Source of the DNA: an uncultured bacterium
GTDB taxonomy: Bacteria; Patescibacteriota; JABMPQ01; CAVVCK01
NCBI GenBank assembly: GCA_963746775.1
Contig: CAVVCK010000001.1
Coordinates: 147,050 to 211,049 of the forward strand
Length of the DNA stretch: 64,000 nt
Direction: 5' to 3'
The notes beneath the pieces were generated by a model, which worked only from the letters and a program-made list of their open reading frames with translations, ran no database searches and was not told the origin of the DNA. Below, in pieces: positions 1-64,000 of the stretch (the first letter of the stretch is position 1; every line of letters begins with the position of its first letter). Made by a program: the position numbers and the translations under genes.

Positions 1-90
1 GGTTCGGCTACAGTTATTGATATCAAGAAAGCTCGCGAAGAAGGCATTCAGCCCTTTGGTGAAGCAGAAACCGGCAAACAGAATATGTAG
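1..90 (+). CDS. 3' end of an unidentified gene (partial; 5' part lies outside the window)
   Basis: Frame 1 is open from position 1 to a TAG at 88-90 (..GSATVIDIKKAREEGIQPFGEAETGKQNM*). This stretch is visibly higher in G+C (about 47% by hand count) than the surrounding DNA. No family recognised. Confidence 0.3.
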   Translation, partial: GSATVIDIKKAREEGIQPFGEAETGKQNM

Positions 91-126
91 ACATCTTAGT
101 TTAATAAATAAATTAAAATAAAAATT

Positions 127-1197
127 ATGACAAATTGCCCCAAGTGTGGCGATCCAGTGCAAAAGGGGGAAACATTCTGCGGCAAATGCGGTAATATTAT
201 CACAGCTGATAATAAAGCAGATAAATCTGCACCAGCCCAAAATGTACCTACCACCGAAGTTCCCGCTCAAACAACTGCATCCGCCCCTGAGCCAAAAAAG
301 AAAAGAAAGCTTTGGCCTATCTTCCTGGCTACAACTTTCTTTGTTTTAATCGTTGCTATTATTGCCTTTTTATTCCTTTTTGGAATATTTGGCAAAGGCG
401 CTACTATCAAAAAATATGTTCAAAATACAGAGCCTAATTTCAGTACAGTAGTAGAAGATACTGATAAATTAGAGAAAAATTTAACTTATACCTCAACAGC
501 TGAAACAGAAGAAGAAATCAAAGAAGATGTAGATCGCATGAAAACCGAAATAGATAATATCGACAAGTTAAAAGAAGATTCTCAAAAAGCTAAAAACAAC
601 TTAGGTATTCAAAAAACAGTAAAAGATACGGCTGACCTTAATAAAAATCTAAATGATTTTTATGATCAGATAGATTCCTCTATGACTACCAGAAAAAAAA
701 TTGTTGATTACTTCTATCGAACTCAAATTCTAGCCGAGAAAATGGTTAAAGCTTCGGGTGCTACTAATGAAACTGGCCAAACTCAAGACCTAATTCAAAT
801 AGCCGATAATTTATACCAATTTAAAATTGCCCTAGACACTGCTATAGCTGAATTTGAAATGGCAGAAGTCCCAGACGAGCTCATGGAGCTTCATACAGCT
901 GACGTAGATATGCTTAACAAAATGTCGAAAAATTTAGGTGATATGGTTACTACTCTAAAAAATTGGGATGATGTTGGCTATACTTCTGCTTATAATAGAT
1001 TCGAAAGTACTATAAATGAATACGACACAAAAATCTCTAAGCAATATCAAAAGAAATTAGACGAAGAATTCACCAAATTAAATAATGTCCTAAATGAGCT
1101 TAACACTAAAAAAGATGCTATAGAAGATGAATATTCTACTTTCAGAGGTAAATATAGGATTGAAGGAACAGTGCTTAATTTGATAAAAAGCTTATAA
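127..1197 (+). CDS. Hypothetical membrane protein: N-terminal double zinc-ribbon (CPKCG..CGKCG), one transmembrane helix, long coiled-coil-like C-terminal region
   Basis: ORF of 356 aa. CxxC-x12-CxxC at the N-terminus, a hydrophobic segment LWPIFLATTFFVLIVAIIAFLFLFGIF, then an E/K/D-rich region. Ends just before a hairpin terminator. Confidence 0.5.
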   Translation: MTNCPKCGDPVQKGETFCGKCGNIITADNKADKSAPAQNVPTTEVPAQTTASAPEPKKKRKLWPIFLATTFFVLIVAIIAFLFLFGIFGKGATIKKYVQNTEPNFSTVVEDTDKLEKNLTYTSTAETEEEIKEDVDRMKTEIDNIDKLKEDSQKAKNNLGIQKTVKDTADLNKNLNDFYDQIDSSMTTRKKIVDYFYRTQILAEKMVKASGATNETGQTQDLIQIADNLYQFKIALDTAIAEFEMAEVPDELMELHTADVDMLNKMSKNLGDMVTTLKNWDDVGYTSAYNRFESTINEYDTKISKQYQKKLDEEFTKLNNVLNELNTKKDAIEDEYSTFRGKYRIEGTVLNLIKSL

Positions 1198-1211
1198 AAA
1201 ACTCTGCTTAT

Positions 1212-1240
1212 AAAAAAGCGCCCTATAGGGCGCTTTTTTT
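1212..1240. terminator. Rho-independent terminator between convergent genes
   Basis: aaaaaGCGCCCtataGGGCGCttttttt: a 6-bp GC stem with an A-tract upstream and T7 downstream. The stop codon of the minus-strand gene lies inside the stem. Confidence 0.6.
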
Positions 1241-2326
1241 GTTCTTAAATCTATATCCTAAGATTAAAAATAAACCAAGCACTATCATTAATAAAATTAA
1301 TACCCCCAAGGCTAATACTTTTTCTTTGCCCTGAAGTAAAAGAGCTAATATTCCAAAAGTTAAGCTTATGAAATATAAAAATAAAGTTGCTCCCCTTTGT
1401 GATAAGCCTAAATCTAATAGCCTAAAATGCAAGTGTTTTCTATCAGCCGATTTAAAAGGTGATTTTTTATTTAATAATCTACGCACAATAACCCATAAAA
1501 CGTCTAAGATCGGAATGCCTAAAATCAAAAGGGCTGTTGCGATCTTACCACCCGAAATTATAGCTAAAGTTCCTAACATAAATCCTATTAAAGTACTACC
1601 GCCTTCACCCAAAAATATTTTAGCCGGATGAAAATTCCAGAATAAAAACCCTAATGATGCTCCTCCTAAAATTATACAGATCAAGGCTGTCTCCGGCTGC
1701 ATTATATTCGGCTGTAAGCTCAAGAAAAATAAAACACAAGAGGCAATAACAGATATACCAGATACTAATCCATCTAAGCCATCTAAAAATTTAGTAGTAT
1801 AAGACATTCCCAAAAGCCAAATAAAAGTAAAGAGATCAGCTATTAAAATTATGTAATAAGGCAGACCATTGTGCTCAAAGATTTTAAATCTGTATTGATC
1901 TAATTGAAAAGCCTCGCCTAAGGGATTAGAAATAAAATCAATGCCAATGCCAGCAGCAATCATAGTAAGACAAGCAGCAATTGGCCAAATAATTTGCTTT
2001 AGGGGCGACAGATTATACTTATCATCTAATACTCCGCCAATTATTAATAAAAACCCAGCAATCATAATACCAATAATATGTTTAGGCAGCATATAACCAC
2101 CAAACATTCTTTCAGTAAAAAATGAATAATAAAAAAGAGTTATAAAAAACCCCAGAAAAAGCCCCACTCCTCCCAAAAGAGGAATATCTTTACTGTGAAT
2201 TTTTCTCCGCAAATAAGGCCTATCAACTATATTAAGTTTGAAAGCGACTTTTTTTATTAAAAAAGTAAAAAGTAATGATAAGACAAAGGAAATTATAAAT
2301 GGCAAAATAAATTTTTCTAAAGGCAT
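1223..2326 (-). CDS. UDP-GlcNAc:undecaprenyl-phosphate GlcNAc-1-phosphate transferase, WecA/TagO family (glycosyltransferase family 4, MraY/WecA superfamily)
   Basis: Polytopic membrane protein of 367 aa. DDxxD-like DDKYNLSP loop, LDGLDGL motif, and a C-terminal SPFKSADRKHLHFRLLDLGLSQRGATLF that matches the WecA C-terminal motif SPFSPDRQHIHHLIMRAGFTSRQA rather than the MraY HHHFEL motif. Confidence 0.7.
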   Translation of the reverse strand: MPLEKFILPFIISFVLSLLFTFLIKKVAFKLNIVDRPYLRRKIHSKDIPLLGGVGLFLGFFITLFYYSFFTERMFGGYMLPKHIIGIMIAGFLLIIGGVLDDKYNLSPLKQIIWPIAACLTMIAAGIGIDFISNPLGEAFQLDQYRFKIFEHNGLPYYIILIADLFTFIWLLGMSYTTKFLDGLDGLVSGISVIASCVLFFLSLQPNIMQPETALICIILGGASLGFLFWNFHPAKIFLGEGGSTLIGFMLGTLAIISGGKIATALLILGIPILDVLWVIVRRLLNKKSPFKSADRKHLHFRLLDLGLSQRGATLFLYFISLTFGILALLLQGKEKVLALGVLILLMIVLGLFLILGYRFKNKKSAL

Positions 2327-2330
2327 ATTT

Positions 2331-3125
2331 TTAACTAATATCTACTTTTTCTACATCAATTTTCTCACCCAGAATTTTCCTGGATAGATCATTGAATCTA
2401 TAAGGCACATCACTAACATAAAATTTATGCTTTCTGCCATTTTTTTCTAAACTCGCTTCTATTCCAGGATTTTTCTCTATAAATTTTTTTAATTCCAAGA
2501 CTAATTCCTCAGCCGGATCAACAACCTTTACACTTTTCCCTGAAATACTGCTTATTATTTTGTATAATAAAGGATAATGAGTACAGGCAAGTACTAAAAC
2601 ATCAATTTGTTTTAATTTTAATGGCCTTAAATAATATCTCAATATTTTTCTAGTTTCCATTCTCTTCAACCAGCCCTCTTCTATCAAAGGTACCAACAAA
2701 GGACAGGCTTTGGGAAATACTTTTACCTCCGGATCTATATTTTTTAAAAACTTTTCATGTACTCCGCTTTTAATAGTCGCTGCTGTTCCAATAATACCAA
2801 TTCTTTTTCTTCTGCTTATTTTATAGGCTTTCTCTAATCCTGCCCCCGCTACATCGAATATAGGAACATCAGGAAATTTTTCCCGCAAAATATCCGCTGC
2901 TACCGATGAAGCAGTATGGCAAGCAATAACAATAATTTTAGCTCCTTTCTCCAATAAAAATTCCGTATTTTCAATAGAAAATTTTATGATAGCCTCTCTG
3001 CTTTTGGTACCATAAGGAAGCCTAGCCGTATCACCAAAATACACAATCTTATATTGCGGCAATGTTTTAAATATTTGTTTAACTACTGTCAGGCCTCCTA
3101 TGCCTGAATCAAAAATTCCGATCAT
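2331..3125 (-). CDS. murI: Glutamate racemase
   Basis: N-terminal IGIFDSGIGGLTV signature; conserved Cys motifs (VIACHTAS, VLACTHYP); 264 aa. Confidence 0.9.
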   Translation of the reverse strand: MIGIFDSGIGGLTVVKQIFKTLPQYKIVYFGDTARLPYGTKSREAIIKFSIENTEFLLEKGAKIIVIACHTASSVAADILREKFPDVPIFDVAGAGLEKAYKISRRKRIGIIGTAATIKSGVHEKFLKNIDPEVKVFPKACPLLVPLIEEGWLKRMETRKILRYYLRPLKLKQIDVLVLACTHYPLLYKIISSISGKSVKVVDPAEELVLELKKFIEKNPGIEASLEKNGRKHKFYVSDVPYRFNDLSRKILGEKIDVEKVDIS

Positions 3126-3225
3126 ATGGTTTTATTTTATGGAGTCCCAGCGAAAGCTGGAGAAAATCAACACTTCAAGTGCTAAACTCTCCGACTATCG
3201 TCTGGACTCCTGATAGTTTCCTAAC
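3126..3225 (-). promoter_or_regulatory. G+C-enriched structured intergenic element between alr and murI (candidate cis-regulatory RNA or attenuator)
   Basis: On the minus strand, GGAGUCCAG can pair with CUGGGACUCC over about 50 nt. Inside it, a local hairpin CCAGC-UUUC-GCUGG competes for the same 3' strand. Composition is unlike the neighbouring AT-rich spacers. Confidence 0.3.
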
Positions 3226-4395
3226 TCACACCACTATTCTCAAAATCCTCGGATTAATTCTCGTTAAAACTTCATAATTAATCGTTCCAATTTTTGCAGC
3301 CATCTCTTCAGCTGTAATTTCTTCTATGCCTTGCTCACCAATTATTACCACTTCATCTTCCAGACTTATATCTTTAATGTGGTTAACATCTACCACAATC
3401 ATATTCATACAAACCCTGCCCAATACTTTGCATTTCTGGCCTCCTATCAATACATTGCCAACGCTTGATAACCCTCTATCAAATCCATCCCAATAGCCAA
3501 TAGGCAAAACAGCTATTTTAGTATCCTGAGTAACCTTCTCTGTAATTCCATAACTTACTGGTGTTCCTGCTTTAATTGTTTTTATCTGAGCAACAACAGT
3601 TTTCCAAGATAATACTGGCTTTAATTCTAACTTTCTTCCCCGTTCTTTGGCTGATACCTGCGTTTCTTTTGATGACCAATGACCATACATTGATATACCT
3701 AATCTTACCATATCAAAATATGTTTCGGGAAATAATACCGTAGCAGCTGAACAAGCTGTATGCTTAATGGGTACTTCAAAACCACTATCTTCTAATAATT
3801 TAATTATTTTATTATATTCTTTAAGCTGCCCTCTGGCATAAGAATGATCGGTCGTATCTTCTATATTAGCATAATGCGTTGATATGCCCTCTATTTTTAT
3901 ATTTTTAAATTTATTTATAAATTTTACAAAACTCAATATATTTTTTTCCAAAACCCCTTGTCTAGATGTTCCGGTTTCAACTTTAATATGCACATTTACT
4001 TTTTTATTTTTTAAATTTGGGATTTTGAGATTTGTTATTTTACCAAGTTCTTCAATCGTTTCCTTATTATAAACAACCTGTCTAAATCCATTCTCCACAA
4101 CTTCACGAAGTCGAGATTTTAGAGTATATCCTAATATTAAGATTGGCAGTTCTAGACCATTTTTCTTTAATTCCAAAGCTTCATCAATAGAATCCACTCC
4201 AATCCAATTAGCTTCGCTTTCCTGCGCAACTTTAGCTATTTCTACTAATCCGTGTCCATAAGCATTAGATTTTACCACTGCCATTAATTTTCTCTTTTTG
4301 CCTATTAAATTTCTAAATTGGCTTAAATTACTTTTTAAGTTTTTTTCACTAATTTCAACCCAAGTTTTATAGTTTTTCACTTTTTCCATAGACAT
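3226..4395 (-). CDS. alr: Alanine racemase
   Basis: PLP-binding motif AVVKSNAYGHG near the N-terminus; 389 aa; adjacent to murI. Confidence 0.9.
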   Translation of the reverse strand: MSMEKVKNYKTWVEISEKNLKSNLSQFRNLIGKKRKLMAVVKSNAYGHGLVEIAKVAQESEANWIGVDSIDEALELKKNGLELPILILGYTLKSRLREVVENGFRQVVYNKETIEELGKITNLKIPNLKNKKVNVHIKVETGTSRQGVLEKNILSFVKFINKFKNIKIEGISTHYANIEDTTDHSYARGQLKEYNKIIKLLEDSGFEVPIKHTACSAATVLFPETYFDMVRLGISMYGHWSSKETQVSAKERGRKLELKPVLSWKTVVAQIKTIKAGTPVSYGITEKVTQDTKIAVLPIGYWDGFDRGLSSVGNVLIGGQKCKVLGRVCMNMIVVDVNHIKDISLEDEVVIIGEQGIEEITAEEMAAKIGTINYEVLTRINPRILRIVV

Positions 4396-4459
4396 TATTA
4401 TAAAATAAAACCAAGATTATCTCGGTTTTACCTATGTTTTAAATATATTATCATTATAC

Positions 4460-5770
4460 TCACTTTTTAATCATTTTCAACCCTCCCATATAATTCTGTA
4501 AAACTTCAGGAATTTCAATACTTCCATCTTCTTTTTGATAATTCTCTAAAATAGCAATTAAAGTCCTACCAATAGCAAAAGCAGTCGCATCATTCATGTG
4601 AACAAATTTTTTATTCTTGTCTTTATCTATATATTTAGTACCCAGACGTCTCGCTTGATAATCAGTCATATAATCAGCCGTATGTGTTTCTCTATATTTT
4701 CCCTCGCCTGGCATATAACATTCTATATCAATCGCTCGAAAATCTGCTTTACCGCCTATATCACCGCTACATTTCAAAACAACTTGATAAGGAATTTTTA
4801 ATTGCTGCATTAAATACTCTTGGATAGCTACCAATAAATCCTGCTCTTTCAATCCATATTCTCCTTGGATAAAAGTCTCCATTTCTAATTTATCAAACTG
4901 ATGTCTACGAATTATACCTGATGTATCTTTTCCGTAGCTACCAGCTTCTCTTCTATAGGCTGTAGAATAACCAACATATCTAATAGGTAAATTATCTTCT
5001 TTTAAAATTTCACCCATATGTAGAGGACCCAAGGTATGTTCGGCACTACCAATTAACACTGAATCATCTTTCTCTAAATAGTATCTATCATCAATTGGAT
5101 CAAACCGATCCATTTTCTTCATTATCTCTGCTTTTACAATATCCGGCACAACTACGGGAATAAATGGCTTATCAAAAGGATTATTAACCTCATCTGCTAA
5201 TTCTTTTATTATTTTTTTATCCGTTAAAACACTTAATCCAAACTGAATTAAGGCAAATTGTAAAAAGACTGCACTATTAAATAAATAATTAAACCTGGAA
5301 CCAGATATTTTGGATGCTTTTTCTGTATCAATTAAACTATGTATTTCACTTAATTCCATATGATTTTTTGGTTTAAAATCATATTTCAGAATATTTCCTA
5401 CTTTTCTTAAAATTTTGTTTTCTGCCTCACTTTTCCCAAGTGGCGTATCTTCCGAAAGTAGATTGGGTATTTGATAAAGCAACTTTTGAAGTTTGCTATT
5501 TGCTTCTTCAAGTTCCGGTTCTATTTTTTTAATTTTCTCAGAAATACTTTTTGATTCATTTATTATACTTATTCGATCATTTGCACTTGCCTGATTAATT
5601 TTTTCATTAATTCCATTTCTCTGCGATCTTAATTCCTCTACTTCTTTTAAACTTATTTTATATTTTTCATCCAATTCTAAAATTTCATCAAGATTAACTT
5701 TCATATTTCTGTTCTTGATACTTTCTTCTACTTTTTTCCTATTTTCACGAATTGTATTTATATCTAACAT
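4460..5770 (-). CDS. serS: Seryl-tRNA synthetase
   Basis: N-terminal coiled-coil arm (MLDINTIRENRKKVEESIKNR..), class II core with FRRE/GSA motifs; 436 aa. Confidence 0.9.
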   Translation of the reverse strand: MLDINTIRENRKKVEESIKNRNMKVNLDEILELDEKYKISLKEVEELRSQRNGINEKINQASANDRISIINESKSISEKIKKIEPELEEANSKLQKLLYQIPNLLSEDTPLGKSEAENKILRKVGNILKYDFKPKNHMELSEIHSLIDTEKASKISGSRFNYLFNSAVFLQFALIQFGLSVLTDKKIIKELADEVNNPFDKPFIPVVVPDIVKAEIMKKMDRFDPIDDRYYLEKDDSVLIGSAEHTLGPLHMGEILKEDNLPIRYVGYSTAYRREAGSYGKDTSGIIRRHQFDKLEMETFIQGEYGLKEQDLLVAIQEYLMQQLKIPYQVVLKCSGDIGGKADFRAIDIECYMPGEGKYRETHTADYMTDYQARRLGTKYIDKDKNKKFVHMNDATAFAIGRTLIAILENYQKEDGSIEIPEVLQNYMGGLKMIKK

Positions 5771-5808
5771 ATTTTTTCTATCCTTTGGGAAATAAGATTA
5801 ATAATCTT

Positions 5809-7062
5809 TTATTTATTAATACTTTTTTTCTCTTTTTTCTTAATCCTGCCTTTATTTTCCTTATAATAATTAAATAAACAAACTAATATAGCCCCCATGC
5901 CAAATATTACGGCTGATATTTTAACCAAAACCCCAATAAAAGGAATCATGAATAAAATCCACAAAACAAACAGTCCTAAGATGGTAGGTAAAATTAAATT
6001 GCTATATTTCTTTTTACTTTTAGAATTAATGTATTCTAAAATTCGCTTACCTGCCCAAAGCCCCGTATATATTTTTGATACATAAAACAATACACCATAC
6101 ATCAGACCTAAAATAATAGCTAAAGGAATACCTAGAATCGTAATTGCTAATATAATAATAGCTGTAGGTGCCACTATTAATAATCCCAACCCATACAAAA
6201 AGCTTTTACCTGGTTTAGTATTTATATTATTAGCAACTTCTTCTGATTTTTTAGGAAACAATAAAATTGCTACAATGGCTACTATTAATAAAGCAAGCAC
6301 ATTATAAATCTTACCCAAAATATTACCAAACAAATTAGTTATTAATGATCTATTTTTTCTAGCTTTATCTTCCAGTTTTTCCCATTTTTTCTCACCAACT
6401 ATCATAGCTCCATCTTTTATTTCTGCCTCTTTAGGTGTCTTGTACTCTAAATTACCATCTATCTCAGCACTAGACTCAATAACAATCTTTTTACTTGCCT
6501 CACCATTCAAATTCCCGCCAATCTCTCCTAAAATTGTCATTTGCCCTACTCCAAATGTAACATTTCTTTTAACAGTTCCAGATAAATTTACCATACCTCC
6601 ACCAACTAATAAATCTCTGCCAATTTTTCCTCTCTCGCTAACATTAATCATGCCACCAGCCATCATAACATTATCTCTTACTTCTCCATCAATATTTATA
6701 GTTCCACCAGCTGCCATTAAGTCATCGGTTACTTCTCCTATTAATTCTACTGTTCCGCCAGCTACCATCAAATCTCCAAAAACTAAACCATTTATTTTTA
6801 CATCACTGCCAGCCGCAATTACATTACCATTAATATCACCGTTTATGGTCACATTAGCTGCAAATGCTTTTAAATCACCGTTAATTGTACCGTCAACTGT
6901 TATAGTTTCTCCTGTTATCACAACATCATCTTCAATTACTTCATCTTTTGAAATAGTAACAGAACTTTCTTTCAATTTTAAATTGTAAGCAAGTGTTACA
7001 CTGGGAACTAATAATAAAATAGAAAATGCAATTAATAGGAATTTTATTTTATTTTTTAGCAT
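5809..7062 (-). CDS. Membrane protein with bactofilin-like (CcmA/DUF583-type) beta-helix repeats
   Basis: N-terminal signal or anchor (MLKNKIKFLLIAFSILLLVPSVTLA), then about 8 tandem repeats of G-x-[IV]-N/G-G-D-[IVL] (e.g. TINGDINGNVIAAGSDVKINGLVFGDLMVAGGTVELIGEV...), and about 3 C-terminal transmembrane helices. Confidence 0.55.
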   Translation of the reverse strand: MLKNKIKFLLIAFSILLLVPSVTLAYNLKLKESSVTISKDEVIEDDVVITGETITVDGTINGDLKAFAANVTINGDINGNVIAAGSDVKINGLVFGDLMVAGGTVELIGEVTDDLMAAGGTINIDGEVRDNVMMAGGMINVSERGKIGRDLLVGGGMVNLSGTVKRNVTFGVGQMTILGEIGGNLNGEASKKIVIESSAEIDGNLEYKTPKEAEIKDGAMIVGEKKWEKLEDKARKNRSLITNLFGNILGKIYNVLALLIVAIVAILLFPKKSEEVANNINTKPGKSFLYGLGLLIVAPTAIIILAITILGIPLAIILGLMYGVLFYVSKIYTGLWAGKRILEYINSKSKKKYSNLILPTILGLFVLWILFMIPFIGVLVKISAVIFGMGAILVCLFNYYKENKGRIKKKEKKSINK

Positions 7063-7095
7063 AATATTTGTTAAACAATTAATTAAAGTTGCTAC

Positions 7096-7284
7096 TTATA
7101 TTGAACAGGTTTTAACCTGTATCTACAATAATTCACCTTTCCACCTATAAATAGATTTTATCCCAAGTATAGCATTAACGCAAGCAGTTAATCTCTTTTC
7201 TATTAAAATTTTACCAATTTTTAAGACTTCTTTTTCATCTTTATGGGTAATAAAAATAATTTTTATCGTAACAAGGACGATTTA
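7096..7284 (-). pseudogene. cutA: Degraded cutA (divalent-cation tolerance protein) remnant
   Basis: The minus-strand frame reads IIFITHKDEKEVLKIGKILIEKRLTACVNAILGIKSIYRWKGELL*IQVKTCSI*. This matches the CutA core EKRLAACVNLIP.ITSIYEWKGKIEED..LMMIKT. There is no start codon (the frame opens after a TAA and overlaps the 3' end of the upstream gene), an in-frame TAG, a deletion relative to CutA, and the C-terminal half is missing. Confidence 0.5.
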
Positions 7285-7670
7285 TATTTTTCAGGTTTAA
7301 AAGATCTAGCCAGAACAATTTTTGTATTCAGTTTAAATTCTTTTATCTTACTTGCTAAATCCTTAGTAAAAGAATCCTGATCATACCCAAGACATATGAC
7401 ATCAGGTTTTTCTTCTCTTACAACTCCGTAGGGATCCCCTAAATTACCTAGCCTGACTTTATTTACAAAATCTAGCTCTTTTATTTTATTTAACCTAAAT
7501 TCTTCATTATTTCTAGGATATTTACCCTTTACTTGTTTAACTGTTTCATCTCTACCAACTATTACTACCAATTCATCGCCACATTCCTTTGCTTGTTTTA
7601 AATAAAAAATATGCCCAGGATGAATAATATCGAAAGTGCCAAATGTTAAGACTTTTTTTGAATTTGACAT
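7263..7670 (-). CDS. Cytidylyltransferase-fold nucleotidyltransferase (HIGH motif); closest to archaeal-type FAD synthase RibL, alternatively TagD-like
   Basis: 135 aa. LTFGTFDIIHPGHIFYLKQAKECGDELVVIVGRDETV resembles RibL AGTFDILHPGH...ELIVIVARDETV, and CLGYDQ resembles RibL VLGPDQ. Confidence 0.55.
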   Translation of the reverse strand: MSNSKKVLTFGTFDIIHPGHIFYLKQAKECGDELVVIVGRDETVKQVKGKYPRNNEEFRLNKIKELDFVNKVRLGNLGDPYGVVREEKPDVICLGYDQDSFTKDLASKIKEFKLNTKIVLARSFKPEKYKSSLLR

Positions 7671-7703
7671 TTTATTAGAAATTAGGAATTAGAAATTGGA
7701 GAT

Positions 7704-9764
7704 TCACAGCCCTATTTTATCACTTATGCTTTTCATAGCATTCAGTGATATCTCAATAAACTCATCTAAACTCAAACCAAGCTTCTCACATTCTTTTATC
7801 ACTTCTCTATTGACTTTAGCGGCAAAAGATTTGTCTTTCATTTTCTTTTTTATAGATTTCACTTTCACTAACTCTAATTTCTTATCCGGTCGAATTAAAG
7901 CTGAGGCATAAATAAGCCCAGTTACAGTTTCTCCACAGCGCAGAGCATAATCTAGCTTTGTCTTGGGTTCCTCGGCATTATTATAACCAAAATTATGAGC
8001 TTTGATAGCTTGAATTAATTCTTCAGGATAATTTTTTTCTTTTAAATATTCTTCTGCTTTTAATCCATGTTCCTTGGGTTCATTATCTCCTGTCTCCTCC
8101 CAATCCAAGTCATGCAATAATCCTGTTGCTCCCCATAATTCCTCATTTTCACCTAACTTAAAAGCTAGAGCTCTCATTATAACTTCGCTTTCTAGGCTGT
8201 GAAAAATATTTGGTTTTTGTTTTACATGCTCTTTTAATAATTCAAAAGATTTTTCTCTGGATATATCAAATTTTACATCACTTTTCATACTTTTTGCTAC
8301 ATTATTGCCATTTTTGGGTTTAAGCAGTGGAAATAAAACGCACTCCCTAATAGGTTTATCCATTAGAAAAGAAAACAGTCTCTCTGATACACCAAATCCG
8401 CAAGTAGGTGGCATACCATACTCGAGAGCTTCAACGAAATCTCTGTCATGCATTTGCGCTTCATTATCTCCTTCTTCACGAAGCTTAGTTTGCTCTTCAA
8501 ATCTTTTGGCCTGATCTAGAGGATCATTTAACTCAGAATAACCATTGCCTAATTCTGATCCAGCAATAATAGGATGAAATCTTTGGGTAAATTCAGAACT
8601 ACCTTCAGTTTTTTTAGCTAAAGGAGAAATAGCTATAGGGTCATTAATTAAAAATCCCGGACCACCTATTTGTTTGCGACAATATTTCCATAAATTATCT
8701 ATAGCCCGAGTTATGTTAAATCCTTTTTTGTCATAATTTATTTTTAATTCCCTAAGTTTTTTTTCAATTTCTTCCAAAGAGACGCTCATAATATCTACTC
8801 CTGTATATTTTTTAACTGTTTCCTTATAATCATATTCCTCCCATTTCTTTTCAAGATCAACTTCAAAACCCCTTATTTTAAATTTTAGAGTTCCGAAAGT
8901 CTCACTAGCTACATATTTAAATAATTCTTCTACTAACTCCATTCCTTGTCTGTAATCTGCATAGGCCCAATAAAATTCCATCTGAGAATAATCATTTAAA
9001 TGTTCAGCATCCATACCTTCATTTCTGAATTGCCGACCTATTTCAAAAGTCTTATCAAAACCAGCCACCATTAATCTTTTCTGCCATAATTCTCCCATTG
9101 AAATACGTAAATAAAGATCAATATCTAAGGCATCGTGATGAGTAACAAAAGGATTAGCATCAGCTCCACCAGTGGCTGCTTCTAAAACAGGAGTCTCTAC
9201 TTCCAAAAATCCTTTTTTAATTAAAAAATTTCTCATACTATTCCAAAAAATAGCTTTCTTTTGAAACATCTCCCTTAATTCCGGATTCATTAAAATATCT
9301 AAATATCTTTTCCTATATCTAGTTTCTTCGTCTTTTATTCCATGCCATTTATCAGGAAGGGGTTTTATGCTTTTAGTTAGTATATTGAAATTTGATATTT
9401 CTAAAGTTTTCTCTTCTTTTTTTGTTTTAAATAATTTACCCGACACCTGAATAAAATCTCCAATATCAAAATTTTTCAAAAATTTATACTCCTCCACACC
9501 TAAAATATCTCTTCTAAAAAGTAATTGAAATTTATTAGTACCATCAAAAATATTAGCAAAAGTAGATCCACCATGTGGACGCAGAGACATAATTCTTCCT
9601 ACTAAAGTTATATTTTTCTCTTTTAATCTATTAAAATCTAAAAACGCCTCATTACAAGACATATCCCTTTTAGCTTTGGCTGGATAAGGATTAATATTAT
9701 TTTCTTTGAAATTTTCTAATTTTTGTAGTCTTACTTTTCTTATTTCTTCCTCTTGTTTTTTCAT
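7704..9764 (-). CDS. lysS: Lysyl-tRNA synthetase (class II) fused to a C-terminal HD-domain-like extension of about 190 aa
   Basis: Class II motifs RQFRNEGMDAEH..MEFYWAY and GFGVSERLFSFLMDKPIRECVLFP. The extension after about aa 495 contains H...(27)...GLLHDLD...H...D, the spacing expected for an HD phosphohydrolase fold. Confidence 0.85.
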   Translation of the reverse strand: MKKQEEEIRKVRLQKLENFKENNINPYPAKAKRDMSCNEAFLDFNRLKEKNITLVGRIMSLRPHGGSTFANIFDGTNKFQLLFRRDILGVEEYKFLKNFDIGDFIQVSGKLFKTKKEEKTLEISNFNILTKSIKPLPDKWHGIKDEETRYRKRYLDILMNPELREMFQKKAIFWNSMRNFLIKKGFLEVETPVLEAATGGADANPFVTHHDALDIDLYLRISMGELWQKRLMVAGFDKTFEIGRQFRNEGMDAEHLNDYSQMEFYWAYADYRQGMELVEELFKYVASETFGTLKFKIRGFEVDLEKKWEEYDYKETVKKYTGVDIMSVSLEEIEKKLRELKINYDKKGFNITRAIDNLWKYCRKQIGGPGFLINDPIAISPLAKKTEGSSEFTQRFHPIIAGSELGNGYSELNDPLDQAKRFEEQTKLREEGDNEAQMHDRDFVEALEYGMPPTCGFGVSERLFSFLMDKPIRECVLFPLLKPKNGNNVAKSMKSDVKFDISREKSFELLKEHVKQKPNIFHSLESEVIMRALAFKLGENEELWGATGLLHDLDWEETGDNEPKEHGLKAEEYLKEKNYPEELIQAIKAHNFGYNNAEEPKTKLDYALRCGETVTGLIYASALIRPDKKLELVKVKSIKKKMKDKSFAAKVNREVIKECEKLGLSLDEFIEISLNAMKSISDKIGL

Positions 9765-9833
9765 AATTTTGACTAAAATAACAATATACTCAGAATAACC
9801 CTGAGTATATTTATTATAGTATTTTTATTCTAT

Positions 9834-10292
9834 TTATTCAATCTTTAATATTTTGTATCGTATTATTCCTCCGGGAGTTGCTACTTCTACCTTATCCCCA
9901 ACTTTTTTGTCTATTAATGCCGCTCCAATAGGTGATTCATTAGAAATTTTTCCTTCTGAAGGATTAGCCTCAGAAGCTCCAACAATTTCAAAATCCATTT
10001 TTGAATCACTAAATTTAACTTTTATTTTTGAACCAGGCCTGATGGTTTTTGATTTACCATTTTTAATTACTTCAGCATTCTTTATCTTAGTTTGCAACAT
10101 AATTATTCTTCCTTCAACAAAAGCTTGTTCTTCCTTAGCTTCAGAATATTCTGCATTTTCTGACAAGTCTCCTTGCTCTAGCGCTTTTTTAATTCTTGCG
10201 GCCATTTCTTTTCTTTTCGTATTTTTCAAAAATTCTAATTCTTCTTTTAGTTTTTTTAATCCTTCTCGACTTATAATTACTTTGTTAATCAT
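9834..10292 (-). CDS. greA: Transcription elongation factor GreA
   Basis: N-terminal coiled-coil (LKKLKEELEFLKNTKRKEMAARIKKALEQGDLSENAEY) and a C-terminal FKBP-like domain; 152 aa. Confidence 0.9.
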   Translation of the reverse strand: MINKVIISREGLKKLKEELEFLKNTKRKEMAARIKKALEQGDLSENAEYSEAKEEQAFVEGRIIMLQTKIKNAEVIKNGKSKTIRPGSKIKVKFSDSKMDFEIVGASEANPSEGKISNESPIGAALIDKKVGDKVEVATPGGIIRYKILKIE

Positions 10293-10312
10293 TTATTTAT
10301 TTATAAAAAAAT

Positions 10313-10340
10313 ATTTGCATATCTCGTATAATATGCAAAT
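10313..10340. promoter_or_regulatory. Perfect 10-bp inverted repeat immediately upstream of greA (candidate operator)
   Basis: ATTTGCATAT-ctcgtata-ATATGCAAAT. A TATAAT lies in the spacer. Located 21-48 nt upstream of the greA start. Confidence 0.3.
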
Positions 10341-10382
10341 TATAGATCTAGTCAAGCTTTTATATCCACAAGTCTTTATTTT

Positions 10383-11225
10383 TTACTTCTTTGATCTTTG
10401 TAAATCGAATATATTTTCTAATAATTTAGCTACGGTCACAGGACCGACTCCTCCAGGCACAGGAGTAATTAACTTAGCTTTATTATAAACTGACCCAAAA
10501 TCACAATCGCCATAAAGCTTTTTTCCTTTAAATCCTACCCCGGCATCTATCACTACTACGCCCTTCTTTACCATATCACCTTTAATTAGTTGGACTACCC
10601 CTGTGGCAGTAATTAAAACATCAGCTTGCAGAGTTATTAATCTTAAATTTTTAGTATATTTATTACAAACAGTAATCGTATTTTTATCTTGGGTTAAAAT
10701 TATACTCAAAGGTTTCCCTACTAAATCACCCCTGCCTACTATAACCACATGTTTACCAGTTAGATCTACTTTATAGCTATTTAGAAGATGCAAACAAGCT
10801 GCTGCTGTAGGAGGTAATATCACTGGCATGTCAGCTGTTAATCTACCTTGATTAAAAGAAGTTAGACAATCAACATCCAAATCAGGTCTTATCGCTTCTA
10901 ATACATTTCTTGTATTTATTCTATTTGGTAGAGGAAGCTGAATAACTAAACCAGAAAGTTTTTGATCATCTTGAATAATATTTATTTTTTTTAACAAATT
11001 ACTTTCACTAATATTCTCCGGAAAAGTAAATAATTCAAAATTTATACCTACTTCCAGACAGGCTTCTTCTTTCTTCTTGATAAAGCTGATTGAAGCTTTA
11101 TCTGCACCTACTAAAACTACAGCTAGTTTTAATTTAATATTCTCTTTTTCTAGTTTTCTAGCTTTTCTTTTTAATTTATTAAGTATTTCCTGAGCTACTT
11201 TTTTACCATCTATATTTTTTTTCAT
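10383..11225 (-). CDS. folD: Bifunctional methylene-THF dehydrogenase / methenyl-THF cyclohydrolase
   Basis: VVIVGRGDLVGKPLSIIL and PVPGGVGPVTVAKLLEN motifs; 280 aa. Confidence 0.9.
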   Translation of the reverse strand: MKKNIDGKKVAQEILNKLKRKARKLEKENIKLKLAVVLVGADKASISFIKKKEEACLEVGINFELFTFPENISESNLLKKINIIQDDQKLSGLVIQLPLPNRINTRNVLEAIRPDLDVDCLTSFNQGRLTADMPVILPPTAAACLHLLNSYKVDLTGKHVVIVGRGDLVGKPLSIILTQDKNTITVCNKYTKNLRLITLQADVLITATGVVQLIKGDMVKKGVVVIDAGVGFKGKKLYGDCDFGSVYNKAKLITPVPGGVGPVTVAKLLENIFDLQRSKK

Positions 11226-11250
11226 TTAATAATATTAAATTTTTTATTTA

Positions 11251-13194
11251 TTATTTCTTATTATTAAAATACCATTTTAAAATTTCATTAGCTATGGGAG
11301 CTGCTACTTCATTTCCTTCTCCACCTTCTTCTACTAACACCACCAAAACTATCTCCGGATCTTCGAAGGGAGCGTAAGCAGTATACCAGGCATGAGTTTG
11401 GTCACTTCCTCCATGTTGAGCTGTACCAGTTTTACCCGCAGAACTAACAGGTAAATCAGATAATAACCTACCAGAACCAGATAGCACCGTTTCTCTCATT
11501 GCCCTTTGAACCTGATTTATATATTTATTATCAATAAAATTTTCACGAATAACATTTTTCTTATTTTCAAAGATAACATTTTTATCCTGGTCAATACCTT
11601 CTTTCACAAGGTATGGCCTTAGAACTTGCCCACCGTTAGCTACAGTCGATGTCCATGATAAAACTTGCAGAGGTGTTGTTAATAAATCTCCTTGTCCGAT
11701 TGAAATATGATAAGTATCACCTAAATACCATTCTTCCCCTTTTACTTCTTGCTTCCAAGCAGGAGTAGGTATTAATCCTTCTGCTTCAGATGGTAAATCA
11801 ATACCCGTTTTTGCCCCCAGTCCAAATTTTCTAAAATACTGAATTATCTTATCAGCGCCTAGCCCCTTAAAATCCTCATAACCTCCACCTACATAATAAA
11901 AATAAATATCAGACGACTTTGCTATAGCAGAATATACATTCATGGGGCCGAGGCCAGATTTTTCCCAACCCACAAAATGATAAACCGTACTGGCATCATA
12001 CATATTAGTTACATCTATAGAACCATTATCTGTTATAGTAGTATTTTCATTAATAACACCTTCCTGAAGTCCAGCAGAAGCCATAACAGGCTTAATTGTA
12101 GAACCTGGTGGATAAATACCATTAACAGCTCTATTGTACAAAGGTTTATCTGGATCATTTAAAAATTTGTTATAATCTTCTAATTTTATTCCTTTTGAAA
12201 AAAGATTATCATCATATGAAGGAATATTGACGAAACTTAATATTTCACCAGTTTTAGGATTCATAGCAATGCATACTCCCTTTTTAGCTTTTGCTTTATT
12301 TAAACCTTCTTCCAAAAGCCTTCTTGATTCAAGCTGTAAATCTTTATCAATTGTTAAAATTAAATCTTGTCCTTCAGCTGCATCTTCTTTAGCAACAGTT
12401 TTTCTAACATTACCAACAGAATCAACTTCAACTTGTTTTTTACCTTTTGTCCCTTTTAGATTATTTTCATATTTTTTCTCTACCCCTTCTTTGCCTATAT
12501 AATCAATAGCTTGATAATCATTATTAGATTCTTCTAATTCTTCCTGACTTATTTTCCCTATATAACCCAAAATATGTGCAAATTCTTCTGGATATAGATA
12601 ATCACGAATTGGATTTTTCTCAATTTTTATACCTATGAAATTATCAAGTTTTGCTTCCATAATCAAAGCTTCATCTCTTACTAAATTTTTTTTCACTAAA
12701 ACAGGCTCATAAGAATCATTGTTAGTTTCATTTAAAAAAATATCTTTCTCTTCATCATCCAAACTAATTATTTTATTTATATCATTTAACATATTACTTT
12801 TCCCTTCAAAATTTTTTGGTAAATCTGCTGGAATAACTACTAGATCGAAAGCTGGAATATTCTTGACCAATAAATTGTTATTTCTATCATAAATAACTCC
12901 TCGCGGAGCACTTAAATTATATATTCTATAACGATTTTCTTCAGCCGCAGATCTTAAATTATCACCTGACATGATCTGTAAATAGAATACCCTACTCCAA
13001 ACTATTGTAAAAATAATGAAGATAACAAAATAAACCCACTTAAATTTTTTATAATCAAAGAGTGGTTTTACTGTTCTAGGCCTAAAGGGACCAGAATCTA
13101 CTAGAGTTTCTTCCCATTCGTATCCTTCGTTCCCTTTTTTATTCTTTTTTTCAATATGACCTATTTCCGGAATTATAAAAGGATTTTTCTCCAT
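11251..13194 (-). CDS. mrdA: Penicillin-binding protein 2 (class B transpeptidase)
   Basis: N-terminal membrane anchor. Transpeptidase motifs STIKP (SxxK), SSD (SxN-like) and KTGTA. Located downstream of mreBCD. Confidence 0.85.
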   Translation of the reverse strand: MEKNPFIIPEIGHIEKKNKKGNEGYEWEETLVDSGPFRPRTVKPLFDYKKFKWVYFVIFIIFTIVWSRVFYLQIMSGDNLRSAAEENRYRIYNLSAPRGVIYDRNNNLLVKNIPAFDLVVIPADLPKNFEGKSNMLNDINKIISLDDEEKDIFLNETNNDSYEPVLVKKNLVRDEALIMEAKLDNFIGIKIEKNPIRDYLYPEEFAHILGYIGKISQEELEESNNDYQAIDYIGKEGVEKKYENNLKGTKGKKQVEVDSVGNVRKTVAKEDAAEGQDLILTIDKDLQLESRRLLEEGLNKAKAKKGVCIAMNPKTGEILSFVNIPSYDDNLFSKGIKLEDYNKFLNDPDKPLYNRAVNGIYPPGSTIKPVMASAGLQEGVINENTTITDNGSIDVTNMYDASTVYHFVGWEKSGLGPMNVYSAIAKSSDIYFYYVGGGYEDFKGLGADKIIQYFRKFGLGAKTGIDLPSEAEGLIPTPAWKQEVKGEEWYLGDTYHISIGQGDLLTTPLQVLSWTSTVANGGQVLRPYLVKEGIDQDKNVIFENKKNVIRENFIDNKYINQVQRAMRETVLSGSGRLLSDLPVSSAGKTGTAQHGGSDQTHAWYTAYAPFEDPEIVLVVLVEEGGEGNEVAAPIANEILKWYFNNKK

Positions 13195-13722
13195 TTAAGT
13201 TTTCGCTTTTATTCTATCATTATATCGTATAGAAAAATCACGAAAGAAATTTACAAATCTATAAAATAGAAACATTAGTATAATATTTAATACTATACCT
13301 CCTAAAATTTTATACCATAAAGGTTGTAAATATCCTACAAATTTCAAATCAACAAATTTAAGAATAAAAAATATTAAAAATATAAGTAAATAATAAAATA
13401 AAGTAGCTAGTGTAATTATACCAATTCTAGTATAAATATTGTTCATATCAACAAAATGAGAAATTATTAAATAAATTATTATCATAGTAATGATTAAACT
13501 TATCATATTAATTCCAAAAAAAGTACTTGAAAATAAATCTAGCAAAAATCCTCCCAAAACTGCACCATACAATCCATTTTTATAATTTTTTAGAATGCAC
13601 CAACTAATCACAAAAACTAGCATTAAATTTGGTACAGAGCCTAATAATTCAAAATGAGGCAGGAAAGAAGCCTGCAATATAGCTAATAACGAAATTAGAA
13701 GTGTTAATAAAAATAAAACCAT
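13195..13722 (-). CDS. mreD: Rod shape-determining protein MreD
   Basis: 175-aa polytopic membrane protein lying between mreC and pbp2. Assigned by operon position and hydrophobicity. Confidence 0.6.
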   Translation of the reverse strand: MVLFLLTLLISLLAILQASFLPHFELLGSVPNLMLVFVISWCILKNYKNGLYGAVLGGFLLDLFSSTFFGINMISLIITMIIIYLIISHFVDMNNIYTRIGIITLATLFYYLLIFLIFFILKFVDLKFVGYLQPLWYKILGGIVLNIILMFLFYRFVNFFRDFSIRYNDRIKAKT

Positions 13723-13729
13723 TAAATTT

Positions 13730-14563
13730 TTAATTTTTTGCTACAAAGACATAATCTAAATCTTTAAAATCAACTGGAGATTTAATTCTGGCATTTTGAA
13801 ACAATTCATTGTCTCCGCTATCTATTTCCTCTATTTCTCCTATTAATAAATCAAATGACTTTTTTTCTAAATCTGCAGTTGTCACTATATCTCCCTTTTT
13901 TATTACTTTATCTTGTGGAATTAGTTCCATGATCAGTCCTAGTCCATGTTCACCCGATACTATACCATCGGCATTAGAATCTTTTATATGTGCTTGCACA
14001 TGACTATATATATCACTAATTAATAAAACAGATGAATAATTATCATACACATCCTTAATTTTACCAATTAATATACCGTCTGAGACTATCACAAATTGAT
14101 CTTTTTCAACTTCATCTTTTGACCCCTTATTAATATTAATAGTATTGGATAAATTATTTGAATCTCTGCTAATTACTTTAGCTGGAATTAAATCAAGAGA
14201 TGATTTTTGTTTGAATGATAATTGATCTCTTAAATCATTATTTTCCTTTTCAAGCTCTTCTAATTTAGCCCTATCTACTAAAGATTTTTGCAAATCCGAC
14301 CTAATAGTTTTATTCTCTTTTGCTAAATCTCTAATAGACCCTAAAAAACCAAAAAAACCAGATATATATTCTCCTGTACTAAAAAAAACACTTTTTACTG
14401 GTACTAAAATTTTTAGTAATAAATTTTCAACTGGATTCAATATTCCAATAAAATGAAAAGTAATCAATAAAAATACTATTACTAAAGACACTAAAAACAA
14501 AAATTTTTTATTTTGTGATAGTTTAAGCATATAAAACAAAATTTTAATTAACAATTTCAACAA
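13730..14563 (-). CDS. mreC: Rod shape-determining protein MreC
   Basis: N-terminal transmembrane helix, coiled-coil (LEELEKENNDLRDQL), C-terminal beta domain; lies directly downstream of mreB. Confidence 0.7.
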   Translation of the reverse strand: MLKLLIKILFYMLKLSQNKKFLFLVSLVIVFLLITFHFIGILNPVENLLLKILVPVKSVFFSTGEYISGFFGFLGSIRDLAKENKTIRSDLQKSLVDRAKLEELEKENNDLRDQLSFKQKSSLDLIPAKVISRDSNNLSNTININKGSKDEVEKDQFVIVSDGILIGKIKDVYDNYSSVLLISDIYSHVQAHIKDSNADGIVSGEHGLGLIMELIPQDKVIKKGDIVTTADLEKKSFDLLIGEIEEIDSGDNELFQNARIKSPVDFKDLDYVFVAKN

Positions 14564-14662
14564 CAGTATTACGTAATATATACGTAATTATATTTTTCAC
14601 TAATCTAATCTAGAAAATTTATTTTTGTTTATTTCTCTTAGTGAATTGATGAGATTTTGTTT

Positions 14663-15742
14663 TTATTTTCGTCTTATAAATCTTGTTCGAGGAGGTTTAT
14701 GATATTGTGTAGTCATTAAAACTTCTTTTAAAGTCTCTAGATCTTCTAAAACAATACCACACCCTCTGACAACGCAAGTTAGAGAATCATCAGCTACACT
14801 GGCAGGCATTTTTGTTTTTTCGGTAATTAACTTGTCTAATCCTCTTAATAATGACCCTCCTCCAGCCAGAATAATACCTCTTTTCATAATATCTGATACT
14901 AATTCTGGTGGTGTTTCTTCAATAGCTATTTTAATTTCATTAACAATAGTTCTAACAGATCGAGCGAGTGCTTCCTGAGCCTGTCCATTATTAATTCTAA
15001 CTTCTTTTGGTAAACCTGACACTAAATCTCTACCTCTCATAGAAGTCTCCAGTGTTTTATATAGAGGATAAGCAGATCCAATAGCAATTTTAATTTCTTC
15101 AGCAGTCTTTTCTCCTATTACTAAATTAAATTCTGAACGTGCGTATTGAATAATATCTTCATTCATCTCATCTCCGGCAATCCTTAAAGATTTAAAGATA
15201 ACTACTCCTCCTAAAGATATTACCGCTACTTCTGTAGTACCTCCACCAATATCAACAATCATACATCCAGAAGGGCTCTGAATAGGCAATCTAGCGCCAA
15301 TAGCGGCTGCCATAGGTTCTTCAATCAAGAATGCTTGCCTGGCTCCAGCATTTATAGCAGCATCTTCAACAGCTCTCTTTTCTACTTCTGTTACACCAGA
15401 AGGAATACCAATAACTACACGAGGTCTAGGAAATAAGGTAAAAGCTTCTTGATGAACTTTTTCAAAAAAATATTTTAACATTTGCTCAGTTATTTCAAAT
15501 TCTGAAACAACTCCATCAACCAATGGACGAGAAGCTACAATATGTGATGGAGTTTTACCTACCATTCGTTTAGCTTCATTACCAATAGCTAATATCTGAC
15601 CAGTATTTTTGTTCAAGGCGACCACAGAAGGTTCATTAATGACTATACCCTTACCTTTTACATACACCAAAGTATTGGCAGTCCCCAGATCAATCCCAAT
15701 ATCTTTTGAAAAACTACCTAATATATTATTTATAATAGACAT
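14663..15742 (-). CDS. mreB: Rod shape-determining actin homologue MreB
   Basis: IGIDLGTANTLVYVKGKGIVINEPSVVA and the DIGGGTTEVAVISLGG phosphate-binding motifs; 359 aa. Confidence 0.9.
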   Translation of the reverse strand: MSIINNILGSFSKDIGIDLGTANTLVYVKGKGIVINEPSVVALNKNTGQILAIGNEAKRMVGKTPSHIVASRPLVDGVVSEFEITEQMLKYFFEKVHQEAFTLFPRPRVVIGIPSGVTEVEKRAVEDAAINAGARQAFLIEEPMAAAIGARLPIQSPSGCMIVDIGGGTTEVAVISLGGVVIFKSLRIAGDEMNEDIIQYARSEFNLVIGEKTAEEIKIAIGSAYPLYKTLETSMRGRDLVSGLPKEVRINNGQAQEALARSVRTIVNEIKIAIEETPPELVSDIMKRGIILAGGGSLLRGLDKLITEKTKMPASVADDSLTCVVRGCGIVLEDLETLKEVLMTTQYHKPPRTRFIRRK

Positions 15743-15759
15743 ATATAAATAGAATAAAA

Positions 15760-17022
15760 TTATTTGCTTTTTTTAATAATATCAATCAGCTCTTTTCTAT
15801 TTAACAAGCTAAAATCTTTCTGATCTCTAAACTTGTGTTCAAACTTATCATTTTCTACAGTTTTTTTGCTAATAACGACTCTTTGAGAAATACCAATTAG
15901 ATCGCTATCGGCTAGCTTTTCTCCAGAACTTTTATCTTTACGGTCGTCATATAATACCTCGATATTATTTTTTTGTAAAGTATTATAAAATTCATCACTA
16001 ACCTTATTTACCTCTTTTTCATCCGGATTTAATAAAACGAGATGAATATTAAAAGGAGAAATTTCCTTAGGCCAAATCATACCCCTATCATCATTATTTA
16101 GTTCTACAACAGTTCCCATTACTCTACCTGGCCCAATGCCATAACTTCCCATAATAACAAGCTTTTTCTCACCTTTTTTATCAGTAAATTTAAGCCCTAT
16201 GGGTTCTGAATATTTAGTACCTAAAGTAAATATATTGCCAACCTCAACCGCTCTTTCTTCTCTCAAATCATCTTTGTTTAAACCCAAATTTACTAGAACC
16301 TCATCATTAAATACTTCTTTATTAATAGCAATTTTCCTTTTTTTATCAACATAAATAGTATCTTCCCCAGCTTTGGTTAAAGTTTGAAATTCATGGGAAT
16401 ATTTACTAAAAACTCCACCAGAAGCAAATGTTTCATAAGTATTATCACCTAGCCCGCAACGATTATAAATTTTCATATAGGCTATTTTGGATTTTTCATA
16501 GAATTCATCATGTTCTTTCTGAGTACGAGAAAATGAATATAAGTCTTTCATTAAAAATTCTCGACAACGCATTATACCGCTTTTTGATCTTACCTCATTG
16601 CGAAATTTAGTTTGTATCTGATAGATATATTTCGGCAAATCCTTATAAGAAGATACGTGATTTTTGACAATAGCAGTTAGTGGCTCTTCATGAGTAAATC
16701 CTAAACCAAGTTCTGTTTTATTTTTAAGTTTTGTTTTAAACCAATTATCAACTATTTTATCATCCCAACGTCCAGTTTTTTTCCAAAGATTTTGATCTTG
16801 TAAAACGGTTAGATGAACTTCTTGTCCACCAATAACATTCATTTCTTCACGTATAATATTATTAATTTTATTTAAAACTTTTAATCCTAGAGGTAAAAAC
16901 GAATAAACTCCTGCCATTTCTTTGTAAATAAAACCAGCTCTAATTAACAGCTGAGCATTAATGCTAATTTCATCTTTGGGAATATTTTTAGTTGTTTTTG
17001 TAAAAAGCTCCGATTGTCTCAT
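15760..17022 (-). CDS. proS: Prolyl-tRNA synthetase, bacterial type, lacking the INS editing domain
   Basis: N-terminus MRQSELFTKTTKNIPKDEISINAQLLIRAGFI and motif 2 FRNEVRSKSGIMRCREFLMKDLYSF. Only 420 aa. Confidence 0.9.
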   Translation of the reverse strand: MRQSELFTKTTKNIPKDEISINAQLLIRAGFIYKEMAGVYSFLPLGLKVLNKINNIIREEMNVIGGQEVHLTVLQDQNLWKKTGRWDDKIVDNWFKTKLKNKTELGLGFTHEEPLTAIVKNHVSSYKDLPKYIYQIQTKFRNEVRSKSGIMRCREFLMKDLYSFSRTQKEHDEFYEKSKIAYMKIYNRCGLGDNTYETFASGGVFSKYSHEFQTLTKAGEDTIYVDKKRKIAINKEVFNDEVLVNLGLNKDDLREERAVEVGNIFTLGTKYSEPIGLKFTDKKGEKKLVIMGSYGIGPGRVMGTVVELNNDDRGMIWPKEISPFNIHLVLLNPDEKEVNKVSDEFYNTLQKNNIEVLYDDRKDKSSGEKLADSDLIGISQRVVISKKTVENDKFEHKFRDQKDFSLLNRKELIDIIKKSK

Positions 17023-17028
17023 AGTGTT

Positions 17029-18186
17029 TTAATTTATAATTCTATTCCAAATTCCAATGAACATGTCCTTAAATTTAAAAACATCTTTAAAGGTTACTAC
17101 TACTAACAATAAAATTAAAAGAAAAAATCCTACGGTATGAATTGAATTTTCAATTTTTTGACTAACTTTTTTACCTCTAATTTTTTCAATTAACAAAAAC
17201 AATATTCTTCCACCATCCAAAGCTGGAAAAGGCAAAATATTTAAGATACCTAAATTAATACTTAAAATTGCCGCAAATTGCAAAATATAAACAAAACCCA
17301 TTCTAGCCACTTGACCAGTTAAAACAGCAATACCAACTGGTCCAGTGAACTCAGCTGAAACAGGCTCATGAACTATTAAGTTGTGTATAATATCATAAAA
17401 TGCTGATAAAATTGCAATTATTAATGCATAAGTAGTAGATATTCCCATCCAGATTGATTGGAAAAAAGGATATGAGACAATTCCAGTCTTAGCCAGGGCT
17501 ATTCCCAATGCTCCTTCATCCTCTGGCGGATTTTCCCGTGGAATTGCTTTAACATTCAAATTTTCATCACCTCTTTTTATTTCTATATCAATTTCTTTTC
17601 CCGATTCTGATTTTATTTTTTCTTGTAAATTTCCAATCTCTATGAATTCCTCTCCATCTACTCTAACAATTTGATCTCCTACAGCTAGCCCAGAACTCTC
17701 AGCTGGAGAACCCTTTGACACTTGAGCTATTTGTATTTTCAAATCACGTGCATTATTATCACCTTCTTCCAATGCCTGAGGCAAACCAATTTTAAACCCT
17801 ATAGTTAATAAGACAATAGCTAAAACGAAATTCATTAAAACTCCAGCCGATAAAATTAAGCTACGCACCCAAACCGGTTTTGATGAAAAACTTTTTGGAT
17901 CTTTTTTGCCTTCACCTTCTTCACCAAAAATCTTAACAAAACCTCCAATCGGCAGCCAATTGATTGAATAGAGTGTATTTTGATCTTTTTTTAATTCTTT
18001 ATTGCCAATTATCTTTTTCCACTTACCATCTTTAGTTCTATAAATACCAAAAATTCGAGGAGGAAAACCAAAACCAAATTCTTCTGCTCTAACCCCCATT
18101 TTTCTAGCAGTAATAAAATGTCCAAATTCATGAACAAAAATTAATAAGCCTAATACTAAAACAAAAACTATGATAGTTAAAATCAT
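17029..18186 (-). CDS. rseP: Site-2 protease (RseP/M50 family zinc metalloprotease)
   Basis: HEFGHFITARKMGV (HExxH), a PDZ domain, and the LNILPFPALDGGRI motif; multiple transmembrane helices. Confidence 0.85.
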   Translation of the reverse strand: MILTIIVFVLVLGLLIFVHEFGHFITARKMGVRAEEFGFGFPPRIFGIYRTKDGKWKKIIGNKELKKDQNTLYSINWLPIGGFVKIFGEEGEGKKDPKSFSSKPVWVRSLILSAGVLMNFVLAIVLLTIGFKIGLPQALEEGDNNARDLKIQIAQVSKGSPAESSGLAVGDQIVRVDGEEFIEIGNLQEKIKSESGKEIDIEIKRGDENLNVKAIPRENPPEDEGALGIALAKTGIVSYPFFQSIWMGISTTYALIIAILSAFYDIIHNLIVHEPVSAEFTGPVGIAVLTGQVARMGFVYILQFAAILSINLGILNILPFPALDGGRILFLLIEKIRGKKVSQKIENSIHTVGFFLLILLLVVVTFKDVFKFKDMFIGIWNRIIN

Positions 18187-18203
18187 TTTTTATATATTAT
18201 TAT

Positions 18204-18761
18204 TTATACGCTCATGATCTCAGCTTCTTTCTTTTTACCTATTTCTTCGACTTCTTTATTATAATTCTCTATTACTTTATTTAAATCTTCCTGCGCCTTA
18301 TACTTATCATCTTCCGTTATATTGCCACCTTCTTCTAAATCTTTTATCTCTTTCCAACATTTTTCCCTTACCGCTCTTAAACTAATTCGTGCTTCTTCTA
18401 ATTTTTGACTCATAATACTTGCAATTTCCTTGCGTCTTTCTTCTGTTAAAGAAGGAATGATAATTCTTAAAACAGTACCATCATTAACTGGATTTAATCC
18501 TAAATCTGAAGCTTGTATTCCCTTCTCGATGTTACTCATAATATTTTTATCATATGGTTGAATTACTATCATCTGCGGTTCTGGAACATTAATGGTAGCT
18601 AATTGCTGCAACGGTGTCATCACCCCATAGCATTCCACCCTAAGATCAGAAACAAGCCCGGCATTTGCCCGACCTGTTTTAATTTTAGACAATTCTCCTT
18701 TAAGAAAATCTATAGACTGTTTCATTGCTTTTTCTGCTTCTTTTATTTTTTCCTGATACAT
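18204..18761 (-). CDS. frr: Ribosome recycling factor
   Basis: 185 aa with typical RRF sequence (..TGRANAGLVSDLRVECYGVMTPLQQLATINVPEP..). Confidence 0.9.
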   Translation of the reverse strand: MYQEKIKEAEKAMKQSIDFLKGELSKIKTGRANAGLVSDLRVECYGVMTPLQQLATINVPEPQMIVIQPYDKNIMSNIEKGIQASDLGLNPVNDGTVLRIIIPSLTEERRKEIASIMSQKLEEARISLRAVREKCWKEIKDLEEGGNITEDDKYKAQEDLNKVIENYNKEVEEIGKKKEAEIMSV

Positions 18762-18771
18762 ATTTTTATTA

Positions 18772-19818
18772 TTAATTTGTTGGTAATTTGGCTATGCCTA
18801 CATAAATTTTCTGAATATCTTGAGGATCGCAAGCAATAGCATATATTAAATCAGTTGTGATTCTATTAACTTCCCAGCTTTGCCCATCATCATTGGACTT
18901 ATAAATCGCAGAGTCTATCCCTAAATAAATACTTGAAGAATCTTTATTTATTGCAATTTTAATAGTCCCTTTTTTTTCAACATCAGTTAATATATCAGCT
19001 TTCCTCCAGCTATCTCCTTCGTCATCAGATATTAATAATCCTTCCAAAGAAGTGTAATATACTCTACCTAATTTTTGCGAATCAAAAGCTAATGATTGAA
19101 CTTTAGCAGTTTTACTGCTAAATTCATCTGAAATTTTCTCTTCTAAACTAACCCATTCCTCTCCTCCATTGGTTGTTTTATATATACCATTAGAGGCAGT
19201 ACCTATTAAGATATGCCGGGTATCATGGGTACTTATAACTATGTTATTAATATCATCTTTTAATTTATTTTGAAGAACCCAGCTACGACCACCATCTTCA
19301 CTTTTTAAGATAGCTCCTTCGGAAGTTCCTGCATAAATTTTTCTTGTATCATATGAATCAATAGCTATATCCATCACAGCATTTTTTTCGTGTGTTTCGG
19401 AATATATCTCTTCAAAATTTTGCCCTCCATTAGTACTTTTAAATATTTTTCCCAATGTACCAAAATATCCAGCCACATACATTATGTTTGGATCCTTAGA
19501 ATCTATACTAATAGCATTTATGTTGCCACTAGCTAATACTAACTGTTGCCAAGTTTCACCTTCATCTGATGTTTTATAAAGACCTTTTCCTCTAGTTCCA
19601 ATAAAAATTATTTTAGAATCTTGGGGATTAATTGATAATGAAATAACATTAATACTCTTGATTGATTTTTTATCATCTATTTTTACTTTTTGTTGCCAAG
19701 ATTTTCCTTCGTCGCTACTTTTAAAAACACCTAAATTAGAAGAATTATTTGAACAAGAAATTCCACTTAAAACAACCGATGATAATAACAAAACCCCTAA
19801 AATTATTTTTTTATTCAT
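18772..19818 (-). CDS. Secreted BNR/Asp-box repeat beta-propeller protein, probable lipoprotein
   Basis: Signal peptide ending LSGISCS. At least 6 Asp-box-like repeats (SDEGKSW, SDEGETW, SEDGGRSW, TNGGEEW, SDDEGDSW, SNDDGQSW). Confidence 0.5.
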   Translation of the reverse strand: MNKKIILGVLLLSSVVLSGISCSNNSSNLGVFKSSDEGKSWQQKVKIDDKKSIKSINVISLSINPQDSKIIFIGTRGKGLYKTSDEGETWQQLVLASGNINAISIDSKDPNIMYVAGYFGTLGKIFKSTNGGQNFEEIYSETHEKNAVMDIAIDSYDTRKIYAGTSEGAILKSEDGGRSWVLQNKLKDDINNIVISTHDTRHILIGTASNGIYKTTNGGEEWVSLEEKISDEFSSKTAKVQSLAFDSQKLGRVYYTSLEGLLISDDEGDSWRKADILTDVEKKGTIKIAINKDSSSIYLGIDSAIYKSNDDGQSWEVNRITTDLIYAIACDPQDIQKIYVGIAKLPTN

Positions 19819-19830
19819 TTTTAAAAAATT

Positions 19831-20811
19831 TTATAAACTTATGATCAAATTTTCTATTAATAGCTTTTTATTAATATTTCTTGATAATAAGGAAATTCCT
19901 TCATTTATTTTTATAATATTCTCACTAATTTTTTTTAAAGAATACTTTTTTAAAATCTTCTCAGATAACATACTTTCTTCTTTTTGATAAAGCCCTAATT
20001 TATAAAACATCATATTCCTAAAATACATTTTCCATGATTCCAAAAATATTTTTATTTCAAATTTTTCTTTTTTAGCTATCTTCGTTGCTTGATTAAGCCT
20101 TCCATCAATACCACTAACATCACTTAATATACCTTCAAAGCTTTTTTTAATATTATCTATTTCTTCTAATTTTTTTCTATTCTCTAAATATTTAAAAATA
20201 ACTCCTGGTCTGTTACCTGCATTTGGATATATTCTTTCTAATAAATCTTTTTCAATACTTTTACTATAATACGTAGAAAAATATTTCTCAATTTCATTAC
20301 TAGTTGGATTTAAAAAGTTAAATAAAACACATCTGGACACAATAGTTGGTAGCAATTTTTGATAATTTTCAGTTGTTAAAATAATTATGGCCTTTCCGCT
20401 TGGTTCTTCTAAAATTTTTAATAACGCATTAGCTGCTTCAATGGTTAATTTTTCAATGTTAGTTAACAAGCAAATTTTATATAAAGACATAGAAGCACCC
20501 AGCGATAATATGTGTTTTAATTTTCTAATATCCTTAATTTTCAAAGACTCTTTACTATCATAAACATTTATATCCGGATGCAAGCCTTGCTCTATACTTT
20601 TACACGAATTACATTCACCACACGGACGAGACTCACCTAAACATTGAACTGATTTTATAAGATTTTGAGCAACAAATGTTTTGCCAATACCAGATACCCC
20701 AGAAAATAGAAGAGCATGCGGTAATTTCTGTTTTACAATAATATTATTTAAAATATTTACTATTTTCTGATGACCTATAACCGGCCATTTTTTTAAATTA
20801 AAGCTATTCAC
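19831..20811 (-). CDS. holB: DNA polymerase III delta' subunit
   Basis: AAA+ clamp-loader N-terminus (PHALLFSGVSGIGKTFVAQNL) with a CGECNSC zinc module. Its 326-aa length fits delta' rather than tau. Confidence 0.65.
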   Translation of the reverse strand: MNSFNLKKWPVIGHQKIVNILNNIIVKQKLPHALLFSGVSGIGKTFVAQNLIKSVQCLGESRPCGECNSCKSIEQGLHPDINVYDSKESLKIKDIRKLKHILSLGASMSLYKICLLTNIEKLTIEAANALLKILEEPSGKAIIILTTENYQKLLPTIVSRCVLFNFLNPTSNEIEKYFSTYYSKSIEKDLLERIYPNAGNRPGVIFKYLENRKKLEEIDNIKKSFEGILSDVSGIDGRLNQATKIAKKEKFEIKIFLESWKMYFRNMMFYKLGLYQKEESMLSEKILKKYSLKKISENIIKINEGISLLSRNINKKLLIENLIISL

Positions 20812-20858
20812 AGATTTTTACTTAGTTTCTACTTTAATTTATCACAAAATAAAGCTTA

Positions 20859-21974
20859 TCACAAGGACTTAAAAACCTCTAAAGTCTCCACAGCACACTT
20901 ATTCCAACTAAATTCTTTGATACGCTTCCTGCCCAAATTGATTAACTCTTTTTGTAATTTTTCATTCTTCATCAATTCTAATATTTTTTGTGCAATATCT
21001 TGTACAGAATTAGGATTAAAAAGAAAAGCGGCTTTATCTACTACTTCCGGAATAGACCCAGAACTAGCTGCCACTACTGGTACATCACATGACATAGCTT
21101 CTAGCGGCGGTATACCAAAACCTTCGTATTTTGAAGGAAAAACAAAAACCTTAGCCATATTCATAATACAAACAACATCCTGAATATTAATCCAACCTAA
21201 TTCAATTATTTTATCTTGAAGTCCTTGTTGCTTAATTTCCTCAACTATTTCGCTATAACCTGTCTCGGGTTCTCCAATTAAAACTAACTTATATCCTTTT
21301 AATTCCTGATAATTTGAAATTTGCTTAAAAGCCTTGATCAAATTTGGAATGTTTTTTTTAAAATTAATTCGTCCCACAAACAAAATATAATTTTTTGGCA
21401 AATTATATTTTTTTCTTACTTTTTCTAATTTTACTTTATCATCTATAACCTTATACTCACCCTTATCAAAACCTTGGTGTATAACTTTGATTTTATTTTC
21501 ATTAATATCACACAATTCTATCATTTCTCTTTTAGAAAATTCAGATATAGTAATTATTTTTGAAGCTTTTTTTATAGCTTGTTCTAACCCAAAATTATGA
21601 TATTTTAACTCTAAAGAAGAATAAAGTTCTGGAAATCTTCTAAAACCCACATCATGAATAGTAGTAACTGTTTTTTTGGGTGAAATCAGGGGTATAATAT
21701 GTGCTGGTACAAATAATTGTTCAGGTGGGTTTTTCTTCATTTCATAAGACATCCTAAGCATTGTCCATAAATATTTAGGTAACCATTTTAAAATTTTTTC
21801 TTCAAAGTTATCAGGCAGATCCCCTAGCTTTCCCTTTAATTCACTTGGAGTATATAAAAAATATCGATTCTGAGAATCGATTTTAGCTAGTTCTAAAATT
21901 AAATTATATGAATACCATTCAGTACCTGTTTTAACATCTCTATTAGCACGAGAAGCATCTATGCCGATATACAT
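20859..21974 (-). CDS. Glycosyltransferase, GT4 family (GT-B fold)
   Basis: C-terminal EGFGIPPLEAMSCDVPVVAASSGSIPEVV motif; 371 aa. Confidence 0.8.
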   Translation of the reverse strand: MYIGIDASRANRDVKTGTEWYSYNLILELAKIDSQNRYFLYTPSELKGKLGDLPDNFEEKILKWLPKYLWTMLRMSYEMKKNPPEQLFVPAHIIPLISPKKTVTTIHDVGFRRFPELYSSLELKYHNFGLEQAIKKASKIITISEFSKREMIELCDINENKIKVIHQGFDKGEYKVIDDKVKLEKVRKKYNLPKNYILFVGRINFKKNIPNLIKAFKQISNYQELKGYKLVLIGEPETGYSEIVEEIKQQGLQDKIIELGWINIQDVVCIMNMAKVFVFPSKYEGFGIPPLEAMSCDVPVVAASSGSIPEVVDKAAFLFNPNSVQDIAQKILELMKNEKLQKELINLGRKRIKEFSWNKCAVETLEVFKSL

Positions 21975-21989
21975 AATTATTTGAACAAA

Positions 21990-22997
21990 TTATTTTTTCA
22001 ATAATATATTTCTTTTATATGAGTCTAAATTCTCAATTGCAATACCTGCTCCCTTACCAACACATAATAAAGGATCCTCCGCTACATAAGTAGATACTCC
22101 GGTAGCTTTAGTAATTAATTTATCAAGATTAGTAATTAAAGCTCCACCACCAGTTAATACTATGCCTTTTTCTATAACATCAGATGCTAGCTCTGGGGGT
22201 GTTTCTTGCAATACCTCTTTTATAACTTGAATAATTTCACGCAATGGATCTTGAATTGCTTCATTAACTTCATTGGAATTAATGGTAATCATTTTAGGTA
22301 AACCGGTCACCATGTCACGACCTTTAATCTCCATTAATTTTGGTTCATTATAGGGCAATGCTGTACCAATATTAATTTTTATTCTTTCAGATGTTCTATC
22401 ACCTACTGCCAAACCATGTTTTTTTCTAATATAATCAGCTATAGCTGTATCAATTTTATTACCAGCCATTCTAGCAGAACTAGCTGTCACAATACCCCCT
22501 AAAGATATAACACCCACTTCTGTAGTACCACCACCAATGTCAATAACCATATGACCACTTGATTGAGCGATAGGTATACCAGCTCCAATAGCAGCTGCTA
22601 GGGGCTCTTTTATTAAATAAGCTGCCTTAGCCCCTGCTTGAATAGTAGCATCAATAACCGCCCTTCGTTCGGTACTAGTAATACCAGCCGGAACAGAAAC
22701 CATAACTTCAGGCCTAAAAATTCTTAAATTACCAATAGCCTTACTAATAAAGTAATGAAGCATTGCTTCTGTAATTCTATAATCTGCAATAACACCATCT
22801 CTCATCGGACAAGAAGCTACGATGCTATCTGGAGTTCTGCCTAACATCCCTTTGGCTTCATCACCTACAGCCAGGATTGAATTATCATCGAGAGAGATTG
22901 CTACGACTGAAGGTTCATTAATAACTATGCCCTTCTTTGAAGCATAAACTAAAGTATTTGCAGTTCCCAAATCGATAGCTATTTTTTTTATAAACAT
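21990..22997 (-). CDS. Second MreB-like actin homologue (paralog)
   Basis: IAIDLGTANTLVYASKKGIVINEPSVVA and DIGGGTTEVGVISLGG motifs; 335 aa; separate from the mreBCD operon. Confidence 0.8.
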   Translation of the reverse strand: MFIKKIAIDLGTANTLVYASKKGIVINEPSVVAISLDDNSILAVGDEAKGMLGRTPDSIVASCPMRDGVIADYRITEAMLHYFISKAIGNLRIFRPEVMVSVPAGITSTERRAVIDATIQAGAKAAYLIKEPLAAAIGAGIPIAQSSGHMVIDIGGGTTEVGVISLGGIVTASSARMAGNKIDTAIADYIRKKHGLAVGDRTSERIKINIGTALPYNEPKLMEIKGRDMVTGLPKMITINSNEVNEAIQDPLREIIQVIKEVLQETPPELASDVIEKGIVLTGGGALITNLDKLITKATGVSTYVAEDPLLCVGKGAGIAIENLDSYKRNILLKK

Positions 22998-23007
22998 AAA
23001 AATATAA

Positions 23008-24261
23008 TTATACTCTTTTTATATCAGCACCTATTGCTTTCAACCTACTTTCAATATCTTCATATCCACGATCAATTTGCTCTATGTTCTCAATCTCACT
23101 TTGTCCCTCTGCTATTAAGGCTGCTAAAACTAAAGCTATGCCTGCTCTAATATCTGGACTTTCCATTTTTATTCCATAAAGTTTGGTGGGGCCTGATATT
23201 ACTACTCTATGAGGATCACACATAACAATATTTGCTCCCATTTTATTTAAGGTATCAGTATAAAACAATCTACCTTCGTAAATAACTTCATGGACCAAAC
23301 TCATCCCTCTGGCTTGTGTTAATAAAACAGTAAATGGAGCTTGTAAATCAGTAGCAAATCCAGGATACTCTCTTGTCCTTAATTCGCAATGATTAAATGT
23401 AGAAGAATTGTTAATATACACATTCTTTCCTTTTATGTCAAATTTTACTCCTATTTTTTCTAACATTTTCCAAAATACTTCCAAATGAGTTGGCTCACAG
23501 TTTTTTATTTCCAATTTTCCACCAGATAAAGCTCCTAATATGGCAAAAGTTCCAGCTTCTATGCGATCTGGTATCATTTCAAAACTCCCACCCGAAATAT
23601 TGTTAACTCCTTCAATTTCTATGGTATGGGTTCCAATTCCAGAAATTTTTGCTCCACATTGATTTAAGTTCTCACATAAAGCTACTACTTCTGGCTCACA
23701 AGCAGAATTTATTAAAGTTGTCTTACCCTTGGTAAGACAAGCAGTCATAACAGCACTCTCTGTAGCCGTATGGCTAATCCAGGGAAAAACAAATTTAGAA
23801 CCAGTTAGATTCTTAGCTTTTATATGATAATAGTCATCCTTTTTTTCAATCTCTGCTCCAAACGATTTAAAATTATTCAAAAAAATATCTATTGGACGTC
23901 TTCCGATAGCATCACCACCAGGATTTGGAAATTTAACTTCTCCAAATCTAGTAAGCAAAGGTGCCATAAACATTATTGAAGCTCTTAATTGAGAAACTAA
24001 TTTTGAATCTAGCTCTATCTTATTAATATTGTCACATTTTATACTATATTCATTTTTTCCTTTTTTCACTACTTTTGCACCAATATCTTCTAATATCTGA
24101 ACCATAATTCTGACATCTGCAATATCAGGAATATTTTTCAAATTCCATTCTTTATCTGACAAAATAGTAGCTGCTAGCATCTTTAAAGCTTCATTTTTAG
24201 CTCCAGACACAGCTATTTCACCGGAAATTTTGTTCTTACCATTTATTATAAATTTACTCAT
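23008..24261 (-). CDS. murA: UDP-N-acetylglucosamine 1-carboxyvinyltransferase, Asp variant at the fosfomycin-target Cys position
   Basis: N-terminus FIINGKNKISGEIAVSGAKNEALKMLAA. Active-site loop reads PNPGGDAIGRRPID (E. coli: LPGGCTIGARPVD). Confidence 0.9.
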   Translation of the reverse strand: MSKFIINGKNKISGEIAVSGAKNEALKMLAATILSDKEWNLKNIPDIADVRIMVQILEDIGAKVVKKGKNEYSIKCDNINKIELDSKLVSQLRASIMFMAPLLTRFGEVKFPNPGGDAIGRRPIDIFLNNFKSFGAEIEKKDDYYHIKAKNLTGSKFVFPWISHTATESAVMTACLTKGKTTLINSACEPEVVALCENLNQCGAKISGIGTHTIEIEGVNNISGGSFEMIPDRIEAGTFAILGALSGGKLEIKNCEPTHLEVFWKMLEKIGVKFDIKGKNVYINNSSTFNHCELRTREYPGFATDLQAPFTVLLTQARGMSLVHEVIYEGRLFYTDTLNKMGANIVMCDPHRVVISGPTKLYGIKMESPDIRAGIALVLAALIAEGQSEIENIEQIDRGYEDIESRLKAIGADIKRV

Positions 24262-24295
24262 ATTTAGCTATTATTTCTATTTTATATGCAAAAAT

Positions 24296-24304
24296 ATTAT
24301 AACA
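24296..24304 (-). promoter_or_regulatory. Candidate extended -10 promoter element for murA
   Basis: The minus strand reads TGTTATAAT (TGnTATAAT) about 30 nt upstream of the murA ATG. Confidence 0.3.
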
Positions 24305-24355
24305 AAACTATATAAAATAAAAAGGCTATTTGGCTTATAAATAATACAACTCGTA

Positions 24356-24384
24356 TTGACAATATTGTTCATAAAAAAGATAAT
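24356..24384 (+). promoter_or_regulatory. Sigma-70-type promoter for glmS
   Basis: TTGACA (24356-24361), 17-nt spacer, GATAAT (24379-24384); 33 nt upstream of the glmS ATG. Confidence 0.5.
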
Positions 24385-24417
24385 ATACTTATTAAAATTA
24401 ATAAAAATAATTAACTT

Positions 24418-26244
24418 ATGTGTGGAATAATTGGATATATAGGTAATAAAGAAGCTTTGCCAATCTTAATTCAAGGCTTAAAAAGGTTAGAATATCGTGG
24501 ATATGATAGTGCCGGCGTAGCAATAATAAATAATGGTAAAATAAAAAGATTAAGATCGGTTGGAAAAATCGATAAATTAGTAGAAAAAATTAAAAAACAA
24601 GATTTTCCTGGTAGTATTGGTATTGCTCATACTCGTTGGGCAACTCATGGTGGTGTAACTGAAGCCAACGCCCATCCTCATGTGTCTTGCAATGGTAAAA
24701 TTTCCTTAGTACATAATGGAATTATTGAAAATTATCAGGAAATAAAAGATAAATTAAAGAAAAAACATATTTTTTCTTCTACTACTGATACGGAAGTATT
24801 AGCACATTTAATAGAAGAAAATTATGAAAATAATTTACAAAAGGCTGTAGAAAAATCTCTATTAAAAGTTAGAGGTACTTATGGTATCGCTGTTATTTCG
24901 AATGACGAACCAGATAAAATAGTTGTTGCCCGTTTAGGCAGCCCTATTGTAATTGGCATAGGACAAAATGAATACTTTTTTGCCAGCGATCCCACTCCCA
25001 TGTTACCCTATGCTAAAAATTTCATATTTTTAAAAGATGGCGAATTAGCAGTTATAAGCCAAGATAAGATTAAAATAATTAGTATAAAAAGAGGTATAGA
25101 AATAAAAAAGAAAATCGAAATGATTGACTGGAGTGAAGCACAAGCACAGAAACAAGGCTACACCCATTTTATGTTGAAAGAAATATCAGAACAATCAGAT
25201 GTTCTTCAAGATGCTATTAGAGGTAGGTATAACATAAAAGAAGGTACTGCTCATCTGGGAGGATTAAATATGACTGAAAAAGAAATGCAAGATATAAATA
25301 AGATTTTTTTTATCGCCTGCGGAACTGCTTCCTATGCTGCCATGATTGGCAAATATGCCTTTGAAAGATTAGCGGGTATTTCAACTGAGGTAGATGTCTC
25401 TAGTGAGTTTCGCTATCGCGATCCAGTAATTGATAAACACACTCTAGTATTTGCCGTATCTCAGTCAGGAGAGACCCTAGATACTCTAGCAGCCCTGCGA
25501 GAAGCAAAAAGAAGAGGCGCTCAGGTACGAGGAATTGTGAACTCTATAGGATCAAGCATTGCCAGAGAAGCTGATGGTGGAACCTATATTCATGCCGGAC
25601 CAGAATTAGCTGTTGCTTCAACTAAAGCCTATACTAATATGCTGGCTATTATGATTCTATACGCCTTACAATTTGGACGCCTGCAAAGACTTTCTCTCGG
25701 CACCGGCAAAAAATTAATTAATGCATTATTAGAAATACCGGAAAAAATAGAACAGATACTTCAAACAAGTAATTCAATAAAAAAAATAGCAAAAAAATAT
25801 AGTAAATATCAAGGATTTTTATTTCTTGGCAGAGGTGTCAATTATCCTGTAGCTTTAGAAGGATCACATAAATTAAAAGAGGTATCATATATTCATAGCG
25901 AAGCTTACCCTGCCGGTGAAATGAAACATGGAGTTAATGCCCTATTATCTGAGAATTTCCCAGTTTTAGCTATTATGACCAAAAATCAACTATATGATAA
26001 AATGAGAAGCAATATTGAAGAAGTAAAAGTTCGCAAAAGTAAAATTATTATTTTAGCCAACACAGGAGATAAAAAAGCAGCAGCTCTAGCAAATGACATT
26101 ATTTATGTTCCGAAAACGATGGAACTATTAGAACCGCTTTTAAATACTATTCCCCTGCAACTATTTGCTTATCACATGGCCGTAATACTTAAAAAAGATG
26201 TTGATCGTCCTAGAAATTTAGCAAAAAGTGTTACTGTAGAATAA
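24418..26244 (+). CDS. glmS: Glutamine--fructose-6-phosphate aminotransferase
   Basis: MCGIIGYIG N-terminal nucleophile; two SIS domains; C-terminal ..DVDRPRNLAKSVTVE; 608 aa. Confidence 0.95.
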   Translation: MCGIIGYIGNKEALPILIQGLKRLEYRGYDSAGVAIINNGKIKRLRSVGKIDKLVEKIKKQDFPGSIGIAHTRWATHGGVTEANAHPHVSCNGKISLVHNGIIENYQEIKDKLKKKHIFSSTTDTEVLAHLIEENYENNLQKAVEKSLLKVRGTYGIAVISNDEPDKIVVARLGSPIVIGIGQNEYFFASDPTPMLPYAKNFIFLKDGELAVISQDKIKIISIKRGIEIKKKIEMIDWSEAQAQKQGYTHFMLKEISEQSDVLQDAIRGRYNIKEGTAHLGGLNMTEKEMQDINKIFFIACGTASYAAMIGKYAFERLAGISTEVDVSSEFRYRDPVIDKHTLVFAVSQSGETLDTLAALREAKRRGAQVRGIVNSIGSSIAREADGGTYIHAGPELAVASTKAYTNMLAIMILYALQFGRLQRLSLGTGKKLINALLEIPEKIEQILQTSNSIKKIAKKYSKYQGFLFLGRGVNYPVALEGSHKLKEVSYIHSEAYPAGEMKHGVNALLSENFPVLAIMTKNQLYDKMRSNIEEVKVRKSKIIILANTGDKKAAALANDIIYVPKTMELLEPLLNTIPLQLFAYHMAVILKKDVDRPRNLAKSVTVE

Positions 26245-26257
26245 ATAAACTAACTCT

Positions 26258-27238
26258 ATGAAAAATATAACCTGCATTGGTGGAGCAGCTGGAATATCAA
26301 CAGTATTGTCAGGTTTAAAAAAAAGTAACCATCATTTATCAGCCATATTTCCAATCACGGATGATGGTGGATCAACCGGAAGACTAATAAAGGATTATGA
26401 CATTCTGCCAATGGGAGATTTAAGAAGACTGCTTGTAGCTTTATCGAGAAACAAGAGTATTATAAATAAAATGTTACTCTATAGATTCGATAGAGGAGAA
26501 TTGAAAGGACATGCCTTGGGCGCTATTATGCTTACTGCGCTAGCCCAAATATCCGGAAATATCGAAAATGCTACCGAAGAAATGAAAAAAATACTAAAGA
26601 TAAAACACGATATAATTCCCTCATCGAAACAAAAATCAATTCTCTGTGCTAAATTAGAAAATAATCAAATTATTAAGGGAGAAAACAATATAGATGAGGT
26701 AATAGGATTTGATGGAAATTTAAAAATAAAGGAACTATTTTTAAACCCTATTATAAAAATTAACCCCTCGGCTAAAAAAGCTATTATAAATTCAGACTTA
26801 ATTATTATAGGACCAGGAGACTTACACACAAGCGTATTACCCAATCTTTTGGTTTCTGGAATAGTTAAAGCTATAAATAAATCTGGAGCTAAAATAATTT
26901 ATATTTGTAATTTAATGACAAAATTTGGTCAAACAAATAATTTTTCAATTTCAGATTTTGTATCAGAAATTGAAAAATATTTAGGTAAAAATACGCTAGA
27001 TTACGTAATCTATAATAATCAAAAACCAAGCAATAAAATATTAAAACGTCATAAAATAAGAAAAAGTAAATTTGTTGAAATTGATAAAGAAAACTTTAAC
27101 AATAAATATACTTATTTATCTTCAAATTTGATTGAAAATAAATTATATAAAAACGATGCTGGTGATGCCTTACAAAGAAGCTTAATAAAACATGATCCCA
27201 AAAAATTATCCAAATTAATTCTTTCTTGCCTTAAATAA
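26258..27238 (+). CDS. YvcK/GlmR (CofD-like, UPF0052) family protein
   Basis: GGAAGISTVLSGLK...ITDDGGSTGRL signature of the YvcK/CofD family; 326 aa; immediately downstream of glmS. Confidence 0.8.
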   Translation: MKNITCIGGAAGISTVLSGLKKSNHHLSAIFPITDDGGSTGRLIKDYDILPMGDLRRLLVALSRNKSIINKMLLYRFDRGELKGHALGAIMLTALAQISGNIENATEEMKKILKIKHDIIPSSKQKSILCAKLENNQIIKGENNIDEVIGFDGNLKIKELFLNPIIKINPSAKKAIINSDLIIIGPGDLHTSVLPNLLVSGIVKAINKSGAKIIYICNLMTKFGQTNNFSISDFVSEIEKYLGKNTLDYVIYNNQKPSNKILKRHKIRKSKFVEIDKENFNNKYTYLSSNLIENKLYKNDAGDALQRSLIKHDPKKLSKLILSCLK

Positions 27239-27239
27239 A

Positions 27240-27869
27240 ATGAAAAATAATTTAATAGTTTTACTTGATTTTGATAGAACATTATTTGATACTGACAATT
27301 TTTTATTTGAAATAAAAAAAATCTTTAAAACAATTGGAATTAATGAAAATACGTTTATAAGCAGTTATAAAAAAGTCAAACCCTACAATATTAAAAAACA
27401 TTTAGATTTACTTAAATTAAACCGCCAAAATAAAAGTTTAATCCAAGCAAAATTAAATAAGTTAGCAGATAATTCAAAAAAATACTTATTCTCAGATACA
27501 ATTAAATTTTTAAAGTTTTTAAATAAAAATAATATAAAATGTATTTTAGTTACTTATGGAAACAAAGAATTCCAAAATAATAAAATAAAAAAAAGTAATA
27601 TTAAAATTTATTTAGACGATATTTACATAACTTCCAACAACCAAAATAAAATTAATATTTATAAAAATATTATTACTAAAAACAAAAATAAATCATTTAT
27701 TATAATAGATGATTTAAAAACAAATACTGAAAATGTTACAAAAAAAATTAATCATATGAACTCTATCAGAATAAATCGAAACAAAAATAATACCGAAATT
27801 AGCAATTTCGAAAAATATTACGAAGTTAAAAACTTAGATCAAGCAAAAAAAATAATCTCTCAATTATGA
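27240..27869 (+). CDS. HAD-superfamily hydrolase-like protein (N/K-rich)
   Basis: N-terminal LLDFDRTLFD (DxDxT motif I); 209 aa; highly low-complexity. Confidence 0.4.
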   Translation: MKNNLIVLLDFDRTLFDTDNFLFEIKKIFKTIGINENTFISSYKKVKPYNIKKHLDLLKLNRQNKSLIQAKLNKLADNSKKYLFSDTIKFLKFLNKNNIKCILVTYGNKEFQNNKIKKSNIKIYLDDIYITSNNQNKINIYKNIITKNKNKSFIIIDDLKTNTENVTKKINHMNSIRINRNKNNTEISNFEKYYEVKNLDQAKKIISQL

Positions 27870-29293
27870 AATTATGGAAAAGAAAAACATTGTTGATTTT
27901 AGCTTTTAGTCTTTTTTTTATTATTGCTCCTATTTTAGTTTTTTACGCTATGGGTTATCGTTATGATTTTAAAAATAAAATTTTCCGACAAATAGGAATG
28001 ATTATTTTAGAATCAAAACCTGATAGTGCCGATATCTATATAAATAATGACTATAACTCAAAGACTCCTTTTAGAATCAAAAATTTACTACCTAATGAAT
28101 ACTCTGTCAAAATAAGTAAAGATGGGTTTAATTCTTGGGAGAAAATATTGAATGTTGAATCAAAAAAAGTAACTTGGGCTTCGAATATAGTTTTGTTTTA
28201 CAAAGAGCCAGAAACCAAGGATTTATCAGATATTAAATTTAATAATTCTAGTATTTCTCCCAATTATAAAAAAATCATAGCCTCCTCAAATGATCAAGAG
28301 AATTATGGTTTGTGGCTTTTTGATTTAGATACAGGACAATCAAAAAATATATACCCTGGAAGTAATTCTGATTTAATCTCTCCTATATCCGAAAATGATT
28401 ATCGTAATTTAGAATATTCCAATTTTAAATGGTCACCAAACAGTAAAAAATTAATTTTATCAATAAAAAATAAAAAATCAGAAAATACATTAATCCTAGA
28501 TACAGATGAAAATATAAAGCCCATATATTTAAATGATACATACGATTTAATAACACAAGATGTACAATGGAAAAGCAATGAAGAAATATATCTTTTAGAT
28601 AACACTGGCAATATCCATCAGATTGAATTAAATTTAAAATACCCGCCAAAAATAATATTAAATCAAGCTGTTATTTTTCAATTTAATAAAGAAAATAATG
28701 AAATAATATATATATCAAGAGAAGAAAATGGATTTCAATTAATCAGTTATGTAGACAATGCAAAGAATAATATTTTAAATTTACCCAAAGATGAAAATTT
28801 TGAAATAGGAATGGGTATGTATAATAATTTAGCCCTGTTACTAAAAAACAAAAAGGAATTGCTTTTAATAGATACTATAACAAAAGAACCTAGGGTTATT
28901 GGAAATAACATTAATACTTTCAACTGGTCCAAGAGTAAAAATAAATTATTATACCTAGGAAAAAATGAATTATGGTTTTATGCCCTAAAAAAAGAAACTA
29001 CAGACCAAAGTACTTACCTTGCTTACAATTTTAATGAATCAAATTTATTAACAAGATATTCTACAGAAATAAAAAATGCCACTTGGTATTCAAATGAAGA
29101 ATATATAGCTCTATTACTAGAAGATAAAATGAAAATACTTGAATTAGATGGTAGGGAAAAAAGAAACAGCCAAGAATATAATAATAATCTTTTAAATAAA
29201 GACTATTCTATAGGATTCGACAAGAAAGGAGAAAACATTTACTTAATTAATAAAAATAATATCCTTCAAAAAGTAAAAATTACTGAATTTTAA
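27866..29293 (+). CDS. Membrane-anchored PEGA-domain / TolB-like beta-propeller protein
   Basis: N-terminal transmembrane helix; PEGA-like segment SKPDSADIYINNDYNSKTPFRIKNLLPNEYSVKISKDGF; WSPNSKKL-type propeller repeats. Confidence 0.5.
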   Translation: MKLWKRKTLLILAFSLFFIIAPILVFYAMGYRYDFKNKIFRQIGMIILESKPDSADIYINNDYNSKTPFRIKNLLPNEYSVKISKDGFNSWEKILNVESKKVTWASNIVLFYKEPETKDLSDIKFNNSSISPNYKKIIASSNDQENYGLWLFDLDTGQSKNIYPGSNSDLISPISENDYRNLEYSNFKWSPNSKKLILSIKNKKSENTLILDTDENIKPIYLNDTYDLITQDVQWKSNEEIYLLDNTGNIHQIELNLKYPPKIILNQAVIFQFNKENNEIIYISREENGFQLISYVDNAKNNILNLPKDENFEIGMGMYNNLALLLKNKKELLLIDTITKEPRVIGNNINTFNWSKSKNKLLYLGKNELWFYALKKETTDQSTYLAYNFNESNLLTRYSTEIKNATWYSNEEYIALLLEDKMKILELDGREKRNSQEYNNNLLNKDYSIGFDKKGENIYLINKNNILQKVKITEF

Positions 29294-29304
29294 TATTTTT
29301 CTAA

Positions 29305-31005
29305 TTAAATAAATTTATTGTTTTTTAAATAGTCAACAACTTTATCTGCACATTTTTCCATACTTTCCTCTGCAGGTTTTAATTCTATTTCAGGATTTTC
29401 TGGTATTTCATAGGGATCAGAAATTCCTGTAAAGTTTTTAATTTCTCCATTTCTTGCTTTTTTATACAATCCTTTTTTATCTCTTTTTTCACAAACCTCA
29501 AGTGGAGTATTAGTGTATATTTCTATAAAATTATCTATTTTTAACCTTAAATCATTCCTTTGTTTGATATAAGGAGATACAAAAGAAGCTATAACACCTA
29601 CGCTATTTCTACTTAAAAGTTTAGCTACAAAACCTATTCTTCTTATATTTTCATCTCTATCATCTTTAGAAAATCCTAAATCTCTAGTTAAAGATTCTCT
29701 AACAATATCACCGTCTAATCTTTCAACTTTGTATTCATCTTTTTTTAAAATTTCATAAACTTTATCTGCAATAGTACTCTTGCCAGACTGAGAAAGCCCA
29801 GTGAACCATAAAACAAATCCTTTTTTATTTTTATATGTTTTTTTCTCATACATAGAATCTGCTAATGGATTTTTACTATTAGTTAAAACGTTGTAAACCT
29901 CTGGCCTAATTAAATATTCAGGTAATTTTTTCTTATTTTTTACATCTTCTCTCAATTTAGTAATGCTAAAAAAAATAGCATCATCTTCATCACATTCATC
30001 TGCAAAACAATGTTTTTTTCTTCTATTATCATAAACTATTTCTGGAAATTTTAAAATCTCTATACCTATTTCTTCTTTTTTGAAGTTATTAAATATATCT
30101 TGTGCTGTAAATGGTTTATAATAATTTCCCACACCAGCACGATCCCTACCAACTATAAAATGTGAACAACCATAATTTTTTCCGATTAAAGCACGAAAAA
30201 TGGCTTCTCTAGGACCAGCATATCTCATTTTTAAAGGCAAGATACCTAATACCACCTTATTTTTAGGATAATACTTATCAATTATAGCCTCATAGCAGCT
30301 AATAATATATTCATCTTTAAAATTTTCTAATTTCTTTTTGCCAATTACTGGTTGTATAAAAAGCCCATCAACTTTTTTTAAAGCTTCTTTTTGTAAAAAT
30401 TCATGGCCTCGATGAGGAACATTCCTTGTTTGGAAAGCAACAATTTTATTCCATCCCCTACCTTGAAATATTTTTCTTATCTTCTCTGGAGTAAAATTAT
30501 ATTCTTTAAATAATTCTTCTCGACCATCTAATAAAAAAACTTTCCCCCCAATTAAATATTCCTTCATCCGAAAAACATCTTCCACCCCTGGATGCCTAAT
30601 ATCTAAAGTTTTAAAAATATTTTCAGCTAATATTTTTTTACTATATTTATAAACCTCAATATCTTCTAATAAAGCTACCGGGATATTATTATATTTATTA
30701 ACTAATAATAATTTCTGTTTATTTCTTATTCTATTATAATCATCTTTTGAAATATCTAAGACAATTGGTATCGACCACACTAAGCCACTAGATAAACGCA
30801 TTTCTTTTATAACACTTTCAAAATCATCTTCACCTAAAAAGCCTTTTAATGGAGAATAAACACCTCGAGCTATATTTTTTACGTCTTTTAATTGTTCATC
30901 ATTTAAAATCAAAGTGGTATACTCATTCTTTTTACTTAAAATTTCTCTACTCTTATTAGGATTTAGAACACCATCAACTAATTTACCTCCATGAGGTTTA
31001 ATCAT
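29305..31005 (-). CDS. Bifunctional sulfate adenylyltransferase (ATP sulfurylase) / adenylylsulfate kinase
   Basis: N-terminal sulfurylase with QTRNVPHRGHEFL (HxxH). C-terminal APS kinase with P-loop GFVLWFTGLSQSGKST; 566 aa. Confidence 0.85.
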   Translation of the reverse strand: MIKPHGGKLVDGVLNPNKSREILSKKNEYTTLILNDEQLKDVKNIARGVYSPLKGFLGEDDFESVIKEMRLSSGLVWSIPIVLDISKDDYNRIRNKQKLLLVNKYNNIPVALLEDIEVYKYSKKILAENIFKTLDIRHPGVEDVFRMKEYLIGGKVFLLDGREELFKEYNFTPEKIRKIFQGRGWNKIVAFQTRNVPHRGHEFLQKEALKKVDGLFIQPVIGKKKLENFKDEYIISCYEAIIDKYYPKNKVVLGILPLKMRYAGPREAIFRALIGKNYGCSHFIVGRDRAGVGNYYKPFTAQDIFNNFKKEEIGIEILKFPEIVYDNRRKKHCFADECDEDDAIFFSITKLREDVKNKKKLPEYLIRPEVYNVLTNSKNPLADSMYEKKTYKNKKGFVLWFTGLSQSGKSTIADKVYEILKKDEYKVERLDGDIVRESLTRDLGFSKDDRDENIRRIGFVAKLLSRNSVGVIASFVSPYIKQRNDLRLKIDNFIEIYTNTPLEVCEKRDKKGLYKKARNGEIKNFTGISDPYEIPENPEIELKPAEESMEKCADKVVDYLKNNKFI

Positions 31006-31786
31006 TTCTTAAAAAATTAATTATTTTATTATGAACTAATTTATTACTTGCTAAAATCCCTCGTTCATTTTTCCTATTCTCTTCATTATAAGAGATTCTA
31101 TTCCCTATCGTATCAGTTATTTTTCCTCCCGCTTCCCTTAATATAATTTCTGGTGCACAACTATCCCATTTGCCCATTTTATTAGTAAGATTAAAAAATA
31201 TATCTGCTTTATTCTCCGCAATTAAGCCAATTTTAATGCCATTGCTGCCTGATTTTATTATTTTTTTTATACCCATCAATTTTGCTAATTGAATATCATG
31301 TGGTCCTAAGTGATTTCTGCTGAAAATTATCCTGCATTCAGATAAATTATTATTATTTGAAACTTGAAGTTTTTTAATATTACCATTTTCTTTTAGATAA
31401 GCTCCTTTCCTTAATTGAGCATAGTACATTTTATTTTTACTCGGCTGATATACTATTCCCAAAATAGGCTTATTATCCTCAACTAAACCAACCATTATGG
31501 AAAATTCTCCAGTTTTTTGAATGAAATCCATAGTACCATCTAGTGGGTCCACTATCCAAAATTTTTTATAACTTTTATTTATTTTATTATTTGACTCTTC
31601 AGATATTATAGGCCAATTATATTTTTTTAAACCTTCCTCTATTATTTTGTTAGCAACCAAATCCGCTTCTGTTACTGGTGATTTATCTTCTTTATTATAT
31701 ATACTATATTTTTTATTATATATTTTTAAAATTTCTTCGCCAACATTATATATAATATCTAAAGTATTCTCTAATAATTTATCCAT
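30998..31786 (-). CDS. cysQ: 3'(2'),5'-bisphosphate nucleotidase / inositol monophosphatase family (CysQ-like)
   Basis: WIVDPLDGTMDF motif; 262 aa; overlaps the sat/cysC start by 8 nt. Confidence 0.75.
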   Translation of the reverse strand: MDKLLENTLDIIYNVGEEILKIYNKKYSIYNKEDKSPVTEADLVANKIIEEGLKKYNWPIISEESNNKINKSYKKFWIVDPLDGTMDFIQKTGEFSIMVGLVEDNKPILGIVYQPSKNKMYYAQLRKGAYLKENGNIKKLQVSNNNNLSECRIIFSRNHLGPHDIQLAKLMGIKKIIKSGSNGIKIGLIAENKADIFFNLTNKMGKWDSCAPEIILREAGGKITDTIGNRISYNEENRKNERGILASNKLVHNKIINFLRND

Positions 31787-31853
31787 TTTAATCTTTTATA
31801 TAAAAAAGCTCAAAAAGAGCTTTTTGAAATACTTAATAATTATAAAATAATAG

Positions 31854-32282
31854 CTAACGTTTCTGCCATTGTGGAGCACGTCTTGCTCTTTTTAAGCCAC
31901 ATTTCTTTCTTTCCTTCATACGTGGATCTCTTTTTAATAAATTTTCTTTCTTCAAGGAAATCCTATAATCTTCATTTTTAAGCTTTAGGGTTCTAGCTAT
32001 TCCATGTCTTATTGCTTCAACCTGACCATTTTTACCTCCACCCTTTACTACCACTTTAACATCACATTTGTTTTTTTCATTAACAATTTCCAAAGGAAAA
32101 AAAACATTTTGCTGCATCTCTTGTGTAGGAAAATATTCTTCTAGTTTTTTGCCATTAATTTCTATCTTGCCACTACCCTTATATAATCTAACTTGAGCTC
32201 TAGATTCTTTTCTTCTGCCAACGGCATATATATATTTTTTCACTTCTTGTTTAATATTTTTTTCTTCTTTAGTCATTATCAT
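31854..32282 (-). CDS. rpsI: 30S ribosomal protein S9
   Basis: GGGKNGQVEAIRHGIARTL and C-terminal KKCGLKRARRAPQWQKR. Confidence 0.95.
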   Translation of the reverse strand: MIMTKEEKNIKQEVKKYIYAVGRRKESRAQVRLYKGSGKIEINGKKLEEYFPTQEMQQNVFFPLEIVNEKNKCDVKVVVKGGGKNGQVEAIRHGIARTLKLKNEDYRISLKKENLLKRDPRMKERKKCGLKRARRAPQWQKR

Positions 32283-32701
32283 TGATTTTCTTTTAATATA
32301 TTCTCATAAGGATGTTTTTCATCTAAAAATATCTTCAATCTTGCTAATCTTTGTGGTCTATTCTTATCAGCTGATAGCATTCCTCCAACAGTTTTCTTTA
32401 TAACCCACTCCGCATCTTTAACAAATTTATTTTCAAAGTTAGTACTTTTGAGCCCTCCTGGATAACCTGAATAATGATAATAAATTTTGTTTTTGTCTTT
32501 CTTACCAGATAATTTTATATTTTTGGTATTGATTAAAATAACATAATCACCTAAATCTTGATGAGGACTATAGAACACTTTTTTCTTACCAGAAAGAATT
32601 AAGGCAATATCAGAAGATAATCGTCCCAACGTCTTATTATTGGCATCAATAAGATGCCATTTTCTCTTTATATCCTTATCTTTTAGTATAAATGTTTTCA
32701 T
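32279..32701 (-). CDS. rplM: 50S ribosomal protein L13
   Basis: N-terminus KRKWHLIDANNKTLGRLSSDIA; 4-nt overlap with rpsI. Confidence 0.95.
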   Translation of the reverse strand: MKTFILKDKDIKRKWHLIDANNKTLGRLSSDIALILSGKKKVFYSPHQDLGDYVILINTKNIKLSGKKDKNKIYYHYSGYPGGLKSTNFENKFVKDAEWVIKKTVGGMLSADKNRPQRLARLKIFLDEKHPYENILKENQ

Positions 32702-32704
32702 ATT

Positions 32705-33058
32705 TTAAACTAATTCTATTTGAACTAACAAAGCATTGTCACCTTTTCTTTCTTTAAGTTTTAATATTCTAGTATACCCACCATTTTTCTCTTTATATTT
32801 AGGTGCAATTTCCTTAATTAATTTTTTCTCAATAATTTTATTACTAATTAGATTATTAATTTTTCTTTTTGAATTTAAAGACTTATCTTCTTTAGACAAA
32901 TTTATTAATTTTTCAACTAGTGGCTGCATAAATTTTGCTTTATCAATAGTAGTTTTTATTTTACCATTAGACAACAAATTACAAGCAAGTATTTTATTTA
33001 AAGACTTTCTTGGTCCACTTTTTCTACCTAATTTTACACCTTTCTTTTTATGACGCAT
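32705..33058 (-). CDS. rplQ: 50S ribosomal protein L17
   Basis: MRHKKKGVKLGRKSGPRKSL..TTIDKAKFMQPLVEKLI. Confidence 0.9.
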   Translation of the reverse strand: MRHKKKGVKLGRKSGPRKSLNKILACNLLSNGKIKTTIDKAKFMQPLVEKLINLSKEDKSLNSKRKINNLISNKIIEKKLIKEIAPKYKEKNGGYTRILKLKERKGDNALLVQIELV

Positions 33059-33062
33059 ATTT

Positions 33063-34028
33063 TTACTTTTCTACTAATTGAACATTATATTTTTTTAATG
33101 CCTTTTGAACTTCTTGCAGAGCTGTTTGTCCAAAACCAGGTAATTTTAATAGTTCTTTTATCTTCTTTTTTGACAAGTCATTTACATTTCTTATTTTAGC
33201 TTTATCTAAGGCATTAAATGTTCTGGTTGAAAAATTAAGTTCAGAAATAGAAACCTCATCTTCTTTATTTTCTTTTTTTACATCTTTTTCATTCTCTTTT
33301 AATTCCTTTTCTTTTTTAACTTCTTCAATTAAATCTTTTACTTTATTAATATCAGAAATAATACTAAACTGTTTTATTAAAATATCAGCAGATTCAACTA
33401 AAGCCTCTAGAGGCGTTATTGTTCCGTCCGTCTTTATTTTAATCTCTAATTGATCAAAATCAGTTCTTTTTCCAACTCTGATATTTTTAACTTCAAAACC
33501 TACAGCTAAAACTGGTGTAAAGATAGAGTCTATGGCTATCATTCCAATTTCAGAATCATTAACATTTTTTTGTTCCAAAGGAACATAACCTCTGCCCTTT
33601 TCAACAATAATTTCCATATCTAACTCAGTATCTTTACTAGTAGATTCAGCTATTTTAAGATCGGTATTGATAATTTTTACATCTGAATTTTTCTCTATAT
33701 CAGCAGCAGTAATAATTTTTTTACCTCTTGTGTGTAATTCTAATTTTACTGGTTCTTCTGTGTGCATTTCCAACCTTAGAGATTTTAAACTAGAGATTAT
33801 TTGAATTAAATCTTCTTTAATACTAGGTATTGTAGAAAATTCATGATCAACACCCTTAATTCTTATTGCTGAAACAGCAGCCCCAGATAGAGAAGACAAT
33901 AGGACTCTTCGTAAGGCATTACCTATAGTAGTCCCATACCCTGAATAACAAGGTTCAATTATTATTATAGCTTCATTTCCCTTATTTTCTTTTATAGAAA
34001 CTTTAGAGGGTACAATTATTTCTTCCAT
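33063..34028 (-). CDS. rpoA: DNA-directed RNA polymerase alpha subunit
   Basis: IEPCYSGYGTTIGNALRRVLLSSLSGAAVSAIRI; C-terminal domain present; 321 aa. Confidence 0.95.
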   Translation of the reverse strand: MEEIIVPSKVSIKENKGNEAIIIIEPCYSGYGTTIGNALRRVLLSSLSGAAVSAIRIKGVDHEFSTIPSIKEDLIQIISSLKSLRLEMHTEEPVKLELHTRGKKIITAADIEKNSDVKIINTDLKIAESTSKDTELDMEIIVEKGRGYVPLEQKNVNDSEIGMIAIDSIFTPVLAVGFEVKNIRVGKRTDFDQLEIKIKTDGTITPLEALVESADILIKQFSIISDINKVKDLIEEVKKEKELKENEKDVKKENKEDEVSISELNFSTRTFNALDKAKIRNVNDLSKKKIKELLKLPGFGQTALQEVQKALKKYNVQLVEK

Positions 34029-34050
34029 ATTATTTTAATTTATAAACTAT

Positions 34051-34680
34051 TTATTTAGAATAATACTCAACAATAAGCTGTGTATTAATACTATTATCAA
34101 TTTCTTCTATCTTTGGTAAATCTATTATTTCAGCCTTAAAGTTTTTTGCATCTTTTTTAAGCCAGCTAACAATAGATTCTGTTGTTTTTACTTTTGCTAA
34201 ATCAGAAAAATAAGGTTTTTTTAATGAATTAGTTTTAACTTCTATAACATCTCCAACTTTAACTTGGAAAGAAGAAATATTAACTACTCTACCGTTTACT
34301 TTAACGTGTCTATGACTAACTATCTGCCTTGCTCCATTCCTTGACTTAGCAATTCCTAATCTAAAAACTACATTATCTAAACGTCTTTCTAATAGTTGCA
34401 ACAACAGCGAACCGGTAACTCCTTTCTTTTTACTAGCTTTTATGAAATAATTCTTAAATTGTTTCTCCAATAATCCATAAATTTTCCTAGCTTTCTGTTT
34501 CTCTCTAAGGTGAGTATTATAATCACTCATGTTTTTGGAATTTGCTGGACCATGCATTCCTGGCACATAATTTCTTCTAGTTATGGAACATTTTTGAGTA
34601 TAACAACGTTCACCTTTTAAAAAAAGCTTTTCACCTTCTCTTCGACATTTTTTACATTTTGGACTCAAATTTTTTGCCAT
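34051..34680 (-). CDS. rpsD: 30S ribosomal protein S4
   Basis: N-terminal Cys cluster PKCKKCRREGEKLFLKGERCYTQKC; 209 aa. Confidence 0.95.
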   Translation of the reverse strand: MAKNLSPKCKKCRREGEKLFLKGERCYTQKCSITRRNYVPGMHGPANSKNMSDYNTHLREKQKARKIYGLLEKQFKNYFIKASKKKGVTGSLLLQLLERRLDNVVFRLGIAKSRNGARQIVSHRHVKVNGRVVNISSFQVKVGDVIEVKTNSLKKPYFSDLAKVKTTESIVSWLKKDAKNFKAEIIDLPKIEEIDNSINTQLIVEYYSK

Positions 34681-34700
34681 CTATAATAAAATAATTATTA

Positions 34701-35129
34701 TTAAACTCTTCTAACTTTAGGGGGACGACACCCATTATGTGGAATAGGAGTAACGTCTTTAATAGATATTACTTTCAATCCATAGGTATTTAGCGCTCTT
34801 ATTGCCGATTCTCTACCGCCACCAACACCTTTTACAAAAACATCAATTTCAGATAAGCCAGTATCTTTAATATGATCAACTACATACTTAGCAATTTCAG
34901 TAGCAGCAAAAGGAGTAGATCTTTTTGCTCCTTTAAACCCTAAAACACCAGCGCTTCCCCAAAAAACAACTCTACCATTCAAATCAGTAATAGTAATAAT
35001 AGTATTATTATAGGTTGATTGAATATAAGCTCTTCCCTTAGATAATTTTATCTTTATTCTTTTACTGCCTTTTTTTGTAATTGAAGACTTTGATTCAGAT
35101 TTTTTTTCAGTTGTATTTTTTTTAACCAT
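34701..35129 (-). CDS. rpsK: 30S ribosomal protein S11
   Basis: [30 protein letters not shown]. Confidence 0.95.
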
Positions 35130-35141
35130 ATAAAATTATTA

Positions 35142-35531
35142 TTATGTTTTTTCTGCTGCTGCTTTTCTTCCACTGCCAGCTGTCTTTCTAATATTACCAC
35201 GTACTGTCCTGGAATTAGTTTTGGTTCTCTGTCCTCTGACTGGTAAACCTTTTTTGTGTCTATCACCTCTATGGCATCCTATTTCTTTCAATCTCTTTAT
35301 ATTTAACATTTTTGTTCTGCGTAAATCACCTTCTACTTCATACTTTTCAATAATATTTTTTAAACTTGCTATTTCATTTTCTGTTAAATCTTTTACTCTT
35401 TTATTATTATCAATATTTGCTTTTTTTAAAATTTCCTTACTCAAAGAGCAACCTATACCATATATATAAGTTAATCCAATTTCTACTATTTTATTGGCTG
35501 GTATTTCTGTGCCAGCTATTCTAACTATCAT
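35142..35531 (-). CDS. rpsM: 30S ribosomal protein S13
   Basis: [27 protein letters not shown]. Confidence 0.95.
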
Positions 35532-35557
35532 GAATGTTTAATATTTTATTTGCTATT

Positions 35558-35671
35558 TTATCCTTGTCTCTGTTTATGTTTTGGATTACTGCAAATAACA
35601 TAAAGCTTACCTTTACGTTTTACAATTTTACAATTATTACAAAATTTTTTAATAGAAGATCTTACTTTCAT
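35558..35671 (-). CDS. rpmJ: 50S ribosomal protein L36 (absent from the ORF track because it is shorter than 60 aa)
   Basis: The minus strand encodes [37 protein letters not shown] (37 aa) between infA and rpsM. Confidence 0.85.
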
Positions 35672-35734
35672 CTTGTTATAAAAAAACTAACCTGTCTCAA
35701 AAGACAGTGGATTAAAATAATTTTATTTCCATTA

Positions 35735-35980
35735 TTAGTGGCGCTGGATAATTCGTCCCTTACTCAAGTCATAAGGAGTTAGCTCAATAGTCACTTTATC
35801 ACCCGGCAAAACTTTAATCGAATACATTCTCATTTTTCCAGAAACTTTTGCTAAAATCTCATGCCCATTTTCTAATTTCACTTTAAATGTAGTTGATGGT
35901 AATGCTTCTAAAACAACCCCTTCTACCTCAATTACATCTTTGCCTGAATTACTTTTACTTGAGTCTTTCTTATTGTCCAT
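35735..35980 (-). CDS. infA: Translation initiation factor IF-1
   Basis: ..[57 protein letters not shown]. Confidence 0.9.
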
Positions 35981-35994
35981 GTTTATATTATTTT

Positions 35995-37695
35995 TTACTC
36001 CCCCATTTTATCAATATTTTCAGAAGTGTCAAGAATAATTATAATTTTTTTCTCTATTTGAGGAACTTTTTTTATCCAAAAAGGCCATAAATCAATTTTT
36101 ATATTTTCTCCAGTAGAATTTTCTAATAAGTATTTTGTAGCTTCTTCGCTAGTTTTACCCTTTATCGCTTTTTTGATTAACTTTTCATCAATTTTCCAAC
36201 CTACTTTTTTATTAATATGTAATTTTAAATCTAATTTTTTATATTCTATATTAAAATCAATTTTTTCGAAATCAATACCTTCTTCTACATTTTTATTAAT
36301 AAAAAATTTTTCTTGAGATAATTCATTATCTAAATTAGTAAAAACTAGTTTTTCTAAATCACTTTTACTAAAACTCATAGTTATTATTTTTGCTCTAAGC
36401 TCCATTTCAAAACCATCCATTTCTTTCTCATTTTCTCCATCAGTTTTTAACTCAATGATTTCACTCTGAGTTGCATTCTTAATAATCATATCTCCTTTTT
36501 CAACATTGCCCTGTATTTCCTCAAACCCTTTTTGGAAAATATCCTCTAGCAATAATTCTTTTGCTTTAGTTAAATCTTCCTCTGTAACTATTTTTACCTT
36601 TTTAGTAGTTCCACCAGTGATTGAATCTTCAGATTGACCATATATATTTTTTTGCTTTATAGAAGCTAGCCCAGGAATAATAAAATCAGAAGGACCTATA
36701 TTATATTCCTCACCTGATTTTTCAGCTTCAACTAAAACCTCTATTTCCCCTGACACTTGTTGTCCATTTTCGATTTTTGCTCCCGGAATAGTTACTTCAG
36801 ATAATAAAAAATAAGTTTTACCTTGTGATTGTAACCTGGTTGAAGCAACCAATACTTGAGGATTTGAAGAATAACTATTATATAGAATAACAGTTCCCCT
36901 GGCTTTTACACCTGCATCTTTTTCCCCTGTAGAATCAAATTTCTTGCGATCACTTTTTATTTCTGCTTCTTCTATTCTGCCTGGGATAATTTTATTTCCT
37001 TGATCTAAACTAGCTACATTACCACTTACAGTAATTTCTAGATCACTGGCAAAAGGTTCCGCTTTGGGAGAAATTGTAATTGTTGCTTTAGGTAAAACAA
37101 CAAAAAATATTATACTAATTAATATAAAACTTATTAAGAAAAAAAACAGAAGACTTCTAAAACCAAATGAGGGCAATAAAACCACTTTCTCTTTAATTGA
37201 TTTTTTTGATGCTCTTTTCCTTTTCGAATTTTTTTTATTGTTGAAAATATTTAAAAATGATTTATCTTTTTTCTTAGAATCATTACTTCTAATAACTTTA
37301 CTATTTTTTTGAAAAGAATTATCATCCTCTGGTTCATTTATTGAGTCTCTATTATCATTTTTCAAGAAATTCTCAATGTTAATTTTATTTTCTTCTTCTT
37401 TTTCTTCATTTTTTACCTTCTCGATACTTTCTTCATTATCTTTAAGAGTTTTACTAACTCTAAATCCACTTTTTTTAGCTAAATTAAAGCCTGTTTCATC
37501 TGAAGTTACTATTAAAATATCTTTATCCAATAAATCAATTTGTTTTTTTAACAACTTCAAATTAACTATGCTTTGAGTTAATGAAGCACGTTTTGGAAAA
37601 AATAAAGCTATATTTTGTTTATCTTGAACTTTTTTAATTTTATCAATAACAGAGGTAATCTCTTCGTCAATATCAAGATAAATTACTTTGAGCAT
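35995..37695 (-). CDS. Hypothetical bitopic membrane protein (cytoplasmic N-domain, K/N/E-rich linker, one TM helix, large extracytoplasmic domain)
   Basis: 566 aa; TM helix [20 protein letters not shown] around aa 175-195; no recognised motif; lies between ftsA-like and infA. Confidence 0.4.
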
Positions 37696-37791
37696 AGAAA
37701 ATCATTATTACGATGCTAATATACTAATACGTACTAATTATACGAATGAATTTATTAGTATCATTAGTATTAATTCGCATATTGGCATCGA

Positions 37792-39054
37792 TCATGTTTG
37801 TATCATTTGTACTGCTCGACGCAATATACGATGAACAGAATCTTCTTCACCTGCCAAATCTATAGCTAAATTAGCTAGAGCCATTGGAGTAATATCCTGC
37901 TGAGATTTCAATTTACCCGTTTTATCAATTATATTAATAACATCTTCTGGCTTAATGTAATAAACCCTAGGTTCTTTGGCAAATGGTAAATTTTCTAGCC
38001 ATGTTTTACTCAAAAGTGAAGATTTAATTCCTGGTAATACACTACCGCCTCCGCACAATAATATTTGAGAAGGTAATAAATCTACATTTGTAAATTCAGA
38101 TAAAGCCAGCTCAATGCCTGATAACCAAACCTGGCAATCTGATTCAAGAGCATTTTTTACTTTTACCATCATATCCTCAGATACTTTTCCTTGAGAATAT
38201 TTAATTTTAATCTCTTCGGCATCCTTAAAACTCATACCTAATTCTTGAGATAACCTTTTGGTAAAAGCTCTGCCGCCTAGGGCAAACATTTTTGTTCCTT
38301 CAATACCACCATCTCTAACTACAGCTACATCCGTAGTACCGCCTCCTATATCTATAAAGATAGCCGAAAATTCTACAGAATTTTCAATCCCCATGCATCT
38401 AGCCACAGCATAAGGCTGACAGGCAACTGATAATAGATCTAAATCAAGTTCTGAGGCTATGCTTTGCAGAGCACCAAGATGAACTAGCGGAGCATAAGCG
38501 TTAAAAGTAGAGATAGAAACATCTTTGCCTTGAAAACCTAAGGGATTAGTAACTTTATAACCATCTATGCGAACATCTACAATAGCCGCGTTAATTAATT
38601 TAACATCTAGCTCAGAAAATCCTGTTTCCCAAGAAAGCTCTTTTCTTACTTTATCAAAAGCTTTCCATTGGACTTTTTGAATAATATTTTTTAATTCAGA
38701 AATGTCAATTTTACTCTGTGGTCTTGATCTTTCATAATGAACAGTCGTTGTTTTCCCTTTTACTAATTCTCCAGCAATTCCCAAAATAACCTGACTCGGG
38801 CTAACCTGAGCCATTTCTTCGGCTTCAACTATTGCTTTTTCACAAGCATCATATACTCCAGCTATATCGGTAACAGCTCCTGATTGCATATCGCCTAATC
38901 TTTGTTTCTTAATACCAACACCAATCACGTACCCCTTTTTATCTTCCGCTTTTACTTCAAAAATAAGCGCCTTAACATATTCTGTCCCAATATCAAGAGC
39001 TAAGACATAATTGCCCTCATCTTTATTTCCAAAGATTTTATTAAAAATACTCAT
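37792..39054 (-). CDS. ftsA: Actin-family ATPase, FtsA-like cell division protein
   Basis: LALDIGTEYVKALIF (phosphate 1), DIGGGTTDVAVV (phosphate 2), ILLCGGGSVLPGI; 420 aa. No ftsZ adjacent within the window. Confidence 0.6.
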   Translation of the reverse strand: MSIFNKIFGNKDEGNYVLALDIGTEYVKALIFEVKAEDKKGYVIGVGIKKQRLGDMQSGAVTDIAGVYDACEKAIVEAEEMAQVSPSQVILGIAGELVKGKTTTVHYERSRPQSKIDISELKNIIQKVQWKAFDKVRKELSWETGFSELDVKLINAAIVDVRIDGYKVTNPLGFQGKDVSISTFNAYAPLVHLGALQSIASELDLDLLSVACQPYAVARCMGIENSVEFSAIFIDIGGGTTDVAVVRDGGIEGTKMFALGGRAFTKRLSQELGMSFKDAEEIKIKYSQGKVSEDMMVKVKNALESDCQVWLSGIELALSEFTNVDLLPSQILLCGGGSVLPGIKSSLLSKTWLENLPFAKEPRVYYIKPEDVINIIDKTGKLKSQQDITPMALANLAIDLAGEEDSVHRILRRAVQMIQT

Positions 39055-39116
39055 TTATATTTTTATTTTGTTTTATTAATTATACCACAAATCTGGGTAC
39101 AATAAAAAATTTAAAT

Positions 39117-40964
39117 TTATTCTAAAATTGCTTTTATTCTTCTAATGCCCCTAGAGCTTGCTTTTTCTGATTTTATTTTAAATTTACCTAATTCGGAAGT
39201 ATTGGAAACATGAGGACCGCCGCACATTTCCATAGAAATATTACCTATAGAATATACTTTCACTTTATCACCATATTTATCTTTAAATAAACCCATAGCA
39301 CCTTTATTTCTAGCCTCATCATAAGACATTTCCTCGCATTTAACTTCAATTCCTTGAGCAATCCATTTGTTCACTAAATTTTCTACCTCAATAATTTGTT
39401 CTGGAGTCATTTTTTCATCATAACTAAAATCAAACCTTAATCGCTCAACTGTAATGTTGCTTCCCTTTTGAAATACCTGATCTCCCAATACTTGTCTTAG
39501 AGCTGCCTGTAATAAATGGGTAGCTGTATGTAATTTTTTAGTCTCCTCTGTATTATCTGCTAGACCACCTTTGAATTTTTTTTCTGCACCAACTTTTGAT
39601 ATTTCTTGAAACTTTTTCTTACCAATCTCATAACCTTTTTTAAAATCATCTGTTGATATTCTTTCTTTAAGTTCAGATGTTAAATTTTCCCACAAAGTTT
39701 CTTTAAAATATCTATGAGTATTCCATAGATGATAAGCAAATTTACCAGCTGCAATACTTACATTATCTAACTTATGATCAATAAACGCTGCCTTTAGCCA
39801 TTTTAAATCTCCTCCTGGATTTAAATTTAACCTTTCGGGATATCTTTCTAAAACAGCTATTCTCTTGTTAATTCTCGGAATTCTTTTCTCGTATTCTTCT
39901 TTCGTAAATTTTTCTTCTTCTGTAATAGTTTTAATTATATACTCTCTTTTATCCCTTAAATTTTTATATTCTGTAATACTACCACAAACATCAATTACTT
40001 TATTAACTACATTAATATAAGAAAAAGAACGCCTTTGCTTATTTATTTCATCAAAAGCATCTCTAAGTAATCTTCTTAATACCGAACCTTTTTCATCTTT
40101 AGATGGCAAAACACCATCTGCAATTAAAAAAACAGCTGCTCTTATGTGGTCACTTATGATTCTTCTGTTCTCAACATCTACACCTTCATTTTCTTTCCTA
40201 CCCGATCCTCTTAATAATCCCTCTTCTTTTTCTACTTCTTCCACAATCTCATAAAGTTCATTTGTATTATATACGGAAGACTTGTTATTTATTACTGCTG
40301 ATAATCTTTCTAGTCCCATTCCTGTATCAATACCTTTATACTCTAAGCTCTTGTACTGCCCATTTTTAAATACGTACTCATTAAAAACTAGATTCCAAAT
40401 TTCTATACCATCTATATAAAATTCTACAGTAGGTCCTCCCGGAGACCCCTCCATTCCAAGTGACCAGAAATTATCATCAAATCCCTGAGGTCTAATTTCT
40501 GATAAAGATAAGCCATCAATTTTTTTTAATATTTCAAAGGATTCTTTGTCCTCTGGAATTTCCCTATTTCCCTCAAAATATGTAGCACTAATTCTTTCTT
40601 TTTTAATTTTCAAAACTTCTGTTAAAAATTCCCAGGCATACTCAATAGCTTTTTCTTTAAAATAAGATCCTTTAATTTTTGGATATCCAAAAGAAAAATT
40701 ACCCAGCATTTCAAAAAATGTTAAGTGTGTACTGTCTCCCACTTCTTCAATATCTGAAGTTCTTAGACATTTTTGAATAGATGTAACTGGAACGTAAGAA
40801 GCTTTTTCTGGATTTAAATAATAATCTTTAAATTGTTGCATACCTGCAGTAGTAAAATGAACAGTTTTATCATTTTCAGGAATTAAAGAAGCAGAAGGAA
40901 TAATTTTGTGTCCCCTTTTTTCAAAAAATTCTAAATATTTTTGTCTTAATTCCTGAGAAGTCAT
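39117..40964 (-). CDS. alaS: Alanyl-tRNA synthetase, short form lacking the C-Ala domain
   Basis: N-terminus ..FFEKRGHKIIPSASLIPENDKTVHFTTAGMQQFKDYYL; editing-domain HTATHLLQAALRQVLG and CGGPHV zinc motif. Only 615 aa. Confidence 0.9.
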   Translation of the reverse strand: MTSQELRQKYLEFFEKRGHKIIPSASLIPENDKTVHFTTAGMQQFKDYYLNPEKASYVPVTSIQKCLRTSDIEEVGDSTHLTFFEMLGNFSFGYPKIKGSYFKEKAIEYAWEFLTEVLKIKKERISATYFEGNREIPEDKESFEILKKIDGLSLSEIRPQGFDDNFWSLGMEGSPGGPTVEFYIDGIEIWNLVFNEYVFKNGQYKSLEYKGIDTGMGLERLSAVINNKSSVYNTNELYEIVEEVEKEEGLLRGSGRKENEGVDVENRRIISDHIRAAVFLIADGVLPSKDEKGSVLRRLLRDAFDEINKQRRSFSYINVVNKVIDVCGSITEYKNLRDKREYIIKTITEEEKFTKEEYEKRIPRINKRIAVLERYPERLNLNPGGDLKWLKAAFIDHKLDNVSIAAGKFAYHLWNTHRYFKETLWENLTSELKERISTDDFKKGYEIGKKKFQEISKVGAEKKFKGGLADNTEETKKLHTATHLLQAALRQVLGDQVFQKGSNITVERLRFDFSYDEKMTPEQIIEVENLVNKWIAQGIEVKCEEMSYDEARNKGAMGLFKDKYGDKVKVYSIGNISMEMCGGPHVSNTSELGKFKIKSEKASSRGIRRIKAILE

Positions 40965-40970
40965 ATTTAT

Positions 40971-41186
40971 TTATAAATCCATTTCTATTTTTTCAATTTC
41001 CTTAGAAGCTCTTGCTTCCTGCTCTCTTAACTCATCAATTTCAGCCTCTAATAATTCTTTCTGTCTTTCAAATTCATCTAAATTTTTTTCTACTTCTTTT
41101 AAATTTTTTTCTTTTAAATCAATATCCATACGCAAATCTTCTAAATCTCCTTTTAATTGATTTACAGGATCAGAAAAATCTTTCAT
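40971..41186 (-). CDS. Small coiled-coil protein (71 aa), unknown function
   Basis: Heptad-rich E/K/L sequence. Preceded by conserved element copy A. Confidence 0.4.
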   Translation of the reverse strand: MKDFSDPVNQLKGDLEDLRMDIDLKEKNLKEVEKNLDEFERQKELLEAEIDELREQEARASKEIEKIEMDL

Positions 41187-41197
41187 ATGTTTTTTTA

Positions 41198-41245
41198 TTT
41201 ATGTGAATTACAAAACTTATCAATGATATTTCCGCCTATCTCGCC
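41198..41245 (-). promoter_or_regulatory. Conserved upstream element, copy A (18-mer box plus AUUUCCGC box), followed by a G+C-enriched stem-loop region to 41345
   Basis: TTTATGTGAATTACAAAA (41198-41215), 11 nt, then ATTTCCGCCTATC (41227-41240). Element B is nearly identical. Downstream, GCATTCCGC..GCGGATAATGC can form a stem. Confidence 0.4.
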
Positions 41246-41407
41246 TCTAATGGCGATGCCGTCAGAGGCAACCGCAACAATCCGCATTATCCGCAATTTC
41301 TACTACTGCAGATATGACAGATTTAGCGGAATGCAGATAATTATTTAATTTAGTAATTCATTATTTGGAAATTATAACAAATAAAAAAGAGGTAAACAAT
41401 GAGATTA

Positions 41408-42502
41408 TTATTTAATAATACCTCCTCCTAATAATTCTTCTTTATTATAAAAAACTGCTGATTGCCCTGAAGTTACAGCTTTCTCCGAACTTTCAAATTC
41501 CACCAAACCAGTTTTCTTAACTTTATTATATTTTAAAATTTTGACTCTAACTACTTTTTGTCTATACCGCATTTGACAATCAGCCATTAATGGAAAATTC
41601 ATTTTTCTTTCTGACACCCAGTTCATATCAAAAGTCCTAAATTGCTTTATAAAAATCCTTTTATCATTAAGATCCTGAGTTACTATAAGCTTATTTTCCT
41701 TTATGTTCTTCTTTATTACATAATATGCATCACCTCCCCCTATCCCAATGCCTTTTCTTTGCCCAATAGTGTAGAAAGGTAACCCTTGATGGTTACCTAT
41801 TTTTCTTCCCTCAGTATTTACAATTAACCCTGGTTTTATATTTTTAATATACTTTTTTAAAAATATTTCTAATCCTTCTTTTGGCAAAAAACACACATCC
41901 TGACTTTCTTTTATCTCGGCCACAGGTAATTTAAATTTTTTAGCCAATTTCCTAACTTCACTTTTTTTGTAACTACTAATTGGGAAAAGCAATTGAGCTA
42001 GTTTTTTTTGATTTAAGTTATATAAAAAATAAGATTGATCTTTATTTTTATCTTCTGCTCTAAAAATTTTATATTCTGATTTTAAATTATTTATTCTAAA
42101 TTTTACATTTTTTACATAATGCCCTGTAGCCAAATAATCTCCTCCTATAGCTTTTATTTTATTAAATAAAAAGCCGAATTTAATCTTTTTATTGCAAACA
42201 ACACAAGGATTAGGAGTATTCCCTAATTTATATTCTTTAATAAAATAATCAACCACTTGCTTCTTAAATTCTTCACTACAATCAAAAACATAAAAAGGAA
42301 TATTTAAAATTTTAGCTACTTTCCTAACTCTTTTTAAGGACTCTGAGGAACAGCATTTATTTTTGGAATTAGCTAAACATCTATCCTGCCAAAATTTTAA
42401 AAATACTCCAGTAACATAATAACCTTTATTTTTTAATAAAGCAGCTACTACCGAAGAATCAACTCCACCCGACATAGCTACAATAACTTTTTTTCTATTC
42501 AT
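41408..42502 (-). CDS. mnmA: tRNA-specific 2-thiouridylase
   Basis: PP-loop VIVAMSGGVDSSVVAALL; 364 aa. Confidence 0.9.
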   Translation of the reverse strand: MNRKKVIVAMSGGVDSSVVAALLKNKGYYVTGVFLKFWQDRCLANSKNKCCSSESLKRVRKVAKILNIPFYVFDCSEEFKKQVVDYFIKEYKLGNTPNPCVVCNKKIKFGFLFNKIKAIGGDYLATGHYVKNVKFRINNLKSEYKIFRAEDKNKDQSYFLYNLNQKKLAQLLFPISSYKKSEVRKLAKKFKLPVAEIKESQDVCFLPKEGLEIFLKKYIKNIKPGLIVNTEGRKIGNHQGLPFYTIGQRKGIGIGGGDAYYVIKKNIKENKLIVTQDLNDKRIFIKQFRTFDMNWVSERKMNFPLMADCQMRYRQKVVRVKILKYNKVKKTGLVEFESSEKAVTSGQSAVFYNKEELLGGGIIK

Positions 42503-42517
42503 CGCTTTCCCATATAT

Positions 42518-44113
42518 TTAATCAATTTTAACAACATTTCCTGGATTAAGATTTTTGTTTATAGGTTTTTTTGTTTTATTATTAAGTTGATTCGGTTTTG
42601 AATTTTTTGAAGATTGATTATTATTATTTCTTTTATCCTCATTTGAATTACTATTCTGGCCTTCTTTCTTTTTCTGGCTCATTAAATCACCTAATAATTT
42701 TTTAAATGGTTGATGATATTCTTCTGATTTACTTTCATTTTTAGATTGATTCCTATTATTACCTCCTCTATATCCTTGTTTGTTGTTCTTCTCATTCACA
42801 GGTAAATCAATATCATCATTCATGCCACTCCAGCGAGCAATTTTCTCTTCTACTATCTCTCGCTTTTTAGCATATCTCTCTCTTGAAACTTTTATAATTT
42901 TTTCTCTGTTACCTTCCTCTTTCCACTCAGGGGGAACAGTACTCGCAGAAAAAGCTTGGCTAGCTACTCCATTTATCATTAATTTCAAATAAATATTATA
43001 TTTAGATAAATTAACTAAATCATTCTCCTCAAAAACAGGTTCAAATTCCTTAGCTAAAAATTCTGAATCCGTACCTCCAATTCTGAAAGTAACTATCGTT
43101 CCTACATTTCCAAAAACGGCATCACGAACTTTAGTACTACCGCCTATTTCAAGCTGACCAATATATTGATGAGCCATAATTAAATCTAGACGATATTTTC
43201 TGGCTTCTGATAAAATATCAGCAAAACTATCAGTGGCAAAATTTTGAAATTCATCAACATATAAATAAAAATCAGCTCGCTCTTCCTCAGGAATATCCAC
43301 CCGTGACATAGCCGCTAATTGCAAATGGGTTACCATCATAGCTCCAAATAAGGCTGAGGCATCTTCTCCGATTCTTCCTTTGGCCAAATTTAAAATTAAA
43401 ATTTTCTTATTATCCATCACTTCTCTAACATTAATGGTAGATTTGGGTTGTCCAACAATATTGCGTATTAGTGAAATAGATAAAAATTGACCAATTTTAT
43501 TTTGAATAGGAGCAATCGCCTCACTGGCAAATTTATCCGGATACTTGGAAAATTCTTCCACCCAAAAAGCTTTAACAATTGGATCTTTAACTTGAGTAAT
43601 AACTTTATTTCTAAATTTTTGATCAGTTAACATCCTCATCGTTCCAAGTAAAGTACTGCCCTGATAATCCAGCAAAGCCAAAATAGTATTTCTTAAAACA
43701 TATTCTAAACGAGGTCCCCAGCTATCTGCCCAAATCTTTTTAAAAACCCCCACCAGACCAGAGGAAATCAAATGTTTATATTCTGGATTATCATTTTCCA
43801 TGACATTAAAAGCAATCGGCCAATCAGCATCACCCGGATTAAAATAAATTACATCGTTAACCCTACTATTTGGTACATAATTAAGCATTTTATCGGCAAA
43901 TTCACCATGAGGATCTACAATACAAAAACCATTGCCATTATTAATATCCGAAATAACTAATTGCTCCATTAAAGTAGTTTTACCCATACCAGTCTTACCA
44001 ACAATATACATATGGCGTCTGCGATCATCTCTTAGAATACCAAACTTTTTTCTTTGGTTTCTAAAATTAGTTTCAGCAAAAATAGTTATTTGATCGTCTT
44101 GTTTCTTGGGCAT
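42518..44113 (-). CDS. Soluble VirD4/TraG/TrwB-family (type IV coupling protein-like) ATPase with N/K/Q-rich C-terminal tail
   Basis: Walker A HMYIVGKTGMGKTT, followed by CIVDPHGEF..VIYFNPGDADWPIAFNVME (T4CP DPKGE...fNPL pattern). Walker B YLYVDEFQNF, then RKYRLDLIMAHQYIGQL...FGNVGTIVTF (T4CP Q..QL / N motifs). No N-terminal transmembrane helices. The last 120 aa or so are low-complexity. Confidence 0.65.
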   Translation of the reverse strand: MPKKQDDQITIFAETNFRNQRKKFGILRDDRRRHMYIVGKTGMGKTTLMEQLVISDINNGNGFCIVDPHGEFADKMLNYVPNSRVNDVIYFNPGDADWPIAFNVMENDNPEYKHLISSGLVGVFKKIWADSWGPRLEYVLRNTILALLDYQGSTLLGTMRMLTDQKFRNKVITQVKDPIVKAFWVEEFSKYPDKFASEAIAPIQNKIGQFLSISLIRNIVGQPKSTINVREVMDNKKILILNLAKGRIGEDASALFGAMMVTHLQLAAMSRVDIPEEERADFYLYVDEFQNFATDSFADILSEARKYRLDLIMAHQYIGQLEIGGSTKVRDAVFGNVGTIVTFRIGGTDSEFLAKEFEPVFEENDLVNLSKYNIYLKLMINGVASQAFSASTVPPEWKEEGNREKIIKVSRERYAKKREIVEEKIARWSGMNDDIDLPVNEKNNKQGYRGGNNRNQSKNESKSEEYHQPFKKLLGDLMSQKKKEGQNSNSNEDKRNNNNQSSKNSKPNQLNNKTKKPINKNLNPGNVVKID

Positions 44114-44122
44114 AATTATATT

Positions 44123-44164
44123 TTTATGTGAATTACAAAATACCTTTTATATTTTCCGCTTATC
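44123..44164 (-). promoter_or_regulatory. Conserved upstream element, copy B
   Basis: TTTATGTGAATTACAAAA (44123-44140), 10 nt, then ATTTTCCGCTTATC (44151-44164). This is followed by nested UCCGC/GCGGA and AUCCGC/GCGGAU inverted repeats up to about 44215. Confidence 0.4.
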
Positions 44165-44257
44165 CGCAATACTTAAACATATGGATCAAGCGGATTTTGG
44201 CGGATATAACAGATAAATTTCCAATTCGTTATTCGCATCTTTTTAATATTCTATATT

Positions 44258-45562
44258 TCACTCCACTGGCAAATCTACTGGTGGTTCTTTAGTTTTTGCT
44301 TCAGATCTAGAGATAGTCGGAGCTTTAACTGTAATATATGGAAAATGAAAAACAGTAGCAATTTCTTCAATATTTAGAACAAAAGGAGAAGCAACTTGAT
44401 CCATTTCACGACTTTTGTAATTTCTCATCAACCTGCGTTCCCTTCTTGGATTTCTATATTTCTGGAAATACTCAACTTTTGACAAAGATTTTTCATTAAG
44501 CCTAAATCCATTAAGGAATTGATCATTGAAAAGACTAACTGATCCAAAAATAGGAGCCGCTCCTTTGGCTTTATTAAATACTTCTTTGCGAGCTATATAT
44601 ATAAATCTAAATTTAACCTCATATGCAGTCTTAGATAAACTTTTTTCAATAGCTTCTACTACTTTTTGTTCTCCTGGAGATAAATATTGCACCAAGGATG
44701 GTACATCCATTTTACCCTCAGATGATTCCACTTCTTCAAATCCTAGGGTAGATTCTATCCCTTTAAAAAGTCCATGTAATAAACCTACACTAGATCTTAA
44801 TGGTCTCTCAATAAGACCTACTTTTTCTTCAACAGCTTTACCGATTAATTTATTAACTACTTTTTCCCCCTCTTTCTTCCACTGATCACGAATAGGCTTA
44901 ATTATAAATTGAATCCATAATTGTTCTCCTTCTCCAAGCCTTGACATCATTTCTGTTAATACAGATAGTGGATCAATAAATTTATTTTCTTTTTCCCCTA
45001 ATTTATTTTCGAATTCATAATAAGTCTTAATTGGATAAGCATCATCCTTAGCTAAACCAAATTCTAGACCGTACATTTTATATTTATCATTAGGATAATT
45101 ATCTGGAGCAAACTTAGTATAATCTTCTACCTCAGTAATTTCTGCCTCTGGATATTGTGAATAGAGACTTGCTTCAACCAAGTCTCTAAAATAATCAGGT
45201 GTTCTAACAATAAAACGCACATTGCCATTAATACTAACCAATTCTAAGCTTAAATATACCTGCGTCTCTCCTTTAAAATATTTTTCAACAAAATTACGTC
45301 CAGACTCAATACCATAGCAACCAGCTAAAACTTGCTCCATTGCACTTGGATTTTTATCACTCTCAGGTGACACAGTAACAGCTAAATAAATAAATTTAAT
45401 AGATTCTATAAACTTAGCTCGTTTTTTTAGTAACCAAATATAGTAAATTAAGAATAATAAAGGAGGAATGGTAAGCCACCATATCCTTGAGAAAACCCAT
45501 AAAGTTAAGCTCCAAAACTCCAAAAAATACTCTAATTGTTCATAAATAAAAGAGTAATCCAT
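44258..45562 (-). CDS. Hypothetical membrane protein (N-terminal TM hairpin plus ~390-aa soluble domain), partner of the T4CP-like ATPase
   Basis: 434 aa. Hydrophobic segment around aa 15-45 (FLEFWSLTLWVFSRIWWLTIPPLLFLIYYIWLL). No recognised motif. Lies immediately upstream of the ATPase in the same orientation. Confidence 0.4.
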   Translation of the reverse strand: MDYSFIYEQLEYFLEFWSLTLWVFSRIWWLTIPPLLFLIYYIWLLKKRAKFIESIKFIYLAVTVSPESDKNPSAMEQVLAGCYGIESGRNFVEKYFKGETQVYLSLELVSINGNVRFIVRTPDYFRDLVEASLYSQYPEAEITEVEDYTKFAPDNYPNDKYKMYGLEFGLAKDDAYPIKTYYEFENKLGEKENKFIDPLSVLTEMMSRLGEGEQLWIQFIIKPIRDQWKKEGEKVVNKLIGKAVEEKVGLIERPLRSSVGLLHGLFKGIESTLGFEEVESSEGKMDVPSLVQYLSPGEQKVVEAIEKSLSKTAYEVKFRFIYIARKEVFNKAKGAAPIFGSVSLFNDQFLNGFRLNEKSLSKVEYFQKYRNPRRERRLMRNYKSREMDQVASPFVLNIEEIATVFHFPYITVKAPTISRSEAKTKEPPVDLPVE

Positions 45563-45668
45563 TAATTTTGTTTTTGTATTCTATATTATAATATTTTTAT
45601 AATTGCAACTATATTCCGTAACTATTGTCTAAATTTAGATAAGAAATAAAGAATCGAGTGTAATATTT

Positions 45669-46805
45669 TTAAGCAATCTGCTGGGCTAATTTATATGTTC
45701 CTTTTTCAACTCTTTGAAATAAATTTTTATCTTGTAGAGTTAAAATTATAGTATTCTCTTTAACCATTCTCTGCTTTAATACTTCTTTTATAATTTTATT
45801 TTTTGATAAGGGTTTGCTTTCATTTTTTAGAACTGAGGCAATAATATCCTTGACAGTACCTTCTTTATAGCCCCATTCTTTCAAAGCATATATACCTCTT
45901 CCAACTAAAATAAAACGAGAATCTTTAATCAACTCATTATGAACAGTTTGCATATTAGCCTGTCTTTTAGAAAATCCTTTATTGTTGATCATTTCTGTAA
46001 TTTTTCTAAAATGTAGTGGTTTTCCATTTTTCTTCAATACAATATAAGCCCTATCTCTAACACCACGAGGCATAATTTCATTCCAATGATTTAGGCCCCA
46101 TTCATTATAAGGATTCTTCTGAATTTTTTTACTTAAATTAAGATAAGATAGTAATGCCTTATTGTTACCCAATAGTTCCATTTCTTCAACCAAATCACTA
46201 TTTTTTGAGATTAGCTCTGTAAATTTATCTTCAGAAAATGGTTTATTTTCTTTCTCTAGTACCCTAATTGCAGAATTAATAATTTTCTCAGCCATTTTTA
46301 TATCAGAATTTTTTAATCCCCAAGCTTTTTTAAGCCTATCATTTTCTTTAAAATCTATAAATCTATCACTCAATTTTAAAATAAATTCAACTAAATTTCC
46401 ATGAGCTTTTTCATGTTGTAACTTTTCAACGCATTTACCTACCAAATCATTATGACTCATCAATTCACCATGTTTTGATAATAGTTCTTCCAAAGAATCT
46501 TCTAAAAGTTTAATATGACCGGCTGCTTTAAATTTTTTAAGTTCAGATAGAGTAGAAGATTCTATTTGTCTTACTCTCTCTCTAGTAATTCCATATTCTT
46601 TTCCGATTTCTTCTAATGTTTTTTTCTTACCACCATCAAGTCCAAAACGTTTTATAATAATATCTCTGCTTCTTTTTTGTGATAATTCATCTAATAATTT
46701 ATATATCAAATCAGCCGGACTTAAGCCGGAAAAATTACACTCCTGATTATTATTATATTGTATATTCTTTAAATTTTCTGTCATTTTATATAATCTTTTA
46801 TACAC
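45669..46805 (-). CDS. DNA-binding protein with an N-proximal sigma-70 region-4-like HTH and a C-terminal HARE-HTH-like winged helix
   Basis: aa 55-100: DIIIKRFGLDGGKKKTLEEIGKEYGITRERVRQIESSTLSELKKF (sigma region 4.2 pattern). aa 235-300: RDRAYIVLKKNGKPLHFRKI...SRFILVGRGIYALKEWGY (HARE-HTH pattern). No sigma region 2. Confidence 0.55.
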   Translation of the reverse strand: MYKRLYKMTENLKNIQYNNNQECNFSGLSPADLIYKLLDELSQKRSRDIIIKRFGLDGGKKKTLEEIGKEYGITRERVRQIESSTLSELKKFKAAGHIKLLEDSLEELLSKHGELMSHNDLVGKCVEKLQHEKAHGNLVEFILKLSDRFIDFKENDRLKKAWGLKNSDIKMAEKIINSAIRVLEKENKPFSEDKFTELISKNSDLVEEMELLGNNKALLSYLNLSKKIQKNPYNEWGLNHWNEIMPRGVRDRAYIVLKKNGKPLHFRKITEMINNKGFSKRQANMQTVHNELIKDSRFILVGRGIYALKEWGYKEGTVKDIIASVLKNESKPLSKNKIIKEVLKQRMVKENTIILTLQDKNLFQRVEKGTYKLAQQIA

Positions 46806-46915
46806 AATTTGATTGTATATAATTGTTTAATTTTTATTTAGTTTATCATAAATTATGAATATGTCAAGCAATCAAGAGAGTTTTTTATCAAATTTTACAT
46901 AGAAATTACTATTTT

Positions 46916-47221
46916 TTATATTTTATCAATATATTGCTTTATTCTGGCGTCTTCTCGCTTAACTACTTCACTTTCTTCATCTTCATAACACCTAATACCT
47001 TTAGTATGCATAGGCCGCCTGGCATCAAAATGAAGATCTATTATAAGTATGTTTTCCTGATTATAATGACAGTTAATATGAAATCTGGGATAAAAAGATG
47101 CTCCCATTCTTCTTATAAAACTTTCCTTGCCACTTCTTGGATCACGCCAAGGTTTATATCCTAGACGGCGCATTAATACGGTTGGATTCTGATTAAATTT
47201 TTTACTTACTTTTATTTGCAT
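46916..47221 (-). CDS. Hypothetical protein (101 aa)
   Basis: An ORF with good coding periodicity, arranged in tandem with the two upstream genes. No motif recognised. Confidence 0.35.
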   Translation of the reverse strand: MQIKVSKKFNQNPTVLMRRLGYKPWRDPRSGKESFIRRMGASFYPRFHINCHYNQENILIIDLHFDARRPMHTKGIRCYEDEESEVVKREDARIKQYIDKI

Positions 47222-47225
47222 TATT

Positions 47226-47534
47226 TTAATATTTAGCTGATTCTTTTTTAATTTCTTCTTTTAATTTCGCACGTATAGTATCATCTATCTGATCAGGCAG
47301 CATGTCTCCTTCGGGATTATGAATTGTTGCTTCTTCGTAAATTTTACCATCTATTTTTCTTGCTTCGTCTTTTATCTCTGCTTTTGCCTCATCATTTATC
47401 TCGACTTTTCCATCTTTATTAAAAAAATCAGCCAGCTCTAGCGAGGCATTATTTTTAAGCCAAAATCCTCCCACAACTGCTAGTCCCAATAAAATTAATA
47501 AAATAGCTATAAATGAATAGAGTAATACTTTCAT
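47226..47534 (-). CDS. Small membrane protein (N-terminal TM helix, acidic and basic C-terminal tail)
   Basis: 102 aa; 4-nt overlap with the upstream methylthiotransferase gene. Confidence 0.35.
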   Translation of the reverse strand: MKVLLYSFIAILLILLGLAVVGGFWLKNNASLELADFFNKDGKVEINDEAKAEIKDEARKIDGKIYEEATIHNPEGDMLPDQIDDTIRAKLKEEIKKESAKY

Positions 47535-48772
47535 AAAATCAAATTACTTTCTAATATTTTTATTATTTTCAATTTGTTTCCTAAATTCTCCTTGCTGTTT
47601 AATTTTACCTTAAAATAGTTTTTTGTAAAACCTGAAAAACAACTATTTTTCCTATTCTCGAATAAAATTTCCTCTTTTTTACCCAACATTTTCTTTTCAA
47701 AATCACCCATAAGTTTTTTATTTATTTTTTCTAAAATTTTTACTCTTTCTATTTTTTTATTATAATTTATTTGCTTATCCATATTACAAGCAACAGTTCC
47801 TTCCCTTTTAGAAAAAGGAAATATATGTATTTTAGAAAATTTTACTATTTTAACAAATTTACATGTCTCCATAAATTCGCTCTTACTTTCTCCAGGAAAT
47901 CCTACTATTACATCAGTAGTAAAATTAAAATCAGGATATTTTTTATAAATTTTTTTAACAATGTTTAAATAATCTTTTGTATTATAATGCCTATTCATCC
48001 TTTTCAAGACCGAGTCAGAACCACTTTGTAATGATAAATGTAAATGTTGGCATATTCTATCATTTTCGAATAAAGACAAGAATTGATCATTTATAGAATC
48101 AGGATTGATAGATCCAAATCTAATTCTATTAATATTTGTTTTTTCTAATATTTTTTTAACTAAATTAGTTAGATCTAATTTATTACTCAGGTATTTCCCA
48201 ATATTTACTCCTGTTAATAAAATTTCTTTGCAGCCTTTTCTCTCTTTTTCTTTTATTTCTTTTAAAATTTTATCAGATTCTATACTAACCATTTTTTCCC
48301 TTATATAAGGTATAATACAATAAGTACAAAAATTATTACATCCATCTTGTATTTTTATAAAAGCTCTAGTATGGATTTTATTGTCTATTTTATTTGTTCT
48401 ATTTTGAACAATTATTTTGTTCTTTACAAATTTATTATAAATTAAACCTGGTATTTTATTTTTATCCTCAATAAATAGATCTACTTCGGATTTTAAGCTT
48501 TTAGCACAACCACACCCTATAATTATAGTTTTTTTATTGTTATTTCTTATTTTATTGATTTCTCTTCTGGACTTAGTAACCGCTTTGGCTGTTATACAAC
48601 AAGTATTTATAATATATAAATCTGCCTTCCGTCCCGTAGGGGCTATGATATCTATTTCCAAACCAAATTTATCTAATTCTTCGGCTATTTTATTAGATTC
48701 TGCTTGATTGAGTCTGCATCCTAGGGTCTTTATAGATATTTTCATAATAAAATTAATTATAATTACAACCAT
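47531..48772 (-). CDS. Radical-SAM methylthiotransferase, MiaB/RimO/MtaB family
   Basis: MTTase N-domain (IKTLGCRLNQAESNKI...IINTCCI), radical-SAM CNNFCTYC (CxxxCxxC), TRAM-like C-terminus; 413 aa. Confidence 0.8.
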   Translation of the reverse strand: MVVIIINFIMKISIKTLGCRLNQAESNKIAEELDKFGLEIDIIAPTGRKADLYIINTCCITAKAVTKSRREINKIRNNNKKTIIIGCGCAKSLKSEVDLFIEDKNKIPGLIYNKFVKNKIIVQNRTNKIDNKIHTRAFIKIQDGCNNFCTYCIIPYIREKMVSIESDKILKEIKEKERKGCKEILLTGVNIGKYLSNKLDLTNLVKKILEKTNINRIRFGSINPDSINDQFLSLFENDRICQHLHLSLQSGSDSVLKRMNRHYNTKDYLNIVKKIYKKYPDFNFTTDVIVGFPGESKSEFMETCKFVKIVKFSKIHIFPFSKREGTVACNMDKQINYNKKIERVKILEKINKKLMGDFEKKMLGKKEEILFENRKNSCFSGFTKNYFKVKLNSKENLGNKLKIIKILESNLIL

Positions 48773-48796
48773 TTTTTCTATTTTTTAAGTATATAA

Positions 48797-48829
48797 ATAG
48801 CGCCTTAATTAATCAAGGCGCTATTTTAT
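48797..48829. terminator. Rho-independent terminator hairpin
   Basis: AGCGCCTT-aattaatc-AAGGCGCT followed by ATTTTATT. Confidence 0.5.
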
Positions 48830-48846
48830 TAATATAATATTTTTCT

Positions 48847-49335
48847 CTATTTCATATATCTTCCCATATCCATATTATGACCGCCAAATCCTCTCATCAT
48901 ACCATTACCCAAATCCTCTATCCCAAGTTCTACAGCTATTGCTTGCGCTCCTTCGCGATCCCCTGATTCCATTAATTTATGCATTTCAGAAAATTTATCA
49001 AAATTATCAGCTGTAATTTTATCTTCTATTTTAGGCTGTGCGTCAATTGCTTCCTTCCAAGCATTATAATCTCCATCTTCAATAGTCTTCTTAATTTTTT
49101 CCTGATTTTGCTGTCTTTCTACCATCTTATTAAAACTATCTTCGCTAAGCCCGCTTTCCATAGCATCTTTCCAGGATTGATAATCATTATTTTGAATAGC
49201 TTGTTCGGCTTTATCTTTATTGCCGCTGTCTAGTCCTCGTATACCTCCCCTATAAGCATAAGCAGAAGATATACCGGCTGCTAAAGTTAACACTGTTATT
49301 AAAGAACCAATAATAATTTTTTTATTCTTCTTCAT
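48847..49335 (-). CDS. Secreted hypothetical protein (signal peptide)
   Basis: MKKNKKIIIGSLITVLTLAAGISSAYA signal; 162 aa; downstream of the ECF sigma / anti-sigma pair. Confidence 0.4.
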   Translation of the reverse strand: MKKNKKIIIGSLITVLTLAAGISSAYAYRGGIRGLDSGNKDKAEQAIQNNDYQSWKDAMESGLSEDSFNKMVERQQNQEKIKKTIEDGDYNAWKEAIDAQPKIEDKITADNFDKFSEMHKLMESGDREGAQAIAVELGIEDLGNGMMRGFGGHNMDMGRYMK

Positions 49336-49420
49336 TAATTGACGTTATTAATTTAATAATAAGCAGCTGCTTTTGACTTTAAAAATTTATGTGGCCTTTA
49401 TAAATTTTTAAGCACTTCAA

Positions 49421-50167
49421 TTAATTAATACGCATCATAATATTATTTCTTTCAAAAAACATTCGATCTTCTATGAATGGTCTTATTTCATCAGCCCTCA
49501 TAGTGTCTATATCCACCATTTCTCCAATAACTTTGATTCTTTCTCCTTCTCTCAGAACTAGTCTTGGCACTATCATCGCGTCTTTACCTAAAATATGCCA
49601 TTTTTCTCTCTCTAGAGAAACTATTTCAAATTGATCTTTGTTATTAAAAGATACAATAACGCCAGCAACTAGTCCTCTCTCGGGAGCATTCCACATATCA
49701 TGCCTTTGGTAAAACATCATTCCATACGGAGGAATTCTTTTTTCTAATGAATTCTCTAATTTTGCTCCTAGTCCGCAAACATACAATAAAGATCCTAAGG
49801 AAATACTTACTAAAATATTTATCAAAACTATTAAAATTGTATTGTACCTATAGCCAGATTTGGTTTTCTTAAAATTATAGTAAGAAAATATTACAAAAAT
49901 AACTAAAAATATCAGCCAAAAATAAGGCAAGGTTATTAAAATAAATTTAAATAAACCATGCCCTAGCTTCTCATAAAGATCCCAATCATTATTGCCAATC
50001 ATAAAAATAACTAAAGAAGTGGAAATACTGCCCAACATTAAAGAAATAACAAAAATAACCCAAAATATTACCTCCCGAATAGAAAACATCCATTTAGGTT
50101 TTGGTTCAATTTTATTCTCTTTAATTGTTGATAAGACTTGCTTAGATAAGTCTTCTGTTTTAGTCAT
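49421..50167 (-). CDS. Putative anti-sigma factor (polytopic membrane protein cotranscribed with the ECF sigma)
   Basis: Starts 20 nt after the ECF sigma stop. N-terminal cytoplasmic segment, 3-4 TM helices, about 100-aa C-terminal domain. Assigned by position only. Confidence 0.45.
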   Translation of the reverse strand: MTKTEDLSKQVLSTIKENKIEPKPKWMFSIREVIFWVIFVISLMLGSISTSLVIFMIGNNDWDLYEKLGHGLFKFILITLPYFWLIFLVIFVIFSYYNFKKTKSGYRYNTILIVLINILVSISLGSLLYVCGLGAKLENSLEKRIPPYGMMFYQRHDMWNAPERGLVAGVIVSFNNKDQFEIVSLEREKWHILGKDAMIVPRLVLREGERIKVIGEMVDIDTMRADEIRPFIEDRMFFERNNIMMRIN

Positions 50168-50187
50168 ATTATAATTAATTTATCATT

Positions 50188-50775
50188 TTAAATTTTAACA
50201 AATTCACCTTTGAATTGCTTTTTAGCTCTATTTATTAAGGTGGAAATAGTGCCTATGGGTTTTTTTAAAATATCTGATATTTCTTCATAACTTTTTTCTT
50301 CAAAAAACCTTAAAATTAATACCTCTTTATATTTATCATCCATTTTTTGCAAAACTTCCTCCATCATTTCCCTTAAATATTTTCTATCTATTTCCTTATC
50401 TATATTAAAATCTGATTTTATATTGGCTATAATCCTATCATTGATTTCTTCATCCAATCCAGCAACTTTAGGTCTGGCATTATTTTTTCTAAAATTATCA
50501 ATAACTATATTATGAGCAATACGATAAATCCAGGAGGAAAATTTCAATTTTTGATCAAAATCATTTAGATTTTGATAAACTTTTATAAAAATTTCTTGCA
50601 GTAAATCTTCGGCATCTTCTTTCTTAACATTGGTTATTCTTTGTATATATCTTAGCAATTTACTTTCATATCTTTTTATTAATAAAGCAAAAAAATCCTG
50701 ATTTTCCAGCGTCAGTTTAACCAAACTTTCATCCGAATTTTCATCTAAATCACTAACATTCGGTATTTTTTGCAT
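50188..50775 (-). CDS. ECF-type RNA polymerase sigma factor (sigma-70 family)
   Basis: Region 2 (EDLLQEIFIKVYQNLNDFD...FSSWIYRIAHNIVIDNFRK) and region 4 (EVLILRFFEEKSYEEISDILKKPIGTISTLINRAKKQF). Confidence 0.85.
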   Translation of the reverse strand: MQKIPNVSDLDENSDESLVKLTLENQDFFALLIKRYESKLLRYIQRITNVKKEDAEDLLQEIFIKVYQNLNDFDQKLKFSSWIYRIAHNIVIDNFRKNNARPKVAGLDEEINDRIIANIKSDFNIDKEIDRKYLREMMEEVLQKMDDKYKEVLILRFFEEKSYEEISDILKKPIGTISTLINRAKKQFKGEFVKI

Positions 50776-50830
50776 TGTTTCTTTTATATTTATACGTAAA
50801 TTATACAGATTTATTTCTTTTTAGCCATAA

Positions 50831-50856
50831 TAAAAAGGCTGTATCAGCCCTTTTTA
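50831..50856 (-). terminator. Rho-independent terminator downstream of the zinc-ribbon gene
   Basis: Minus strand: GGGCUGAUACAGCC followed by UUUUUAUUAU. Confidence 0.55.
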
Positions 50857-50885
50857 TTATTTTGTATTAATTATAAATCAATATA

Positions 50886-51524
50886 TTATTTCTTCTTTTT
50901 TGTTTTTGCTTTTTTCTTGGCAGCCGGTTTTTTCTTAACAACTTTCTTAGCTGCAAGTCCTTTAGTTTCAGCTTTATTAACTTTTTCTGATTTCTTTTCC
51001 ACTTTAATCTCTTTGTTCTGCTTTGGTTGGTTAGCTTTAGATGCAGGTACAGCTACATTGATAGATAATAGCTTTAATACTTTATCAAGCTTTTCATTTA
51101 GCATTTTAAACTGCTTGCTTGATTCTTCTCCAGTATTACTATTTCTATTTCTATCATCTCTTCTACCACCTCTTCTATCGCTTTTATCATTTTTACCATC
51201 AAAACATTTACTACAATAAATAGGTTTACCACTGGTTGGTTTAAAAGGTACTTCACAATTTTGACCACATTCATCACAGACAGCACTAAACATAGCAGTT
51301 CTTCTTGAGTCTCTTCCACCAAAATCACGTCTGCCGAATCCTCTGTCATCTCTTCTATTACTTCTTTTATCATCTCCGCCTTTACTTTTGAAACAGTCGC
51401 TACAATAAATTGGTTTGCCGCCACTTGGTCTAAAGGGTACTTCACAATCTCTGCCACATTCATCACAGACTGCATGATGCATTTGCGGCCTATCTGATCG
51501 GTTATTACGATTAAAATTTCCCAT
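50886..51524 (-). CDS. Tandem zinc-ribbon protein with lysine-rich histone-H1-like C-terminal tail
   Basis: Two repeats of CDECG..CEVPF.P..GKPIYCS.CF; R/D-rich linkers; C-terminus AAKKVVKKKPAAKKKAKTKKKK. Confidence 0.5.
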   Translation of the reverse strand: MGNFNRNNRSDRPQMHHAVCDECGRDCEVPFRPSGGKPIYCSDCFKSKGGDDKRSNRRDDRGFGRRDFGGRDSRRTAMFSAVCDECGQNCEVPFKPTSGKPIYCSKCFDGKNDKSDRRGGRRDDRNRNSNTGEESSKQFKMLNEKLDKVLKLLSINVAVPASKANQPKQNKEIKVEKKSEKVNKAETKGLAAKKVVKKKPAAKKKAKTKKKK

Positions 51525-51645
51525 ATTTTTGATTATTTATTATTAATATGAATTAAAGTATATCCCTTTGTCAAATAAAAGCAAGTGTTTTACTTAAAAT
51601 TAGCCTTTTTCAGTATTTTTAAAAATTTATAAAAAACGTTTAAAA

Positions 51646-51674
51646 TTGATTTTACCTAAATTAACTGTTATAAA
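51646..51674 (+). promoter_or_regulatory. Sigma-70-type promoter giving a leaderless or near-leaderless ABC transporter mRNA
   Basis: TTGATT (51646-51651), 17-nt spacer, TATAAA (51669-51674); ATG at 51682, only 7 nt after the -10. Confidence 0.45.
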
Positions 51675-51681
51675 TAATTAC

Positions 51682-52620
51682 ATGTCCAACATACTATCTG
51701 TTCAAAATTTAACAAAAATTTACTCTCCTCAACGTAAAATAAAAAAAGAAACTGTAGCCGTTAATAAAGTTTCTTTTAATTTACAAGCAGGAGAAATTTT
51801 AGGTTTGCTTGGTCCTAATGGCGCTGGTAAATCAACTATAATATCTATGCTCTTAGGTGTGCTAACTCCAACCTCAGGCAATATCACTATTTTTGATAAA
51901 GATTTTAGTAAATATCGCAGTAACATACTTCAAAATATGACCTTTGCCAGCACTTATGTGCGTATGCCCTGGAGACTAACTATTATAGAAAATTTACGCG
52001 TTTATGGATTATTTTATGGTTTAAATAAAAAAATATTTAAAGAAAGAGTGGAAGAATTATTAACAAAATTTGGCGTATGGGATCATCGCCATAAAATTAT
52101 GTCTGAATTATCTGCTGGCCAGATTACTCGCGTTATACTAGCTAAAGCATTTTTATCTAAGCCAAAGATTGTCCTGCTTGATGAACCTACCGCCTCGCTA
52201 GATCCTGATATCGCTCATCTGGTACGTCAATTTGTTTTGGAGCAACAAGAGAGAAATAATTTATCAATAATCTATACCTCACATAACATGGAGGAGGTAT
52301 CTAGTGTTTGCAATCGCATAATATTCTTGCGACAGGGAAAAATTGTTGCTGAAAATACTCCAGATAAATTAGCAAAATCAATAGAAACTTGCCAAATAGT
52401 TCTCAAAATTTTAAATAAAGATCAACAAACACGTCTTATAAGAATTACAGATATTTTAAAACTAAAGACTATTCACAACAAACAAGCCATAAATATTATT
52501 ATAAAAGAAAAAGATATTGCTAGTTTTTTACAAAAAATTAGCAAAGAAAATATTGAATACAATCAAATAAATATAAAAAAACCAACTTTAGAAGATTATT
52601 TTCTAAAAATGGCTAAATAA
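51682..52620 (+). CDS. ABC transporter ATP-binding protein
   Basis: Walker A GLLGPNGAGKST, signature LSAGQ, Walker B IVLLDEPTASLD. The ORF track offers a TTG start at 51646. ATG 51682 (MSNILSVQNL) is preferred because of the promoter placement. Confidence 0.9.
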   Translation: MSNILSVQNLTKIYSPQRKIKKETVAVNKVSFNLQAGEILGLLGPNGAGKSTIISMLLGVLTPTSGNITIFDKDFSKYRSNILQNMTFASTYVRMPWRLTIIENLRVYGLFYGLNKKIFKERVEELLTKFGVWDHRHKIMSELSAGQITRVILAKAFLSKPKIVLLDEPTASLDPDIAHLVRQFVLEQQERNNLSIIYTSHNMEEVSSVCNRIIFLRQGKIVAENTPDKLAKSIETCQIVLKILNKDQQTRLIRITDILKLKTIHNKQAINIIIKEKDIASFLQKISKENIEYNQINIKKPTLEDYFLKMAK

Positions 52621-52637
52621 ATTACACACTTAAATAT

Positions 52638-53426
52638 ATGAAATGGCATCGTATTTATGCATTAATAGTTAGGCACACACTTCCTCTGAAGCGTGACTTT
52701 GATTTATTAAGCGATATGCTTTATTGGCCATTTATTGATGTCATAACCTGGGGTATTGCTTCTCAGTGGCTAACGAAAGATAATAGTGGTGTAACAAATT
52801 CTGTTATTAGTATTTTAGTTGCCTTGGTTATTTGGAATGTAATTTGGCGTTCCCAATCAGAAGTTTCTAGAAATTTAATTGATGAGATCTGGAATAATAA
52901 TTTGATCAACATGTTTTCCACCCCCCTGACTTTGCTAGAATGGATTACTTCCGTCTTATTACAATCAATTGCCAAAATGTTTGTTACAGTTAGCTTTGTC
53001 TCCTTGGCAATATTCGTACTCTATACAGTTAATGCTTTCGCTATTGGCTGGTGGATGCTACCTTTCTTCCTTAGCGCCACTCTAACTGGTTGGACAGTAG
53101 GTTTTATTGCGGCTGGCATAGTGATTCGCTACGGTCCTAAAATGCAAACAGTAGTCTGGACCCTGCCTGGTATTTTATTCCCCCTCAGTGCAGTCTTCTA
53201 CCCAGCCAGCCAATTACCCATTGTTTTTAAACAAGTAAGCCTTTTCGTCCCTACAACTTATATTTTTGAAGCTATGAGAAGCTTAATATTCTCCGGCTCT
53301 GTCCCAATGGAAAATATTATTATTAGTTTTTCTTTAAATATAGTTTATTTAATTTTAGCTATTTTGTTTTTTGTTAGAAAATTTAAAAAAAGTAAGGAAT
53401 TGAATTTTTCAAGATTTAATAATTAG
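52638..53426 (+). CDS. ABC-2 type transporter permease
   Basis: 262 aa with 6 predicted TM helices; immediately downstream of the ATPase. Confidence 0.7.
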   Translation: MKWHRIYALIVRHTLPLKRDFDLLSDMLYWPFIDVITWGIASQWLTKDNSGVTNSVISILVALVIWNVIWRSQSEVSRNLIDEIWNNNLINMFSTPLTLLEWITSVLLQSIAKMFVTVSFVSLAIFVLYTVNAFAIGWWMLPFFLSATLTGWTVGFIAAGIVIRYGPKMQTVVWTLPGILFPLSAVFYPASQLPIVFKQVSLFVPTTYIFEAMRSLIFSGSVPMENIIISFSLNIVYLILAILFFVRKFKKSKELNFSRFNN

Positions 53427-53439
53427 AAATGATTCTTGG

Positions 53440-53468
53440 TTGACATCTGTAATTATTTTGCTTAAATA
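53440..53468 (+). promoter_or_regulatory. Canonical sigma-70 promoter for the small ORF
   Basis: TTGACA (53440-53445), 17-nt spacer, TAAATA (53463-53468). Strong SD GAGGAGG (53479-53485) lies 7 nt before the ATG. Confidence 0.5.
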
Positions 53469-53492
53469 TAGATAACCTGAGGAGGTTGAGTT

Positions 53493-53699
53493 ATGCATGC
53501 AGGAGAGGTTCAGGAAGAAGTAGAAAAATGTCACAGAAATAATAGAGGATGTATATTATTTTTAAGAAATGGTGCCAAACAAATTATTGAAGCTGGAAAA
53601 TTCATTATTTTCTACGGAATTGGTATCAGTATAAAAATACTATCCTCTCCAGAAGAGCTTATTCATCTGACAGATATACAAATAGTCAAAGCACTATAA
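53493..53699 (+). CDS. Small hypothetical protein (68 aa) with unusually canonical expression signals
   Basis: MHAGEVQEEVEKCHRNNRGC.. Has a promoter, GGAGG RBS and a downstream terminator. Native genes here generally lack SD sequences. Confidence 0.4.
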   Translation: MHAGEVQEEVEKCHRNNRGCILFLRNGAKQIIEAGKFIIFYGIGISIKILSSPEELIHLTDIQIVKAL

Positions 53700-53765
53700 C
53701 ATTTCTTTATTTTTTTTAATCCTCCGCTCTTTCCAAACATCTTAAACAATAGCTTCCTATATATC

Positions 53766-53794
53766 AAAAAGACCTATTAATTTAGGTCTTTTTG
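53766..53794. terminator. Bidirectional rho-independent terminator (small ORF and tRNA-Lys converge here)
   Basis: aaaaAGACCTAttaattTAGGTCTttttt. Confidence 0.6.
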
Positions 53795-53834
53795 TATTGT
53801 TAATTTGGCTTATTTAAGCCTTAAAGTATACACA

Positions 53835-53907
53835 TGGGATGTACAGGATTCGAACCTGTGACCTTCTGCTTAAAAGGCAGCTGCTCTACCAACTGAGCTA
53901 ACATCCC
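53835..53907 (-). tRNA. tRNA-Lys (anticodon UUU)
   Basis: Minus strand GGGATGTTAGCTCAGTTGGTAGAGCAGCTGCCTTTTAAGCAGAAGGTCACAGGTTCGAATCCTGTACATCCCA. 7-bp acceptor stem, D-arm GCTC/GAGC, anticodon loop CTTTTAA (U33, anticodon TTT, A37), T-loop TTCGAAT, 73 nt, CCA not encoded. Confidence 0.85.
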
Positions 53908-54120
53908 ATTTTATTTCTTTTTATTAGAGCTTCTATTCTTTCTCTATTTTTCCATTTCTTAATTTGTTTCTCTCTTTTTCTAGCTTCCAATAAAGTACTA
54001 TATTCCTCAAAGTATTTTATTTTCCATGGCCGATAATTCTTTGTTGACTTAGTATTACCCTTATTATGATCGTTTAACCTATGATTAGGATTTACTGTTG
54101 ATCCAATATATATGTCGAAA

Positions 54121-54171
54121 CTGCTCTACCAACTGCCTGTCCCGTACTGAAAGTCGGGAAGCTAACATCCC
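54121..54171 (-). pseudogene. Partial duplicate of the tRNA-Lys 5' region (positions 1-27) interrupted by a 24-nt hairpin insertion
   Basis: Plus strand: CTGCTCTACCAACTG (54121-54135), cctgtcccgtactgaaagtcggga (54136-54159), AGCTAACATCCC (54160-54171). The intact gene at 53881-53908 reads CTGCTCTACCAACTGAGCTAACATCCCA. The insertion is a stem-loop TCCCG...CGGGA. Confidence 0.6.
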
Positions 54172-54279
54172 TTATATAAAAAAAAGAAACTCCTAATTTC
54201 TTTTATAGAATAACAAATATTTTCAATAAGTCAATGATCCCGCTCTTACAGCGGTGATAAAGGTTTTATATACAAAATA

Positions 54280-54795
54280 CTAATCTTCCTCTCTCTCTTC
54301 GTGTTTAGCTAAAAACATAGCAAATAACGGAGCTACCATCCAGGCAAATCTGGCAATGTCAGATACAAATAAATTTTTAGTAAAATCAGATAAATTTAGG
54401 GCTTCTTGCGGTACAAAAGACAGCACAATGCTTATAATCAATCCCATATGTAAAATACTAAATATAATTATGTGAAAAAAACCAGCGCTTTCTGTAAAGC
54501 TAGAAAGTAAGCCAATCTTAGTAAACATTATATAAAGTCCAATTACTATAAAAGCAAAAATAAATAATTTCATCACAAAAACAGGTCCAAAACCAAATTT
54601 CTTAGCGATCTCATCATTAATAAATGGCAAATTAGAACTGACAGCCAGAGCTATGTAGATGCTAAATAAAATAACCAATATCCTATCTCTGCCCAAAATA
54701 AATCCGTATAAAACAATAGACGAAAAGAAGAATATGTAAATAAACATATCCCAGGTCGGAAAAGACCAATTAATTCCTCCCAAAAAACTGTCCAC
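54280..54795 (-). CDS. Hypothetical integral membrane protein (about 5 TM helices, acidic C-terminus)
   Basis: 171 aa; hydrophobic throughout; no motif recognised. Confidence 0.4.
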   Translation of the reverse strand: MDSFLGGINWSFPTWDMFIYIFFFSSIVLYGFILGRDRILVILFSIYIALAVSSNLPFINDEIAKKFGFGPVFVMKLFIFAFIVIGLYIMFTKIGLLSSFTESAGFFHIIIFSILHMGLIISIVLSFVPQEALNLSDFTKNLFVSDIARFAWMVAPLFAMFLAKHEEREED

Positions 54796-54880
54796 TTTTT
54801 TAAATGTTAATTTTTATTTTATATAAAAACTTTCTACAAAATTATTATAACACTTTTTAAATCTTGCCACAAGAAAGTTA

Positions 54881-56029
54881 TCAACTAAATATTTTATTCC
54901 AAAAACTTTTCTTTTTTATAACCGCTGCCTCTCCTCCAATTGAAACAATCTGCTTAAATAATTCTTTTTCTTCAGAATTAATTTTCTTAGGAATATTAAT
55001 AGATGTTTTAACTATAAAATCACCTCTTTGATTTTTATTATTTAAGTATGGCACACCTTTATCTTTTATTTTAAATATTTCTCCAGGTTGGGTACCAGCT
55101 GGAATCTCAATTTTTGATTCTCCATCAAGTGTTTTAATATTTATTGCATCGCCTAAAATTGCCTGAGTTACACTTATTGGTATCTCACATATAATATTAT
55201 TTCCTTCTCTTTTAAAATATTTATGTCCTGAAACATTAATCGTTACAAATAAACTGCCATTTTGCCCCCCATCTTTTCCAGCTTCACCTTCATTATTAAT
55301 TTCTAAGGTTTGGCCAGAAGATATCCCTGCAGGAATTTTTACTTTTATTTTTTTGTGTCCCAAAACTCGACCTTCACCTCCACACTCAGTACAAGGACTA
55401 ACAGCTTTTTTACCTACCCCCTTACAATCAGGACAAGTTATAGTTCTAGTAAAAGATCCTATAAAAATTTGTTGAATTTGTTTTATTTGCCCCGAACCAG
55501 AACATGTAGGACAAGTCTCAATTTTTGTACCTGGTTCAGCTCCATTACCATGGCACTTGGAGCATTTTATTTTTTTACGTAGCTCAACAATTTTCTCAAC
55601 TCCAAAAACTGCTTCTTCAAATTGCAAATCAATATTTATACTAATATTATCCCCATGTATAGCTCCACTAGCATTTTGACGCCTGCCAGACCTTCCAAAA
55701 AAACTCTCAAATACATCTCCTAAATCAAAATCCTCAAAGCCTGCTCCTGCCTGTCCAAAAGGATTGCCTCCACCAAAGCCCGAGGCATTACCAAAACCGC
55801 CAAAGCCTTCTGCCCCTTGCTGTTCAAAAGTTTGCCCGAATTGGTCATATTGGGATCTTTTATCTTGATTAGATAAGGTTTGATAAGCTTCGTTTACTTC
55901 TTTGAATTTGGCTTCATCTCCTCCAGATTTATCGGGGTGATATTTATGAGCTAATTTTCTATAAGCTTTTTTTATTTCATCATTCGATGCTTCTCGAGAA
56001 ACACCAAGCACTTCGTAAAAATCTTTCAT
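54881..56029 (-). CDS. dnaJ: Chaperone DnaJ
   Basis: J-domain with HPD ([33 protein letters not shown]), G/F-rich region, four CxxCxGxG zinc repeats. Confidence 0.95.
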
Positions 56030-56105
56030 TGATTAAACTAATTTATTTTTCAAATTAGTACTAATTATATACTAATATTTTTTTGATACAAGTAAGTATT
56101 AACAA

Positions 56106-56137
56106 GGTATCCGAAACCCTATAGGATTTCGGATACC
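56106..56137. other. 12-bp perfect hairpin in the dnaK-dnaJ spacer (no U-tract; candidate processing or attenuation element)
   Basis: GGTATCCGAAAC-cctatagg-ATTTCGGATACC. Confidence 0.5.
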
Positions 56138-56151
56138 AATTTAAAATCTAT

Positions 56152-58101
<1,950 letters not shown>

Positions 58102-58318
58102 TTAATTATTAATATTTTCTAGCTTTGAAATTAGCTATTTAGAAACTTGATATTTGTAATAGATATTAGAAACTAGAAATTGGTTAACTATTTTCTAGTT
58201 TCTGTTTTCTATAACTATCTTCAAATTTCTATACAACTATTTTCCAAAAATATTTACCACCCAAGATAATAAAACAAAAAAATAAATTATTTCATTATCT
58301 CAGGCGGAAAAACCCGCC

Positions 58319-58810
58319 CTAACCATTTATTTTCACCTTCGCTGCCCTAATCACCTTCTCACCCATCTTATAACCCTTTACTACTTCCTCCACAATTATA
58401 TCTTTCTCTCCATCCTCTGATTCTACTTTCTCTATTGCTTCATGAATTTCCGGATTAAATTTCTCCCCCACTGTTTTTAATTCTTCAACTCCATTATTTT
58501 TTAATACGTTCTCAAATTGGTCTTTGATATATCTTATGCCTATTGCCCAATTATTATTTTCTAAATCTTTTGGTAATGATTTATAGGCGCTTTGGAAATT
58601 ATCTAGGATTGGCAGTATTTCTAAAATCAGATTCTCACTGGCATATTGAACTAATTCTTTTTTATCTTCTTCTGATCTTTTTTTATAATTTTCATAATCA
58701 GCTAAAGCGCGCTTCCAACCATTCATGTTTTCTTCTGCTTTTTCTTGCAATACTCCGATTTCACTTTGCTTATCTTCCTTTTTCTCTTTTTTTAATTTTT
58801 TCTTTGGCAT
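58319..58810 (-). CDS. grpE: Nucleotide exchange factor GrpE
   Basis: Coiled-coil N-terminus and C-terminal beta domain; ..NYKKRSEEDKKELVQYASENLILEILPILDNF..; 163 aa. Confidence 0.9.
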   Translation of the reverse strand: MPKKKLKKEKKEDKQSEIGVLQEKAEENMNGWKRALADYENYKKRSEEDKKELVQYASENLILEILPILDNFQSAYKSLPKDLENNNWAIGIRYIKDQFENVLKNNGVEELKTVGEKFNPEIHEAIEKVESEDGEKDIIVEEVVKGYKMGEKVIRAAKVKING

Positions 58811-58874
58811 ATTTTATTATTTAATTTGCATCATTTGTATATTCGCTGAATTTGCATATATTCGTAAATTCGTA

Positions 58875-59615
58875 TTATAAATTAACTAAAAATATAAAGA
58901 CAAATCCACCACCAGCTAAAACTTTGACTAAATAATTAATCAGTGAAATGTTTCTGTCATACTTCATCCTTTTTGGTCCCACTAGCGCAATAAATCCTCT
59001 ATCATTGCCTTTTTTAAAATTAGATATAACCATAGAACAATTCTCCGCCTCGACCAAAGGATTTTCCTGACCAATATAAATCTGCACTTCCTTATCTCTT
59101 GCTACCTCTGATACCCTGTCTATATTATCATCTATAAAATCGCACAATGAAGCCACGCCACAAAAATCATTCGATCGGCTAAATTCCGGTTCTTTTAATA
59201 ATTCAGAAATGCCGCAATTATATATTTCTTTTTTCTTAATTATCGTCGAGATAGCTAGGCCTCCCGTTTCTGAAGCTAGAATTTTAGTAATAGTCTTCGT
59301 TGTCTCTCCATATCTATTTTTATACTCTACAATTTTCTTTTTTAAAATATATTCTTCCTGGCCTTCAATGTCTCTTTTCTTCATTAATCTATCAATATAA
59401 TAGCGATAACCTCTATCGGAAGGTATGCGGCCGGCGGATGTATGCGGCTGTTCTAAAAATCCTTCTTCTTCCAAATCTAGCATTTCGTTACGTAGCGTAG
59501 CTGTAGATAAATCAAATTTATGTTTTTTTTGTAAAATTGAAGAAGAAACAGGCGCTTTTCTGTCTATATAATCAGATATAATAGATTTTAAAATTTCCTC
59601 TTTTCTTTTATTCAT
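58875..59615 (-). CDS. hrcA: Heat-inducible transcription repressor HrcA (short form)
   Basis: N-terminal wHTH (RKEEILKSIISDYIDRKAPVSSSIL..TLRNEMLDLEEEGFLEQPHTSAGRIPSDRGYRYYID); 246 aa; CIRCE upstream. Confidence 0.85.
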   Translation of the reverse strand: MNKRKEEILKSIISDYIDRKAPVSSSILQKKHKFDLSTATLRNEMLDLEEEGFLEQPHTSAGRIPSDRGYRYYIDRLMKKRDIEGQEEYILKKKIVEYKNRYGETTKTITKILASETGGLAISTIIKKKEIYNCGISELLKEPEFSRSNDFCGVASLCDFIDDNIDRVSEVARDKEVQIYIGQENPLVEAENCSMVISNFKKGNDRGFIALVGPKRMKYDRNISLINYLVKVLAGGGFVFIFLVNL

Positions 59616-59703
59616 TTTTATGTTATCTTTTTAAGGATTAGCAAGTTTCAACTTGTACTCATATTCTAAGCGCGAACTAAAGTTCGCTAATCCTATAAAA
59701 TCA

Positions 59704-59730
59704 TTAGCACTCAACATATCCGAGTGCTAA
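59704..59730. promoter_or_regulatory. CIRCE operator (HrcA binding site)
   Basis: TTAGCACTC-aacatatcc-GAGTGCTAA, a perfect 9-N9-9 match to the CIRCE consensus; 89 nt upstream of hrcA. Confidence 0.9.
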
Positions 59731-59762
59731 TTTTATTTTATTATTTTAATAAATAGTGTCAA
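59731..59762 (-). promoter_or_regulatory. Candidate sigma-70 promoter for the hrcA-grpE-dnaK-dnaJ operon, directly upstream of CIRCE
   Basis: Minus strand: TTGACA (59762-59757), about 16-nt spacer, TAAAAT, then 4 nt, then CIRCE. Confidence 0.4.
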
Positions 59763-60056
59763 GGGAATTTATTTAAATTATATCAAAGTAAAGTGAATCT
59801 GCTAGATAAAAATTATCTATTTTTTGTTTATTTTTAGGCAAAATAACCATTTTAACTTGACATTTACCCCTAAATTATGCTTGACTTTTTTGTACGGTGT
59901 TTTACAGTATAAGTGAAAAGTTGTTTAGACTTTTATTTTGAAAGATGCATATATATTTCAATTTTAAATGAATTGAAATGTAGAATGTTCCTTCAAAACT
60001 TTTTTCTGAAACACAACAACAATTCCTCTTTTAAAAGAGGGGTAGGGAGATTTACT

Positions 60057-61400
60057 ATGGAACCCAAGGTTGGCGATATCATCAATAATAAGTATGAACT
60101 GATCAGGGAACTTGGCAGCGGAAGTATGGGAGTGGTATTCCTGGCCATCCACCAGCTCTTGAGGGCTCGTGTGGCCATCAAGTTCATCAATTCAGAGTTG
60201 GTACAGAATAAGGAGGCTAGGAGACGCTTCCTTTTGGAAGCACAAATCGGGGCAGAGATTAAACACCCCGGAGTAGTGTCTGTTTCAGACATCGAGGCAA
60301 ATGGGTACATCTTCATTGTGATGGAGTACCTCGAAGGCAGGGGTCTCGATAAAATTATTAATGAAAAAGGCTGTATTGTTGAAATTGAGTTTGCTATTGA
60401 TGTAACGATACAAATCCTGCGTGCACTCCTTGTGGTGCACGAAAAAGGGATTATCCATCGTGATCTCAAACCGGAAAACATCTTCATCACAGAAGGTGGT
60501 GAAGTCAAAATTATGGATTTCGGGATCGCCAAGGCTAGATCGGCAGCCCTCGCCACTACACATGAGCTGACCAGCGTTGGGACAATCAATGGGACCCCCC
60601 ATTATATGTCCCCGGAACAGTGCTGCGGTTCAAAGAGCATCAACCATCAAACCGATATCTGGTCGGTAGGCATCATGCTCTACGAGATGCTTACGGGGTG
60701 TTTCCCCTACATAGGGGACACTTCTAGCGATATTATAAATAGAATCCTTGACGGGGGAACCAATCCCCCTAAGGCTCTAAATCCGACTATTTCAGAAGGA
60801 CTCGAAAGAGTCATTCTGAAGGCAATGGAACCGGTACCGCAAAAACGGTACCAGAGTGCCAAGGAGTTCTTGGTCGACCTCGAGAGTCTTGAAGAACATC
60901 CTGCCTATACACCTCCTCCTCCGACGCCTACGACCACCGTACACGAGGCCGAAACGGTTATCGTGCAAAAGGTCGACGACTCAGAACCAAAAAAAAAGCA
61001 CTGGAGACTTCCTGTGACAATCGCTATCGCCGTTCTGATCATCGGTGCTTTCACGGGATGGTTCATCTCTCAACCTCAACCTTCTACTGAACCTCAAGTC
61101 ACTGATCCAACTCCAACGAAAGTTGTTGAATCTACACCCGTCGCTCAAGCTCAAGCTGAACCGGAACCACCCGCTCCGCCTGAGAAAGCTACACCTCCGC
61201 CTGAACCCGAACCTCAGCCAAGCGCCGAAGCAACAGCCGAACCCACCAAGCGCGCCCCACCTCCCCGACCAGCAAAGCAGGCCACTCCCGAGCCTCGCCG
61301 CCCTCACCCCACTGTCGAAGAGGAGCCACCACCCATCATAGTGGTTCCGCAAAGGCCACCTACTCCTCCCCCCATCATCGTTCTTTCTCAAAGAAGGTAG
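60057..61400 (+). CDS. Hanks-type Ser/Thr protein kinase with TM helix and Pro-rich C-terminal extracellular tail
   Basis: GSGSMGVV (Gly loop), VAIKFI (Lys), HRDLKPENIFI, DFGIAKA, GTPHYMSPE; TM WRLPVTIAIAVLIIGAFTGWFI; P/E/T-rich tail. Start taken at ATG 60057 (RBS aGAGGGGtaGGGAG) rather than the ORF-track ATG 59913, which adds 48 AT-rich codons. Confidence 0.85.
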   Translation: MEPKVGDIINNKYELIRELGSGSMGVVFLAIHQLLRARVAIKFINSELVQNKEARRRFLLEAQIGAEIKHPGVVSVSDIEANGYIFIVMEYLEGRGLDKIINEKGCIVEIEFAIDVTIQILRALLVVHEKGIIHRDLKPENIFITEGGEVKIMDFGIAKARSAALATTHELTSVGTINGTPHYMSPEQCCGSKSINHQTDIWSVGIMLYEMLTGCFPYIGDTSSDIINRILDGGTNPPKALNPTISEGLERVILKAMEPVPQKRYQSAKEFLVDLESLEEHPAYTPPPPTPTTTVHEAETVIVQKVDDSEPKKKHWRLPVTIAIAVLIIGAFTGWFISQPQPSTEPQVTDPTPTKVVESTPVAQAQAEPEPPAPPEKATPPPEPEPQPSAEATAEPTKRAPPPRPAKQATPEPRRPHPTVEEEPPPIIVVPQRPPTPPPIIVLSQRR

Positions 61401-61422
61401 ACTAGAGATCCTTCTAGTCTAC
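61397..61422. repeat. 9-bp perfect inverted repeat overlapping the kinase stop codon
   Basis: GTAGACTAG-agatcctt-CTAGTCTAC; not followed by a T-tract. Confidence 0.4.
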
Positions 61423-61497
61423 CAAACCCCTTCAATTACAACTTTAAATATACCCGCCTCTGACGGCGGACAGATAAAATTTACACAAACAAAAAAG

Positions 61498-61532
61498 AGA
61501 CTAAGCAAAATTACAGCTTAGTCTTTTTTTTA
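61498..61532. terminator. Rho-independent terminator between the convergent island genes
   Basis: aaaaaagAGACTAAG-caaaattacag-CTTAGTCT-TTTTTTTT. Confidence 0.6.
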
Positions 61533-61601
61533 TTCTTTTAAATTTTAATTATATATAGAAAGTAATAATAATAAAGGGAAGCCGTGTGTGCGAAAACGCG
61601 G

Positions 61602-62426
61602 CTAAAAGGTGAGAAAGAGCGGTGAGGCGATGGCGAGGGGCTCCCAGTTGGAGGAGGAGTCCTCGCCTTCGGCGTGGGGTGAAGCGCGAGCGCTTCTTCT
61701 TAACCGGTAGGTCTCAACTATCAGTAGGATTGCTCCCACTGCAGCAATACCTAACCCGATAAAGAAACTCGCATCGCCCAAGTCTTGTCGCCAAGACAAA
61801 TGCGACGGATCCTCCTGGAAGCGAACATATTCCGCGATCCAGGAAGGAATACCCACGCCCACCATCCCGGCAAGCCCGATTCCGAGAAGCCCCCACCCTG
61901 CAGGCCAAAAACGGGTATGAGAAGGTGGAGGAGTGGGGAGGTAGGGGGGAGTCCCACTAAACTGAACAGGAGGAGGAATGGGCTCCTCCTCTTCAACCGG
62001 CTCAGGAGAAGTTACGCACTCCTCCTCCAAAGCCTGGATACGTCCTTGGAGATATTCCCTTAAGAACATATCCTCTGCCACCACCCTCACAAGGTCCTCA
62101 GGAGAAAAACCCTCCAAAGCCTCTTGATAAAGAGGAATGGCTTCACACCTCCTTTCTTCCCCGGCCAGCTCCAAACAAGCCGCCTGGTACTGGCGAAGAG
62201 TGGCAAGATTATTCGCCTCACCATCCCCACAAATATCAGCTGCCTCTTGGAGCGACTGGAGGACCCCCTCGATCCTCGAAGGATCCCGACAGTCAACCGG
62301 CACCTGGCCGGCCAGTCGTCGAACCTCGCTCGAAGAACAAGGATTCCTTTCCTCCTCGGCCAAAATGGCCGAGGAATTAAAGAGAACAAAAATAACCGCG
62401 AAAATAACATGCGAAATACGTTCCAT
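61602..62426 (-). CDS. Secreted Cys-containing protein with Pro-rich linker and two C-terminal TM helices (hypothetical)
   Basis: Start taken at MERISHVIFAVIFVLFNSSAILA (signal peptide), which is preceded by AAGGAGGAAGGGACA. The ORF-track start at 62474 adds 16 aa without an RBS. Region with 5 or more Cys; PPVQFSGTPPYLPTPPPS linker; TM helices GWGLLGIGLAGMVGVGI and FFIGLGIAAVGAILLIV. Confidence 0.5.
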   Translation of the reverse strand: MERISHVIFAVIFVLFNSSAILAEEERNPCSSSEVRRLAGQVPVDCRDPSRIEGVLQSLQEAADICGDGEANNLATLRQYQAACLELAGEERRCEAIPLYQEALEGFSPEDLVRVVAEDMFLREYLQGRIQALEEECVTSPEPVEEEEPIPPPVQFSGTPPYLPTPPPSHTRFWPAGWGLLGIGLAGMVGVGIPSWIAEYVRFQEDPSHLSWRQDLGDASFFIGLGIAAVGAILLIVETYRLRRSARASPHAEGEDSSSNWEPLAIASPLFLTF

Positions 62427-62640
62427 TGTCCCTTCCTCCTTGAAATTAGGGCACAATTGCCCAAAAGGGATCAATTTATAATATATATAAATAGTGATTA
62501 TGTCAAGTTTTTTTGATTTTTATTGTTTATATGATCTTTATATATATATTTATTTATAAGAAAATAATAATTAGGTATTTATCCATATTTAGACTATAAA
62601 TACACCCTTTTTTTATAAAAAAATTTATAGAAATAAAAAT

Positions 62641-62661
62641 AGCCTGGAAATAATCCAGGCT
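62641..62661 (-). terminator. Rho-independent terminator downstream of groEL
   Basis: AGCCTGGA-aataa-TCCAGGCT flanked by A- and T-tracts. A second hairpin ACCCGC-caaagaa-GCGGGT lies at 62681-62699. Confidence 0.6.
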
Positions 62662-62728
62662 ATTTTATTATCAATGCCTACCCGCCAAAGAAGCGGGTTA
62701 TCAGCGTTTATTAGTATAACATCAACGC

Positions 62729-64000
62729 TTACATCATTCCCCCCATACCACCCATTCCAGGCATACCACCAGGCATTCCGGCAGGAGCATCACCTTTTTC
62801 TTCTGGCAAGTCAGTAACCACTGCCTCAGTAGTTAGGAACATAGAAGCAATAGAAGCCGCATTTTGCAGGGCTGATCTAGTTACCTTAGTAGGATCAATA
62901 ATTCCAGCTTCAACTAAATCTTCATATCTATCTTTATCAGCGTTATAACCTTCTCTTTGTTTTCTCTTTTTAACTTCAGCTAATATTACTGAACCCTCTC
63001 GTCCAGCGTTATGAGCTATTTGTCTTAATGGCTCTTCTAGCGCTCTTCTTAGAATATTAATACCAGTTTCTTCATCAGCATTAGTAGCTTTTACATCATC
63101 AAGAGCTGAAATAGCGCGAACAAGAGCTACACCACCACCAGGTACTATTCCTTCTTCAATAGCAGCCCGGGTAGCATTAAGTGCATCTTCAGTTCTGTGT
63201 TGTTTTTCTTTTTGCTCTGTCTCAGTGGCTGCTCCAACTTTGATTACGGCTACTCCGCCAGATAATTTAGCTAAACTTTCTTGTAATTTTTCTTTATCAA
63301 AATCGGAATCAGATAATTCAATTTCTTTCTTTATTTGGTCAACTCTCTCTTCGATTTTATTCTTCTTTCCTTTGCCATCGACTACAGTAGTATTTTCTTT
63401 AGAAGATACAATCTTTCTGGCTTGGCCTAACATATTAATTTCAGTATTTTCTAATTTTAAGCCAACTTCTTCAGAAATAACTTGTCCGCCAGTAACAATT
63501 GCTATATCATCTAGCATTTCTTTCTTACGATCACCAAAGCCAGGAGCTTTAATAGCTAGCGTATTAAAAGCGCCGCGCAATTTATTAACAATCAAAGTAG
63601 CTAGTGCTTCCCCTTCAATCTCATCAGCAATAATTACTAAATCTTTCTTGCCAGCTTGAGCTAATTTTTCTAATAAAGGCACAATATCGCTAACTGCCGA
63701 AATCTTTTTATCTGTAATTAAAATATAAGGATCATCGAATGAAGCTTCCATTCTCTCTGAATCAGTAATCATATAAGGAGTAATATAACCTTTATCAAAT
63801 TGCATACCCTCAACTACTTCTTTCTCTATACCAAAGATTTTTGACTCTTCCACAGTAATAACACCTTCATTGCCGACTTCTTCCATAACTTCAGCAATTA
63901 AATCACCGATTCTCTTATCTTTAGCAGAAATAGTAGCTACTTGTGATTTCTCTTCTTTATTAGAAACTTTCTTAGAAATTCTCTTTAGCTCACTAACTAC
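62729..64000 (-). CDS. groEL: Chaperonin GroEL, C-terminal approx. 420 aa (5' end beyond the window)
   Basis: ..[44 protein letters not shown].. with C-terminal [13 protein letters not shown]. The frame stays open to the window edge. Confidence 0.95.

Follow-up and report, generated by a model that had tools for sequence, protein, structure and literature searches.

Two convergent GC-rich coding sequences span positions 60057-62426 of the window (the whole 64-kb stretch of DNA analyzed here), with a heat-shock operon on either side, in the genome of a Patescibacterium that is very AT-rich. One encodes a Hanks-type Ser/Thr kinase, an old resident that has been vertically inherited under strong purifying selection, and the other encodes a 274-amino-acid (aa) protein and lies in a cassette that was inserted separately, later than the kinase. 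On balance, the two genes were probably acquired separately and long ago and now function as ordinary residents of a Parcubacteria/Paceibacteria-type genome, their GC-richness representing a half-ameliorated source composition.

Results

Composition and setting of the GC-rich pair

In 200-nt windows, the GC content is 0.41-0.625 over 60000-62400, with a dip to 0.325 in the spacer between the genes (61400-61600), and is 0.24-0.29 at 59500-60000 and 0.225-0.235 at 62400-62700; the remaining 1-kb bins of the window never exceed 0.365. The GC content of the kinase coding sequence is 0.507 (GC1/2/3, 0.59/0.43/0.50) and that of the 274-aa gene 0.549 (0.63/0.47/0.545). GC3 of the 57 other window genes averages 0.200 (sd, 0.041; maximum, 0.33), and both genes lie ~7-8 sd from the window mean at synonymous positions, a distance for which amino-acid content alone is an insufficient cause. 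A Shine-Dalgarno (SD)-like motif, sought at -20 to -4 of 58 window genes, was found in three, i.e. the kinase gene, the 274-aa gene and one weak case; 55 of the 56 other genes have none. Because the kinase and 274-aa mRNAs are GC-rich, the AU-rich unstructured leaders used by the genome's other genes would be ruled out for both, and they presumably rely on a retained, conserved SD instead. These results bear out much of an earlier reading made from the letters alone (the sequence-only reading), which had described a GC-rich convergent pair with foreign codon choice and with SD sites rare in native genes, lying between the hrcA operon and groEL in AT-rich flanks and parted by an AT-rich spacer with two hairpins.

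The pair is bordered by hrcA-grpE-dnaK-dnaJ on one side and by groEL (read leftward, from 62729 past the window end) on the other. A perfect CIRCE operator, TTAGCACTC-N9-GAGTGCTAA (59704..59730; one match with 0 mismatches, 0.03 expected), belongs to the hrcA-grpE-dnaK-dnaJ operon, is located downstream of the operon's sigma70-like promoter (59762->59735, minus strand; promoter match 11/12), and is outside the GC-rich segment. It lies ~150 bp upstream of a kinase promoter-like site (59881-59908). Membership of the kinase in the HrcA/CIRCE regulon found no support in the window, whose sole CIRCE is on the hrcA side, with none between the kinase promoter-like site and the start codon. No integrase, transposase, tRNA gene or flanking direct repeat was found within 59600-62760. 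Close to the locus in contigs L001 and L086/L087 there are rve transposases, which are AT-rich, native-like insertion sequences.

The sequence-only reading had also entertained an assembly chimera, in which GC-rich reads of another organism were merged into an AT-rich contig. The abrupt compositional steps are the sole support for such an event, which we regard as vanishingly improbable. A Logan contig (L085, run ERR11571143) is 99.87% identical to window positions 60255-64000 (3746 nt) and covers the kinase, the spacer, the 274-aa gene and groEL; its differences, which include three GroEL residues, are at the strain level. The JGI contigs L086/L087, 95-96% identical, contain the 274-aa gene together with the 3' end of the kinase on one side and the groEL flank on the other, so that the 3' junctions are reproduced in different runs and projects. 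The hrcA-kinase junction, with an alignable AT-rich 5' region, recurs in three other assemblies from other samples (L001, L003 and L004; one 1.05-Mb ENA contig and two Logan contigs), where the arrangement is equivalent. Moreover, the GC-rich open reading frames (ORFs) have an AT-rich promoter, 5' UTR and terminators that fit them exactly. A chimera is thereby excluded.

The kinase and its flanking elements

The kinase gene (60057..61400, plus strand) encodes 447 aa and begins at an ATG at 60057, a small correction to the earlier reading. Its product matches Pfam PF00069 (Pkinase) over aa 13-266 with 185.2 bits (cut-off, 31.7; E 2e-54). The kinase domain (60093-60854) contains a complete set of catalytic motifs, GSGSMG in the G-loop (aa 20; 60114), VAIK (aa 39; 60171), the alphaC Glu (E61), HRDLKPEN (aa 134; 60456), DFG (aa 154; 60516) and SPE (aa 185; 60609), and the catalytic residues are invariant across four orthologs. 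A juxtamembrane region (60855-60998), acidic and Pro/Thr-rich with KKK directly ahead of the membrane, is followed by a single transmembrane (TM) helix (aa 316-340; 60999-61067) and a low-complexity 110-aa tail that is 32% Pro (61068-61397), as the sequence-only reading had recognized. The best matches of solved structure are S. aureus PknB/Stk1, StkP and M. tuberculosis PknB (E ~1e-47, aa 5-290). Its score of 301.8 bits against NCBIfam NF033483 misses the curated cut-off (450), and the match covers only profile positions 2-303 of 563. PASTA repeats (PF03793) were matched neither in the window kinase nor in the precomputed domains of orthologs P0002-P0004, and no PP2C phosphatase gene is present among the immediate neighbors of the kinase at the four loci. 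The kinase is PknB-like and complete in its catalytic motifs, and phosphotransfer is predicted. It would be anchored in the membrane with its catalytic domain in the cytoplasm and its Pro-rich tail, short and disordered, outside. Autophosphorylation would most likely take place on conserved activation-loop threonines, and cytoplasmic substrates might then be phosphorylated; from their position only, HrcA, GroEL and DnaK of the neighboring chaperone regulon are candidate targets.

The AT-rich upstream region and 5' UTR (59900..60056, plus strand) are common to all four orthologous loci, with 64% mean column identity in a four-way alignment. They include nested inverted repeats (I3; 59936-59998), a CCUC...GAGG stem-loop (60022-60043) predicted at all four loci, and the SD GGGAG (60045-60049, plus strand), a block that is invariant or purine-rich in the four aligned orthologs. 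At the other end, a stem-loop, GGTAGACTAGA-GATCCT-TCTAGTCTACC (61396..61423, plus strand), lies across the kinase stop codon and is likely a 3' end-forming or stabilizing element; L001, L003 and L004 have a hairpin of other sequence at the equivalent position, as read by eye (automatic alignment mis-registers L001). The spacer contains a second hairpin at 61454-61466 and then an inverted repeat at 61475..61547 (I1; 32-nt arms, 84% complementary; core, AGACTAAGC-N9-GCTTAGTCT), preceded by an A-run and followed by a T-run. The repeat is a bidirectional terminator-like element separating the two convergent genes.

Age and descent of the kinase

Kinase orthologs (P0002, P0004 and P0003, 50-68% aa identity) adjoin hrcA in divergent orientation in L001, L003 and L004, respectively. 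In L001 and L003, groEL directly follows the kinase at a distance of ~140 bp (a 147-bp spacer in L001). The four lineages are ~20% divergent in HrcA, and the window groups with L001, and L003 with L004, in both HrcA (82-83% and 93% identity) and the kinase (68% and 66%). Among the kinase orthologs, pS is 0.69-0.81, i.e. synonymous sites are saturated, while dN is 0.14-0.46 and dN/dS ~0.1. The kinase was therefore not recently acquired, contrary to the sequence-only reading. GC3 of all four orthologous kinases is nonetheless 0.48-0.52, as against 0.14-0.28 for neighbor genes, and GC4 at conserved residues is ~0.5.

Other kinases are at most 44% identical to this group and reside mostly on high-GC contigs (median GC, 0.62; range, 0.28-0.73), with GC3 of up to 0.97. 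The top-scoring of these, P0005-P0007, are dual-kinase proteins, and their scores are inflated thereby. No donor lineage or sister group was found among these non-orthologous kinases. A kinase adjoining hrcA was found in no DnaK-matched Patescibacterial relative beyond the small clade. The search for sister genomes with hrcA and groEL adjacent, proposed in the sequence-only reading, likewise yielded no empty site; the kinase is present in L001, L003 and L004, only the 274-aa cassette is lineage-specific, and hrcA in L088 has another neighbor. Because the nearest non-orthologous kinases are mostly high-GC and the kinase-hrcA adjacency is restricted to a small clade, a foreign origin is still the most sensible explanation of the kinase composition. 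A PknB-like Hanks kinase gene would then have come in beside hrcA, from a putative high-GC donor, before at least four lineages split.

The 274-aa gene and its cassette

The 274-aa gene (61602..62426, minus strand) encodes a surface/membrane protein that had been anticipated as Cys-rich and secreted. Its parts, all on the minus strand, are a signal-peptide-like N-terminus (62358-62426), a TPR-like helical ectodomain (62007-62345), a Pro-rich linker (61917-62006), two hydrophobic segments, Gly-rich TM1 (61839-61916) and TM2 (61713-61781), with a loop between them (61782-61838), and a C-terminal tail (61605-61712). All six Cys fall inside aa 30-137. The protein has no match in Pfam (E <= 0.1) or NCBIfam, and thus none to a TPR profile; the TPR-like helical-hairpin repeat fold of the ectodomain is predicted by a single-sequence model (pTM, 0.46 overall). 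The protein may expose a TPR-like binding domain, capable of disulfide formation, at the outside of the cell, carried by a Pro-rich stalk with a Gly-rich helical-hairpin anchor. Its expression signals (62430..62506, minus strand) comprise a sigma70-like promoter, TTGACA-17-TATTAT (62506->62478; match 11/12), a 5' UTR hairpin, GGGCACAATTGCCC (62449-62462; fold prediction), and the SD AAGGAGGAAGGG (62430-62441).

The family is uncharacterized, with only ~8 detectable relatives among 1.84 billion representatives. The closest homolog is P0244 (31% identity), and the two are mutual closest relatives. The P0244 gene is located at another locus in an AT-rich genome, yet it is GC-rich and SD-led (GC3 of the pair, 0.55-0.57), and its hairpin, SD and ATG (5' UTR of L091) are arranged as in the 274-aa gene.

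The gene is missing from the L001 and L003 loci. Because positions 61424-61449 and 62627-62675 are homologous to the 147-bp L001 spacer, the breakpoints of spacer homology delimit a cassette of ~1.18 kb (61450..62626, minus strand), present in the window lineage only, inside the kinase-groEL spacer. Native sequence resumes with the groEL intrinsic terminator (62636..62666, minus strand), which is homologous to that of L001. The cassette shows a pN/pS of 0.22 and is older than a strain split with a pS of 0.11; it carries a promoter, a 5' UTR hairpin, an SD and terminators of its own.

Discussion

That both genes are atypical in G+C, codon use and SD sites, that both encode membrane or surface proteins, and that insertion sequences are active at the locus in relatives would all suit the recent import of a single ~2.5-kb module from a high-GC donor, as the sequence-only reading had it. 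This is very improbable. The kinase has orthologs of 50-68% identity with saturated dS at the equivalent locus of three other genomes, two of which run directly from kinase to groEL and are without the 274-aa gene; the breakpoints fall inside a spacer that is itself AT-rich, direct repeats at the flanks, a tRNA gene and an integrase are all absent from the window, and even the younger cassette predates the strain split. It is also very improbable that the genes are native, never transferred, and made GC-rich by Pro/Ala/Gly-rich, low-complexity and TM segments. GC1 and GC2 are indeed raised by the Pro-rich stretches (tail and linker) and by the Gly-rich TM helices, and the GARP values are 0.36-0.41 for the kinase tail and 0.33 for the 274-aa protein. 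However, GC3 and a GC4 of ~0.5 at conserved residues indicate a synonymous effect, the globular kinase domain by itself has a GC of 0.43-0.52, Hanks kinases on low-GC contigs are AT-rich (L045: GC, 0.27; GC3, 0.17), and relatives just beyond the clade have no kinase at hrcA.

The reason for the lasting composition is harder to assign. In the reading that we favor, the high G+C at the three codon positions would be the residue of a very GC-rich source, about half ameliorated. In a two-state model with a host equilibrium GC3 of 0.23, hrcA branch lengths, four taxa and no rate heterogeneity, a shared equilibrium needs a root GC3 of 0.85-0.93, and conserved-residue sites do not reject it (2dlnL 2.8). 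Since this ancestral value matches typical high-GC Hanks kinase homologs (GC3, 0.8-0.97), amelioration is feasible. The alternative, which we rate as possible, shares origin and anatomy, but has GC3 of ~0.5 and the SD kept by selection on mRNA or translation, for example through SD-dependent, slow or conditional translation of membrane or surface proteins where other genes initiate SD-free. When every aligned codon is included, the better fit is that of a gene-specific equilibrium (GC3, 0.48; root, 0.51), with 2dlnL 3.2 (p ~0.07), or 5.0 (p ~0.025) if the kinase rate is left free; the tests marginally prefer a held equilibrium over amelioration, the own-equilibrium model being stationary (pe, 0.43-0.48; root, ~0.5; 2dlnL 2.8-5.0). 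The constancy of GC3 in four lineages though synonymous sites are saturated, the confinement of the GC shift to coding sequences beside an equally old AT-rich 5' region, the SD kept in all four kinase orthologs, the features shared by the 274-aa gene and P0244 (GC3, SD and 5' UTR hairpin), and a third GC-rich, SD-led secreted-protein gene that adjoins hrcA in L089 point the same way. On the other hand, the statistics are marginal (p ~0.03-0.09) and come from a crude two-state model with four taxa. Parsimony singletons in the kinases (GC->AT 34, AT->GC 19) and the amino-acid usage of the kinase domain (GARP, 0.22-0.25; FYMINK, 0.28-0.31), intermediate between high-GC homologs (0.29-0.35 and 0.20-0.23) and host proteins (0.19 and 0.38), resemble drift to host composition. 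Ascertainment bias also enters when such genes are picked as GC islands, since an import that had ameliorated completely would escape notice, and we know of no mechanism that favors GC-ending codons over an entire ORF.

Several observations nevertheless sit uneasily with amelioration. A start at GC3 ~0.9 fits only if the transfer shortly preceded the most recent ancestor shared by the four lineages; an earlier transfer would require GC3 > 1. The GC shift begins and ends at the ends of the coding sequences. Since the kinase 5' region is conserved in all four orthologs, it is as old as the gene, yet fully AT-rich, and with such sharp borders the import must have been almost exactly an ORF. The 274-aa gene and P0244, at 31% identity and at separate loci, both still retain their GC3 and SD. 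In addition, outgroup kinases of at most 44% identity provided no donor lineage.

Amelioration of compositionally atypical, horizontally transferred genes was reportedly modeled by Lawrence and Ochman. The present genes resemble such cases in having atypical G+C, codon use and translation signals in an oppositely biased genome, with insertion sequences active at the locus in relatives; they differ in that the atypical composition outlasts synonymous saturation in four lineages, and in that the compositional step coincides with ORF ends, with no flanking mobility genes, tRNA gene or direct repeats in the window. Horizontal transfer into Patescibacteria has been described (PMC12455944).

Like the PASTA-type kinases PknB, Stk1, StkP and PrkC (NF033483; PDB 4eqm, 1mru, 9ruk), the kinase has an N-terminal cytoplasmic Hanks domain joined by a juxtamembrane linker to one TM helix. 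Unlike them, it has no PASTA repeats or folded ectodomain, carrying the Pro-rich outer tail instead, and it has no adjacent PP2C gene and falls short of the NF033483 cut-off. In architecture only, it also resembles YabT of Bacillus subtilis, a Hanks kinase that is anchored in the membrane and has no extracellular sensor (PMC3708118, PMC6333020): both have one C-terminal-side TM tether and no canonical receptor domain, so activation would have to come from the cytoplasmic or juxtamembrane side. In YabT, however, the juxtamembrane motif is basic and binds DNA, and an outer tail is essentially absent, whereas in the window kinase the juxtamembrane segment is acidic and Pro/Thr-rich, KKK directly precedes the TM helix and the Pro-rich outer tail is long. 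Unlike TPR-repeat proteins such as kinesin light chain TPR (5oj8), LpoP (6w5q) and BamD (8adg), the 274-aa protein matches no Pfam or NCBIfam TPR model, and it has six conserved Cys and a Pro-rich linker to two Gly-rich TM helices.

It is conceivable, though we think it somewhat unlikely, that the clade keeps a small class of sharp-bordered GC-rich ORFs with strong conserved SDs and membrane, surface or signaling products, in which GC3 of ~0.5 is a selected equilibrium and the SD a separate ribosome route. The proposed members are the kinase, the TPR/2TM family at two loci and a Cys-rich MopE/laminin-G protein of L089, and their SD is often located beside an anti-SD-like hairpin. An analogy is offered by Flavobacterium johnsoniae, whose lineage is SD-blind and in which rpsU is a rare gene with an SD (PMC7797042, PMC13000453). 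In both cases, very few genes have a strong conserved SD in a nearly SD-free genome, but here they encode foreign-looking membrane proteins and not a ribosomal protein; neither rRNA nor rpsU was identified in the 64-kb window. If such a class exists, the SD would give its mRNAs a separate, possibly conditional, access to ribosomes, comparable to that of rpsU in SD-blind Bacteroidia.

Results

Composition and translation signals of the two genes

G+C content, measured in 200-nt windows, rises from 0.24-0.29 at 59500-60000 to 0.41-0.625 across 60000-62400, falls to 0.325 in the spacer at 61400-61600, and is 0.225-0.235 past 62400; all remaining 1-kb bins of the 64-kb window have a G+C of 0.365 or less. 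The kinase gene (60057-61400, plus strand, 447 aa) has GC1/GC2/GC3 values of 0.59/0.43/0.50 and the 274-aa gene (61602-62426, minus strand) 0.63/0.47/0.545, where GC3 denotes G+C at third codon positions; in the window's 57 other genes, GC3 is 0.200 +/- 0.041, with a maximum of 0.33. Since GC3 deviates in both genes, the anomaly is not confined to amino-acid content but extends to synonymous sites. The sequence-only reading is confirmed on this point: the change in composition is genuine and abrupt. A Shine-Dalgarno (SD)-like motif at -20 to -4 was found in 3 of the 58 window genes, namely the GC-rich pair and a further gene with a weak motif, so the rarity of SD sites outside the pair, also claimed in that reading, was borne out. 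The genome of the window is essentially SD-free. Native window genes lack an SD at -20 to -4 in 55 of 56 cases and have leaders made of A/T runs; neighbouring genes in three of the contigs compared (L001, L089 and L091) likewise have none.

The pair is flanked on one side by the hrcA-grpE-dnaK-dnaJ operon and on the other by groEL, which runs past the window end, confirming the position between two heat-shock operons. A perfect CIRCE element is present at 59704-59730, on the hrcA-operon side; this sole CIRCE of the locus belongs to hrcA, not to the kinase. Named relatives of the window DnaK, 74-79% identical, are all labelled Patescibacteria, Parcubacteria or Paceibacteria, and a closer DnaK clade lies at 82-91% identity. 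No relative was found when species-representative genomes were searched with HrcA (as a single protein and as a 4-sequence alignment). A search of the segment borders revealed neither direct nor inverted repeats that would identify a mobile element, and Rfam gave nothing credible over 59500-62800 at E <= 1. The window's only Rfam match at gathering level is a tRNA gene (53835-53907, minus strand, 76 bits), 96% identical to L001:2482-2556; the window contains no rRNA. Elsewhere, 27001-28000 is exceptionally AT-rich (GC 0.19; gene 27240-27869, GC 0.175) and falls within the sole sizeable plus-strand gene block, 24418-29293, the rest of the window being almost wholly minus-strand with negative GC skew.

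Integrity of the assembly

A Logan contig of 10.2 kb (L085, run ERR11571143) is 99.87% identical to window 60255-64000 and has the gene order groES-groEL-274-aa gene-kinase. Three GroEL residues differ, so this contig comes from a distinct strain or population and is no duplicate of the window assembly. In two JGI contigs, L086 and L087, the 274-aa gene, the spacer and the 3' end of the kinase gene are 95-96% identical to the window; both have an AT-rich rve-type insertion sequence that separates the 274-aa gene from the groEL terminator. These three independent contigs, which cover the segment from within the kinase gene to its groEL side, together with the orthologous loci described below, practically rule out an assembly chimera, which had been raised as a possibility.

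Age and descent of the kinase

Three clear orthologs of the kinase were found among 5.8 billion proteins: P0002 (68% identical), and P0004 and P0003 (50-51%, pairwise). In the contigs of the first two (L001, a 1.05-Mb ENA contig, and L003, from Logan), the kinase lies between a divergent hrcA and a convergent groEL; in that of P0003 (L004), it adjoins hrcA and the contig stops after the kinase. All three loci are GC-rich islands (0.44-0.58) amid AT-rich flanks (0.17-0.36), with a GC3 of 0.48-0.52 in the orthologs versus 0.14-0.28 in adjoining genes. HrcA is 82-83% identical between the window and L001, 93% between L003 and L004, and 77-81% across the pairs; the kinase gives the same grouping (68%, 66% and 50-52%, respectively). 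Synonymous sites are saturated in all kinase pairs (pS 0.69-0.81; dN/dS ~0.1), and the AT-rich region 5' of the kinase, including the SD block, can be aligned in all four loci. Orthologs in place, an HrcA-like grouping, saturated synonymous sites and an aligned upstream region together indicate that the kinase predates the split of these lineages. As judged from these comparisons, it is vertically inherited and under purifying selection, and the recent acquisition proposed from sequence alone does not hold for it.

Among the relatives inspected (including contigs L088, L089 and L090), no empty hrcA-groEL site was found. The HrcA of L088, 86% identical, is the closest to that of the window, yet an unrelated AT-rich 193-aa gene upstream of hrcA occupies the kinase position there. 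Neither kinase nor groEL is present at hrcA in the more distant L089 and L090 (HrcA 43-48% identical). L088 and L090 also have an HSP20 gene between grpE and dnaK (L088:2387-2824, L090:9434-9847), which is absent from the window and L001. When JGI metagenome contigs were scanned with the kinase alignment, all hits were generic Hanks kinases, 33-43% identical, and no more orthologs came up. A phage origin of the kinase was rejected, as no relative was present in IMG/VR. P0005-P0007 were likewise rejected as the nearest outgroup; these proteins are tandem dual-kinase, and their higher scores are therefore an artefact.

The kinase and its flanking elements

The kinase matches the Pkinase profile at 2e-54, and its catalytic motifs are all present and invariant in the four orthologs. 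The nearest solved structures are S. aureus PknB/Stk1, S. pneumoniae StkP and M. tuberculosis PknB/PknA (E ~1e-47 to 1e-43). It contains no PASTA repeats and, at 301.8 bits, falls short of the 450 bits curated as the threshold of the PASTA-kinase family. A single TM helix (aa 316-340) is followed by a 110-aa tail, 32% Pro and hardly alignable between orthologs, in agreement with the transmembrane Hanks kinase with a Pro-rich tail first described. No phosphatase gene adjoins it.

In all four kinase leaders, a CCUC...GAGG stem-loop lies immediately 5' of the SD. Further upstream, at 59936-59998, are nested inverted repeats (TTGAAAGATGCATATAT.TTTCAATT / AATTGAAAT...TTCCTTCAAAA) that L001 has retained and that L003 and L004 share in part; they match no known RNA or DNA motif and could be an operator. 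At or right after the kinase stop, all four lineages have a stem-loop (window 61396-61423; L001 ~11362-11397; L003 ~2497-2524; L004 ~2648-2675), the stems of which differ (GTAGACTAGA, AGGCTAAATA, AGGCTAGATA); a C-rich stretch, not a T-run, comes after it.

The 274-aa gene and its cassette

The kinase stop and the groEL stop are 147 bp apart in L001 and 138 bp apart in L003. Both ends of the L001 spacer have homologous counterparts in the window, at 61424-61449 and at 62627-62675 (the latter with the groEL terminator), and ~61450-62626 is extra relative to this spacer. This 1.18-kb cassette contains the 274-aa gene, a sigma70-like promoter (62506->62478, 11/12 matches), a 5' UTR hairpin, an SD and terminator-like hairpins. 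With L001 and L003 lacking the 274-aa gene and the spacer breakpoints delimiting a cassette, the kinase and the Cys-rich protein do not form the single module that was once proposed.

The reading frame is real, since pN/pS against the JGI strains is 0.22 and 22 of 37 differences fall at third positions. Of these window-versus-L086/L087 differences, 34 cluster within 185 nt (window 61667-61852; CDS nt 575-760), a patch that spans a loop and the second TM helix and is 18% divergent, against ~0.5% over the initial 575 nt; the patch has the look of a recombined or a locally diversifying segment. In the same strains, the rve transposase gene (L086:461-1387; L087:335-1944) lies between the groEL terminator and the 274-aa promoter, at window ~62515-62555, and window 62511-62639 is duplicated there (86% identity). 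L001 carries another AT-rich transposase gene of this family (HTH_32/rve/rve_3; 7998-9643), between hrcA and the kinase.

The 274-aa protein matches no family in Pfam or NCBIfam. An ectodomain with all six Cys is followed by a Pro-rich linker and two Gly-rich hydrophobic helices. A HMMER search of 1.84 billion representatives yielded eight relatives; this architecture is shared by six of them (182-270 aa), of which five measure 249-270 aa and the sixth is shorter and may be truncated. The closest, P0244 (31% identity, E 8e-11), has in common with it the Cys pattern, a VQF...GW motif and an LLIV..RLRR end.

Comparable genes in other contigs

The P0244 gene is located on two Logan contigs (L091:1307-2119, SRR10555243; L092:487-1299, SRR10556092), divergent from an AT-rich rpsL-rpsG. 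Its GC and GC3 are both 0.57, versus a GC3 of 0.21-0.24 in rpsL/rpsG and a G+C of 0.23-0.24 in intergenic DNA, and its 5' UTR is laid out as that of the window gene: GGGCnnnnnnGCCC, then AGGAGG, then ATG. The gene after P0244 and the Peptidase_S74 genes in L001, L003 and L085 have a DNA stretch of 74-78% identity in common, suggestive of a related host genome. A third case adjoins hrcA, upstream, in L089 (198-1727; JGI 3300045950, Ga0484001_0014157), where HrcA is 46% identical to that of the window. Its product, a secreted Cys-rich protein of 509 aa, has DNDCDG repeats, a faint MopE-type match and Laminin_G_3; the GC of the gene is 0.51 and its GC3 0.52, versus 0.34-0.37 in adjoining genes, and it has a strong SD (AGAGGAAGGAGAGAGG) where the adjoining genes have none.

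Discussion

How the kinase has stayed GC-rich was examined with a two-state (GC/AT) model of third positions on the tree ((W,L001),(L003,L004)), W being the window, using branch lengths shared with hrcA and a host equilibrium of 0.23. We lean slightly toward unfinished amelioration of a very GC-rich ancestral gene. The model fits if the ancestral GC3 was 0.85-0.93, a value ordinary for high-GC homologs (0.8-0.97), and the amino-acid usage of the kinase domain lies between that of the host and that of high-GC homologs. This explanation requires, however, that the transfer fell just before the common ancestor; moreover, the equally old 5' region is AT-rich, so that the import must have been almost exactly the ORF. 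Parsimony singletons point the same way as amelioration (34 GC->AT versus 19 AT->GC), but the count is unreliable: the hrcA control gave 45 versus 14 in the opposite direction, and polarisation by parsimony, which is biased by composition and saturation, was therefore not used as a test.

A composition held at an equilibrium of the kinase's own is a possible but less probable reading. Such an equilibrium fits at 0.43-0.48 with a root of ~0.5, improving the fit by a 2dlnL of 2.8 at conserved residues (p ~0.09), of 3.2 with all codons (p ~0.07) and of 5.0 with all codons and a free rate (p ~0.025). Kinase-only two-state models give a 2dlnL of 1.5-2.3, at which stationarity is not separable from amelioration. 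Conservation of the SD in a genome otherwise without SD also favours a held composition, as does the 31%-identical gene pair coding for a TPR-like domain and two TM helices (TPR/2TM), both members of which, at different loci, have a GC3 of 0.55-0.57. Amelioration is ranked narrowly first, because it requires no new mechanism.

A mechanism can be proposed for the SD. Host genes would start on AU-rich, unstructured, SD-free leaders, and a GC-rich ORF would probably be initiated only via an SD, which would explain both why GC-richness and SD occur together and why the SD is conserved. The CCUC...GAGG stem-loops of the kinase leaders may modulate initiation. In the predicted folds of both TPR/2TM leaders, an upstream UCCC(U) can pair with the SD region, and this pairing may act likewise. 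The 5' UTR hairpins are individually no more stable than shuffled sequences (z -0.4 to -2.6), and only their conservation is thus informative. The protein itself would work as a membrane-tethered, sensor-less Hanks kinase, a mode that may resemble that of YabT (PMC3708118). From position alone, the adjoining chaperone genes are candidate substrates.

Horizontal transfer into Patescibacteria is documented, mostly old and mostly intra-phylum (PMC12455944), and SD-blind lineages that retain one strong SD are known in the Bacteroidia (PMC7797042, PMC13000453). Each component of the locus is of a known kind: the kinase is PknB-like without PASTA repeats, its gene is an old foreign one, and the TPR/2TM protein belongs to an uncharacterised family. 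A small Patescibacterial clade has a Hanks-type kinase wedged between its HrcA and GroESL operons, and the surface-protein family with a TPR-like domain and two TM helices gains one member; both proteins could plausibly serve an episymbiont in signalling at the envelope or with partner cells. The sharp anomaly in G+C, codon usage and SD reflects neither misassembly nor recent transfer, and if recent transfer or contamination in Patescibacterial MAGs were called from composition only, a conserved gene under selection would be flagged or discarded in error. The one interesting feature of the locus is its lasting foreign composition together with SD-led initiation. If selection does hold GC3 at ~0.5 together with an SD in a host with a GC3 of 0.2, this would be informative about the process of amelioration and about the translation of structured foreign mRNAs in SD-independent lineages.
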